Source: Lama glama | Lineage: Eukaryota | Direction: 5' to 3' | DNA length: 64,000 nucleotides | NCBI GenBank assembly: GCA_028534125.1 | Contig: CM052828.1 | Span: 1,922,001-1,986,000 of the forward strand | In this document: piece after piece, positions 1 to 64,000 of the stretch | How the letters are laid out: each line of letters begins with the position of its first letter | Position numbering within the stretch: position 1 is the stretch's first letter | The notes under the pieces: model-generated | What the model was told of the DNA's origin: nothing | Seen by the model: the letters and a program-made list of their open reading frames with translations, nothing else | Database searches by the model: none | Program-made: the position numbers and the translations under genes

Positions 1-698
1 TCTAAAATTTTACCACCTAAACTAGAAAAGATAATAAAGGCTAAGATATGGAAGGTTTTAAACACAAAGTAATGAGAAAAAAATGCTTAATAATTGATCT
101 ACTTTTACAATTAATTAAGGAGGTTTCTTATTAAGCTTAAACACAAAATATAATTTTTGCAATATCTTCCGTTATTACTTTCTTTTATGGCTGTTCAGTT
201 TGCTTTTTTTATGAGTGTACTCAAACTGAAAGAATATATTGTAAATAGAAGTACTTAACCAAAATAATTATCCTTTTAAATAAACTCTGTCAAAAAGCAA
301 ACTTCTAAGTCCAGGGCAGTCAAGCAGGCATGGGCTCACGGCCCCTGGGTGTGGGCTTTGTATTATTTTATTTGGTCAGCTGGTTGGTGGTACATGAAAT
401 TCATAAAATTACATTATGTAATTACAAAAAATTACAAAAGTGTTCCTAGAGCAACACTGCTTGATTACAGCACACAGCAGCCGGGGGCTCCTCCGCCCTG
501 AACCCTCATGTGGTTGTATATACACTGACTGCATCTCAGCCCAGCCCATCCAGTATGCGCACCGCAGGCGCAGAAGGACACAGGTACAGCCGTTCAAATC
601 CAGAATCTCTGTCATGTAAATGCAAGTAGAACCTCCCAGTGATTTTACCCCATCTCGTTTTCACTAGTGTGGATGCACACACGCACACAACTACCTAC

Positions 699-784
699 CT
701 TAAGAATCTGTCCTCCTTCGGGATATCTTCTTAAAATATCCTTGAGAAAATCAACAAGCGGTGGAGTTGTTTGACCAAATCGAC
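699..784 (-). CDS. SACS: Sacsin coding exon (equivalent to human exon 5), 86 nt: (G)[28 protein letters not shown]
   Basis: Minus strand reads ttttag|GTCGATTTGGTCAAACA...CAGATTCTTAAG|gtaggt. The translation matches human sacsin as I recall it, and the phase fits the preceding exon. The gene continues off the left edge. Confidence 0.97.
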
Positions 785-1689
785 CTAAAATACAGAACAC
801 ACTTAGAGTGACTTAGAAAAAAACTCCCCTGGCCTGCTACCAACGTGTTACCTGGTTCTAAGACAGGAAAATTACACAAGTTCTGACTTCACACGTCTCA
901 CTGCGGCACTCCGGCATGAAAACCCCCCTGACGAAACAGGTCCGGCAGGACGTAAAGCAGATTCCATTTATCAAATCTCAAGATTTTTAATCAAACTACA
1001 AATTAGGTTTTATTAAAATGTCCAAAATATACTATATGTCACGTAAGATTATTAATTCAAAAATAGCATGGTGGTATTCTATTTGCCAAAGAAAATGAAA
1101 TAAATGGCACCGTCTTGTGGGTGCTTAGCCACTAAATAACATGCCACAGATGGTGGCACTGTTAGGACATTCTTAAAATTCTCAAACTCAACCAGTGTTC
1201 TGGTTGTTTTGAAATTCAGCACGGTCACTGTCTCAACGGCTATCCAATTCAAATACACTAAGTCTTCCCCAAACTGGAGATTCTCAGAACTAACCAACCA
1301 GGTCACCTTCAGACAGGTGACACCAAAGTGGAGGGAAAGGGAGAGAAGTAATTTCTCGGATGCACGGAATAAAAAAAATCTGTTTATAAGTAAAAAAGAA
1401 ATCTGTGCTTACAACAAAATCACCACTATACATTTATCTGCATCACTTTGGTACAACTAATCACCAAGACCAGGCATCCGCAGGACCAAGGCCATGGGGC
1501 TCTGCCCACAGACTGCTCCACCCCAGCCACGCTTCCAATTCGCAGGCTCCGCTCCGCCCACCCTCCTCTTCCTCTGGCCCCGACATCCCCTCATCGCATC
1601 CCAATGGTATGTTCTTTCATTTCACTTTTAAATCATGATCTTTATGTAACTGAAAATGGCATTTATTCCTGGTAAAGTCAATATTATAC

Positions 1690-1777
1690 CTCCTCCTTTT
1701 AAGCCTTTTGATTGAAGGTTTACAAAAAGATGACCATTTTTGGAAGTCAGATCTCCAATCTTGATCCAGTCGGATAA
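1690..1777 (-). CDS. SACS: Sacsin coding exon (equivalent to human exon 4), 88 nt: [29 protein letters not shown](G), C-terminal part of the UBL domain
   Basis: Polypyrimidine tract then ttttcag|TTATCCGACTGG...AAAGGAGGAG|gtataa. The peptide matches sacsin [29 protein letters not shown]. Confidence 0.97.
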
Positions 1778-3209
1778 CTGAAAAAAAGAAAAGAAAATGT
1801 ATGAAAAGCAATATAGTTCCTAATTCTGGAAAGTCAAAACTTTACCTCATTTTTTTCGCTTAAGAAATAATGTTTGTTAAGTGTTCTTATCAGGAAATAA
1901 GCTGTTCTGAAGAAGTGAATATTCTAAAAAACAAAAATTTAGTCAAAAATTTTATTTAAAAATTAAAATGATTTTTCCTTAAATAATTACAAATAGGTAA
2001 AGATACACACATTTCTGCTTTAAAATACTTTAAATTTTTATAATGAATCAGGATTATCAATGTAAACAAAGTCCCTCTTCTGATCAGCATTTCCAAAGTG
2101 TATTACTTACAACAGAGCACCATGGGATTCAACAGATCTTAGAGAACCAAAAAAAAAAGTTTTAAAATAGTTGGAATAATTTCGTTTTTAGGGCATTTAA
2201 CATACCAGTATTGTGGTAACTTTCTTAGAAAGGATTAGACTACATGGTATTTCACAAATTTTAGCAGTAATTTTTTTTCATTTATTTTCAAAGAGCATCT
2301 TATAAGTTATCGTTCCTAGAAATACACTGGAAAACCGCTTATAGTTGTTGCAATAAAAGAGGTGTGATGTGAAAGGGAAAGACAAGTGAGGACCCCAACC
2401 TCTGAGGCTGCTCTGGGCTGTAATGTTCCCAGCTGGCTGTCCTGAAAGAGGCCTTGATACTCATTCTCTGGTGACTGTTCTGTCTCTCACGAAGGCAGGG
2501 TACAATGTGTGTGATCACGACCCACAGGAGCAAGGTAACAGAGAGCCTTTTTTGAAAAATGAGGTAAATAATCCAAAGCCAGACCCACTTCTCCCCCGCA
2601 GGCCACTCTTAACTGTTACTGTGGGGTGACTTACAAGTCAACAGTCTGCAAAACATTACTCAAATGCTCACCTCAAGAACCACCTCTGTAACTTACTCTT
2701 GACAGAGGTGAAAGGCCTCGCTCGCCACACCAAAGCATCTCTATTTCCGACTGTCCGCCACACATCTCATACCAATACCCCCAGGGTTCCCAAAGCTCCT
2801 GCTGCCAAAAGGTGGCTTCACTAGTTTTCCTCCAGCGTTCACCTCCCATCTTCTCTGCATGTCAATTAACAGTGGCACCTTCTACCTGGTGGCTTCAATG
2901 GGAAAGCTCAGGGAGAAGCTCTCTCCCCCAAGTCCAGTTAATCCTCAGGTCCCAGCATGTCCATCCCCATTCCTGTCATACTTAACTTGCTCTTCCCATT
3001 TCCAATTGCTCAGACTCTCAGCATCTCCTGGATGTTTATAACGCTCTCCCATCTGGTCTCCTTACTGTCTATACAACATCTTCATTCTAGTCCCCATTTC
3101 TAGAATACAAATCTGAATACAGTGTTAACAGCTGTTACAGTTCCCAGTTTATAAAGCACTTTCACATACATATTCCCACAGAATCTTAAAGCAAGCCTGT
3201 AAAAAATTC

Positions 3210-3670
3210 CATGCACAGGAAGTATGGATAAGAATAATCATAACACTAATATTGTTAACAACAAAAATTTAGAAACAACCCAAATTCTATGACACATTCA
3301 CACGGTGGAATATTACACAGCAATGAAAATGACCTAACTAAACTACATAAATTTGGGTGAACTTTCATAACATAATATTGAATAAAAAAGCTAATTCCCA
3401 GTTGCTACATAGCATAAGCTTCTTACAAAGTTCACAAACAACTAACAGTAAACAGTGTATTACTTAGGTAATACACATACACATAGGATAAAGTCACCAA
3501 AACAACTACAAAAAAGGCAACAGGACAAAACACACAAAGGGGTCAGAGGAAAGAGACAGGCATACAGGCTGGGGAGGAGAAGCACCGAAGCGAAGAGAAG
3601 CCGTTAGCAGCATTCTCGTTCTCCAGCTGGATCATGTCATCACAGTTGTTCCTTCTATTAATTAACTAAT
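3210..3670 (+). mobile_element. Old L1M 3'-end fragment
   Basis: gaaacaacccaaat..ggaatattacacagcaatgaaaatga motif typical of L1 3' ends. Confidence 0.65.
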
Positions 3671-5994
3671 TAATTACTTAAAGAGAGATATGTATAAGTC
3701 AAGGGTTAGTAGTCCAATTCTGTTAGCTAAGGAACATTCAAAGAAGAAAGGCAGAGAGGAAGGAAGGAAGGAAATCTATAATGCAGGGAGATATTTCCAG
3801 GTCTTAAAGAAGACTTGAAAAGCAAGAATACATGGAGTGGAAACTTGTTAGTGAAAACAGACAGAACTGGCTAAGTGAGTCTGATGAAGAATGCTTTTGA
3901 TAGATTGTAATCAGTGGCCTGTCTACAGGGAAGTGGTTCTTGCAGAGAAATCAAGCAGCAGAGATAACCTCATTAGCTCAGCAGCGCTACCTGCTTTCTC
4001 CTCGTGAGCTTGCCAGGATTTGAGGATTCTGCTTGGGTCTCTCTCTCTGAACCATAAATCACTCCACCAAGCAAAGTGACTTTGGTCATGTTCATCTCCA
4101 GAGGCAATGAAATCTTTGTATTTTGTTTTTAAAACAGAATGATTATAAAATAATTTGAACATCAGGGTCTCTATCCAGGCCAGTCTCAATGTCTCTTAAA
4201 AACCTTAGAGATGTTCATTTTCATTTACTATGAAATAACAAACTCTCTCCATATTGTTAAGCAAATAGTACAATATTAATTGCAGACCTATAGCTGCCCG
4301 TTGACTACCATGCCCTACACTCTTACATAACAGAGACCTTAGAATTGGTTAGAATTCATTTTATCCCATTCCTACCAGAAACAGGAGAAAAGATTCTAAC
4401 GTGTTACCTAATTTGGCCTGTTACACTGGGTCTTCACCCAAAGCTATGCTCTGCCATCAGCTCAACCATGTGTAAAAGCAAACTGATTACCACTGTCCCC
4501 CAAACCTACCCTTCTCTGAACCTGTTCATCTCTGCTCACTGGACCATTATTTTCCTGGTCTGATTCAAGGCTTGCAAACATCCTTGACAAGGTCTTCTCC
4601 CTTCTACAACCAATACCCACCCCGACACTACCCCTTCCTCTGCTCACACAAATACACACATCCACTTGGTACCAAACTACCATATTTCTGTCCTTTCCAA
4701 AGTCCCCTGCATATCCTTTCCTTTCAGTTTCAGCTCTATTGTCAAAGTCTGGAACCTCACTACCTCATACTAGCACAAGTTTCCTAACCAGACTCCCACT
4801 GCCCGCCCGCTCGATCTGAAACACTTCACATCCACCATCACGCCGGCCCACGCCGATGCTCTGCAGAGACACCTCCAAAAACACTGCTAACGACAAGACT
4901 GAGGCACAGCTGAGTCTTTGGGTATGACCACGTCTAAGGGATAAGATGACAAAGCAGAACCAGAGGAGTAACCAAATAAGTAGGTATGGAACCAGGAGAG
5001 GACACACAGGAAGGTCAAGACATGTGGCAGGGGCAGAAAAACAGGCAAGAATGACAAGCTTCCTTCCTCAATTCTGTCCAAAATCCTCAATCAAGACACT
5101 GTCTCCCACTGAACACCCTGGGGAACCAACCAGTAAGGAGGACTGATCCCTGGAGGAACTCAAGAACAGGTTAACCTAAAATCTGTGTCTAAGAGGGCAA
5201 GCGACCAGAGGGTGCAACCAGGCACGCAGAAGGCCAAGATTACACCGAGGGATTGAAAGTCACTGGCACCAAGCATTTCACCAGAATCTGTACTGGGTAG
5301 TAAGGAAGTCAAATACTTGAAATGCCACCTCGTGTGGCTCAAGCATTCTTGTACATCTGGTTCAACTCTTATTTGCCTCTTGTACTATATAAAAAGTGAA
5401 GATATTTACTTTTAAGATGAAAGATTAAGTTAATTTTCATTAAAATGCTTCCGTTTAACTCCTCCTTTAAGAAAACTAGTATTTCCACCAATCTTAAAGG
5501 ATATATATAATATGAAATACTCCTATTTTCCAAAGTTCTGATCTGCTAAGTCATTCACTTGCACCTCAGGAGATTTAATATAAATTTACTCCTCAAAATA
5601 ACGGGTTCCATGAAGATCCTTTCAGTCCTAAATTTTCGTGATCCAGAGATGGGGGGAACGGAAGACATGAGGTCAAAGTACTGAGCTGCATTCCAGTTAA
5701 ACGCATAACACAATCAGAAAAATATGAGTAATGATTAAGTCACTTCAATGATGATGGCTCCTAAGAAGCGAACCAAAAAAAAAAAGAAAACACCTCCGGC
5801 CATAAAGCCCATCAAGAGTACCGTAGTTTCAGGAAGTGAAGCTTCAGACAAAACGGGGGTGGGGGCGGGGGGTACACTGCTGAAGCGGCTCATCCACAGA
5901 AATCACAGCAGTGACAGGCACGCAGCCGCGTCACCCGATCGGCATTCACAAGGCATCATTTCCAGGGGGCAGGAGCCCGGCAGGCAGCCCCGGG

Positions 5995-6160
5995 CCCAGA
6001 CCTCCTCCTCGCGCCCAGACCCCGTCCCCACCCCCGCCCACGTCCCCAGACCCCGTCCCCACCCCCGTCCGGGTCCCCAGACCCCGTCCCCGCCCCCCCC
6101 CAGGTCCCCAGACCCCGTCCCCGTCCCCCGCCCGCGTCCCCAGACCTCCTCCTCGTCCCC
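5995..6160. repeat. Degenerate ~31-bp GC-rich tandem repeat (6 copies of a CCCAGAC-initiated unit), G-rich on the SACS sense strand
   Basis: Units begin at about 5995, 6014, 6045, 6075, 6106 and 6138. The inner four share CCCAGACCCCGTCCCC; the first and last read CCCAGACCTCCTCCTCG. Confidence 0.85.
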
Positions 6161-6191
6161 GGCCTCCCGCCGCGGGCCCGGGCCGCCCTAC

Positions 6192-6342
6192 CTGCCGGCC
6201 GCCCAGCCACAGCCGCTGCTCCGCCGCGGGGAAGCCAGTCTCGGCCGCGAGGCGCCGCTTCACGTCGCGCACCGTCCAGGACGCGGGGACCGCCACCGTC
6301 CTGCAGCCCACGCAGCCGGGCAGCACGGTCACCCGGAGCCAC
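6192..6342 (-). CDS. SACS: Sacsin coding exon (equivalent to human exon 3), 151 nt: (R)[53 protein letters not shown] domain
   Basis: cctttgccttcgcacag|GTGGCTCCGG...GGCCGGCAG|gtaggg. Contained in ORF 5946..6356(-). Close to human [50 protein letters not shown]. Confidence 0.97.
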
Positions 6343-6414
6343 CTGTGCGAAGGCAAAGGCCTCAGTGGGCGCCCCGCGGGCGGGCCCGCGGCCCCCCGCC
6401 GCGCCGGCGCTCAC

Positions 6415-6464
6415 CTGTCGCCCATGGCGCGTCCTCACCGCCCGCGCCGCCGCGCCCGCGCCAT
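6415..6464 (-). CDS. SACS: Coding portion of a putative proximal alternative first exon of SACS: MGDR (ATG 6425, donor after 6415) or MARARRRGR (ATG 6464, donor after 6439)
   Basis: gcgccATGGGCGACAG|gtgagc has a strong Kozak context and a 72-nt intron to the 6342 acceptor. agcATGGCG...GGGCG|gtgagg gives a 96-nt intron. Both are phase 2 and in frame with exon 3. Confidence 0.7.
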
Positions 6465-7249
6465 GCTCCCGCCTCAGGCCGGCGCCGCCCCGCCCGGCCC
6501 CGCCGCCGCCCCGGGAGCCGCCTCGCCGACCAGGAGCGCCGGAGGAAGCGAGGCCGGGGAGGGGCCGGCGGAGGCGGCGGCGCGCGCTCCCGGCCGCCAG
6601 GGCCCCGGAGGCGCCGCCCGCGGGCACGCGCCCGCCCGGACCGTTAGCTCAGGGGACGCCCCGCCCGCCCGTCAGGACCCGCCTGCCGGGCTGTTAGCTG
6701 AGGAGCCTCTCCCCGCGTCAGGACTCGCCCGCCTTCGGGCCAGCAGCTCCTCGGGCCCCGCCCCTGCCGCCGGGCCCCGCCCTCCCTCAGGCCCGGCCCC
6801 GCCCTCCCTCAGGCCCCGCCCCGCCCGCCCCGCGGCCGCGGCCGCGCAGGGCACAGGCTCAAACACTTAACGCCGCTCAACGCACGCTTCGAGCACGTTT
6901 CGAGAGCACCGTGTTTCCCCTGGCGGCGTTCAGAAGTGCCCTGAAAGGCAGAACTGGACGACCGTGGGGCCTACCACTCCTTCAGCCCTAGTGGCTGAGT
7001 CTCTGGAAGCATCTCCAAAGATTTCCGGGGACCTCTTAGTCACCAGAGGAGAACGTGGCAGCTGCAGGACGCAGGTGTCTTCGTTTCCTGCTTGTTTTTA
7101 AGGCACAAAAGTAGGATCCGTGATTCAGTTTTCTGGAGTAAGGAGTGCCAGCAGGAAAGTGGTGGGTGAGAACGCACACGAACATATCCTGTGACGCTTT
7201 AAAACGTATGTAACATACTTGGGCAATGTTACCTTGTATTGCTGGTAGC

Positions 7250-7465
7250 CTGGGTGGACACTAGCATCCCTGGACCCTCAACTCCTTATATAAAGGGGCA
7301 GAGTATTTGCCATAACCTTCACGCACCTTCCCTGTACTTTAAGTCATCTCTAGATCACTTATAATACCCACTGCAGTGTAAATGCAGTGAATAGTTGCCA
7401 GCCCTGGCAAATTCAAGTATTGCTTTGGGGAACTTTCTGTAATTTTTTTCCTAATATTTTTGCCA
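7250..7465 (+). mobile_element. MER2-like (TcMar-Tigger) DNA transposon fossil
   Basis: tactttaagtcatctctagatcacttataatacc..ggcaaattcaagtattgctttggggaactttctg resembles MER2B. Confidence 0.75.
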
Positions 7466-8589
7466 CCGCCACAGTCACTGAAACAGGCAAACACTCCGAG
7501 AGTCACCCTTCTGTCTACACTTTACTGATCCCGAGTCACCACCCCGCCCCTTGATGCATAGGCGCCTCCCTTCAGGCAGACCCTACTGAAGAGAACCCCC
7601 TCAGCCCTAGCCTCTCCGGCTTAGGGCAGGCCTTGTTCACCGGGCGGGTGTGAGGAGGCGAACCCTCCCACCCTTGGCAGCATCCCTCTCCAAAGAACTC
7701 TCTACCAAGCCGCCCCTCCCACCTTCCCCCGCTAAAGGGGTCTCGGTGCCCGGGCCTGCTGTGAGGCCCTTTGTAACTGCGCTGGAGGGAGGGTCTGTCC
7801 CTGGAACATTTTGCAATGTGATGCCACCGTCCAAACTGAGGTAGGAGGCACTTTACATTAGCATTTTTCACCTTAGGTATGCATAGCCAGCAGAACAAGT
7901 GTCATAGGGCCCAAGAGGAGAGAATATAAACAGCATGTAAATCAAAAATGTGTGAGACAGGTGTATAATACACTCACTCACTCCTTCCATCCCAGCACTA
8001 CAGTTCACCAGGGTTGCAGCAGTTAAAGCGACACCCAGCTCCTAAGAGGCGAAACCCACCCCTTACCCACATGATTCCTTCTCCATCAAAAAGAAAATAG
8101 CTATTCTAATTGATTCTCCTTAACTCACTTCACCTTTTCACCAGAATTCTACTTAAAGTATTTAATAGGAAGATGGTGGTACTCATAGCAGAATCCTGCC
8201 TTTTCTGCCCACAACAAATCTCTGAAAGGAGTGTCTCTCCTAAAGTCAGCATTTCTTCACGCTGATGAACCTTTGTGTTTCGCTTTGGTTTGGGCTTTTA
8301 ATTCCCTGTGCAAGGACCATTGCTTTAAGGTACTTTAAGGGGGAGCATTTCATTCTGGTGGAGGTTCCCAGAGGACGGCGGGTGTGTGCGGAGGTGTGAG
8401 CCCAGCCGTGAAGGTGTCTGCCTGGGCACATGGAAGGCAGGATTTCGGCTGTCTGTGCCCCCAAGAAATTCTGCACAATTGAATGAGGAAACCTTCATTC
8501 TACAGCACAACCTCAGACCGTGTCACATGTGACCCTGCACCGTCACTTGCCATCCCCCACCCCCTCCCCACCAAACCCAGCCTAGAGTT

Positions 8590-8925
8590 TCATGGGGCAC
8601 TGATTCCTGCTACAACATGGATGAATCCTGAAGCTACGCCAAATAAGCCGGGCACTAAAGAGCACACAAACGTGCTTCCGCTTTATGAAGCCTGCAGAGT
8701 GTGCACATTCAGGACAGAAAGGAGGTAAGTGGCTGCCCAGGTGCGTGGGGAGGGGAACCAGGAAGGGGAGTGACCGCTAATAGATTTCTTTCGAAGATGA
8801 AGAAAATGTTCCAGATTGTGATATCCTGGTGGAGATCCTAAAAATGCTGGATTGGACCCTTTAAAATGGTGAATTTTATGATATGTGAATTACATATAAT
8901 AATAATAATAACAACAATAATAGTA
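8590..8925 (+). mobile_element. L1M 3'-end fragment with (TAA)n tail
   Basis: gctacaacatggatgaatcctgaa..ttaaaatggtgaattttatgatatgtgaattac. Confidence 0.8.
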
Positions 8926-11789
8926 ATACTGTAGTAGACGTGAAGGCAAAGGATTCCCTGTAGCACCCTGTGTAGAATCCCTCTGGGCACAAACACATTT
9001 TAATGGGCTGCCTGGGTTTTTCCAGTGAGTCCAGTGGTTGGTCTAACTATCTTCTTAAGATGCTCTCGGTCTTTTTCCAGAATGGTGAGAACTGGCATCT
9101 TCGCTCTCAAATACACACAGGAAAAGATGAACTACACACTTCTTAGGAGAACTTTCCAGTTTGACTTTGCACCCTCATCCCTCACTGCCTCCCACCTACC
9201 CTCGTGGGCTCTGCTCTAACCTCATCAAAGTACCTCTCCAGCTCTCTCCCTTGGCCTTGGCCTGTGGTCTCCTTCCTTCCTTCTCCTTCCTGTCCGCTCC
9301 TCCTTCACAGTCACCCCAAGTGTCCTTCGTCGGGAGGCCTGATGCTTCACAGGGCACTGCGGCTGTGAGCCTGGTATCCACCTCGTGCGTGGCTTTCCCC
9401 TCTCTGCCTCCTCCCTAAGCTCTGGGTCCAAAGCTCCATCACTAAGGCCTAATGCAGAGTGGTCCTTGCAAGGGAGGATCTGATCTTTAACCAGAAATGC
9501 TGGGGGCCCAGGCAGAGGTTATCCAACAGGCCCTGTTCAATAACCAATAAGCCAGACAGGTGACAAAACTTCTCTTTGTGCTCATGTAGACACAGTGGCC
9601 TTTTACTTTTAGTTACGTTGAACATGCTTTGGGAAATGATGTCATGTTTCTGAGTTAACATTCCTGCCTTTCCTCCTTCCAAAGAGGCCATATGAATTCC
9701 CCGAAGTGCTAACAGTCTTGAGAAAAGAGGGTTGGGCAGCCTTTACAGGATGCTTGTGAATTTATTGTTAATGTTCATGGGAGGCAGTGGTTTGGTTGCC
9801 AGACATCCTGGCTTATTCGAACACAGCTCTGCCAAAGCAAAACTCAGCAGCAAGGGCCCAGATGTCATCATGCTTACATGCAGCGCCATAGTGAGCAAAG
9901 GCACTTTGCATTAGAGAGGAGAAAAGTGACCCAAGCCCTCGGATGTCCTACAAGTGACCTATCTTGAGCTGTATTAGCCATTTCAGGGAACAATAAAACC
10001 ACAAGTGGTTTCTGAATTCCTCTAGCATTTATGATGCCCTTTGATTAAATATACTCTCTTGGAGCATTCTATACAAAATACTGAGATAGGGTGAGCTAAC
10101 TATAATAGTATGTACGTTAAAATAAATGTACTGCATGCTAACAGTGCTTTAATGGAGTCTCAGCCCTGGACACAATAGTAGGAAACAGAAACCTATAAAA
10201 CATTCCATCATAGAACTGATTAAATTGAACCTAAAAAAGGAAACAGTATGAGCAACAAATACCGTGATACACTATAATACACATCTTCCCTTTGTCTGTT
10301 TCTTTCAGCTATTGACATTTTTCTTTGCTTTTCTTTTGGGAAGATAATAGTTTTCCTTCTGTTTTGTCCTATTTACACAAGTTGTTGTTCTTCACTTTCC
10401 ACCTGTCTGCATTGTCCGCCCTTTATGGGGTGGTGAATTGATGGCAAGACCCTCCCTCTCCCTCCACCAGCTCTCACCCCTTCCAGCTGGGAGGGCTGTA
10501 ACCGCTCCGAGCTCACTTCCTCACCTGTACCACCTGTCCTCGGGGTTGTTGGGAGGTTGTTGGGAGGTGAAGCAGGGCTGTCTCAGACCTGGGAGAGCCG
10601 CACTTATTCATATGTTAAAAATGGGTACCAGCCATGATGCACTGGGCTCTGGGCACTGGCATCCTGATAAAGGAGCCCAGTTTCTGCCTCTGTCTTAGGG
10701 GCATCAGCTCATGGGAACGGCAACCAGGCAGCAATCACGAGAAAGTGATCTCTGCACTCTTCTTCTCACCCTCATCCCCCCACCACCTTGCTATGGCATC
10801 TGAACAGTCAAGGTCAATGCCAGAAAAAATGTAAAGCAAACCAGTGGTGTCTTGGGTACCCTCTAACCTCTGGACCTCAACTTCAGCTCCTTCTTCTGCG
10901 GGGCTCTGCCCTTTTCTCACTGCGTCCCCAGATCTGCTGAGTTCAGGACTTCCCTATGCACATCCTAAATGCAGGCAGTCTGTCACGTGCTCAGAAGTCC
11001 AAGATTGATAATGGTATTAGTAACAGCCACTGCCCATCAGGCACTCAATGAATGGAATGATGCACACACAGAACTTCAATATGAAAGGGAAAGCGCTGAA
11101 ATGAAGGAAGCTGCCTAAGATCTGAGCTGCTGCTGAATGTCACGAGATTGGCTTCCTCTAACAGGCTTTCCTGGATGCGCATCACAGCCTCGTGTCCTCA
11201 TCAGGAAAGAGACTGCCCTCCTGGTTGGTTTTATGTCTGGAATGAGATCTGGGTTTTTTAATTTTCTTCCCTCGTGATCTTTATTTCCAAGCACACTGCA
11301 GGGTCAGCTCACATCAGCTCCATCCATCACATTTTGTGGGTCCACTTCCCCGCTGGGCACACCCCAGCCCTTCCACTCTCCCGCACACGGAGAGTCCTAC
11401 TGCAAAGTGGCCCTGGGAGTCCCTTCTTGTGCATTTCCAGGTGCCTGTGTGTGTTTAGAAATAGAATTTACTTTTCTTTCCAAGTCTTCAGGATTTGTTT
11501 GGAGAAGACCAGACACACTGGCACATGGGGTAACTGTTACCATCATATACCCCTCCATGCCGCGGCGCTGTCCTCTGGTCCCTGCCGGCTCCTCCCCACA
11601 GGGGGCAGTGAAGCCCTTCCCTCTGTCTTAAGGATATTTGTATTTGTATCGCCACTGCTGTGTGAGGACTGGGTTCACAGTCTGGGGAGGTTAGTCGCCC
11701 AACTGCCTCTGAAATCATACCGCAAAGACCAGTGTTCACTCTAAGCAGTAATTGGAATGGTGACAAGTTCAAAACCAAACGCAATAATG

Positions 11790-11975
11790 ATACCTGCCAT
11801 TAATGAAACACTTACTGGGCACCGAACACTTCTAACTTAATCTTCACTAACACCCTACGAGGCATTTTTATTCCTATTTTACAGATGAAAAGGAGACTCA
11901 GAAAGGTCACAACTTCCCAAGGCCACACACAGGACCAGGATCTAACCCCACTCCTGCAAACCCCTAGCCTGCCTG
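11790..11975 (-). mobile_element. MIR SINE
   Basis: MIR core cctattttacagatgaaaaggagactcagaaaggtca..ccaaggccacacag. Confidence 0.7.
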
Positions 11976-12143
11976 CCCACATCCCCTTACGAGGTTGTTT
12001 TTGGTGCAAATAGAGATGTTTATCCTGGGGAAACACGACCGCAAGGTACACATAATACTATTCAAATAGGAGAATGGTTTTCATGTATAAGAATTTTCTG
12101 GCTCCAAAGACAGACAGATTTGGAGTTCACTGTAAGAAAAAAT

Positions 12144-12280
12144 NNNNNNNNNNNNNNNNNNNNNNNNNNNNNNNNNNNNNNNNNNNNNNNNNNNNNNNNN
12201 NNNNNNNNNNNNNNNNNNNNNNNNNNNNNNNNNNNNNNNNNNNNNNNNNNNNNNNNNNNNNNNNNNNNNNNNNNNNNNNN
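12144..12280. other. Assembly gap (137 N)
   Basis: Run of N. Confidence 1.
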
Positions 12281-12500
12281 TCACAAAATAAGTTTGGAAG
12301 TGTTCCCTCCTCTTCACTCTTTTGGGAGAGTTTGAGAACTGAGATAAGCTCTTCTTTGTATGTTTGGTAGAATTCCCCAGGGAAGCCATCCAGTCCTGGA
12401 CTTTTGTTTGCAGGGAGGCTTTTTATTACCACTTATATTTCACCTCTAATGATTGGTCTGTTCAAATTGTCTGTTTCTTCTTGATTCAGTTTTGGTGGAG
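12281..12500 (-). mobile_element. LINE-1 ORF2 fragment running into the gap
   Basis: Translation [47 protein letters not shown] is the L1 ORF2 region N-terminal to the RT core. Confidence 0.93.
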
Positions 12501-14597
12501 TGTTAATACTCATTTTTATTCATTTATCACCAACTACATGCTGAATCTTTCACATCCACTAGCATATTTAATTCCCAGGTAAATCAACAAAGGAGACATT
12601 ATCATCTGTAATTATAACTCAGGATTCAGGACCAAGAGAGGGTAAGGAATATGTCTAAGGTTTCCCTGCAAATGCCAAGAGTTAACATTGGAACCCAGGT
12701 TCTATACAATTTCCTTATTCGGTGCTGCTCCCCGGAATTGAAGTATAGGGGAAACACTTCGCTTAAGATTCTAAAAATCTCGCACAGTCAGCATGCCTCA
12801 GGGCTAACTGTGCCCTGAATTCTCTCCTAAGAGCTAATCATGATCTTGTATTTTCAAGCAAGGGGCAATTTTATGGTTTGGCTGGAAGCAGGCATCACAT
12901 GCTGGAAAAAGCTTTTGAATGAATATGATAAATATATAAGCGTGAATTACAGAATAGAGATGTAGACATTCAGCAAAGAGGGTGAGATTTTACAGTTTAC
13001 TGCTTCTGCTCAGTCAATTGTAGCCAATTGTGTTACTTGGTTAAAAATTCACTCCCCTCTGTTTAGCTGCGGAGGGATGTCTCAGATGGAATCTTTAGAC
13101 CCTAATTGGATTAAACTCCCATCCTCTGGTCAGAAGTATTTGAGAAATGAGCCTATTTATAAAAAATAAAAGGAATCTTTCTTCTTTTGTCATATTTTAT
13201 TTTTAATATTTCTTGTTTACAGTCATTAAAGATTTTTTTAAATTAAGAAAAAGTTCTTTTTTATCCCATTTCTAAATATCTGGGCTTGGAGTGATATTGT
13301 CAGTGACCAGTTCACCAGATGATCACTGTTTTATTTTTGTGCAAAGCCAATGCCAAAATAACTTGAAAATACGAATCATAGAAACCATGTCCACAAAATT
13401 ACAGATCTGTGAGCTTGTGAAAAATAATGTTCGGTGTTTTTCTTTGCTTTATATGAAAAGGGGAGCATGCTACCGTCTTCCTCACACAGGAGGTTTATGG
13501 ATGGCTTCACGCATGTGCCGTTTGGAGAACAATTTTAGCAGTTGGCAGGCAGCCACTGCTGGAGAGGACACAAAGGAAATGCTGGCTAGAAATAGGTCAA
13601 GAGAGCTTTATAAGGAAAATTGGGAATGAATCCATAAAAAAAAAAAAGACTGAATTTTACATGATTACTACAATTGAAGAGATGCTTCATCTGTTAAAAT
13701 CCAACATTTTGCTCATTTCCCGAACCATTTCAAATTTTTTCTTGATAGGATTTGATTGGACAAATCAGGTAGTTATAAAATGGAAAAATAAGATGTCTGT
13801 TTACTGACTGCTGATAAAAAGAAGTATTTCTGAAGCACCAGGGACAATTTTTAAATAGAGAAAGCATATAATAATATTCAAAAGCACAAGCATTTTTTTT
13901 CAGAATTCACCCAAATCTAAATCTAAACAAACCATATGATTGTCAACTATTTCTATAATCTTTATAAATATAATGGCTAAGTAATTTACATTAAAAGTTC
14001 ATCAATTTGAAAAACTACTTAGGGCAGTTGAACGTAGTTCAGAAAACATATATTTAATGTCATTAGCAATTAAAGTCATACATGCGCCTGTCTTTTAAGC
14101 CTTTAGTCACTTTCCTGTTTTCTAAATATTTTCCATTTTTGGTTAAATAAACTAACGATATTATTGCTACAAAACAAATACTCCAGGAGAGGAAAGCTGG
14201 GCACTCTTAGCAAACCCTCTCCGTGCACATCCCTTCAGTGGAAGTGCTCAGCCCTGCTAAGCGCTTTTTGAATCCGTTCCGTCCACCTGTTCCTGCTGGT
14301 TCAGGTCCTTGCCCTCTCTTTCTCAGACCACGAGGTCAGGGTCTCCGCCATTCTTGTGGCCCCAGATTCTTTCCCCTCCAATTAATCCTTCCTACAGTCA
14401 CGAAGTTAATTTATAATGGCGTGTGACTGAGCCTCTCTCCAGCATAACAACACTCTGTACTCACGTTCAAGTCCAAAGGCTTCAAAGGCAGGCTCACCTC
14501 TCCCACCCTGTCCCCGACCCTCCCTCCTTGGTGTCCTCCCAGGGGCCTGAAGCCAGGTTCGCGTCTTTGTACTTTTTTGTGCACATTTCTCTTGATA

Positions 14598-14688
14598 CTC
14601 TTTTTTTTTTTTTTTGGTTTATTTATTTATTTTTTAATTGAAGCATAGTGGATTTACAATGTTGTGTTAGTCTCTAGTAAGAGAGAGA

Positions 14689-14720
<32 letters not shown>

Positions 14721-14730
14721 GTGTGTGTGT
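14598..14730 (-). repeat. Short L1 3'-end fragment with (GA)n(GT)n microsatellite
   Basis: T-rich tail, ttgaagcatagtggatttacaatgttgtgttag, then a GT run at 14690-14730. Confidence 0.8.
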
Positions 14731-17699
14731 AACTGGACATTCTGTTTTAAAGATGTTTAAGTGAAAATAAAGCCCTAATAACTGAGCATGGCTTAACCAG
14801 TCAACTGACTGGGCGCAGAGGTTAAGACAACTTAATCCATGGAGCATCCACACTATGAACTGAGGGAAGGGGCTAAACCTAACCTCACCCTTTGAGCAGC
14901 CTTCATTAAATAATTGTAAGTTAACTGGGTAACATTCATGGTATTTACTTTAAAAATGCAGAGTGACAGCTCCCTGCTCCAGTGCAGGAAGCAGCAGTTT
15001 TTAATAAGCTCTGATTATAGCACGACCTGCAGACTCATGGACGGTGATGCTGAGGTCCTAGGAACCTGTGAAGTGCAGATAGAAGGATGACTCTGCGAGT
15101 GTCCGCCTGTGTCAGTGGCTGTGGTCAGCGGGCACAGAAGCCGCCAGGTGCCTCTGCACTTCATACAACATGTGCAAGGCACCTGTTCTCCTTGCAGCCC
15201 TCTGTCCTCTCCTTCCGGGACTCAGCCAAAGCTTACATGTTTGCCGGGTCTCTGGTACATCAGCCTCTTGGAAGGGCACGTTTTGGCTCCACTCTTCTGC
15301 ACGCAGGTTCAAGGAACAAATTAAACAGTGTCTGAAATCTGTTTTTTTGGGACTCGGGATTCAGCCACCACTTTCTGGCAACATGAGGAAGGCCAGTTCC
15401 TGTCTTCTGGTTTTTTTCCTTTTTTGAGGGCAGCGGGGAGGAGGTAGCAACGGAATTCTAGGTCCAAATGTCAAGTCGCGAGGCTGCGCCTACTGGTGCC
15501 AGGTGTCACCATAATATGCTGTCACTTTTACACGGCTTTTGCTTTTTATATTTTGTATGATTGTTCAAGGGACTTTTTTTCCTATTCACTCTCCAAAGGC
15601 TTTTTTTGCAGAACCTATTCATTCACTCAGCCTAGGAGGAGCTGTAGGTTTCAGATAGCATTTGGCTCTGAAAAGAATCGGTGTTTTGTTTCTATGCAGT
15701 TTTTCTATGCTACTGCTATCAATCATAACAGAAATGAGGGCAATTTATATTAAAGTTTCACATATAAATTATTATTCCTACTGCGTAATTTTAAAAAATC
15801 TTGAGTCAATTTGACTCTAAGTTATCGTTTCTGTGTGATACTCCCTCCCCCATACCACGGCTCCCCAAGGAGAGTCCGTAAATGAAATCATTTAAAATCC
15901 AATTTCATGCTGGCTGATTTGACACTAATTTGATATTATTCTCAAGGAAAAGCTTCTTGTTGATTTTTCAGTGAAAGAGACCCTCCTAAGCAGAGTCTGA
16001 AGGGCAACGACTCTGATGCGCGCGACTGTTAAATGCCAGGTGTGTCTCCACTGCTGGCGCCGGCGCTCTCTGCGCTCCAGTGCTTCTGGTGCCTGCGCCG
16101 GACTCCCCCTGGCTGCAGCCCGAGCCCTCCTTCTCCCACCCTTGTTCTCTCTGCGTCAGTGTGTTACCTGAGCCCTAGACGTCCTGTCTTTTCCCGGCCC
16201 TCGGCCCTCGTGGCAGGGCCCTGGGCTAGCATCTGTGTGGGGCACTTCTTAAACGGCAGGGCGGTCCCCCAGGGAGCCCTGAGGTCTGCTGCGCCCCAGG
16301 CAGGCTCGTGTGGACTGCATCAGTGGGGCCCAAGCAGTGTTCTCCAGGTTTCTCCCCGGTTCCTCTCCTTGTATCTCGTATTTCCTGCACCTGATGGCCA
16401 TGACACTCAACAAACCCCTCCCCAAAACAGATCACGGTACATGTGGACCCAAGTCCCTGCCACAACCAAGAGGGACAAGACAGACCACTTTGCAACTGCT
16501 CATTAGGCTGGGATGGTGGTGGCAGCACTGTTCCTGGAACACTGGCTCGATGAGCAGTGCTTTGGGCTGTGGGACAGCCATCAGAGGAGGCTGCGCTCTG
16601 CGCTCGTTTCTGGAGGACAGCGCGGGGAGAACAGTGGTTGCCTTTCCCTGGGAACTCGTGTCAGGTGCTGTGCCAAGTGTCTTACGCTCACAGTCTCTGA
16701 CCCCAACTTGATTGTAGGCACTGTTTCCCCCATAATATGAAAAAAAGGAACTTATTCAAGGCTGCATGACTAGTAAATGGGATTCAAACCAAGTATGTCT
16801 GGCTCAAAGTTGCTACTGTTTCCATTACACAATTTGTTTTCTCTTACAAGAGCAGAGAGGGTGTGTGCTGAGTTTGTTTTATTTTGTTTGGATGCAGAGG
16901 TATCCAAGGAAGAGAGGTGCAGAAGACACGGAGGGGACAGGACGGGACGCATCCTCCCCTCTCTGGCCGTGCAGGAGGGACCAGTTTGGAGCCCATGAGG
17001 ACAGAAGGTGAAGGACAAGTGTTCACGAAATACTGGATGGGAGTATGTGCACGCAGCCCTGCCTCACTCCTAGGAAACAAAATCAGCACGGGCTTGAGAA
17101 GAGACCGTTCCTCTCCCCTGACGGCCCCTTCCACAGGTGGTCCCACGGGGTCCACTGCGCGCAGGGGATGAATTCTTACAGAGGCACCAGCCGCAGAGGT
17201 CTGGACAAGTCCCCTTGACCGAGAGACTCAAGCAGGAAGAATCTGAGCAAACTCGTTCCTGAGCCCCTAGGAGAGGTCACTACCCCGAGGACGCCCAGAA
17301 GTAGCCGGGGAAGAATTTAGGCAGACTGGAAGCGCATGGGGGTCAAGGTCTCACCGGGTCACGGAGACACGGGTGTAAATGTTACTTGGCCTTGCTTACA
17401 CTCACGAACCGCTGAAGCCCAGGAGGTGTGGGGTAACTGCTAGTCCTCTTGTTCCTTCTCTGGGCCCCCCCTCCCTGGCTCTGTCCCTGGGTTGCTGCCA
17501 CTAGATCCGTGGCTCCAAGCCTGAGTCCACTTGTATCCCTCATCAGAAGGCAGGCTGGCTGGCTTCCTTGGCTGCCTGCTGCCCACCTGCTCCTCCATGT
17601 CCAGGCTTAGCTTTCGTACGCTTGGACTCAGCTTATCTGCCTGCTCTCCTGAAGCCTGGACTCTGCTCTCTCACTTGAATCTTTGTTACTCCTATTATG

Positions 17700-18080
17700 G
17701 TACAACAAAACAGATAAATAAATAAACAAACATTTAGTCTTTGCCTCTAGGGCCTGGCAAAAGCTCCCCAAACTCCTGAAATCTCCTGAGTGTTAACAGT
17801 GTCTTTTGTACACCAATGAGCTAACCCGTGGCGGGGCCCGCAGACAGCCTCAGGATGGAGGGGAGTTGGTCCCTAGAGGGTTGGAACTTTCAGCCCCTTC
17901 AGCCACCAGTGGCCAATGATTTAATGAATCGCACCTGCCCAGTGAAACCTGGATGAGAACTCTGAAACAACGGCTAGGTTAAGGGAGCCTCCAGGTTGGT
18001 GGACCCACGGCGGTGCTGGGAGTGGGGTGCACTGGGGAGGGAGTGGAAGCTCCGCCCCTAAGTCAAGTCCTCCTTCCCAT
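17700..18080 (+). mobile_element. MER21-like LTR fragment
   Basis: agagggttggaactttcagcccc..ggccaatgatttaatgaatc..ggaagctccgcccc resembles the MER21 family. Confidence 0.65.
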
Positions 18081-20300
18081 GTTACCAAGCGTCAGGATAA
18101 CGCTTCCTTTAACCAGCCCTGTGAGTCTGAGCAAGTCACGTGACTTTGGTTTTCTCATCTATCAGCTCAGACACGAAGAGGGGTCGCCTTACACATCGCC
18201 GCCAGCCTGCATCAGTCCCACATACACCAAGCCCCTCTACCTAGAGCTGATTCCTTGGTGTCCTAGGGGGCAGTTTCCCCAAATCTGGTCCAGCCCTCAG
18301 TATCCTGGAACTTGCTCTTTGCACATCACGTACTGACATTCCAGAGTCTTCCTGAAGGCAATGGAAGGGAACCAGCCCCAAAGAAGCCTGCAACAAGTGA
18401 GACTGTCTGAACTTTTAGCTTAAATATTCAGATAGGAAATTCAATACTACACCTGCTTTCATTTTAGCACAACACTTTATATGGCTGATCACACAGGTCA
18501 TCTAACTTCTTTTCCCTGGATACTTCCATAAAGCCAGTGCCCTGGGAATGCAGTGGCTCTGCGCAAGCCCCACGGCTCAAAAGCGCCCCGAGAACTCAGA
18601 ATACAGCGCCCCAGAGATCAAGAAACCCACCCTAAGTCTTTTTTAGTTTTAAAAATTATCACCTTGCCCCAGGGACAAAAAGACCAAGCAATCAAGTTTT
18701 ATGTAGTTACAGTCTTAATAACACAGGTCTTAAATGTCTTAATAAAAGCGTGTTTATAAAATAATCTTAAATCAAAGCTTTGATTCTCAACCCACATACT
18801 CTGCTCTCTGTAATCATAAACACTGCTGTATCAAGTCACTGGCATTTTAGCTTTAAGTAAATTTTAAGTTCTGAGGAAATTCTAAAGCACCCAAAGCCCC
18901 TAAGGTGGAAATCTCTGCAAAGATCTTCTCAAAGTTAAGTCATACTTTGCTCTAGCTATAAATAGACTTTATTACCAGAGACCGCAAAGATGACCTAATC
19001 TGGTTTTTCAACATCAGTTGGATGCTTCCAATCAATCCTGATGGTCGAAAATGTACACTTAGTGTCAGCAGCAGGGGTTCTGTGTTATCACTGCTCTTTA
19101 AAATAAGTTCATAAATGAAATTACTTCCAACAAGGCAGCCAATCTGTAAGTTGAATGAAAATGAGTTCCCTTTTAATTTTGAAAAACATCTACTTTCAAA
19201 ACAAGGGGAAAGCACTATGTGGAAACAGTTTAGAAGGTGAAAAAAAAAAAAAGCCACAGAAATACTGTGACATAACAGTATGACGTTCCATGAGCGTCCT
19301 TCTCTCCCTAGCATTGGTGATACTGAGAAAAAGTCATCTCAGATGACTTCCTATACCACTGGAAATACAAAAAAAAAAAAATCAAATATTCCAATTCGTC
19401 AACAAAAATCAGACCCATTAAGTCGTCTCAATACCTGTGTGACTCACATATTTGAATAACAATCAGTCTCAGAATTAATCTTGATTTGTTAAGGAGCAAG
19501 TTCTATTGAAACAGTTACACTTACTTCCTAATGAATAAAATATTTCAAAAGGTAAAGAGAAAAACAAACATTGGGTTTTTTCCACGTTTCAAATTTGGAA
19601 AGCCGGACTTAGAAAGTCTTCCTGTCTGTTGCTGTCACTGGGTTCCAAGACGTGACGCCTTACCTGGTCTCTGCGGCCCTAAATTTTCAATTCTTGATGC
19701 ACTACTGGAGCACAGCAGTCAGATTCAGTGAAAGAGTATTTTGTTATATGCTTAAGAAAAAAAGAGCACAGAGAAATTTAAGGTGCATTTGTACATACAC
19801 CTTAATATTATACTTTCACAAAAATCCTCAAGCTGATAAAATATGTCCTTGTAAACTAGCAGCTAAATTGAGGAAAGAAGCAAATGTCATCTTTTATCAT
19901 CATAGTTTAAAGGAAAAGTAGAGCTCTCTCCTCCCAGCTTATTTGATGTAATTCCAAGTTATTTAATATTTTCTTAATGACCCTATGGCCGGTGAGAGGC
20001 ACCAATCTACACATGTTACGCAGGAGAAAACAGGACACATCTAACCAAGTGTCCTTCACAAGAGCCGCACCAGGAAGCAAAACCCAAAAGCATCTGGACA
20101 AATACTAGGGGTGGCTGTCAGCCCACGGCGTGAAGTGTTACCTGCACGATCCCTGTTAGACCCAGGGATCCAGGGTCGGCTCACTTCACCTCTAGAGAGC
20201 TTTCGTTTGTTTTTGCCTGCATCTGTTTCATTTGGGAAAACCCAATAAGCCTTAAAACCTCCATGCAACTTGTCGTCACTGAAAACATTAACACATTTAC

Positions 20301-20323
20301 CTATTATCCTTGGTCTCCGTCAT
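20301..20323 (-). CDS. SACS: Sacsin first coding segment (equivalent to human exon 2): MTETKDN(R)
   Basis: gtgATG ACG GAG ACC AAG GAT AAT AG|gtaaat. Matches the human METKENR N-terminus, and phase 2 joins exon 3 (AG+G = Arg). Confidence 0.9.
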
Positions 20324-20830
20324 CACTTGTCCTGGAACATGTGTCTGTGAAAACCATGAAAATATGTTTTCTTTCTTCTGAGTCTTTCCTCTGTGTTTGC
20401 CTTAAACGTGTGCTCCAGGCTCAGCTCCGCCGGGCCAGCGAAAAGGCTGTTTTCCCCTCAGTGTCCTTTCATCACCTGATGTCCAAGAGCATTGCTGTGC
20501 TCTGTGTTTCGGGTCCTTACAGTATGATCCTCCAGTCTCAAAGAGTTGCCTCCTTGGGCTCTGATCCTTCTGCTCCAACAACCCACAGACGTTCTTAAGG
20601 TAAAATGGTTTTGATTAACTAGTGGTTTTTGGCTTTTCCCCGAAGCAAAGGTAAGCTCTTTTCATCTGAGGAGCTTTGGTGTTTCTTCTTGAACATGGCG
20701 GGGAGATGCTGTAGAAGTTCTCAGGCTCCGTGTGGTCCCCCCCTCATCTCAGCAGACGTGAAATACTCCTCGGCCAGGGTCTTTCTTCTTGCTCTGGGAA
20801 CACCTGCATCTTGGCATCACTTCTGTGATC
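20324..20830 (-). other. SACS: 5' UTR part of SACS exon 2 (whole exon 20301-20830, 530 nt)
   Basis: Strong acceptor ttccttgatttttctttcag|GATCACAG at 20830. The size is close to the ~520-nt human exon 2 as I recall it. Confidence 0.75.
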
Positions 20831-23399
20831 CTGAAAGAAAAATCAAGGAAGGGTAAAGAAGGAGTAGGGGAGAGTACTCAAAGTAAGATACACTGAAAGT
20901 GCACTTCCTCAGGGGAGACAGCGTGGTTCTGAGCTCTAGGGACTTTCTAATTATAAACTGATGGCTGCACCACAGCCGGGCACCAGCCCTCCCCGCACCA
21001 GAGGCAGACACGCATGGCAACGCTACATGGCACTCTCTGTAAATAAAAACACGTCTACTTAATTTGGTTTCATGTTCTCACTCCCCACGCATTTATTCTC
21101 ATTCCTCTATTTCCCTGGCTTCTTCCCAGTGGAATATGTGCTTCACACAATGTGTCCTTTTTTCAGGAACAATATCCCCAGATTCTAGGACTTTACACAT
21201 TATAGCTGGCATTTGAAAATGAAACATCAATGTTAAACAAAAAAAAAGAAGAGAAAATGTATCCATCAGGAAGTTTTTATTTAACTAGTAATATTCTTAA
21301 TAACCACCGGTGCCTGCAACAGTCTGACGCTTTAAGAAACAAACTAGAAGAAAAAGATGACAAAGGTTCACAATGATTATCCAGAGAGATGCATGAGACT
21401 GAATTTTCTATCCACTCCTACAAATACCACGGTTATAAGTACTTTATAACTTCCAAGTTGCTGTCTTAGACATCATGGCATTTAAGAGTTCTTTGGAGCA
21501 GAGAGAACGAGAGAGGCTGAACTGCCGGGTGTGAGAGCAGGAAGGTGAGAAGTCATGCTTCAACTCGTTGGGCTAGACGCGAGGGACTGGACACGGGAAA
21601 GCCAGCTCCTGGCTTCTTATTCTGTCTTTGATCCCCAACAGTGTGTCCTTGTGGACAAAAGTAACACAGAGATACCAGTCTAAGCTACACTTAAGACACT
21701 ATAGATGCTTGGATTCTTTGAGACCCAGGGAAGAAACTCAAAACTCACTGTAAATTCATCCCCCTAGGCACTTCCTTAGTGACTTGCTGTAATAAAATTA
21801 TTCCTAAGCACCATGAGTGAGATGAATGGACCCGAACCAATTTAAAATCCTAATATTCTTTTATAGGAAATCATAGATCAAAAACTTTGATTGCCACGTG
21901 TCCAGGATTAGAATTCTAGATTTAAAGTTAAAATTTAAGAAGTCAAATTCAATTAAGGAATTATAATAGCAAGAGAATGGAAGCCTTTTGTATGATAATG
22001 AATTTTAAAACCTCTTTGATTTGAAATGTTTAGATTAAGAGAGGTTATATATAACAAAGTGGAGGATTAGGGCTGATTTCGTTTTCTGTAAAACAGGAGA
22101 ATTGGAATAAGTGTTCTAAGCTATCAGCACCCTGAAAATTCTATGATTCTAGACAAGTAGGTATGTTTTTAACTCATCATCAATTCTGAGCATTGGAATT
22201 AATCTAAATATGTGTTTTAAATGAAAAAAAAATTTGATAATGAAAATGTCATTTTTAAAGATAGCCGTAAAACGTGAATGCATTGTTGAACAGATGCAGG
22301 CTCTATGTGAATGTTTACGGTAAAACCTGAGCCTTCAGGGAAAATCTGGAAGGGGTTGTGCTCGAACCAAGATCTTGAAGGCTTTGCCAGCAGACTACAG
22401 ATTATCTGCTCAGGATGCTCGGCCTCTGTGGGAACCTTAAAGGTAAACAGGAGTATTGATCTAAGAACACTGCGCGTTCATGCTTACCGACCTCACTGAA
22501 TGAGTTTCCATCTCGAATTCCAGTTTGCTGACATCTTTTTAATGTGTATTCTGTCATCTGGGATATTAATTAATTTAATATTACCTGGTATGCTCGACAA
22601 ACTGCTAAACAGCAGTGCGCCCTGTGGCTAATTTTTGTAAGTTTCCTCCAGATGGACAAGAAGACATCGGTTACAAAGAACAGTCTTTGAGTAGTTCTTC
22701 CTGAATCACTCCGAGCTCTCATGATTGCACATCAAACGCATGCATTTCCATCGTTTCTAGCAGGATGCGATGACTTCACCCAGCATATTGTTAAAGCCAA
22801 GATGCGGTCTTTCTCCTGACCTCCGCTGAGCTGCCAGCCTATCAACCTTTCAAAGGGGGAAGGGCATCGAGGCTGTGCTCTTGAAGGACCCACTCTAGGT
22901 CCCCGTGTCCTAACAGCTCACCAATTCTCACTAGTAATCTGATCTTTAATTTTAATATCACTTCTACTGCGAACATTTAACCCATAATCTAGAATTCCAT
23001 AAACTATCGTCCTTTTCTGGACACTGGATCCTTTGTACGTATGCATGTCCCCAGGACCTGTCTTATCCTCTGATTGCTCAGAAATCACTCCCTGTGGTTG
23101 AACAACCATATACGCCAATGACCACGCACGTGGATAAAAGAAGGCAGCGTGTTACCTGGAACAGCGGTTTCCCAAGTTAAAGTTCCAAACAGTGGTCATC
23201 TAAACTGCCTCATGTCTGAGATGCAACATACCACTTTGGGGATCTTTGGCCTATTTGTGTGCCACCTGTTTGATTATTTACCTAATGTTTTTTCCTTAAA
23301 ATGACTCTCTACTTAAATAAATGGATTATAAAAGGAAACTTTCCATCCACAGTATAAATGGAAACCCAGTACCATGCTCCACAAATACAAGGTAACTCT

Positions 23400-25760
23400 A
23401 AAAATACATAAAAGGAATACAAAAGGAATCTTATAAAATTCTGGTTGAAAACAAGTGTCCATGAAAAACACTGAGTCTTTGACTTGCTCTTTCTTCATTA
23501 TAAATGGGGATCAGTAAATACATAGGACATTTATTGCCTTCAATAATTCCATTCAGAAAGAAGAAAGGCTGAAAATTAAGTAACCATTTCAAGAACTCAG
23601 AAAAAAGATAATGGGGATAAACTCAAAGAAAATAAGGTTGAGAGTAGATATTAGTGGAATAAATGAAATGGGGAAACAAAGATACAATGGAAAATATCAA
23701 CAAAACAAAAGTAGTTCTCTAAAAAGACTAATAAAATTGGCCAAGTTGTGGCAAGACTGGTCAAGATAAAAACAAGTTCAAAAAAATATTGGGATGAAAA
23801 ATGGGATGCATTAGACATTAAAAAGATCAGAGAATATTATTTTAAAATTTCAAGGTAATGAATTTTCAAATTTTGAAAATGGATAAATTCTTGGAAAAAA
23901 ATGTAAAGTACCAAACCAATTCAAGAAATAAGTCAATTCTATTAAGTAGATTCAATCACTGATATTTTTAAATCTCCCCACTGGGAAAACATTAGGCTAG
24001 ACGATTTTGCTATTGAATTGTTCCAAATGCTCAATAAACAGGTAAATCTAAAACCTACAGATTGTACCAGAGAATAGAAACAGACAATATGCCCAAATAA
24101 TTTCATCAGGCTGATAATATTCCCAAATCTAATGATCTCAACCAGCTTGGGACCATATGAGAAAGGAAAACCACTGGCCAATCTCACTCATGAACAAATA
24201 CAAATGCGAAAATTCAAAGGTCATATTAGCAAGTTGAATGTAGCATCTACAGTATAATAAAGATACTACTTTATGGCCAAATTGATTGGATTTATCAAAG
24301 GATAAAATTAAATATCTGTTAAGGACCCACCACCCCCAAAAAAGGAAAAAAAACGAAAACTATTAGTAAACAGGAAGTGAGTGGGAATGTCTGTAATGGG
24401 CAAACTTCATACTGGACTGTGTCCGTTTCTAGTAAACATCTCCCTGGAGGTGCTACCAGGATGAGGCAAAAAAGGAGGAAAGGCAGGAGGGGCAGGGGGA
24501 GAGGGGACAAAGCTGTCCCCATTCACAGGTGGAACATTCGAAAAGTGTTTCAGACAAATGAGCAGAATTAATGATAGGGTTTACCAAAGTCGCTGACAGA
24601 AGTTCAACTGCACTTCTACATAGTAGCGTGGGTTTTCTGTTCTGTTGTTTATATTGAAGTACAGTCAGTTATGACATGTCAGTTTCTGGTGTCCAGCAAG
24701 ATGTCTCAGTCATGCATATACACACATACATTCGTTTTCATATTCTTTTTCACTAAAGGGTGTTACAAGATATTGAACATGGTTCCCTGTGCTATACAGA
24801 AGAAATCTGGTTTTTAAATCTGTTTTCATATATAGTGGCTAGCATTTGCAAAGCTCAAACTCCCAAATTTATCCCTTTCCATCCCCTTTCCCCGGTAACC
24901 ATAGATTGTTTACTATGTCTGCGAGTCTGCTTCTGTGCAAACTTTTTTCTTAAAAAGGTATTTTTAAAGACAATCATTGATAATAATTGGAATAATTATA
25001 ACAAAAGAAGGTGTATAAAAATTTTAGATAGAAAATCTATACACTTGAACAAAAGACGCCCTTTTAAAAATACGTTCATAGCAGGCAGGGAGGCTCGGCA
25101 CCACCGAGACGTCAGCTTTCCTCAAACTGGTCTGTAATTCAGAGGCATTCCCTTTCAAAACAAAACCTGAGATTCTAAAAGTTTTATGGAAGAACAAAGG
25201 GACAGGAATAAAGAAAGATACTCCTTCAGAAGAATGAGGGAAAGACTTGTTTACTAAACCGCAAACTGTAATATAAAAGTGTCATAACTTAGTTAGCATG
25301 GAATCCACACAGGAACAACCAAACAGCAAAAGGCTCAGGGACAGATCCACACGTGAACACAGATGTGACACGTGACAGAGGTGTCTGCAGTGGGGAAAGC
25401 TGGGCCATTCAGAACCTTACTGGGACGAGTGCTTATCCACCTAGAAACATAAATGTTTCTGTTCCTCACGCCACACACAAGTGTCAATTCCAGATGATTA
25501 AGGGCATAAGTAAGAAAATCAAACTTTAAAGTTTTTAGAACGAAATATAACCCAATATCTCTACAACCTCAGGGTAGAGAGAACTCCTTAAACAACAAAG
25601 AGAAAGCACTAACCATAGAAGAAGAGATGGTTACATTCAAATCACATTAAAATGAAGAACTTCCATTCACCTAAAGCAAGCTACGTAAATCAGAATATAT
25701 TTGTCACAAATATAATCACTGAAGTGCTTTTGAAGATAAAAAAGGAAATAGCCTCAAAGA
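23400..25760 (+). mobile_element. Highly decayed L1 ORF2 fragments, with a younger minus-strand L1 3' end at about 24645-24935
   Basis: A-rich L1-like sequence (aatctcactcatgaacaaatacaaatgcgaaaatt). The insert tattgaagtacagtcagtt..ccctgtgctatacag is an artiodactyl-type L1 3' UTR. Confidence 0.7.
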
Positions 25761-26965
25761 AAAGTGGCCAAGAGACTAACTTGCAGATATGCTTTTGTAC
25801 GCACGATGTATTTCCATTTGAAATGCTAAACATTAAGTGTGTGTTATAAATCACGTCCCCTACATGGGATAATGTTGCAAATATGTCTGCAACATGCTGA
25901 AGAGTCTATGATGCCATCTGCTTGAAGTGGTATGTTTAACATCTTTCATCTGTGATCATACTGGCTGTCAATTAAGAGTGAGGTACAGATGGAATAATAG
26001 AGTCTATGTAATAAGGTTTTTAAAAGGAGGAAAGAAGGAAGAGAAATGGAGAGGGAAGCAGGAGAGAAGGGATTTGCCAAAAAAGGCCACCCCCTCACTG
26101 CACGGCCTCATCTTTTTGGTGCCTCCTTGAGTAGCACCCACTCCTTCTTTAAACACCAATCATGCCCTCTCTGCCCCCAGGGCAAGTGTCCAGCTCCCTA
26201 CAAAACACCCCCTGAGAGCTTAGTCCCCAAGCTTTCCAAAGTATTCCCCAGGGCTCCAAAGATCCGTAAACCCCTCCCCACAAGCATAAAGTTCTGTGTG
26301 TGGTACTTAAATAATAGTGCTACAGGGGAGCAAAATCTGCCACCCCAAACGGTGTCTCTCTGACATGAGAATTAACTTAGGCTGATTATTTTTAAGGCCC
26401 CAAAGACTCAGGACGAACCTTTGACCTTCCTGCTAGCTGCCTAAAAGTATGCAGAAGCCCTGTTCAGGGAGGATGCCATCAGCTTAGATTACTGTAGCGT
26501 GAACTGGGCGTGTGGATGGGGGGCCTGCAGAGTCTGCTACAATTCCTCTCTGTGTCCCATTGTCCCTGCCTGGTCCAGCCAACAGTTGTTCACCAAACCT
26601 TCGCTTTTCCAGCCTCTTGTAAATTGCCTTCCTCCCCTTTGAAGTCCCAAACCATTACTCTCAATATCCCCTCTTGCCTTTAGCCAAAGATGATATTTAA
26701 GGGGATGGCTTTGGCCATTTCAGTGAGTTACTCAGTTTCTGACTCTCCATATACACGTGTTGATGAAATTTTGTTTGATTTTTCTCTTCTTTTTCTTTTT
26801 TTTACTATTGTTTTATTTTGAAATAATTACAGCTTCACAGTAAGTTGAAGTACAAAGAGATTCCATGTACTGTTCACCCAGTTTCCCCCAATGAAAACTT
26901 AATAACTATCACAAAACTGAGAAATTGACATGGGTTCAATCCACAAATCTTACTCAGATTTTGCC

Positions 26966-27065
26966 NNNNNNNNNNNNNNNNNNNNNNNNNNNNNNNNNNN
27001 NNNNNNNNNNNNNNNNNNNNNNNNNNNNNNNNNNNNNNNNNNNNNNNNNNNNNNNNNNNNNNNNN
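26966..27065. other. Assembly gap (100 N, probably unsized)
   Basis: Run of N. Confidence 1.
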
Positions 27066-27246
27066 GCGTCTGAAGTTCTATGCAATTTTATCACATGCAG
27101 ATTTGCATTTCTCATCTTATTCTGATGCGTCTGAAGTTCTATGCAATTTTATCACATGCAGATTTGCATTTCTCATCTTATTCTGATGCGTCTGAAGTTC
27201 TATGCAATTTTATCACATGCAGATTTGCATTTCTCATCTTATTCTG
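27066..27246. repeat. Perfect 61-bp tandem repeat x3 next to a gap
   Basis: Unit gcgtctgaagttctatgcaattttatcacatgcagatttgcatttctcatcttattctgat starts at 27066, 27127 and 27188. Confidence 0.95.
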
Positions 27247-27914
27247 TCTCATGTCCATTTAATCCTCAGACCAGCCAGCAGAACTTCAGAGGGTTGAGGA
27301 AAATTTCTTCTTCCTCGACAGTACCATACACGTGTGCAATCCTTCACAATCACATACTCTGTTTCATGTGATCCTCAAGATGACTTTTTGAAGGAGGTAG
27401 ACCAGAGGCTTCCTCATTTTGCAGGTTAAGAGTCTAAAGCTTAAAGAGGTTGGAGGATGTGCCCCCACCTTAAGGTCACAGAGAAAGGGGCAAGAGGACA
27501 GAAGTCCTCGGGACCTGTCCATGTCAGTTAACAGGCGTGAGCTCTGCAGTCGAAGTGTGAGGGAGAGGGTGTGCACACCGTCACAGAGCCACCACAGGGC
27601 CACACTGAGGACATGGCACAGCCCCAGCAGACCTCTAGCACCCGGGTCAGGGACCTCAACAATAAACCAGGCTGCTTTCATGTAATGATGCTGAGTGTGT
27701 AGACTACGTCAACATTTACGCAGCCTTATGTATGTTCTACTTATTCCCATGACTGCTTTGTACTGATTCAAGGTCAAAATACACAGACAAAAGAAATATT
27801 ATGTCTTTTTTTTAATCCCCAGTACATGATTTCTCTCTTTCACACACACACACATGCACACACACACCCACAGACCTTTTTTTTTTAATTGCTTGGTGTT
27901 ACATGAGGGGTCAT

Positions 27915-27997
27915 GCCTTTTATTTTAATTGAAGTCTAGTTAATTTACAATGTTGTGTTAGTTTCAGGTGTTCAGCATAGTGATTCAGTTACACATA

Positions 27998-28040
<43 letters not shown>

Positions 28041-28145
28041 TCTTTTTCAGATTTTTTCCATTATAGGTTATTATAAGATATTGAATATAGTTCCCTGTGG
28101 TCTACAGTAGGACTTTGCTGTTTATCTATTTTATATATAGTATCA
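27915..28145 (-). mobile_element. L1 3'-end fragment containing (GT)n at 28001-28032
   Basis: aattgaagtctagttaatttacaatgttgtgttagtttcaggtg..gaatatagttccctgtg. Confidence 0.85.
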
Positions 28146-30624
28146 CACACCTTTATCCAGTTCAGCAAATACCTATTTCTTGGTGTGCTATGGGTAAACA
28201 TTCTAAATATGTAGCTATATGAACACATCTCTGCTTAAAATTAAGTATATGTTTAATTCTATTTCATTTTTATAGTTTTAAACTTCTTTTTTGTTTTTGT
28301 TCCTTACTGATTATATGATTTACATCATACAGGATTTTTATTCTTATATGGTTTATGTGTCTCAGGTATAAATCTTTGCCTGATAATGTACCCATTTTTG
28401 AGAGCTTCAATACATCACACACTTGCTTTTATAAATCCTTAATACTGACATTGCCTGGAAGATAAAAGCTAGTAACCTTTTTATGGCATCTAATATGATT
28501 GAACAGCAGTCTGATGCAATTTTAAAAATAAGAAATGTGAACTTTCAAACTATCCATGCTAATAAATTTGACAACTACTCAACAAGACAATCCAATCAAT
28601 CATTATATGATAAATCTGTTCTTACTGCACTCATGATAATTTTATGTTTACAGAGTTCATTAACATGCCCAAGAAAATCAGCACATCCTAAATTTTGTGT
28701 ATAATTGAAACGCTATTGATTGTAAAGTTGTAACTCAGTTCAGCAAGACTGTGGAAGTGCGGTATTTTTAACCTGTTAAAGTGATTTCATAGATATTATC
28801 TTATTTCAGTCTCATAACAGCCTAGTGATTTGGTAGGAAACTGCTCATTCCATTGCACAGATAAGGAAATTGGTGTCCTGCAAAGTTAAGCACCATCTCA
28901 CGCTGGGACTTAAAGTGAGGTCCTTCACCCCCATCTCTTACCTTAGTGTTACTAGTGAGTGCCAGACACAATGCAGGCACTCAAACATTATTTCCTTCTA
29001 TGCCCATACCCTCCCTCATTGGGAAGGAAGCTGCTCCCACTGCATCACTTCGGGGGAGAGGGCCACATCCCCTCTCTGTGCCCAGCCCTCCCCATCTGCA
29101 ACCCGGGGCTGACTTGTTCCATCCGCTGACCACTTCATCCAGAGTGGACCAGCCTCCACTCTGTCTAAAAGCTCTATTAATCACCTGCAGGCAAGTGTTG
29201 CCATAAGAGCAGCCATTCTTTGCTCGTGGAATATTCTCTTGCACATCATAAAGGGACATGGGATGTGCACAGCGTTCTCTGCCCACTGATTCTCGACTTT
29301 CTCTCACACCTCAGGAGCCAAACCATCGTTGCTATTGGGGAACGGGATTGGCTGTCCAGCTACGGAGTCCACGCATTTGGCTTTGACGCCTGAATCCACT
29401 GCCTGCGGCTCATACGAGCACAGTGTGTCCATCCATCCAAGACTTCTTGACCTTCCCAGCAGAGACGCCCTATCTTGGCAACCTGGGCTTCCCCCGGAGC
29501 AGGCGGACTTGGCACATACATGACGTCATTTATGGAGCAGGAGAGAAACACGCCAGCTCCATCCACTCACCAAGGTGAACGTTAAGCCTGGACACCCCAG
29601 CCTTAAACCATGACCACTGTGTGACCAGGGCCATGTCCGGAGGAAACAGGGACGCCTCGGGTGCCCCCTCCTCCTTCACTGTTCTCTGTGCCCCTGGTTC
29701 ACAGGGCCACCCTCTGCAGCAGATGCAGTTTCCCTAGAAACAGTCTTTTCACCCATTTTATAGCAAACAATAGAGCCAGAATCGGCTTTAGTGATCTCCT
29801 GCAAATGGGGTACATGTTCCCCTAAAGATGGGAATTAAAAGTCAACATTACTTTTCATCATGTTTGATCAAACAAATCTAGAGGCAGCTAAATCCTCCGT
29901 GATGTGCTGAAAATGTACCCATGAAAGTCCCTCACACTACAGGAACAAGGAGCCAAAACAGAGAGACCTCGGGCCCCAGAAAACCTCCCCTGGCATTACC
30001 CTCAGAAAAACGGTCTTGCTTTCCTTAATGTCAGAACAAAGCATGAGTCAGCAAAGACTTTAAGATGGCATCTTTGCAAAATGGAGAAGTCAGATTAATT
30101 CACCCTGTAAATCAATAGACCAAGCTGAAGATTTACATAAATGCACTTTACAGAGCCCCAAAATGAAGGTGAGTGATGCGTGTGTGTGTGTAATTAAAGA
30201 TTCCCAGTAAAACGTACAGCAGAAAAGATACTGTATCCGAGATTTAATAAGTGTGTGAATTATTCCCTCCGCTCTCCAAATCCCTTCTGCGTTGCATAGC
30301 TCTTCCGTGTCTGTGTGGCTGGAAGTTCCTCAGGAGTGTGTTATTTCTCCTTGCTGCCCCTTCTTGGTCAGAGGTAGGACCATGGATACAGAAGGCACTC
30401 AATAAAGAATGGACAGTTTACTCACCATGGCCAATTTCCAAGTAATAAAAGTCACATATGCTTTTACAGAGCATCTTAAACAAAGTTGATGTAAACCTCA
30501 GCATTTGGTCGGTCAGCGAGGACTGTTAACTGCTGGGGGCAGGGGTCTGGAGGGACTGGCACTGGAACAAACCTCGGACTCTTAGGTTTACCTTTGAAAG
30601 CTCAGTTATCTCAAAAATGAAATT

Positions 30625-30855
30625 TTACATAACAGTAATATACCATATGGGTGAATCATATAGTATGTGAATTATATCTCAATAAAGCTCTTAAAAATAA
30701 TATATTGAAAACAGGAGGCTATCATCCATATCTTGTAATCACCCAGAATGAAAAAGAATGTGAAAAGTAATAAGAATATACATATGACTGAATCACTGTG
30801 CTGTACCGCAGAAACCAACACACTATAAATCAACCATCCTTCAATTAAAAAACAA
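30625..30855 (+). mobile_element. Two adjacent L1 3'-end fragments
   Basis: gtatgtgaattatatctcaataaagct and actgaatcactgtgctgtac..cttcaattaaaaaa. Confidence 0.75.
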
Positions 30856-31359
30856 TGATACTATATTAAAGACAGATTCTATGACTGAAATTCATCTCTT
30901 TTGATATTATCTAGTATTATTATTATCTGGCTTTTTGACAGACACTCATTCGCTTGAAAACCAGTTTCTTTGGGAGCCTGGCGGGGGCTTGGCACACCTG
31001 CCATTTGACCCAGCGGCGGGAACCGCCGAGCTAGCCTCGGTCCTGCTTGAGGAGGAGGAAACCGAGCTGCCAAGAGACGAAGTAACAGAGCTCCACCATA
31101 CAGAGCCAGTTTTCAAAGCCACGTCGACCTAACCCCAAGGAAGTGAATTTAAAATCCCAGGTAATCTTTCTCAGGCATTAGCAGGGCCCCAGGGGAGTAT
31201 GAAGGTGAGTGGACGGCAGCCTTTCCTCAGGATCAGCACTTCCTCAGGACAGTCACTGCGCGTCAGCGTGTAATAGACCAGAGCGTCGGTGCATAAAGCC
31301 CGGGAGCTGGTTCACGTATCAGCGGACACTGATCAGGATTAGGTGTAACTTACATTTTA

Positions 31360-31452
31360 GGGGGGGGGTGTAGCTCAGAGGCAGAGCGTGTACTTGGCGT
31401 TCACAAGGTCCCGGGTTCCACCCTCAGTCCCTCCATCAAATAAATGAACCCT
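31360..31452 (+). mobile_element. Vic-1-like tRNA-derived SINE (camelid)
   Basis: G-run followed by TGTAGCTCAGAGGCAGAGCG..GGTCCCGGGTTC..CTCCATCAAATAAAT, with A/B boxes. Confidence 0.85.
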
Positions 31453-31549
31453 AGATGTCATTTATGGTTTACATTTAAAACCTAACAAGTTAAGATCTTT
31501 ACACTCAGAGTAACTATCATTTAATTTCTCATTTAAGGTTCTGTTTATG

Positions 31550-31675
31550 TAAGGTTGCCAGATTTCACAAATGAAATTATGCCTAGTTAAGTCTGAATTT
31601 CAAGTAAATAACAAATAATTTCTTAGCATTTGTTTATCTTCTGCAGTAGTTTCTGTAATTTATCTGGCAACCCTG
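31550..31675. mobile_element. MER53-like hAT MITE
   Basis: Terminal inverted repeats taaggttgccagat ... atctggcaaccctg. Confidence 0.75.
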
Positions 31676-34299
31676 TTAGAACTTTTCTTTAATGGTTAAG
31701 TCCATCACTGCATTGAAAACAAAGAGAAGGACTAAACCTCTCATACTACGTTAAAATAGTGCACAAAGTCCAGAGACGCCCAAATTCAGACTCTTCTCCG
31801 GCACTGAGTACTTTGATGAAGTAAGATCTGTGAAGTTGAAATGATCACCCATAAAAATATTCAGGTGGCTTTGAATCATTTTTAAATGTTGTCATCTCAG
31901 AACACATGAACAGGACCTGTGAACTGCAGAGGCCACAATTTCTTGACTGGGTGATAGACTCTTGGCTGAATCCAGAGCAGATACGGAAAAGGAATGCTCG
32001 TCTGGATGGAATGATGCTGCGAGTGGACCACTGATCCCCCTTACAAACTGAGAAGCTGTCCTGGGCTTCATGTCAGTGTGCCCTGAGACCCCCAAGAGGG
32101 ACACTGGTGCAGGGACCACCGCTCAGGGTCGGCAGCTGGAGCGCTCACTGATGTGCAGCGAGAAAGGCAAACTTAGGCGCCATCCAGTAGACCCCTCCTT
32201 CCACAAATAAGAAACGGTTGGGGCTCTGCTCTCTCTTAATGTGACATTTTATAATCTGCAAAACAGGGCTGCCTATTTCATCAGGCTGTTGTGAGAATGG
32301 AGAGACAACATACATGAAATGCGGTATTTGATCATAACTGCCATAAACTGAGTGCACCAGGCCTTGCAGGAAATTTAAAGATGCCCTGCGCTGTAGCCCC
32401 TCTCTTAAAGATGAAGTTACACGACTTCCCAATCAGCACGAAGAGGAGCCGAGGCCCAGGTGGAGCCACGCCCCTGGTCCCCGTCCAGGGGTCCCCTGTT
32501 TCTCCCACTTCCTCAGGCTCCCTTAGGCACTGGCACGGCGGCTCCACCCTCAACCTAAATCTGACACCATGTGCTACGCGCAGCACTTAAGGGACGCAAA
32601 GTCAACAAGGAGAAAGGGACATATAACACAAACTAAAATAGTAACAGGATTGGCAATTCAGAAAGCAAATTACCACCCAGGTCGTCCAAGATCAGAACGG
32701 CCACGGGAACCGTTCCCATTTCCAGTTTGGCACTCTTTGCACGGGGCCGATTAGTGGTCCTCACTCCCTTGGACTCAGGGCAGGACAGTCAATATCGTCC
32801 TCCAGTCTGCCGTCACGCGGGGTTTAATAGGAGGCAGACAGAGGGAGGTGGCCTTCCCCTCCAGCAGCGCACTCCTGCAGCCACGTGTAAATCAGCATTC
32901 CTACTTTAAGAGAGGGGTCCCTAGCAAGTATTGAACACATTTTTTGTACTTGGTGCTGCTTAAGAAGCACTCGGTCAAAAGACCATTTCAACATTCGTTC
33001 CTTTAGGGAAAAGGCACGAGAAACTACTCGAGCCTGCAGCCTGGGGGATGGGTGGGCAGAACACCCACTTAACAGCCACATGGTGCCAGGGACTGCGTTA
33101 GGTGCCTTCAGGTGCACTGGCTCATTTCGACCCTGCAAAACTATGTGAACAACATCTCTGACACGGGAAGGAATGGAAGCCCGCGGGAGCTGAGTGAATT
33201 TTCAGGGGCTGCAGAGCTGAGATCTGAACCCACAGCTGCTGAGAGCAAATCCAGTATACAGCAGCAATACACGAGATGCTGCCATCCTTGGTCTTAAAAG
33301 AAGGCTGTAACTAGACTTCTTTTCCTAATTATGTGAAGAATAGAAAACACCATGTTAGTCATGGAAAAGATCTTACAGACCAAGCAAGGAACCAGGAAAG
33401 TATGGGAAGATGGATGATCTGGCTTGATTCGTTTGATAGGGAGACTGAAGGAGCTTTGACCTCGACAGTAAAGAAGGGAAAATGGGCCAAAAAGCCAGGG
33501 GAGGTATAGAAAGGATGAAGGGACGGCCATGGAAGGAGGACACTGGGTGTCATTTGTCCCCGACATGAAGTAAGACTTTGCGGCAAGATTAGGGAAGGAA
33601 AACTGGTTAGTCACAAATAAAACCACTGGGACGTGATAACCATGCATCCACCGAGTACGTGCTTGGCTATCAGTGAACAGCTTAAGCAAACGATGTGGGA
33701 GATTTGCTTTTTAAGTGACAAATAAAGCAGGAGTTTGCCCGTTGCTTTCATCCGCATTGGGGGAGCAATGGGAGGTCCCCTCCATGTAACTTCAGGGCAG
33801 CATATGAGCTGACCTGCATTCCGCCTTCTACTAAACAAACAGGCTTTCCTTGCATAGAGAGGGAAAATATTGAAGCCCCCAGACGGGCTCGTGAGGAACA
33901 AGCCCAGCACTCCCCACTGCAGTATCAACCTCGTTTTAAGCAAAAGATAAAGAGCAAGAGATTTTTGTCGTGGTGGTGCTTAAAACCGGGATGCTCTTTC
34001 TAAGAATTCAACAATCGCTTATTAAAATAAGACATAATAACTAAGTAAAATGTTTTTAACTAAAAGCAGGATTTTCAGATATTTCTACGTAAGATAACAG
34101 TTACATGTGGAATGATTTAAGGGCATGCTATTTAAATGAGGACAATTACTGTAAACTAAACTGGAAGCCACTCTGGGAGTCTTGGCCCCAGGATCCACAT
34201 TAGAGCAATAGACCCTTTGTGAGCAAACCTTCCACCCTCAGTGGAAATTATAATGACAAAGCCGGAGGTCTGAGCACCTCTCCAGAAATGCTGCAGCAG

Positions 34300-34720
34300 C
34301 GGCTCACCCACAAGCCAGCCGGTTGCAGCCGAACTGGGAATTTTTAAAGGAACCCCTTACTTACAGGGCACAAGGCGGTAAAGAAGCACCTCTGTCCTCT
34401 CAGAAGGCGGTATCCCTGGGCAACGACCAGCCGTCCTGGAAAACGACCTCAGAGCCTGGGCGCCCGGGTCCTAGCCTGGCTCTCAGCAGATGGACGGGGC
34501 CCCACAGCCGCGCCCGCCTCCTGTGGGCTCCCGGCCCCTCCTGTGACATCTAGCCGGGTCCTCGCGCAGTCCCTGATCCCGGCCAGTGTCGCGTCCCCGG
34601 CCTTTGTTGTCCTTCTGTCACATCAGCAGTTTCCAGCGTGACTGCCGCCGCAGCCACTGGTCCAGGCCACTGGGTGCCCTGCCGCAGTCAGCAGCACCCC
34701 CTCCCCGCCCAGACGCTTTT
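34300..34720 (-). promoter_or_regulatory. Small CpG-rich patch; candidate distal SACS promoter/first exon or enhancer
   Basis: Local CpG enrichment at 34450-34720, a GC box at about 34701-34710, and a minus-strand donor CCT|GTAAGT after 34365. Confidence 0.3.
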
Positions 34721-35216
34721 TTTTTCTTTTTAAAGAGATAGGACCAGCGTCAACCTTAGTTTTCCATCATGCTGCAAAATGCGCATGGTCGCTCGAGCTG
34801 GGGATGCTGCTGGCAGTAAGCACGTTGCCTTTTCTCTTCAAGTTGCAAGGACTCATTCGGGAGGAGGGTATGACCAGCCCTGGGCTCTACTGGACACACA
34901 CAGCCCCAAGGCCCTGTGACACAGACAAGGCGCCTCTGGTAGCATTCCCCCCTCGTGGAAAATGAAGAGTGTGACCCAGCAACGTCCATTCTACAAATCC
35001 TGTAATTTACTAGAATTAACTAGAAAAACAGCTACAGGCTTGCTGATGAAACAGGACCACACCCTGCGTTTGCCCTGCAGGTTATGGCTCACAAGGTGCT
35101 TTCTGCATTTTATTTGGATTGGGGAGTGCGGTTCCAAAGGGTTAAAAAAAAAGCAGTCGCTCAAAATGCTTTGGAAACCTTGGGAAATACCAAGAAAGTC
35201 AGATTTTTATGGACAG

Positions 35217-35350
35217 CCCCCCACCCCCCTCACCTCCCCACCCCCACCCCTACCCTCACCCCTACCTGCACCCTCACCCCCCACCCCTACCCTCACCCCC
35301 TCCCCAGCCTTACCCCCTACCCCTCCCCTCACCCCCCACCTCCACCCACC
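35217..35350. repeat. C-rich low-complexity (CCC(T/A)CA-like) tract
   Basis: About 130 nt with many C3-C5 runs. Confidence 0.9.
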
Positions 35351-37736
35351 TTGGGCAAACCATCCTCCTCAATACAGCTTCCTAGCAGACAAGGCTGCTC
35401 CATCAGTGGGGCTTATCCAGAACCACTGGAACCTTGAAGCTCTGGGTTGCTTTACCTCGGAGGAAAATACCTAACTTAGCTCAGCAAAATCTGGAGCGCT
35501 TCCCTGGGGAGACCAAAGCAGGCCCCCAACTGTCAGGTTCACTCCAGACCAGAGCCGCCTGCCTCTCTGCAGACCGACCCTGCACAGGGCTGCCATTTAA
35601 GACACCAAATTTGCTGGCATTTCCTTGGCATCTTAGTCTCAAAGAGTCACATTATATAATGTCCTAGGAGACAGCAGAGAAGTGTCTCATGCTAACAGAA
35701 TCACTAGGTGACAGCCCGTTTCTGCTGGGGAGAAAGGGTGTCCCTGCTTCTAACCACAGAACTGCGTGCGCCCCCAGCACTCCGGCCCTCGGTGGCAGGC
35801 ACCTGTGGAGGTGAGCCTGCCCCTCCAGAAGCTACCTCAGTTCTAGCAGCGCCGTCTGGGTGGTCACCAGGTGAATGAAGCTCACATCACCTGTGCCCGG
35901 CACTCCGTGGGGGACAACTCTGCCACTTGTCCAGGACTTTTAAAGAACTGGCACCAGCAGCCCTCTGGCTTGTCCTCCTGGAAGACCCCCAGCTGTGGCT
36001 CTCGCCACGGCCCACACTTCCTCTCCAGCCACACCGTGGGGCTACCCTCTCTGCACGCGTGGCCCGCGCGGGCCTCCTGCAAGAGTGGTCTGCTTGTCAG
36101 ATCCCTATCAACTCAGACGCGGTCGCCATTCACCCTGAGAGACATCAGCGCATCTCAGCACCTCCCCGTAAGCCTGGAGTCTCAGCTTCTGGACCCCCGT
36201 CCCAGACCCTGTCAGCTGGCCCATGCTCAGAGCCAGCCCTCTCCCAGCCCCAGCAGCTGCTGTGGACAGTTCCACAGGCAGACGTGGGTTCGCGCCCTGT
36301 GAGCCAGTCGGCGTCTGGCCAAGTCCCCTGTGCTCCTGACCCTCAGTCTCTTCATCTGTGAAATGGGAACACTACCTTCCGCTGGGGGAGTGCACAGTGC
36401 TCGGCATGTGATCAATAATTTCTAGGTGTTCAAACCATAGAGGTTATTTGTTTTGTGCGTTACAGCTCCTGCTTCAAGACGCTTCCCCCATTCGAGAATA
36501 AGTGTAGAGGTGGGGGTGAGACACTCGCCCTAAACACTACCTGTGTAGGCTCAGCTCAGTGTTCAGAAAATCCCGTTACATCTGTCACACCCACAGGAAA
36601 ATGATCCCATGGCATTTCCTAGGAAGGACATGTGGCCCCTGAACCGTGGGAACGTGAGGGGCATCGGAAACCACAACCACAGCCAGGACCCCGTGAGCAT
36701 GCGGCCCCTCGTACAACGGGGCCAGCAGGGCCAGGCACTGGCCACACCGAAGGCGTCTCCTCTGCCCCACAGCTCTGGCCCTGGCAGGTGCCATGGAATA
36801 AGGCCAGTCTTAGCTGCACAGAGGAGCTCGGGGCAGAGCGCTCTTCCTCCCCAGGCCGAGTCTGTTCCTGTGCCTCTCTGTGCAGGTGGGGCACCAGAAT
36901 AGGCCACTTTGGCCTAAGGATTGTTTTGACCTGAAGACAACGGAGAAACAGCAGACCCAGAAAAGTGCAACATCCTCCTCTTAGTCACCAGAGAGGCCTC
37001 CGGGCGCCCACCGCTCGGGGATCAGCAGGACCGCCCTCGCCAAAGCCGCGCCTCCTGCTGGCTGCCCCCTGCGCTCTCCCCACCGTAGGCTGCCAGGCCC
37101 GGCACCAAACCCCTCCTCCTCTGTGGCGCACACCTCTACACGTCCATGTCCTTTGCTAAGGTCCAGCGAGGGCCGCACGTTCTCACCACCCCTTTCTGGC
37201 TCATCAGTGAGTCTCCGGGGTGTGCGCGCGGGGCTGGCGTTACGAAAAGGCCCACGTGCTTTACTCCTGTGACTTTGTCCTTGGTCAGTGTCATTCCAGA
37301 GTCTGGGCAGGCCCAAGGAGGGTAGGGGACGGCTTTCTGCTCCCCTCCAGCCACAGTCACTTGTCAGCTGTTCTCTGGGCCGTCAGTCCCTGAGCTCAGC
37401 TCTGATCTCACGGTGCCCGCAGCCGTCTCGTCCTGCGATGTTCCAGAAGGACCAGGCTTTCCGGGGCCCTTCACCCCGTCAGAAACAGGGCCATCGGCCC
37501 CCTTCCTGGTGCATAGCTCGCTGTATGGGGCCAAAGCCATGCTCTGCTTTCCTGGGCTTCAAGACAGAGCGGAATCACAGAGAAGAAATGCAAACTTTGT
37601 GCATCTTAATCGCGGCGTCCCCGAGTCTGCCACAAGATGCTGTGGAGGCAAAACTATGATCGACTTTTCGAGTGATGCTTGAAGCCATCCTAGTTACCTA
37701 AAAAAAAATAGACAATGTACAGGATCGTTGACTCAC

Positions 37737-37840
37737 CAGGAAAGGAACACTGTTGTCAACAACCCAAACCTCCTCCGTGAGGCTGCAAAGCAGAGTCTGT
37801 TCAACTGGAGGTTCTCTCAGATCAGCCTCCCATCTCCTGC
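37737..37840 (-). other. Candidate non-coding first exon of SACS
   Basis: Consensus donor CTG|GTGAGT after 37737, with no polypyrimidine acceptor just upstream. It lies about 17 kb upstream of exon 2. Confidence 0.3.
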
Positions 37841-39098
37841 GGGTTTTTTTGTTTTCTTTTTAACTTGAAAAATAGCTCATTTTAAATATACAAAGATCAA
37901 CCACAATCCCACCACTCAGAAAACACTGCTGGCCTTTGAGCAGGTATAAATCCTCCCAGGAACTTCCTGGGCATCTGTGTGTCACCAGCGACTGTTGATT
38001 TCTGCGCTGAGCTCCCCCCCGCCCCGCCCCCACCGCATGAGGCCCAGCTCCATGTGCCGCAAACAGCAGAAAACACGCGGAGCCTGCGTTCCAGTGGGAG
38101 AGACCGAATGTACTTCAATAAACACATGTGCCAAGTGGTAAATAAACGTTAAGAAGAAAATTAGGCTGTGAGGGAAGACAGTGAGAGCCTGGGGAGAGAA
38201 GGGGTTTAACGAAAAATTATTTACTGGACACTTAACCGTATACCAGCCTTAAGAGATACAGGAGTTTCAGGTTTAGAATCAGAGTTACAATTCTTAACTT
38301 GACAAGATCAAAGCCAACAATAATCAAAGAAAATACCAAATACAGTCACTCAACGCTTTCGTGTATTTCTTTCATTATGTTTTTCTTTAACACTCAAAAT
38401 GTTACGTTTATTTTTAACTCCACAAGTCACACACAATTGCATTCTCCTTGTAAATGATTCAAACACTCCAGCTAAAATAAACCTTCCTTTATAACCAGCA
38501 CATCGCCCATTTCTCATCTCAGAGTAAGTAACCCTAATCATACAGCGCGAGGGAACCTAGACCCTCTCGACCCTCTGATATGTGTGTGACCACAAACATA
38601 GTAACAGGTTGTACTGAGTCTTCAAAGAATATAAATTAGATTTTCCTTTCTGCAACTTGTATTTTTCACCTAACAATCTGTCAGAAACTATTCTTAAATT
38701 TCATGCCAGTGCCCCAATCTTTCTAAGTCTTGCCTGCTACTGTGCAGTTACGACCCATCAATGCATTTAATGCTTCCCTTCTTGACAGGTGTTAAGATGA
38801 TGTCCAATTGCAACATTAAAAACCAAGACAGTACCTGCCTCTTTATGTTCATGTGACTGTTTTCCTAAGGCAGGTAGCTATGGTGTGGAATTGGTGTAGG
38901 ATTTAAGTTTTGATACAGACTGTCCAATGACTCCATCCATTTAAAGTTCTTGTATTGGTTTAAAATTCCACCAGAAGTACATCCTTTGCAAAATTAGAGC
39001 TACAATATATTTATTATTTAAGACTGCATTTCCTCCCATATAACTAAATTCTGTGAACATTTTCCTATGTATTCAAGTGTCCTTTTAAGAGACAGTTT

Positions 39099-39286
39099 GG
39101 GGGGGCAGGGTATAGCTCAGCGGTAGATTACATACTCCGTGTGCATGAGGTCCTAGGCTCATTCCCCAGCACCTCCATCAAAATAACTAACTAAATAAAG
39201 CTAATTACTTCCACCCAAAGGGGAAAACAAAAACAAAAACAAAAAGAAGATCCACATGCACAAAAAAATATATAAAATTTTTTTTA
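39099..39286 (+). mobile_element. Vic-1-like SINE with target-site duplication
   Basis: GGGTATAGCTCAGCGGTAGA..TAATTACTTCCACCC and an A-rich tail. TSD agacagttt at 39090-39098 and 39291-39299. Confidence 0.9.
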
Positions 39287-40018
39287 AAAAAGACAGTTTT
39301 TAACAGAGGCTCATTACATTGCATTAGGTGTATTATATCGGCTTTTATCAATTTCTTCTCTAATATTGCTGAATATTTCAGATACATCCAATCGCAGCTG
39401 TAAGTCTTTGTGTGCATTTAGAATGGTTTCCTTACGCTATATTCTTTGAAGTTAACAGTGGACCGAAGAGGATGGACACATTTAAAGCATCTTATACCAG
39501 CTGCAAAATTGCCCTCCTGAAAGATGTCCCCAGTTGACATTCCCACCAGCAGGGGTGAGAATGACCACGTCTGGTTTCAGATGAGCATTGCAGGTGCCCA
39601 GGATTTCCAAGGTATGAGGAAGTCATGAAGGACTTTGTGAAGTCGCCGACCCCACCCCGCCGTGGAAGGGCCCCACAGAGATGTGGGGCGACGTGGCAGG
39701 CCAGGTGAGGACATGCCAGCTATGTCCAACACCTGGCTTCACACCTGCCTCGGGGGACCTGGAAACACGACTTGTCCTTACACATCAGCGTCCTTGAATG
39801 TAAAGCGGGGTGCTAATACCCCACTGGGCGTGTGTGTGGAATAAACGAGCCTGCATACGTGCAGCTGTGTGCACGACACCTGGTCCTGCTCTCCCACAGA
39901 TATTAGCAAGCCTTTATCACAACCTCTCTGTTGTCTATGGAATGAGCAGCGTTAAGCGCCAACATTCATTTATTCAGCATCTTACCGAGGACTGTTTATG
40001 AACCGGACACAGAGACAG

Positions 40019-40680
40019 GGAGGGTGGACAGAATCTATCAACCCAACACGCCTCTTTGGCATATTGATTATTTTGAATTAAAGTTGCTTGAGAGGGGGAG
40101 GCTATAGCTCAGTGGTAGGCTGTGTGCTTAGCACGCACAAGGTCCTGGGTTCAATCCCCAGCACCTCTGCCAAAAAAAAAATGTTAATTAAAAAAATACA
40201 TTAAAAAACTTAATTACCTCCCCCCCTAAAAAAACTAAATAGAAAAAAAGTTACTTGAGAAGCAGTCGGTGTAAGAAGGACACTCTGACCTTCCTTTGTC
40301 CCCCTGAAATCAAGAAATAAATCTCTCACGTGACATGTGCCCTCCCTGTACCAGGAAAGCAGGATCCCTGATCACCAGAGACAGGGGGCTCAGGGCTGGA
40401 AAGGCTGGATAACCAAACCTAGTTCGTTCTTCACCCGTTTGCTACTGCAAGACCAAACTCCTCTGTCTTGTCAGTTCTTCACAAATGTACTGTTTCTTTG
40501 TCTAGCAGGTACAAGAAGTTGCCTGCTTTGGTCATTTCTTTGAATTTCGTATTTTCATGGGGAGCCTGTACATACAGAACTAAATTTGTTTTTCTCTCTT
40601 AATCTGTCTTGTGTCAGTTCAATTATCAGAGCAGCCAAAGAACCCAGCAGGAAGAGGGAAGATCGTTCCGCGCCCATGGA
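40019..40680 (+). mobile_element. MER34-like ERV1 solo LTR
   Basis: Head gcctctttggcatattgattattttga and tail aatctgtcttgtgtcagttcaattatcagagcagccaaagaaccc resemble the LTR at 26321. Confidence 0.7.
40094..40246 (+). mobile_element. Vic-1-like SINE inserted into a solo LTR
   Basis: GGGGGAGGCTATAGCTCAGTGGTAG..GGTTCAATCCCCAG..TAATTACCTCCCCCCC. TSD aaagtt(g/a)cttgaga at 40080-40093 and 40247-40260. Confidence 0.92.
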
Positions 40681-41158
40681 CGCACCCTCGCCCGCGTGAC
40701 GGGTTTATCCAGGGGTTTATTAGGAAGCCCGTTTGCCTATTTATTTACAAGGAAGATCTTCCTCTGGTGGGCACGGCAGTTACCCCTGCACGTGTGTTTG
40801 CCCTTTTGCCTTGTTCTTGGGAAGTTCAGAGTGAAATGTAATGTTCGATTATAATGGTACTGATACCATTGGCCTGTGGATTCGGTAACTTGGTTTCTTT
40901 CTCATTCCAATACATTTTCCATTTCACTGTCAGTGGAGAAAGGTAGATATCACGTCACAATACAGTAACATGAGACATAAAAACATACGCACGTAGAACC
41001 CGTGTCCAGAATTTATCCTGAATAATTTAACGTTACAAAACTCCACAGACATAAAGTTATTTTCCCAGTGTTATCTGTATTAAATCCAGCTTAAGTGAGC
41101 ATAGAGTAAATTATAAAAAAAAAAGTATCATCACCAAAACAAAATAAAAAGAGAAACC

Positions 41159-41295
41159 AAGACCAGCTACATAATTGGCAGGTCCCAGTGCCAAATGGAA
41201 AAGCTGGGCAACTTGTTCAAAATTGTTAAGAACTTCAAGGTGGTGACAACACTGGGCCCTTCTGAAGAGGGGATCGGTGGGACTTCCTGAAACTG
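41159..41295 (-). mobile_element. MER45A-like hAT DNA transposon fossil
   Basis: ccagctacataattggcaggtcccagtgccaaatg..ttgttcaaaattgttaagaacttcaag..gggcccttctga. Confidence 0.72.
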
Positions 41296-44199
41296 GCCCT
41301 GTTGGAAACACAGAAAATGTTTACAATATGTTCATTGGCAAATGGAACACAGGAAGCGATAGATGTGATTATAATTACATAGAATGTGTATGCACATGCC
41401 AAAGTCTGGGAATTAACTTCAAAAAGTCAAAGTAGCTGTTCAGGTGATAATATGACGGAGTTTTAGCAAAACCTCCCATAATACTTTCATGGTATAATTT
41501 GGGGGTAAAGTGTTTAAAATAAAGCAGATAGGATAGGAATCCATGTCTGTAGAAAGACCAGCGATGAGGCGCATGGTCTTTGTAGACCTGAGTGTCTCCT
41601 CTGACAGGTCCCCTCCACCCTTACTTGTGGTATGTCAGCGTGGCTGCTGGTCCCGGGAAGGGGCCTCCTCATCGGGTTGGTGGGCATGGCTGTCCTGGGC
41701 TGTCTTGGTCATCGGGAACCCCCCTAGTCCAGGCAACTCTCTGAAATGCCACCTGAAGGGCTCTCTTCACTCAGCTCCAATAAGACACCACTACCGGCTG
41801 AGAACGGTGAGGCACAAACTATGAAATCAACAGAGCGGTCAGTGTAAGATACAAACTCAGTACATCAAGACTCTGTCTCAGTCCTGGAGCTGACCCTCCT
41901 GGCCTGTGCTGTCCAGTGATGCTCTCAGTACCCCAGGCAGTCCTGTGCCCGGCCACCTGTGGCCCGCCTTCCCTAGATGCACCGTGGGGCACTCGCCCTT
42001 TCAGTGTCTGCAGCTGCACAAAGCCAACAATTAGAGCATCACACAGGATATGAACAGGCCTGGAGCTGGCCCCTGGGAGCCTCTTACCGAGAACATTCTC
42101 TGAGAAGGAGAAGGGCCATGAGAAAAACAAACAGACGTCTCTCGAGAGGGCTGTGGAGCTGGACGGAACAGGGCAGGAAGCTGTGGGGCATGTGCTCTCC
42201 GGGGCAGGTGTGTCAGGGCCGGCAGCGGGGGCTCGCCGTCAAGCCGCGCGTCAGGGTGAGGGGCTGGGGTCCTAGACCAGCCCAGCCCCCCCGCGGCATC
42301 CACAGATGCCTGCTCCTCCCTGCTGCCTCTCGTGCAACCAGAAGAGGCTGTGAACACAGCGACTGCCCCAGCTGCGCAGCCGGGCCACATTTGGACTTTG
42401 CAGGCAATTTCATTTTTAACCATGGGACATGGCACAAGGTGACCCGGCGCCACCAGCTGCGGGGCCCCAGTGCAGGGCTTCCCAGCAGCTGGCCGTGCGC
42501 TCAGTGCCCGGTTCAGCAGAGGATTAGTGAGCTTGCCAAGGTCGCTGGAGGACTTGCAGGGCCAGGGCTCTGATCTCTTTGTGCAGTCCCTCCCGTCAGA
42601 ACCAGAACCTTCTCTGTCCGCTGGATTTTGGACGCTAGCTCATTCCTCAGAGCACGGCCTCATGTTCTGCTCTGGGGACTGTCTGTGGAACATTCCAGGC
42701 TCTTTCCCTCTTGTGGGAAAAGTGAGACAGCAGAGTTCTCTTCAGCCTGTGCCCACCCCCCACAGATGCGTGCCTAGCTGACTGAGCTGAGTCACTGCCC
42801 GCTGACCGGCGGGCTGGGCCACGGGCCCCTCCAGGCCTCTCTCCACCATCCTCTCTGACCGCACTGGGGGTCCCTCCTGGTAAACTGGTTAGCCATTCAT
42901 GGCAGGCAATTTCAAGTAATAAATCCTTTCCACTTGATCCTTAGGTCTAAAGTCATGTGACTCTGGTGCTCCACCTTTGGGTAAGAAACTACTAAAGCAG
43001 AAACAGCATGACTGTCTCTTACGCATAAGAAAAGAAAAGCTTTGTGAATCTCACAGTAGGCTTCATCAGGCTCACGAATCGTAGAATCATAGAATCACAG
43101 ATCTCCTAGTTCTATGGGTGCAAAAACGAGGCCCAGAGAGGCCAAGTGACTTCCTGTGGGTAATTCGGTCAACATGTCAAGTGACAAGTACCCACAGAAC
43201 TCTGATCAGAACCCAGACCGCGTGATTCCCGGTCCAGGACGTGTTTCTTTGATTCCTCCAGGAAGCCCTCCATCATGTGGTAAAACAGACAACGCTCCGT
43301 ACTCATCCTGACCCCTGTTTTGCACACTGGCCTGAAATGTACAGATGTTTCTGTTGTTGTTCAAGCTGAGCCATAGTTTCTAGCCATAAACGTTCTCAAA
43401 CGTAATTGTGCAGAGTTTTGCAAAATAGTTTCATAACTTAAAAAATTTTTTCTGTATAATTGTCTATTTCCTTGCCTTATTTCTAATTATGTTAAATATT
43501 CTCCCCGTCAACCATGTCCTTAATTACTAACTAGGAATTTATCTATATTAATTGTTTTTCAAAAAACTAGTTATTAGATATGTCCATTCTTTTTCGTGCT
43601 CTAATTTATTTCTGCAATCGTATTTTTTTCCTTCTATTTTAGTTTGACTTATTTTGGTTTTGTTTTCCTAACTTTTTAAGTTGAATCCTTTAATTTATCT
43701 TTATTTATTTTTAAATAAATATCTGTGTTAGAGGGTATATGTGCTCCTCTGGACGCAGCTTTAACCAGTTCTCCTCTGATGCATCGTGGTCCTATCCTCA
43801 CTATTATGTAGGTATTCAACAATTTTGGTTTAATTTTTTCGTTTGAACCATATGTTGTGATTTAAGAAAGAATTTTGTCATTTCCAAGTAGTTAACCTTC
43901 ATTTTCAGTCTATTTATATTAAAAATGTGTGGTCAGACATTATGCATTATGTTATTTCAATTCTGTTAATTTATTGTGAATGTCTTTGTAAACTTAATAA
44001 TATTCCGTGCATCTTGGGTCCAAGTAAAAGACTGAATTCTCTATTATAACAGTGTGAAGGTCAGTTTATAACTATCACATCAACCTCACCCATGATGTCC
44101 TTCAGCTCCTCCGTGACTAAGTGTCTCTTGATGTACCAGCGCTAAGAGAGGAGCTGAAGCTGCAGGCTGCCTGCTGTCAGACATGGCTAAGTGGGATCT

Positions 44200-44530
44200 C
44201 TTTTCCTCCATTTTTGCAGGAAAATCGTGTCCCCGCCATGCAGGGACAAGGGCAGGCAGGGAGCTTGGTGGAGGGACGTAATGATACCTGAGGGCACCTC
44301 CCCCCATCTTATTGCAAAACCATAAGGTTAATGCAAGACTCACATCCTATACACGCAGGCTCAGGTCCCTAGAAACTGAGGGCTTCAGTAACTCATGAGA
44401 GTACAGAACCCCAACTGCTGAGGCGCTGGCCACACACAAGGGGAATCCAGAATGAGCCGTAAGAAGAAAACTCTTTAGTGCAAGGCAGAGCCTCGGGACC
44501 AGCTGCAGAAACAGGGACTGTAACCCATAC
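44200..44530 (+). mobile_element. ERVL/MaLR internal-region remnant
   Basis: aggggaatccagaatg..gaccagctgcagaaacagggactgtaa resembles the MLT/ERVL internal 3' end. Confidence 0.5.
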
Positions 44531-47049
44531 CTGTTTTAGCAGCAACACATGAGATGTTGGTAGCAGTGAACCTCACAGTTCAATCCACAAACTGCAGATC
44601 ATAAAACGAGTTTCAGGAAACTGAAGGAAGACAGTACGCGAGCCAGGCAAAGAGGCACTGGGTCTGGGTAAACGCATGGGCCAACGACACCCTTCCGTGT
44701 TAGAAAACAGCCAGCACTCAGGGAGCCCGCGGCACGCTGGCTGTCACCGGCACGCCACTGCTTGACAGTGAGGAGGCTTGGTTCGGAGGAAATTAATTAA
44801 ACTAGTTGAAGCTAAAAGGGGGGAATTTGGCCTTGGAAAGTCCTAAAACCAGGGTTTGAAATGGCACAGGGACTCCCTTTGTTTTCTGTTTCTCTCTGGC
44901 CGGTTTCGCTCTCCTCACTGGCGGTGTCAAACACCAGACCACACACCCGGCTCTTGGATGAGCCCGGGTAGCCCTGTGCACACCGCAGCCGGAGCACCGG
45001 CTTTGGGGAAGGTGCTTGCCCTTACTCGAACCTGAAATGAAGGGCTGCCCCAAGGAAGAGGGGCACTTGGACGCAGACAAAACCACTGTCTGTCCTCACT
45101 GTCTCCACCGCCTCCCGCAAAAGCGTTCTTACGGAATTCAACCCCTTCCCTAAGGAACCCCCACCACCATCATCCTCGCTTGTCTCTGCCGCAAATTTTT
45201 AACCACACGTGTTTCAGGGCCAGGCACGGTGCCTCGTGTTGGGATCACAGGGAGACAAGAGCACAGCCACTCAGGCTGCTGGGTTTTCTTTTATCCCGAG
45301 AGCCAACTGCTCAGCCAGAACAAATCGTTGGTTCATAAAAGGAAATAGCTCAGGCCCGAGGGTGCTGGAGACAGGACAGGGGATGTCACCCGAGAGCAGC
45401 TGTTGCTCCACAGAAGGGGAATGGGGTCATGTGTCTGCCCAGAGCAGCTGCCTCAGGTCATAGTTGACATGGCTCAGTGAGTCCCCCGCTACGACGCCGG
45501 GCAGGTGTCAGAACAGCCTCACCAGGAACGAATGTGTGGAACATGGGAGGGGTGCCCTGTGGACACGTGGCCCTCCGGGTGACATACGAACAAAGCTACA
45601 GCATCCAGGGAGCCCAGGAGAAGCCACATGCGGGATCGGCCCGTTCCCCCGCGGTGCCCAAGGCATCCTTCCAGCTCAGCCTCCTCCGCACGCCTCACTC
45701 CATTAGCCAGCTTTGTTTTGGTCCCCACTGTGGACCATGTCCCCACAAAGTTCTTGTGCTGGATCCTTCTGAGACTGACTCACGACCTAAGAGCTGTGGT
45801 CCGACTCTAAAAGACGTGCTGAGCCCATCAGCTTGGGGATTTTGAACTTGGAGGTGGAGAGATGAAGGTGGGGAGTGATGAAGCCAAGATGAATAGATGT
45901 GAGATGTAAGGGAAGTTGAGCCCAGCAGTGTGGCCACACAGGCTGTGCCTCGGGGGAGGAGGTGTGGGGTGGGGAGAGAGAACAGGGAGCAGATGCGGGG
46001 AAACCCAGGAGCCCAAGGGGGGAGCCCAACCTCAGTGATGTTCCAGACCCAACTTCCAGGAGACCTCTGTCTTGGATTCCTCTGCTTTGATTCTCATCGG
46101 GAATCAAAACTTCCTTAAAGCCCCGCTTATCTGAGCTAGTTCCACGTGACTGGTGGCCAAAGGAGACATCACTCAAACAAAGGAAATTTGAATTGACGTT
46201 TTTTTCTTGACCATTATAAAATATTTCCCCAAGTTACCATCTGTGTTTTAAATACATAGTTTTTAATGGCTAAATAATATTTTGTAGTATAGACACATTG
46301 TATAGGAAATCTAAATACGACAAAGTTGATTACTGTTACCGCTATTAAAATGGATCCCTGAGTACTGAGAAATCTAAGACCTGTGTGTGGTTGCCCCAAT
46401 GATGCAGGAAGAGCTACATTCAAGATTCCTTCTGCCCACCAGAGTGGTCACACACACACAGACACACACACACACACACCGGAATTGACTGTGGAGAAAT
46501 CCAGCATGCCTTCAAAAACTGCCTTGAGCACCATCTTACATCTTAAATCTCTAGCATCCTTCAGAGCCAAAGGCCAGGACGCCGAATCTGAGCAGGGCTG
46601 GTGGGCTTACCGGCACCCTATGTGTGAGCGTTGAACTTGCAGCTGCCGGGAAAACCAGGACCAGGGTTTTCCTTACTTCCTCTTCTTATTCATCTACCTC
46701 AGTGCTCTACCGCTGGAAAGTGCTCAGCAAATGCTCATTTATGATGACGTTAAGGAACAAAGGGTCCTTGACCCAGGCTGTCACTGTGCAGTCCCGGGGC
46801 ACCGTGGGCTCCCGCAGAGGGGCCACTCGTCCCACCACCCAGCACCGCGGCTGCAGCATCACGTCCTGCAGAGGCGGTTTGGACTCTGACTAGACACCGT
46901 AAACTCCTCAGTTTGTGTTACTAACCGGAAAGTCTACGTTCCTAGAGAGGAACCCAGAAGTGTGTCTGCACACCTCAGCTGGGGACGTGCCCGGGACTCT
47001 GCACCTGTCACTTTCTTCCATCCTCACAGCAAACCTCACGATCAAACCA

Positions 47050-48570
47050 GGCTCACAGCCGGGCAAGCAGGAGCTCGCGCAGACCAGGTAAGGCTCCCGC
47101 CGACGCAGAGCCGGGGTACACGCCTTCGCCGCCTGCCACAGGTCCGGGGCGCGGTGGCGCAGCTCCAACGAGCGTCCTGGGGCCACTCATGCCAAGAGGG
47201 GACCAAGTTCGGTTCGGAAGCAAAGGACAGCTTGACTCTTGGACAAGAGAACGGGGAGGCGCCAGCGCTCAGTAGACAGGCGGGGGCGGGGCTGCCCTTA
47301 GGGGTGGGGCGGGGGCGGGGCCTCGCGGGCGGGCGCAGGCGCAGTGGTGCTGCGCACGCTGGGTCCAGGGCCCGGCGGGCGGCTCTGCACACGGCCCGCC
47401 GCCATCTTGGGGCGCGTGGGCGCAGCGCCCTGAGCTGAGGGGTGGACGCAGCCGTTTGGCTCCAGGAAAATGGTCTGAGGTACCAGGTGCGAGGCCTCCG
47501 CACGCGGCCCCCTGCGAGCCAGGGAAGCTAGACTCAGCACGAGGAAAAGGACGGAAAAGGTTAGACTTCACCTTACCGCCTAGATTCGATCCTTGTTTCC
47601 CAGGAATGGGGGCGGGCTCTGCCGGTGACAGACCGGCCTCTGCCGCCTGCCCCTCTGCCGGCGGTGGAGGCGCCGAGGGGCGCGGCCCGGCCCGGGACTG
47701 CGCCCTGCCGCGTGGGCAGCGGGGCGGCGACCGGTGGAGCGGCCGCCTCTGGGTGCGTTTGGTTGCGCCCGGACCTCGGCCCTGACGGTCCGTCTCCCTG
47801 AGTGGCCCCCACGTGCCTGAGTTCTTGGGGACCGAGGACCCCAGTCGGCCGAGGACACGGGGCCCAGATGTCGGGGAGTCGTGGTCACGGGTCGCGGTTC
47901 CTGGAGGCGCGGGTCTGGGGTGCAGGCTCGGCGCCGGGCCGGGTCTCCCCGCGCTCGCTTTGGGTGCTTTCCGGACGGGAAGCTCGGGTCAGAGCGAGGT
48001 TCCCAGCAGGACTCGAGGGGTCCACTGCCTCTGGTCGTCTCCGCGGTTGGGGCTCAGGGCCTCTTCCCTTGTCTGTGACGACCCCATGGAGTGATCCCTG
48101 CGGCTTGGGGACAGAGCGGGTGATGAGGGGCTCCAAGTGGGGTCTGCCCCACTTTGGGGAAAGAAGTTTTGCCGTGTTCGTCACCTGCCCCCAGGGCCTC
48201 CTCGATCTTGGCTGAAGCCCCACGTCGGGCTTTGTCCAGTTCCCCTTGGTATGGACTAGGAGTCGCTGGACGGGTCTAGCCTGAGTTGTGGGTCCCAGGG
48301 CCGCCCTGGAGGCAGTTGTCCGCCTCACTGTTTCCCTTTACGACCCCTCCGCCCCCTTTTGGTGGCCCCTGCGATGAATCACTCCCACCTTCCTGGGAAG
48401 CTGTACTGCTCCTAAGAGCCTCAGGGCCCGAGCCACAGTCACCCGTCTGTTCTCCGCGGTAAGTGTACCTCTTTCCTTCCGAACGGCCCCCGCCTGCCCG
48501 CGTGGGATGGCACGCGCGTACCAGGAGCCTGTGAAACGTCCCAGGTCTCCCCCGTCCTGCGCGCTAAGGC
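47050..48570. promoter_or_regulatory. CpG island built from the ERV 3' LTR and adjacent pol; putative promoter
   Basis: Dense CpG, GGGGCGGGG boxes at 47283-47291 and 47306-47320, an NRF1-type GCGCAGGCGCA at 47333-47343, and a YY1 motif GCCGCCATCTTG at 47398-47409. Confidence 0.75.
47134..47850 (-). mobile_element. 3' LTR of the provirus (both edges approximate)
   Basis: GACCAAGTTCGGTTCGGAAGCAAAGGACAGCTT (47201) aligns to GACCGAGTTCAGTTCAGAAGCAAAGGAAAGCTT (52636). CTAGACTCAGCAC..GGTTAGAC..GATTCGATC is shared between 47528-47591 and 52937-52989. Confidence 0.85.
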
Positions 48571-50135
48571 TCCTTTGAGGGCTCTTGGCTTCGCCCTTTG
48601 GGCTGAAGTCCCTGGAGGCTGGCTTCTTGCTTCTGTGGCTCGAGTCTGGGAGGTCAGTGCATGTCCCGCCAGCCTTTGTCCCCGTCTCGTAAAACACCTC
48701 CTGTCGGAGCCGTTGCTCTTCGGGGTGTGGGAGAGGCTCACTTCCTGGGTCAGGGCGACTGGACTGGACCGTGCCTGTGTTTTCCGTTCAGCCATGTTCC
48801 GGGGGCCCCATTTCTGTGGTTGGCGGGGTGGCAGGAGTTATTCAGCATGTGGCAGATTTTTATGGTGGCCACTGGGTTGTCTAAGAGCATAACCTGAACT
48901 TGAACCAATATTTCGGGATAACCATTCTGTTCCTTTAGGTCTTACTAAAGCCTGACTCCTGTATGGAGTCCACATAGTGACAGACTGACCAGATGTCAGC
49001 TTTTCAGCTACCTTTCGCAGCCTCCATAGACAAGAAGGCCATCCCTTAGCAGTTTGATCTAGTTGTTTAGAGAAAGAAACAACCACTCGAGTAAGGGGTC
49101 CCAGTTTTTGAGCTAATACTCCAAGGGTGATTCCCCTTCTCTCGTGAATGTAAAGGTCAAAGAGTTTAGCCAACTCTGGGGATGGGAGCCCTAGGCTGGG
49201 GCCTGAAGTAACTGCTTTTTTAGCTCTTGAAAGGCCCCTTTGCATTCTGAATTCCATTCAAAAGGATCATCACCCTTCCCTTCTAACGTTTCATATAGAG
49301 ACCGAGCCATTAGACCACAGTTAGGGATTCAGATGCGCAAAACCTCGCTACCCCCAGGAACCCCTAAGCTGTCTTCCAGTTCTAGGAGGGGCGGGGCTGC
49401 AAATGGCTTCTTCCCTTTCCAGGGGTGGGCTTCTCTGACCTTCTGTGAGAACAACGCCCAGGTAGGTCACCCCAGTTTGTGACATTTGAGCTTTTTCTTG
49501 GACACCTTATACCGTTTATCGGCAGGATGGTTCAGAGGTGGCCTTACTGGGGCTCGCAGTCAGAATGCCATCTGCACACTGAGGGAGGGTCCCCTCCTCC
49601 AGATGCAGGTCTCTTAGGTCTTTAGCTACAGTTTCCCCAGAGATGGGGGTTTTTGAGCCCTTGGGGCCGGACTGTCCAGCAGTGTTGCTACTTTTGTTGC
49701 GTGTTTAGGTCCTGCCACTCAAAAGGAAAAATTTCTTCTGACTCTGGGGCTAATGGAATACAGAAGAAGGCGTCTTTTAAATCTAATACAGACACCAGGC
49801 CCTGGTGACGGCAGAGTGGCCAGCAGGGTGCAGGGATCAGGGACCGCTGGACGTGTGTCCTCGGTGGCTTCATTCCTGCCCTGAGGTCCTGTACCACCAA
49901 GTATTCCCCACTGGGTTTCTTTATGGGGAAAATGGCGGTATTACAGGCTGGCTGGCCTGGCCGAAGGAGGCCCTGGTCAATTAGGCCCCGTATAACAGGG
50001 GCAGGGCCAACAAGGCCTCCCGATGGAGAGGGAGCTGTTTTCTGTTGGGCCACGAATGTCCAGGTTTCAGACGGACTCTAGTGGACTGGCTCCTGAAGCT
50101 CGTCCCACCCGTTCCTGGGCCCAGACCTCAGGAGG
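47960..50135 (-). pseudogene. ERV pol remnant (RT, tether, RNase H, integrase ends; integrase core deleted)
   Basis: PEVWA.., CNTAIFPIKKPSGEYLVVQDLRA, VLDLKDAFFCIPL, decayed YVDD read as QCADGIL (49567-49578), SKQLDQTAKGWPSCL, PPGTSAQRA, VIHRRGHQKG and PKWGRP..QGITPW. Many stops and frameshifts. Confidence 0.92.
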
Positions 50136-50146
50136 TAGGAATGCCA

Positions 50147-51172
50147 GGGGCTTTCTTCGGCTCCTGGTGGATCTCTCTTATCTTACTCCAGTTGACGGGT
50201 TTCTTCCCTCTGCCTGGATTCCCTTGAGGACCATGTTTTTATGGAGGGTCAGCCTCTGTCTTCCTCCCCTTCCCCCTTGTCTCTGTGGTCCCAGCCAGGC
50301 TGGTCACCAGGGGCCACCTGAGTCCCCGTCTGGAAGCAGCATGACCTGCGTCATTTCTGTTCTCTTTGCTTCCTTTTGGGCTTTTGAGAAGACCCTGGCC
50401 TTTCCTTCCCCTGTTGGGAGCACGTGGAGGAGGCCCTGGATGTCAGCCAGGTGGGGATCACAGATCTGAAAGTTTCCCCTAATCAGATTCAGGACCCCCC
50501 CCCCCGGATCTCCCCTCAGCCCCTTACCGTGGCTTTTCCAGTAACGCTGACCAGAAGTGGTAGATGGGACGTGGACCTGGGTGAGGCCTCCTTCTCTGTC
50601 AGGGACCTGCCTCAGAGGGAGCACTTCTACTGGGGGTCGTTGGACCCTGGCTGCTAATTAGTCCGGCTTCGTGTACTTGCTGGACTGGGTTCTGGGGAAG
50701 GGGCTGGTGTGGAGGAAGGCCCCTCGGGCCTGTGGCCCAAATCAGGACAAATGAGGAAGGGATCAGGGAGGGAGTGGTGGAGGAGGGTGAGGGAGGAGAC
50801 CAAGAAGGCCCTCGGGGGAGGGTGAAGGCTGGGTATCACCCCAGTGGGTCGGGTCGGTTGGGGAGAGCGCACATCCCTTCTGAACGCCTTTGTTCTGCTG
50901 TAAGGCCATAAGAAACCTGGGCAGAGCGCATTTCATCCCATTTCTTTTGTCTCGGGCATAGCAGGTCCACTTGTAAAACGGTGGTGTAATTTAGAGACTC
51001 ACTGACAGGCCACCTTTCCCCATCTCCCAGCGGTGCTGGGGCCAGGCTGTATTATATGGGAAGATTAAGTATTTCAGGGTCGGGTCAGGGAGTAATACTG
51101 AAAATTTTCCATGTCTGCAGCATGCACCTAACAGGCTAGCCTTTGAGGGTGGTGGACGTCTGGTTCCCTCAC
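50147..51172 (-). pseudogene. ERV gag remnant (matrix, proline-rich linker, capsid N-terminal part to the MHR)
   Basis: Frameshifted segments NTAWPQH..WPVSESLNYTTVLQVDLLC..KKWDEM, LPLRQVPDREGGLTQVHVPSTTS, ADIQGLLHVL and PVNWSKIREIHQEP. Confidence 0.88.
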
Positions 51173-52546
51173 CTTAGATGTTCTGTTTTAGATTTGTTTC
51201 CAGCTACTGAGGGGGCAGTTGGAGTGACTTGTTGGCCCACAAATGACGTAAGATTTGACCCAAGTAAGATCAGAAATCTTATTTGAGAAATTCAGAACCA
51301 GCAGAAACCAGTTCATGGATTCCTCAGAAGACCAAAGTGGGAGGTGTCCAAATGGTGTGGACTCTGATAAGACAGGGGGTCCCCCTTGAATTTGTAACAG
51401 TCCGTGCTTGGGACAGTCAGTCCCTCCTCAGTCAGAATGTCCCCCAGAAGGTTGGACGGGGCTGCTTCAGGCCAGAGCAGCATAGCCACGTTAGGTCCTG
51501 ACCAGTGTGGTTCCTTGGGGGTGGCACAGCTGAGGGGGTTCTTCTCTTCCCTCCTTTCAGCCAAAGATGCGGAGTTTTCAGACTTCCCGTTGGCTAGGAG
51601 ATAAAACCGAGAGGGATTCCCACAGGGTAGTCACCTGACAATTGGGGCAGCCGGTATTCTCTGCCAATCCCAGGAGGGGGGCCCACGGAACCTCGGTCGA
51701 TGAAGAGTCACCCAAGTTTCGCCTCACAGGCAGAGGGAGGAGGAGAGGTGGGGCAGTGGGTGTTTCCTTTTCTTACCAGCAGCTTGTAGGACATTCCAAT
51801 AGCAGAGTTCCTGGTCTTGTAAGAGGCTCACAGGGCTCCCCAGCCCACTTTAGAGGAACTAGTGCTGACCGGAAGTGGTCAGGCCATCAGGTACCTACCC
51901 AGGGGCCCTCTTGTACTTGGCGATCGTTTCCAAAGCTGGGATCGAGCATCCTCGTTCCGTTCTGTCAGGTATCCCATCACCTGCGCCTTTTCCCAGTCTC
52001 GCCTCTTGGCTCAGGGGACTGCCACTCCTTTACCAAACTGAGAATGACCATGGAGAATGCCGCTGTTGCCCCGGAGGTCCGCGAGGAGGGCAGAGAGCCC
52101 CGTTGCAGCCACTGCGCCTTGTACTGGGGTCAGGAGGACAGCACTGATGGGGAGACAGTAGGCAAGATTGCGTGGCTCCCTCTGGTCCACAGGTCCCCAC
52201 GGTCCCCAGGCAGCAGGTCTGCGGGAAGGCCGGCCAAAGGCGGCAGGCAGGCAGGCATGAGCTTCAGTCTCCAGCCTCCAGTGGTACTGCAGTGTGATCC
52301 CTCAAGGGAGTGCCGTCCAGATGACTGTGGGGGCCACACCGTATGCCCGCCTCACCGGAACTGCTGGGTTGCTCGGCAGAGTTGTTCTGAAGTCAGCCAA
52401 AGGCTGCCACGTTTTACCTCGTCATAGTGTCCTCAGAGACCAGTCAGTCATCCCCACACAGACCTCCCAAAGCCTTCGCCGACCTCCCACTGAGCTGGGG
52501 GAGCCCAGAGCCTGGTGGGTGGGTGCAGGTGAAAAGGCCACGATGC

Positions 52547-52564
52547 ATCCCTTCATGGTTGCTA
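52547..52564 (-). other. Primer-binding site, tRNA-Arg type
   Basis: TAGCAACCATGAAGGGAT is 16/18 identical to TGGCAACCACGAAGGGAT, the complement of a tRNA-Arg(TCG) 3' end. ERV9/HERV-W-like elements use this type. Confidence 0.8.
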
Positions 52565-52569
52565 AAATT

Positions 52570-53468
52570 TTTTACCACCCCTTTTGAGTCGGACAAGATT
52601 CCACCTGCCTGGTGTCCTTCCAGCCAACAGAACGAGACCGAGTTCAGTTCAGAAGCAAAGGAAAGCTTTTTCCTTTGATCTGAGACTGGAGAGGTGTGAA
52701 CTTGCTGGCCAGAGCCCGGGGTCCCCGTCAGGCCGTGGGCAGGGCTGCTTTACGGGGTTCCCAGGAGCGGGGAGGGGGCCGCGGTCCTCACGGGGTGGGC
52801 ACGGCAATGCTGCTCACACTCCAGATCCAGTGCTGGTGCAGCGTCTCTGCAGCGCCTACCAAGGTATGGCGCAGGTATTTCACACCAGGAGCTCTGGTCT
52901 GAAGTCCTGCATGCAGCCCCCTGGGAGCTAGTGAAACTAGACTCAGCACAAAGAACGGTTAGACATGATTTCATGACCTGGATTCGATCTCCATTCCCTG
53001 GGAGGTGATAGTGGGTTTTGCTGTGACGCGGCTGATCCTCCTGACTTGGTGGGTGGGTCCTGGACAGAAGGGCCCTCCTGCAGCTGCTGGGTGTGGCCTG
53101 GGGGCCCTTCTGGTGCTGGCTCCAGTGGCAGAGGGAGATGATTCTTGGGGGCTTCAGCACGCTGGGACTTCATTGGAAGGAACTGAAAACACTTCACTTC
53201 TGTTGTCCAAGCAAAAATGGAACTCAGTCTGGGGGCTGGTTCTCCCAGGCTGGTGACACAAGGGCCTCTCTGCTACACTTGGCGGCCAGTCTGTGTGCAG
53301 TGCAGTGCTTTCCGGGCTCGTGGGTGGACTTGTACTGATCTTTGGGCTGGGCCACGTGGCCTACCCAGGCCTGCATTTCCCCACAGCCAGTGGCGCCACC
53401 AGCCTTGATGATGCTACTTCCAACCACAGGGGGGCACAGTGGCAGCATTAAAAATTTCCGCTCTCGCA
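52570..53468 (-). mobile_element. 5' LTR of the provirus (~900 bp)
   Basis: Starts TGCGAGAGCGGAAATT at 53468 and ends ...GGGGTGGTAAAA (decayed GGTAACA) a few bases before the PBS. Homologous to 47134-47820. Confidence 0.85.
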
Positions 53469-56400
53469 GTTGCTGCTGACCTCGGGGTTTGGGGGAAAGA
53501 CCCATGCTTGAGGTTTTGGGGATTTTTTTTGTCTTTGTAATAAATTGTTCTAGTACAAACTCAAACGGGCTTATTCAAAACAGAGCCTGTTCTAATGCCC
53601 TCAGTTTGTAGATGAGAAAACCAAGGCCAGAAACCTGCAGGACCTCTGCCTCCCAAGGTACGCAGGTGGCTGGTGGCCCAGCTATGCTCCCGGCTTCTCC
53701 AGGGGACCCGCCGTGCCCTGGCCAGAGCCCAGGGCCCAGGGCTGGGCGAGGGCCACACACAGGTCAGAGGACACAGGAGGACTCCGGGCAGGAGCCCCAC
53801 TGTGTGCAGCAGAGGATTGCCCAGGAAACTCCGGCATCATTTCCAGACTCAAGGAACTGGTGATGTGAGGGGAAATCAAGGAGGACACAGCACAGGAAGG
53901 AGGACGGTGGACACACGTGGAATCCTGAAGGGCTTAACCAGCCTCGGCTGCACGTGCAGGGCCAGCGATCACCCCCCAGGTCACGGAGTGGAGTGGCGTG
54001 GCTGCCGGCTTCGCTTCCGCTCAGAGTTGACGAGCTGAGGCTCAGTTCTTGAGAGTCTGGTGAAGGATCCAGTGTGAACGGCTGTCAGGACAGGCCATGC
54101 AGGGCAGCACTGCCTGCCAAGGCCCTGCACACTGTCAGCCACTAACGCAGGGGGCTTTGAAGTGAACCCACCAACAGACGGAGTCAGTGCTCTCTGGGCC
54201 CTGAGAGTCTGACATTTAGACACATTGCCACTTAAAAAATTTATTTTACTTAACAATTTTACTGTATGTAGTCACAATCATTCTAACTTAATTGCTGGTG
54301 TCTTTGTAACTTTATTAAGTATCTTTTCTTACATATAACCTTGTTAACCTTTCCAGAGTAATGCAGTAAATAAAAAGGACAAAGAAAGAGACCAGCCTCT
54401 CATTTCTTAAAAGAGGTGCAGTCTGTTTCTTCTAGAGGCAAATAATCCAAAACAAAGAGAATTTAACTGGACAATAAAAGACAGTTATGCTTTATCATTT
54501 ATAGAAACCGTACCCTTTCCTAAAATGGTTTTGATAAAGTTTATCAAAAAAGCATACAAAAGGTCTAATAAAAGAAGAATGAGATGGGAACTAAGGATCA
54601 AGGGGAAAAAATTCAGTAAATACAACGATGACAACATGCAACATAGTTTCTGTGATTGAATGTAAAGCATGGCTCTGAGCTTCCTGAAGGCCAAGGCAAA
54701 AGTGGAAAGAAGAGAAATAAGTAATATCAGCAAACAGAAGAACGTAAATTTTTTTTAAAATTATTTCCCTGGAAACCAAATCTATAAAGAGTTGCTGTGT
54801 GTGAGGATTTCTATGATGGCTTTAAGTGAAGAAATGGTGGACAATGTCCTTTGTAAGAGTTTTTGTACAAATTGGAGGAGGTAAGAATAAATATTCCAAC
54901 ACAACCTAGTAAAGTTAATCCCATGAAAGGGGCGGCCAACCTGAGCAAACTTCTGAAGAAAAACTTAGAATTCCTGCAAGTGGAGGCACAGAATTTAGGT
55001 ACCTGTTCCTTCTACAGCCTTGTGCCTGGAGCCTGGCGTTGAAGACTGGAGATAGCTTGTTCCCATGTAAACTCAGATGGAACTGTTCAAAACCGGATCC
55101 TGCAAGAATCCAGCATCTCCGATTTGAAATTACAAATGGTTTTCATGGGCTGTGTGGCCACTTGGCAGGCACCCAGGCACAGACCCTGGGCTGTCCAAGT
55201 GAGTCCCCTGGCAGCACTGGGCACTGACAGTGGATGTCTCAGCTGTGTGTGTGTGACACAGCTTTATTTCATCTCTGGGTTGAATTTTGAGCAGATGTGC
55301 TTTGCTCTCTCTCTCTCTCTTTTTTTTTTTTAAGGTAAAAAGCAATGAAAAATGCTGTGGTTTTGAAATTAAGTGAGCTCTTGAAAAATATCAGCTTTGT
55401 TTGGCTTCAGATTTTGTTTTTTCCTATACTCTAAGTTTCTCTTCTTGGCAACAAAATATCTAATTGAAAACTCAGCACGCCCACTGCCTCCCCACTCCCC
55501 ACAAAAATGTGTGGGAAGTCTCCACTAACTGAAAGAGAGTTTTCAGTTTGGTGTAATTTTTAAAGTAAACCAAAAAATAAAAATGATAGCCATTTGCTTA
55601 ATTGTTTAAGCATTTGTGATACATTAATCAGTTAACACCTGCATATCAGTTTTTAACATGCCCAGGGCTGCACTGGGCTATTTAAAAAACGTTTCTTCTG
55701 TTGTCAGGAGTATGACAATCTTGTTGGAGAGGAGGAACTAAAACACATGGTGTAGTTAGAGAACTAGTAAGTACTAATATGTGTCAGATCACCAAGTGCA
55801 AGTTCAAAGCAGGAGGGGCCGTCGTGGGAAGGAGTGGTCAGGGAGGAATTCAGGGTCTTGACCCGTCACAATCACTCCTCACGCACAAGAGAATGAGAAA
55901 TATCTGAGGGTCGTACTGTTCTCTGCCCTCTCCAATTGAACAAATATTTCTCCAGATCCAGATCTCTCCCCAAGTTTCACTGTGGTTCCTTGTTTCCTGT
56001 TAGATTTTTTTTTCAAATCTTTGCTTAAAATGTTGAAGGCCAAACAAGAGCAAGAAAGTCTCGCCCGTGAGTCAGAACCAAGGCGGCTCCCAAGCTCATC
56101 GTTTCACTCACTCTCAGATTCCTGAACATAGACCTGCATTCCTGCTCTTAATCCTCCCTTGGCGACCTTCCACCCTGACATCTTCTTTTGTGCAGAGAAC
56201 CAGGCAGGTTTCTCACCAGCATTAATCCTGTTCTCAGCCAGATTTGTAGATGAGCCCCCAGGACATGAAGCTGCCACGGGGATCCCAGCCCAGGCTTCCC
56301 ACCTAGCTGGACACTGGCCGGTCACAGATACAACCGAATTGTTGTCTTTGTAATCATGGTCTCCTGTGAACTTTTGCTTCATCAAAAATGTAACAGCTGA

Positions 56401-58374
56401 CGAAAGAAGAAACCCCTACTTCTTTTTTCCTAGTGTATTTTTATTTTTTTCTAATTTATATGACCAGTGTTGAGGAAAGGAATGAGTTTTGAAATTAGCA
56501 AAACAACATGTTGTTGGCAGCAGAGCACATCAGCCTCCCAGTCTGCTGAGATGCCCCAACGAGCCAGGGGACAGAGCCTGGGCAGTGGGTGGTGTGGCTT
56601 AATAGGGAGGACCTTGGGTTCAGCTGGCAGGTCTGCTGCAGTCCCTGACATCACCCTATCCGAATTATAATGCATTTCACTTGTACATTTCACATATTTC
56701 AAATATGGAGGTCAAGATGAACAACAGCCAGCCCTCATTTGCTCAGCAACACTTTACTGAACACCGACCATGGCCTTGTTCTGGGCAGCGTGAAGAGGAT
56801 AGTCAATGGTGCTGCCCTTTGGGCGGTCCCTGTTTTATAGGGGAACTCTGGAAGCAGGAAGGAAGGAAAGTTTCAGAGGGGGCGGCCTTTGAACTAAATC
56901 GGTCTTTAAAAATAAATTGGTCAGTAGAGTTAGAGGGAGAAAAACGATGGTTTTGGAAGATAGACTTTTCAAAAAAAGCAATTAACTTGAGCAAAGGCAT
57001 GGGCATAAAAGAGCCAGACCATCTGGAGAATTTCAGAACATTCTGCATGACCAAGAATAAGGAGCAGGAGAGGGCCTTTGAGAAACACAGCTGGAGAGGT
57101 AATGAGGGCCCAGATCTTGTGTCACACAAAGAAATTCGGATTTTTTTTCCCTTTAGGCATAAGGAAGCCGTTGAAGGGTTTAAACAGACCGCGATGTAAT
57201 CAGATTTACTCTTTGGAAATAAGACCTCCTGATTAGTTCATGGGGTCGTGTGTCTCTTCTTGCATGTCATCCGTTGTTTTGTTGTTTGGTCTTCAGACTT
57301 TATTACTGACTGAAGTAACAAAATGGCTGGAGCGAAGAGGCCGTGCCACTTACCCTCCCACAGTCTCATTTCATCTGCTTTTAAGATAGTGGTTGCATTA
57401 TCCGCCTCACCTTGCTGAGTTTGGTGTAAGAGTAGAGGCAGATGGAGGCAGAGAAGCGAGCTTGCAGCCCTGCTGTTACCAGTGTGCCTGCTGGACTCCG
57501 TCCGTTCGCTGGTACCAAGCAGATTACAGATGACCAGTGTTTACAGTTGGATGGACAAAATAACAAAAATGTAATACCTAGCACAAACTTTATAAACCAT
57601 TAGGCCTTTCATTTTATTTTGCATTTAAAAATGTTCATATCTGGGTCCCAACCCAGAGACTGATTTCGTTCATCAGGGGCATATCCCGGTATTGGTATTT
57701 TTAAAAACTCCTTGTAAGTTGACTATGCAGTTAGGTTTGGAAACCATTGTTCTAGTCTTATGTGGCTTTACAGATAGGTTTCTTTAAATTCTCCAGTAAT
57801 ACATAATTCACATGCTATAAAAATTATACTAAAACTTACAGAAAAAACAAAGGATGCTGTTGAGTTTATTTCATGAAGCAAGAACAATCCTAATTACAAA
57901 AAATGAAAGCTGAAAAAAAACTCACCAAAGATATTAAGTTATAAATTAATCTTCCTTGTGGATTACTAGGAAAACAAAAATCTAAAGGCAAAGACAGACC
58001 AAATACAAGCCCAAATGTTTTATTATTAGATCCAAAGATTATATTTTAATGAATGTAATCAAAACAAACAAAATAGGGGAAAAAGAAAAGAATGATAAAA
58101 AATGGTAATATTTATTGAAAGCGAGCATAAAGGCAATTAAAATAGAGGATTATCTTATATTAATAAGTTTTGGGCATTCTGCAGCTGTAACTAGAGGTTA
58201 TGAAAGAAATAGTTAAAACCTGTAAGCTTTGGATGGACATCACATATAAAAGTATTGAAAGTTCTTATTGTAAAAAATGAGCCCAATTCTTGCTTTTTAA
58301 TGTATTTAATCCATATTGGATCATCAGCAGAGCTATTCACAGAAAATAATACTTATCTAAACTGTTTCCATGTA

Positions 58375-60915
58375 CTTTTTCTTTATTTTTTTAAATAAAA
58401 TTTATACACCAAAAATGTTTACCATTTTAAAGTGTACAATTCAGTGGTTTTTAGTACATTCACAGAACCGTGCAACCACCAGTGCTATCCAGTTTCAGAA
58501 CATTTTCATCCCCAAATGGAAACTTCATACTTGTTAGCGATCATGCCCCAGTGTCCCTCCCCCCAGGATCCGGTAACTACTAACCTACTTTCTATCTTTA
58601 TGGATTTGCCTACTCTGGACATTTCATACAAATGGGTTAATAGAATAAGCGGTCTTTTTTGTCCGGCTTCTTTCACTGAGCATAATGTTTTCAAGGGTCA
58701 TCCATGTTGTAACAGGTGTCAGTATCTTGTTCCGTTTCACGACTGAATAGTATTCCATCGTATGGAGAGATCCCAGTTTGTTTATCTTTTCATCTGTTAA
58801 TGTGCAGTTGAGTTGCTTCCACTTTTTGGCTATCATGAATAATGCTGCTGTTAACACTAACGTACGTGCTTTTGTGTCAGAACATGTTTCCAGTCCTCTT
58901 GGGTATGTCCCTAAGAATGGAATTGCTGGGTTAGATAGTAACTTGGTGTCTGACTTTTCCGGAAACTACTATTTTCCACAATGGTTGCACATTTTACATT
59001 CCCGCCAGCAGTATATGAAGTTTTCAATTTCTCCACATCCTTGCCAACACCCGTTCTTTCCTTTTAAAAATAGTAGCAGAATGTGGCTGTTGTTTTAGTG
59101 TGTGTGAAATAATAACTCTGTGGGTTTGACCTGCATTTCCCTAATGTCTGATGATGTTGAGCGTCTTCTCATGTGCTTATTGGCCATTTGTGTTTCTTCT
59201 TGAAGAAATGTCTACTCAAATCATCTGCCCATGTTTAAACTGAGCTATTTGTCCTCTCGTTATTGAGTTGTAAGAAATTTTTATGTATTCTGGATACTAG
59301 ACCCTTGTCAGATACATGATTTATAACATTTGCTCCCATTCTTTGGATTGTTTTTTCATTTTCTTTATAGTTTCCTTTGATGCCCAAAAGTTTCCAGTAT
59401 TGATGGAGTTCAATTTGTCTAATTTTGTCTTTGCTTACTTGTGTTTTGGAGGTCATCTTTAAGAAACTGTTGCCTAAACCAAGGTCATAGAGACTTATGT
59501 ACGTGTTACTGTAGCTTTCGCCCTTAAGTGCAGGTGCTTTGTCCATTCTGAGCTGGTGTTTGAACATGCTGTGGGGCAGGGGTCCAGATTCGTTCTTGTG
59601 CATTTTGATTGGCCAGTCAGTCGGCCTGACATCATTTGTTAGAAAGAGTATTCTTTTCTCCATTGAATAGTCTTGGTGCCCTTTGTCAAAAAACCAATTG
59701 ACCATAAATGCATGGCTTTATTTCTGGACTCTTAGTTCCGTTCCACTGTTCTATGTGTCTAGCCTTTTCTCAGTGTCCCCTGTCTTGATTACTGAGTAGC
59801 TTTGTAGTACATTTTGAAGTTGGGAAATGTAGCTACACCAACTTTGTTCTTTCTCAAAATTGTTTTGATTATTCTGTGTCCCTGGCATTTCTGTATGAAT
59901 CTTAGGCTCAGCTTGTCAATTTCTGCAGGGAAAAACGGCAGCAAAAATTTTGATGGTAATTGCGTTAAAACTGTAAATCAGTTTGGATAGCATTCCCAGC
60001 TTGACGACAGTATTTTGTAGTTTTCATGTATATCTTGTACTTCCGTTGTTAACTTTATTCCTAAGTATTTTATTCTATTTTATTTTTTAAAAATTTTAAT
60101 ATATACTTTTATTGAAGTACAGTCAGTTTACAATGTTGTGTCAATTTCTGGTATACAGCACAATGCTTCAGTTATGCATGGACATACATATGTTTGTTTT
60201 CATATTCTATTTTAAATGGGATTGTTTTCTTAATTTCAGTTTTGGGCTGTTCATTGTTGCTGTGTGATGCAGCTGATTTTTGTTTGTTGGTCTTGTATTC
60301 TGCATATTTGCTGAACTCATTTATTAGCTCTAATAGACTTTTTGTGTGTGGAACCTTTAGGGCTTTCTGTGTATAAAGTCTGTCATCTGTGAATAGATCA
60401 TGTTTCACTTCTCTCTTTCCAACCTGGACACCTTTTATTTCATTTTCTTGCCTTATTGCCCTGGCTGTAACTTCCAGTAATGTGTCTTGTTCCTGAACTT
60501 GCGAGGGAAGACTTTCAGTTGTTCATCATTAAGTCGTATGTCAGCTATGGATTTTTCATAGATACCCGTCATCAGACTGAGGAAGTTCCTTCAATACCTA
60601 GTTTGTTGAGGGGTTTTCATCATAAAAGGGTTTAATTTTGTCAGATGCTTTTTGTAAGTCAGTTGAATTGATCACATGGGCTTTTCCACTTTAGTAGTAT
60701 GGTATGTTACATTGATGGATTGTTTATATTGAACCAGCTTGGACAGAGAGTTCTTCAAACCTCTGAGAGCAATAAGCCTCCGAGTTTTTTTCCCGAGGCC
60801 TCTGTGCACACGTGGGTCATGCCTCTAACACTCAGCCAGGCAGCTCACAGCTCTGCCTTCCCTGCACTTCTTGCTCGCACAGAGCCTCCGGGTCAACTAG
60901 AGGTGAGAGCTTCTA
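58375..60915 (-). mobile_element. Old L1 (L1MA/MB-like) 3' UTR and ORF2, with a younger L1 3' fragment nested at about 60083-60202
   Basis: ORFs 58624..58857 (AALFMIAKKWKQ..HTMEYYS) and 59235..59705 are L1 ORF2 C-terminal remnants. The nested insert is flanked by TSD tattctatttta (60071-60082 / 60203-60214). Confidence 0.92.
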
Positions 60916-61799
60916 TAGTAATTTAGTATAATGTACTGTCATTTGAATGCATAATTCATGCATGAGAGAAATATATTACACAAATACGTATTTATTTGTA
61001 AATATTTATGCACTCAATACGGGAGCACTTACATACATAAGGCAAATTTTAACAGACCTAAAAGAAACAGACACCAATATACTTCTTTATACAAAAAAGC
61101 GAAATGTGTAATATAAACTTATGTATGAATAATACATATCACACATGTTTAATAAACATGTATTAAGGTCATGTATATTGTTTATAATTATTTGTACATT
61201 ATAATTTATAAATACAACTTATAAAATTTTATACAAATTTACCTATAATACATACACAGCAGGTTGGCTGTATTATATGTAGACCTTCACAGGTGGGCCA
61301 GGCAGCCTTCAGCTCAGCAACCAACCTGCTTCTCAGGGCTTCCATTTTGTCGGCCCAGCTCTTAATCTTGGAGAGCTTGGTGATTTGTAGAATATAAATC
61401 TAAGGAAGTTACAAATTCATACAACTGTTAAACTATACATACTCAGATCCAAGAATGTTAATGATCTAGGAGCCATGGGACAAGGTGAGGAAGTGAAATG
61501 GGGGCTGTTTTTGTTTGTTGTTTATGATTTTTCTACACTATTTTAATTTTTTATCAACACATAAAAATTTAAAAAATTTTTTTGAGCATTTAAATTCCTT
61601 GATGCAGAAAATAAATTTCTATTTTTAGTCTTTTAGAATTTAAATATGAGTAATAATGCCATTAGGTGAATGAGCAGAATTTGTTTTCTTCTCAAGACCA
61701 AAGCCAAGTGGCAGACTCTTACAAAAGCCACCAGTGGTAACTCGGTGGAAGCAAGATCTCAGCTGAGCACAGTCAGAAGTGTGCACCACTCCCAAAATA

Positions 61800-62420
61800 G
61801 AATGGCGCAAAGGAGATGAGCAACTGATCACCCCGGGAACAACACTTGGTGCAGCTGTGTTACGTGGTTGCCATGGGTTAACAGATCGCACACAAATACC
61901 TTTCAGGGACGCAAGTGCCTAGGAAACGAGATGACGCGCAAAGTCACTAATGGCCTCAGCTGCCTTTGTCTGTTTGTGTAAGAACGCTGCCAGAGTGACC
62001 ACCTCTACGCTTGGGTTTTAAGGCTCACGAGGCAGTCTTCTTAACCTGGCCTGAAACTGAGACGGTGGCTGATGAGAGATTGCTGACTGTGGAAAACAAG
62101 TATCAAGCGTCTTTGAAACGTGAAGTGATGTGGTGGATCCTGAGGGCTCAGAGCAGCGAGCTGACGGCCTTGCAGTTGGTCTAGTAACCAGCATACTCAG
62201 CACCAGGCTTGCGACAAAGTGCGTGGGGTCTCTCAGGAGCACGTCGCTAGCTAACCAGAAACCTGAGATGTGGCGTCACTTTAGAGTGGAGTGCGCCATT
62301 GTTAATAACAATCAACCCGTCAGAGAGACTGCGTGCAGCCAAGCGGACGGGTGGCTTCCAAGTCGTTCCGAACGTGGGAAAACAAGAAGTGGAAACACGC
62401 CTGCCTCTGGGCCTGCTCCA
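61800..62420. promoter_or_regulatory. Moderately CpG-rich candidate regulatory element with RFX X-box-like motifs
   Basis: GTTGCCATGGGTTAAC at 61867-61882, GTGCCTAGGAAAC at 61915-61927, and a TGACG half-CRE at 61932. Confidence 0.35.
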
Positions 62421-62566
62421 CCGTATTCAGCTCGGATTCTCAGTCTTGCCCAGTGACAGTCTGCTCGTTTTTCAGAATCCTATTTCTGTTTAAAAGTGTC
62501 CTTCAACTTTCTCAGCAGTTACAGACGAGATGCAGAGCACTTAAGGAGCGTAAAACAATAGCTGCG

Positions 62567-62568
<2 letters not shown>

Positions 62569-62602
<34 letters not shown>

Positions 62603-62636
62603 ATGTATGTGTCTGTGCATATGTGTGTGTGTGTGT
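62569..62636. repeat. (GT)n microsatellite
   Basis: Pure GT run to 62600, then an interrupted run. Confidence 0.95.
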
Positions 62637-63299
62637 TTTGTTCAGATCCACTTTGATGTTGGGGCTGTGAGCCCACCGGTGGAGGTAGAGGTGCATGTGT
62701 GTGTCCAGGAGGATGAAGATGATACTGAACATCTTAAACATCAAATTAGGAAAATATGAATAAGAATAAATGATTAGTATCAGTCTCTGCACACTCAGTT
62801 TATCCCTTTTTCCAGCCCTATCAGCTGACATGTGAAGCCCCAGGCCAAGGTGATGAGGGAGTTGGGAGATTTTACAGGCTCACCACGGGCACTACCAGAG
62901 GGGTTGTCCTTCCCTACAGGGCACGTAGGTCCCTGCTGGGACACACATTCCCCAGCTGTAACAACCCAAAAGCAGGTGGCAGACTGGTCACCTTCACTCC
63001 TCTCCATCCCCAATAGAAAGTCATGGAGAGACACTCAGGTCTCTCTTTACCTTTATTCCAGCCCAATCATTTTATCCTTCAAAAAAGGAAAAAGATGTAG
63101 AATAATTATCATGAGTTTCCCTGGATCCTATTCTCTTATGTTCACCTCCAGTGGACATATGTCATTTGCCTACCATTTTTTCCCTGGGATATCTAAACAG
63201 CCAGAGTAAAGAAGGCTATTTTTCCTCTCCTGTTTCCTTTAAAAATTGAAAGTCAGAGTTCCATAAGAAGTCAACAAAGTGGGGAGTGGGGACTCTCTG

Positions 63300-63640
63300 A
63301 GGAAATAATGCAAGAAGATTTCTCAGAACTAAGAGTCACTGGTTTCTGTACTGAAAGGGCCAAGCAGTTAAGAAGCACAGGCGCATCAGAGCACCTTATC
63401 AGAGGTTTTCAGAATTCCAGGACAAAGAGAAGACCCTAAAGATGAAAACAAGGAAACAGCAGATGAGCGCAGACATCGCAGCAGCAGGGAAGGGAGGCCA
63501 GAAGCAGTGGAGCAACGCCTTTGAAATTCTAAAGAAAACGTCTTCATCCTAGAATTACAGACCAAGCCCACAGGAGAATCAAGCGTGAGGCGCATAATAC
63601 AAAGTGGCATTTTTAAATATACATGTTCTCAAAACAAAAA
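63300..63640 (+). mobile_element. Decayed L1 ORF1 remnant
   Basis: gccagaagcagtggagcaacgcctttgaaattctaaagaaaac..cctagaatt resembles ORF1 ARRQW..FK.L...PRI. Confidence 0.6.
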
Positions 63641-64000
63641 AAAATGTGTCCCTTATCAAAAAAAGGTATAGGCTTTTGTGAGCTTTTTCTCACAAAAAGC
63701 TACATGGAGATGAGTTTCGCCAATAAAGGGGAAAGATAGGAAATAGAGAAGATACGAATTCAGCACAGGAAGGGGCACAGAAATGGTGAGGAGAGACCCC
63801 AAGATGACAGCGGGGTCCCAGGCGAGGAGGACCAGCAGCCTGGCCGGAGGAACTCGGGCGGATGCAGAGGCGGCTGCTCCAGAAAGAAGCTGAGGGAGGC
63901 CTGATGGCATCCGAGAGGCCTGCGGGAAGACGGCCATCTGTGAAGAGCTCGAGGTCGAACAAGCAGGACACAGTCGGGGAAACTGTTACTAATGCCAAGA

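Follow-up and report, generated by a model that had tools for sequence, protein, structure and literature searches.

The 3′ LTR of a provirus upstream of SACS lies in a CpG island that has very probably been hypomethylated in the germ line over the long term, and this LTR probably has promoter activity. With its cassette of YY1, NRF1 and GC-box sites, it stands an even chance of being a distal bidirectional SACS promoter that was co-opted before the human and camelid lineages split. Positions are those of the window, the whole stretch of 64,000 nucleotides analysed. The provirus, which by its sequence appears to be an old, broken, ERV1-like element, comprises the following parts:

47134..47630, minus strand: 3′ LTR, 497 bp, CpG o/e 0.79, GC 68%, starting with TG at 47630
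47631..48150, minus strand: 3′ end of the proviral interior, forming half of the CpG island, o/e 0.80, with A/T-to-G/C (W>S) changes at 70/193 and the reverse (S>W) at 5/220
48150..50132, minus strand: broken pol remnant, RVT_1 E 0.066 (below cut-off), with matches to family copies
50304..51051, minus strand: broken gag remnant, Gag_p30 E 0.0014 (below the Pfam cut-off), colinear with other family proviruses
52547..52564, minus strand: primer-binding-site-like stretch, adjoining the 5′ LTR on its interior side
52570..53028, minus strand: 5′ LTR, 459 bp, CpG o/e 0.48, without the YY1 block
53029..53468, no strand: single-copy flank right of the 5′ LTR

The two LTRs are direct repeats of the same family around primer-binding-site, gag and pol remnants; their local alignment scores 155, which none of 200 shuffles reached (maximum 37). 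The primer-binding-site-like stretch may resemble one for tRNA-Arg. Family homology stops at 47630 in the 3′ LTR and at 53027/53028 in the 5′ LTR. The 47134 end is less sure (47124-47165 is possible), with family homology spanning 47630 to ~47162. An earlier note on this DNA had aligned 47.1-47.9 kb with 52570-53468 as LTR twins of 770-900 bp. The repeats it recognized are real, but they end at 47630 and 53028: segments 47631-47900 and 53029-53468 do not align (score 19, equalled by 195/200 shuffles), and a genome search with 53029-53520 found no second match. Thus, the part of the supposed 5′ LTR from 53029 to 53468 is single-copy DNA and not LTR, and the island that the note equated with the 3′ LTR continues into proviral interior (47631-48150) that is equally CpG-rich. 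In the tree of the family, terminal branches (median 0.24) far exceed the 3.9% divergence between the two species compared, so the insertion is old.

The island itself extends beyond the LTR on both sides:

47000..48100, no strand: CpG island whose 200-bp windows have o/e 0.75-0.92; a shoulder reaches ~48700

With GC 0.70 and o/e 0.78, 46950-48150 is a CpG island by length, composition and CpG content (>500 bp, GC >55%, o/e >0.65). No further island was found in 1-kb bins over the 40 kb right of the window. The 3′ LTR contains 45 CpGs (o/e 0.79) and the 5′ LTR 18 (0.48). As the earlier note had claimed, many CpGs of the 3′ copy appear as TpG or CpA in the 5′ copy: 17 of the 45 did so, while 6 remained CpG, 11 had other letters and 11 were gapped; in the reverse direction, 3/18 had decayed. 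When the comparison was restricted to family CpG sites, decay was split 9 versus 1, with more in the 5′ LTR (p=0.02). The 3′ LTR kept 20/25 informative family CpG sites, second of 40 copies, and the 5′ LTR 9/24, ranking 31st. The 5′ LTR, which the earlier note called decayed, is only moderately so by this rank. CpG o/e was at least 0.55 in 28/38 other family copies.

Two further footprints accompany CpG retention. Outside CpG context, W>S changes in the 3′ LTR numbered 44/177 versus 10/221 S>W (p 5e-9), the highest W>S rate of the 40 copies, and transversions alone gave 22 versus 3; the corresponding counts in the 5′ LTR were 22/176 and 9/206. An equilibrium-GC index was 0.91, 0.94, 0.86 and 0.81 across 47.1-48.9 kb and 0.50 and 0.59 beyond. 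This local W>S excess outside CpG context, peaking at 47.1-48.9 kb, is the footprint of a hotspot of GC-biased gene conversion (gBGC) and would be expected of an unmethylated, recombining island. Across family copies, CpG o/e correlated with W>S bias (rho 0.35, p 0.03). In addition, transitions between the two species changed 11/145 CpG positions in 47444-48194, compared with 24%, an indirect estimate, in the rest of the provirus and the right flank. Together, CpG retention, the lower present-day CpG change rate and the A/T-to-G/C peak support germ-line hypomethylation, and the proposal in the earlier note that the 3′ LTR has long been unmethylated there gains from all three.

The promoter-like motifs of the 3′ LTR lie exactly where the earlier note had placed them:

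47283..47320, no strand: GC-box cluster, the densest among 40 copies
47333..47343, no strand: NRF1-type motif, GCGCAGGCGCA, whose exact form also occurs in 8/38 other copies
47398..47409, minus strand: YY1 box, GCCGCCATCTTG, inherited from the LTR family

The YY1 box was intact in 20/33 family copies and was the best-kept of 291 CpG-holding 11-mers in the family. Comparison of copies also bore out that the YY1 block is missing from the 5′ LTR, as it is from 3/38 other copies. CpG richness and the YY1, GC-box and NRF1-like sites all come with the family. Because the sites are shared in this way, the motif argument for exaptation is weak, and we rejected the motifs as proof of it. The presence of YY1 did not predict CpG retention across copies (median o/e 0.67, n=27, versus 0.41, n=11; p 0.24). 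A start site near 47260, as formerly proposed, found no support: the 3′ LTR has an altered TATA-like stretch, and a start is best placed at ~47410.

That placement comes from comparison with human SACS, the features for which are:

20301..20830, minus strand: SACS exon 2, ending in ATG...MTETKDN, to which two human exon-2 guides correspond (one aligned, one by eye)
6192..6342, minus strand: SACS exon 3, encoding the UBL domain and lying under a further CpG island, which has an ATG exon of its own (6425-6415, MGDR)
47357..47385, minus strand: match to the human guide at hg19 chr13:24,007,834, 18/19 letters with one 10-nt gap

Exon 3 matched the sacsin UBL structure 5vsz (E 8.9e-23), verifying that the gene is SACS, and the acceptors at 20830 and 6342 were both as described. 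SACS is the ARSACS ataxia gene. A robust CAGE peak is reported for human SACS, 22 kb above its exon 2 (PMC5094855). In K562 cells, CRISPRi of the human distal SACS TSS is reported not to have lowered SACS RNA (fold 1.07, 217 cells; PMC9380471). The guide at 24,007,834 sits 45 nt below the human CAGE peak, and its best alignment in the whole window was 47385-47357; 5/2000 shuffles scored as high in 46-49 kb and 0/40 in the whole window. It scored 24.5 on the 3′ LTR compared to at most 17 on 39 other copies, and it has in common with the 3′ LTR letters that are rare in the family; 4/150 shuffles of the guide reached an equal score on some family copy. From this match, the human CAGE peak would map to ~47407-47412, at the YY1 box.

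The other human distal guides, 24,007,603, 24,007,989 and 24,008,122, gave no significant match (133, 162 and 500 of 500 shuffles as high), and a resemblance between the first of these and the LTR end, noticed by eye, did not hold up when tested. With three of four guides unmatched, orthology rests on a single 19-mer with a gap. Four mouse Sacs guides did not match either island (scores at most 19). Among the 28 sacsin matches listed by tblastn, none had an LTR-derived N-terminal extension in the first 150 residues. An 89-aa LTR frame had no match in searches, and the pol frame had three. A metagenome scan for orthologues yielded 119 loci, all with CpG o/e of at least 0.8, and only two short GC-rich matches to the island; nothing was obtained from dog exon primers, Dolcetto/Calabrese guides or sequence text searches. 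Since the human TSS lies 22 kb above exon 2 and the guide matches this LTR copy, the suggestion in the earlier note of a lineage-specific promoter is probably wrong, and the 3′ LTR may instead be an ancestral distal SACS promoter. We lean slightly toward its being the same insertion as the human distal promoter and, to a like degree, toward its feeding SACS in some tissue.

RNA evidence came from unstranded contigs of a related species (4 of 19 listed runs taken in) and bears on both the LTR and the adjacent host DNA:

46243..47087, no strand: single-copy host flank (46490-47133 searched for copies), transcribed, ~2.5x less diverged between species than the provirus
46605..46613, minus strand: splice donor CCG/GTAAGC, cut after 46611; one RNA contig has 206 unplaced letters beyond
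47085..47093, plus strand: splice donor CAG/GTAAGG, cut after 47087; three RNA contigs of two studies end there
47557..47565, plus strand: possible donor AAG/GTTAGA in the LTR, cut after 47559; X1 and X2 contigs break there with a 30-nt overlap

Contig depth was 15-27 in the 47.2-48.9 kb bins (three runs, two studies) and 0-0.4 in the leftmost bin, starting to rise inside the LTR. These related-species contigs support transcription at the LTR. The break at 47559 may be a splice branch. No contig ended at a candidate minus-strand donor at 47577, inside the LTR, among the pieces listed. In the stretch examined, which could not have contained both ends, no contig joined the LTR to exon 2 or exon 3 of SACS. 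The clearest splice signs are for the most part directed away from SACS or located in the host flank at 46.6-47.1 kb.

These signs are the strength of the leading alternative, which we consider rather unlikely, namely that SACS has its real distal promoter in the single-copy flank at ~46.7 kb, where a SACS exon would end at 46611 and an exon of the opposite strand at 47087. The provirus would have inserted beside it, and the near LTR would be unmethylated by spread of open chromatin and drive at most RNA away from SACS. Both splice ends seen in RNA are in the flank, and contigs start there, at 46694 and 46723. The flank is also less diverged between species, with 12/799 differences compared to 171/4440 in the provirus (1.5% versus 3.9%, p 5e-4); the 3′ LTR piece, a small sample, had 9/243 (p 0.06 against the flank), like the rest of the provirus and giving no sign of purifying selection. 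Mouse proviruses behave alike, with the TSS-near 3′ LTR unmethylated and the far 5′ LTR methylated (PMC3491417). However, the island and the GC-gain peak centre on the LTR and proviral interior, while CpG o/e in the flank is only 0.26-0.66 (46.4-47.1 kb), and the matching human guide falls in the LTR, with 0/4 distal guides matching the flank. Although X1 and X2 bin depths leave no space for a contig over 47088-47203, X3 depth leaves room for one, the X9 contig runs across 47087 unspliced, and the stretch 47103-47316, which has no listed contig, proves nothing, as gaps between contigs are no evidence.

A second alternative, that the provirus arose by recombination between two family copies and the contrast between its LTRs stems partly from different origins, is improbable. 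The two LTRs do not group in the family tree and have only seven derived letters in common, no excess when other pairs have up to 9 and 15. Among 39 copies, none lies farther from the 5′ LTR than the 3′ LTR does (0.35 non-CpG). The 3′ LTR groups with two other copies of the same chromosome end (92/88), with one of which a pol tract has evidently been exchanged (93-98% identity). Nevertheless, a tree joining the LTRs is not rejected (p-AU 0.23), a long GC-biased branch accounts for the distance, and the flanks GCCG and GGCG match at 3/4 positions, albeit in GC-rich DNA and with an uncertain 3′ end; 15/38 family copies have 4-bp duplications of this quality (6 exact, 9 with 3 of 4). The LTRs are likely twins. 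Slightly less probable still is an island without a selected promoter role, left by a recombination hotspot near a chromosome end (the window lies ~2 Mb into a 61.6-Mb contig) through A/T-to-G/C conversion and repair of CpG mismatches, in a family prone to stay CpG-rich: the strong W>S excess, the many CpG-rich copies, the tracking of W>S by o/e and the lack of extra LTR conservation fit, but the RNA depth rise begins in the LTR, the human TSS-proximal guide matches there, and stable mammalian GC-gain peaks are described at hypomethylated promoter-like sites (PMC11161765).

If the 3′ LTR is the distal SACS promoter, the family cassette would have kept it open and unmethylated in the germ line, a state that would have slowed CpG loss and attracted recombination with GC-biased gene conversion. 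Conversion would then have added GC boxes and extended the island into the proviral interior, whereas the 5′ LTR, having lost the YY1 block, would have decayed as other copies did. Transcripts toward SACS would begin at the YY1 box (~47410) and be spliced to exon 2, the likeliest donor in the camelid lineage being that at 46611 in the host flank, and a long RNA would run in the opposite direction through the provirus. More tentatively, and with slightly less than even confidence, we propose that human SACS has as its annotated promoter and first exon a remnant, so far unrecognised, of this very retroviral 3′ LTR. The LTR would have been co-opted before the primate-camelid split and eroded beyond recognition in humans while the provirus stayed whole in camelids, and its family would seed CpG islands that are YY1-anchored and methylation-resistant at many loci.

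If the human match is true, the reference promoter of a disease gene is retroviral and readable only where a genome has kept the provirus. The locus is also a natural experiment, in which two sequences 5 kb apart, probably once identical, record how an open germ-line state affects the loss of CpGs and the gain of G/C. Because the YY1 box has survived across the family, it can be tested whether a single motif lets an LTR family found CpG islands.

The provirus appears to resemble Class I (ERV1, gamma-like) elements in its TG..CA LTRs, the 4-bp target duplications of some family copies and its putative Gag_p30 and RT remnants (both below cut-off), and differs in that env is absent. In mouse, the two LTRs of ETn/MusD and IAP copies near a TSS are reported to differ in methylation (Rebollo et al., 2012, PMC3491417), in the same orientation as the contrast described here. 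Those elements are young, with identical LTRs and bisulfite-measured methylation, whereas here the contrast is very long-term and fixed in the sequence, and the TSS may be the LTR itself. Germ-line hypomethylated regions are described as PRDM9-independent recombination hotspots, detected by their gBGC (Joseph et al., 2024, PMC11161765). The SACS locus likewise has a local A/T-to-G/C substitution peak on a CpG island, one that is retroviral; the main text of that study does not name camelids. Of TE-derived TSSs of human genes, >93% are reported to be without a CpG island, and they tend to the TATA type (PMC12963367). The SACS LTR is similarly a candidate alternative first promoter of a host gene but of CpG-island, YY1 type, and SACS is absent from the main text and seven supplements of that study. 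Finally, gBGC and the insertion of TEs are both proposed as routes by which orphan CpG islands are gained (Kocher et al., 2024, PMC11170920). Both routes seem active at the SACS LTR; unlike in that study, where repeats were masked, the island here is repeat-borne and lies at what may be the distal start of a gene.

The provirus is broken and lies on the minus strand. We searched the llama's own genome for the same LTR family with two queries, and the best 40 of 309 and best 40 of 166 candidates gave at least 48 other loci. Homology to these loci ends at 47630 and at 53027/53028. The LTRs and the partner of a pol tract discussed below are as follows:

47134–47630, minus strand, 3′ LTR (family alignment)
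52570–53028, minus strand, 5′ LTR (family alignment)
L068:7728–8548 (own-genome contig G000:C13, ~4.034–4.035 Mb), pol-tract partner in a deleted provirus of the same family

The earlier note had carried the 5′ LTR to 53468; this limit is wrong, as 53029–53468 neither aligns with 47631–47900 (195 of 200 shuffles score as high) nor has a second match in the genome. Self-comparison gave a single homologous block, 47176–47629 against 52608–53027, with 61% identity, and 47631–48150 corresponds to the interior end seen in other proviruses of the family. Sub-threshold Gag_p30 and RVT_1 matches occurred in two of 11 frames scanned. In the single-copy flank directly outside the 5′ LTR, 53424–53448 resembles the CTCF consensus. 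ARAGORN reported a tRNA-Pro (31363–31435) and a tRNA-Ala (40097–40172), probably tRNA-derived SINE heads or pseudogenes.

In a tree the two LTRs did not group, and grouping was not rejected (p-AU 0.23; bootstrap not settled). The pol tract at 49257–50124 is 87–98% identical by block (93–98% over 49257–50079) to the deleted copy 2 Mb away and only ~80% identical to other family copies, indicating that exchange between copies has occurred at this provirus. From these identities, recent gene conversion between proviruses is likely.

The proposed CpG asymmetry between the LTRs held up. The 3′ LTR has 45 CpGs (o/e 0.79) and the 5′ LTR 18 (0.48); among aligned CpGs, 17 have decayed in the 5′ LTR versus three in the 3′ LTR, and at family CpG sites the counts are nine and one (p 0.02). 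For comparison, we removed three near-duplicates, five short contigs and three truncated copies from the 48 loci; with one locus contributing two LTRs, this left 38 copies plus the two LTRs of the window. These 38 are best-scoring matches, and thus biased to well-kept copies, and those retrieved with the 3′ LTR are biased to CpG-rich ones; o/e is at least 0.55 in 28 of them, a CpG-rich background that tempers the contrast. Among the 40 copies, the 3′ LTR ranks 10th by o/e and second by CpG retention, the 5′ LTR 31st by both. Since the island spans ~47.0–48.1 kb, with a shoulder reaching 48.7 kb, the proviral interior makes up about half of it.

The 3′ LTR also carries a footprint of GC gain. 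Scored outside CpG context against the commonest letter per alignment column, A/T-to-G/C changes numbered 44/177 and G/C-to-A/T changes 10/221 (p 5e-9; transversions, 22 versus 3). Its A/T-to-G/C rate is double the 5′ LTR rate (p 0.004) and exceeds that of every other copy in the set of 40. The equilibrium-GC index, for which two segments along the provirus had too few copies, was 0.91, 0.94, 0.86 and 0.81 across 47.1–48.9 kb, then 0.50 at 48.9–49.4 kb; it was 0.83 in the exchanged pol tract, 0.59 at 51.1–52.0 kb and 0.78 in the 5′ LTR. Excerpts of PMC11161765 describe the same pattern for recombination at hypomethylated islands. Against the relative that supplied the RNA contigs (~3.9% divergence), the differences listed for 47444–48194 include transitions at 11/145 CpG positions and 10/606 others. 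Elsewhere in the provirus and right flank we counted 221 differences versus 167 predicted from island rates, which implies, as an indirect estimate, CpG change of ~24% per CpG position there.

The argument that binding motifs mark the 3′ LTR as exapted needs correcting: its YY1 and NRF1-type sites were inherited from the LTR family. Of the 33 copies that span the columns of the YY1 11-mer AAGATGGCGGC, 20 carry an exact match, including 13 of the 23 retrieved with the YY1-less 5′ LTR. Its survival is the best of 291 CpG-holding 11-column windows and eighth of all 539. In copies L002–L050, 91–100% keep its CpG, though about half of family CpGs have decayed. YY1 boxes so oriented typically sit just behind a TSS. 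The YY1 block is absent from the 5′ LTR and 3/38 copies, the exact NRF1-type motif is present in 8/38, and AATAAA, found in 21/38, is lost from the 3′ LTR, which has the most GC-box cores. The 3′ LTR also has a strong splice donor, GCG|GTAAGG (47569–47579, minus strand), absent from the other displayed copies and with no use seen.

The locus is transcribed. We mapped unstranded RNA contigs from 4 of 19 runs to 45500–54000; contig details refer to the pieces listed. Depth in three contig sets (X1, X2, X3) was 0–0.4 in the first bin, 3–7 at 46.6–47.2 kb and 15–27 at 47.2–48.9 kb. Coverage in X1 and X2 runs past 54000, so the insertion is common to that relative. Contigs of X1, X2 and X3, from two studies, end at a plus-strand donor at 47087 (26, 2 and 0 letters beyond), which contig set X9 spans unspliced. 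X1 and X2 break at 47530–47559, where a plus-strand donor after 47559 is the sole canonical interpretation. The X2 contig that ends at 47087 also has 206 unplaced letters past 46609, adjoining a minus-strand donor after 46611; this donor, in the SACS direction, sits in host DNA. Transcription thus looks bidirectional, and the visible splice signs favour RNA directed away from SACS. One or more long RNAs pointing away from SACS are likely, comprising a putative exon at 46694–47087 (plus strand) and unbroken coverage of the provirus from 47317 to beyond 54000, reaching >4 kb past 54000 in X2. Divergence is lower in the host flank (12/799) than in the provirus (171/4440; p 5e-4); against the LTR piece (9/243), p is 0.06. 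RNA contigs of other family copies, some at depth >70, cross-match 47378–47468 and 52600–52910 (YY1 and poly(A) regions), and these copies appear to be transcribed.

The idea of a lineage-specific SACS promoter also needs correcting, as a human guide near a distal CAGE peak matches the 3′ LTR. Excerpted sources give human SACS a ten-exon reference transcript, nine exons coding (PMC4996410), and a robust CAGE peak at hg19 chr13:24,007,877–882, which lies 22 kb upstream of the entry for the start of exon 2 (PMC5094855). We took short human sequence from published guides (PMC9829409, in part). An exon-2 control guide fell at 20762–20744 (0/40 shuffles as high). Guide 24,007,834 has its whole-window best match at 47385–47357 on the SACS strand, with 18 of 19 letters and one 10-nt gap; the sole mismatch sets CpG against TpG. 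Its score within 46–49 kb was reached by 5/2000 shuffles (~0.01 allowing for four guides). It scored 24.5 on the 3′ LTR and no more than 17 on any of the remaining 39 copies (4/150 shuffles reach 24.5 on any copy), and seven matched letters, an alignment-dependent count, are present in at most 25% of other copies. By offset, the human peak falls at ~47407–47412, the start of the YY1 box, give or take ~20 nt. No match was obtained with the remaining three distal guides. Upper-case letters are used in print for three of the four distal guides and lower-case letters for one, so the human TSS may not be repeat-masked. From this short sequence match, it is possible that the distal SACS promoter, in human and here, is identical with the 3′ LTR. 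A link between SACS and an LTR promoter was not found in titles and abstract openings; subscription papers, supplements, Dfam or browser annotation may record the repeat. SACS is absent from the covered portions of a human TE-TSS atlas (main text and seven supplements), and those of PMC6303322, PMC10602964 and PMC10741900 held nothing further.

The identity of SACS itself was confirmed by a match to sacsin UBL structures, and the nearest named match to its exon-3 peptide is porpoise (94%). A second SACS CpG island, at 6000–6900, has its own short ATG exon (6425–6415, MGDR), and a short GC-rich tandem repeat (6170–6010, minus strand) lies directly behind exon 3. The proximal-island isoform, MGDR/MWER, is present in bear, bat and human (MWER being the human form), and in K562 cells targeting the human distal TSS left SACS RNA unchanged (excerpts of PMC9380471); the distal promoter is therefore at most one of two.

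Two points deserve follow-up: that the 3′ LTR and the human SACS promoter may be identical, and that the YY1 box has survived across the family. The LTR contrast clearly exemplifies known processes, namely protection of an LTR near a TSS, GC-biased gene conversion at an open island, and co-option of an LTR.
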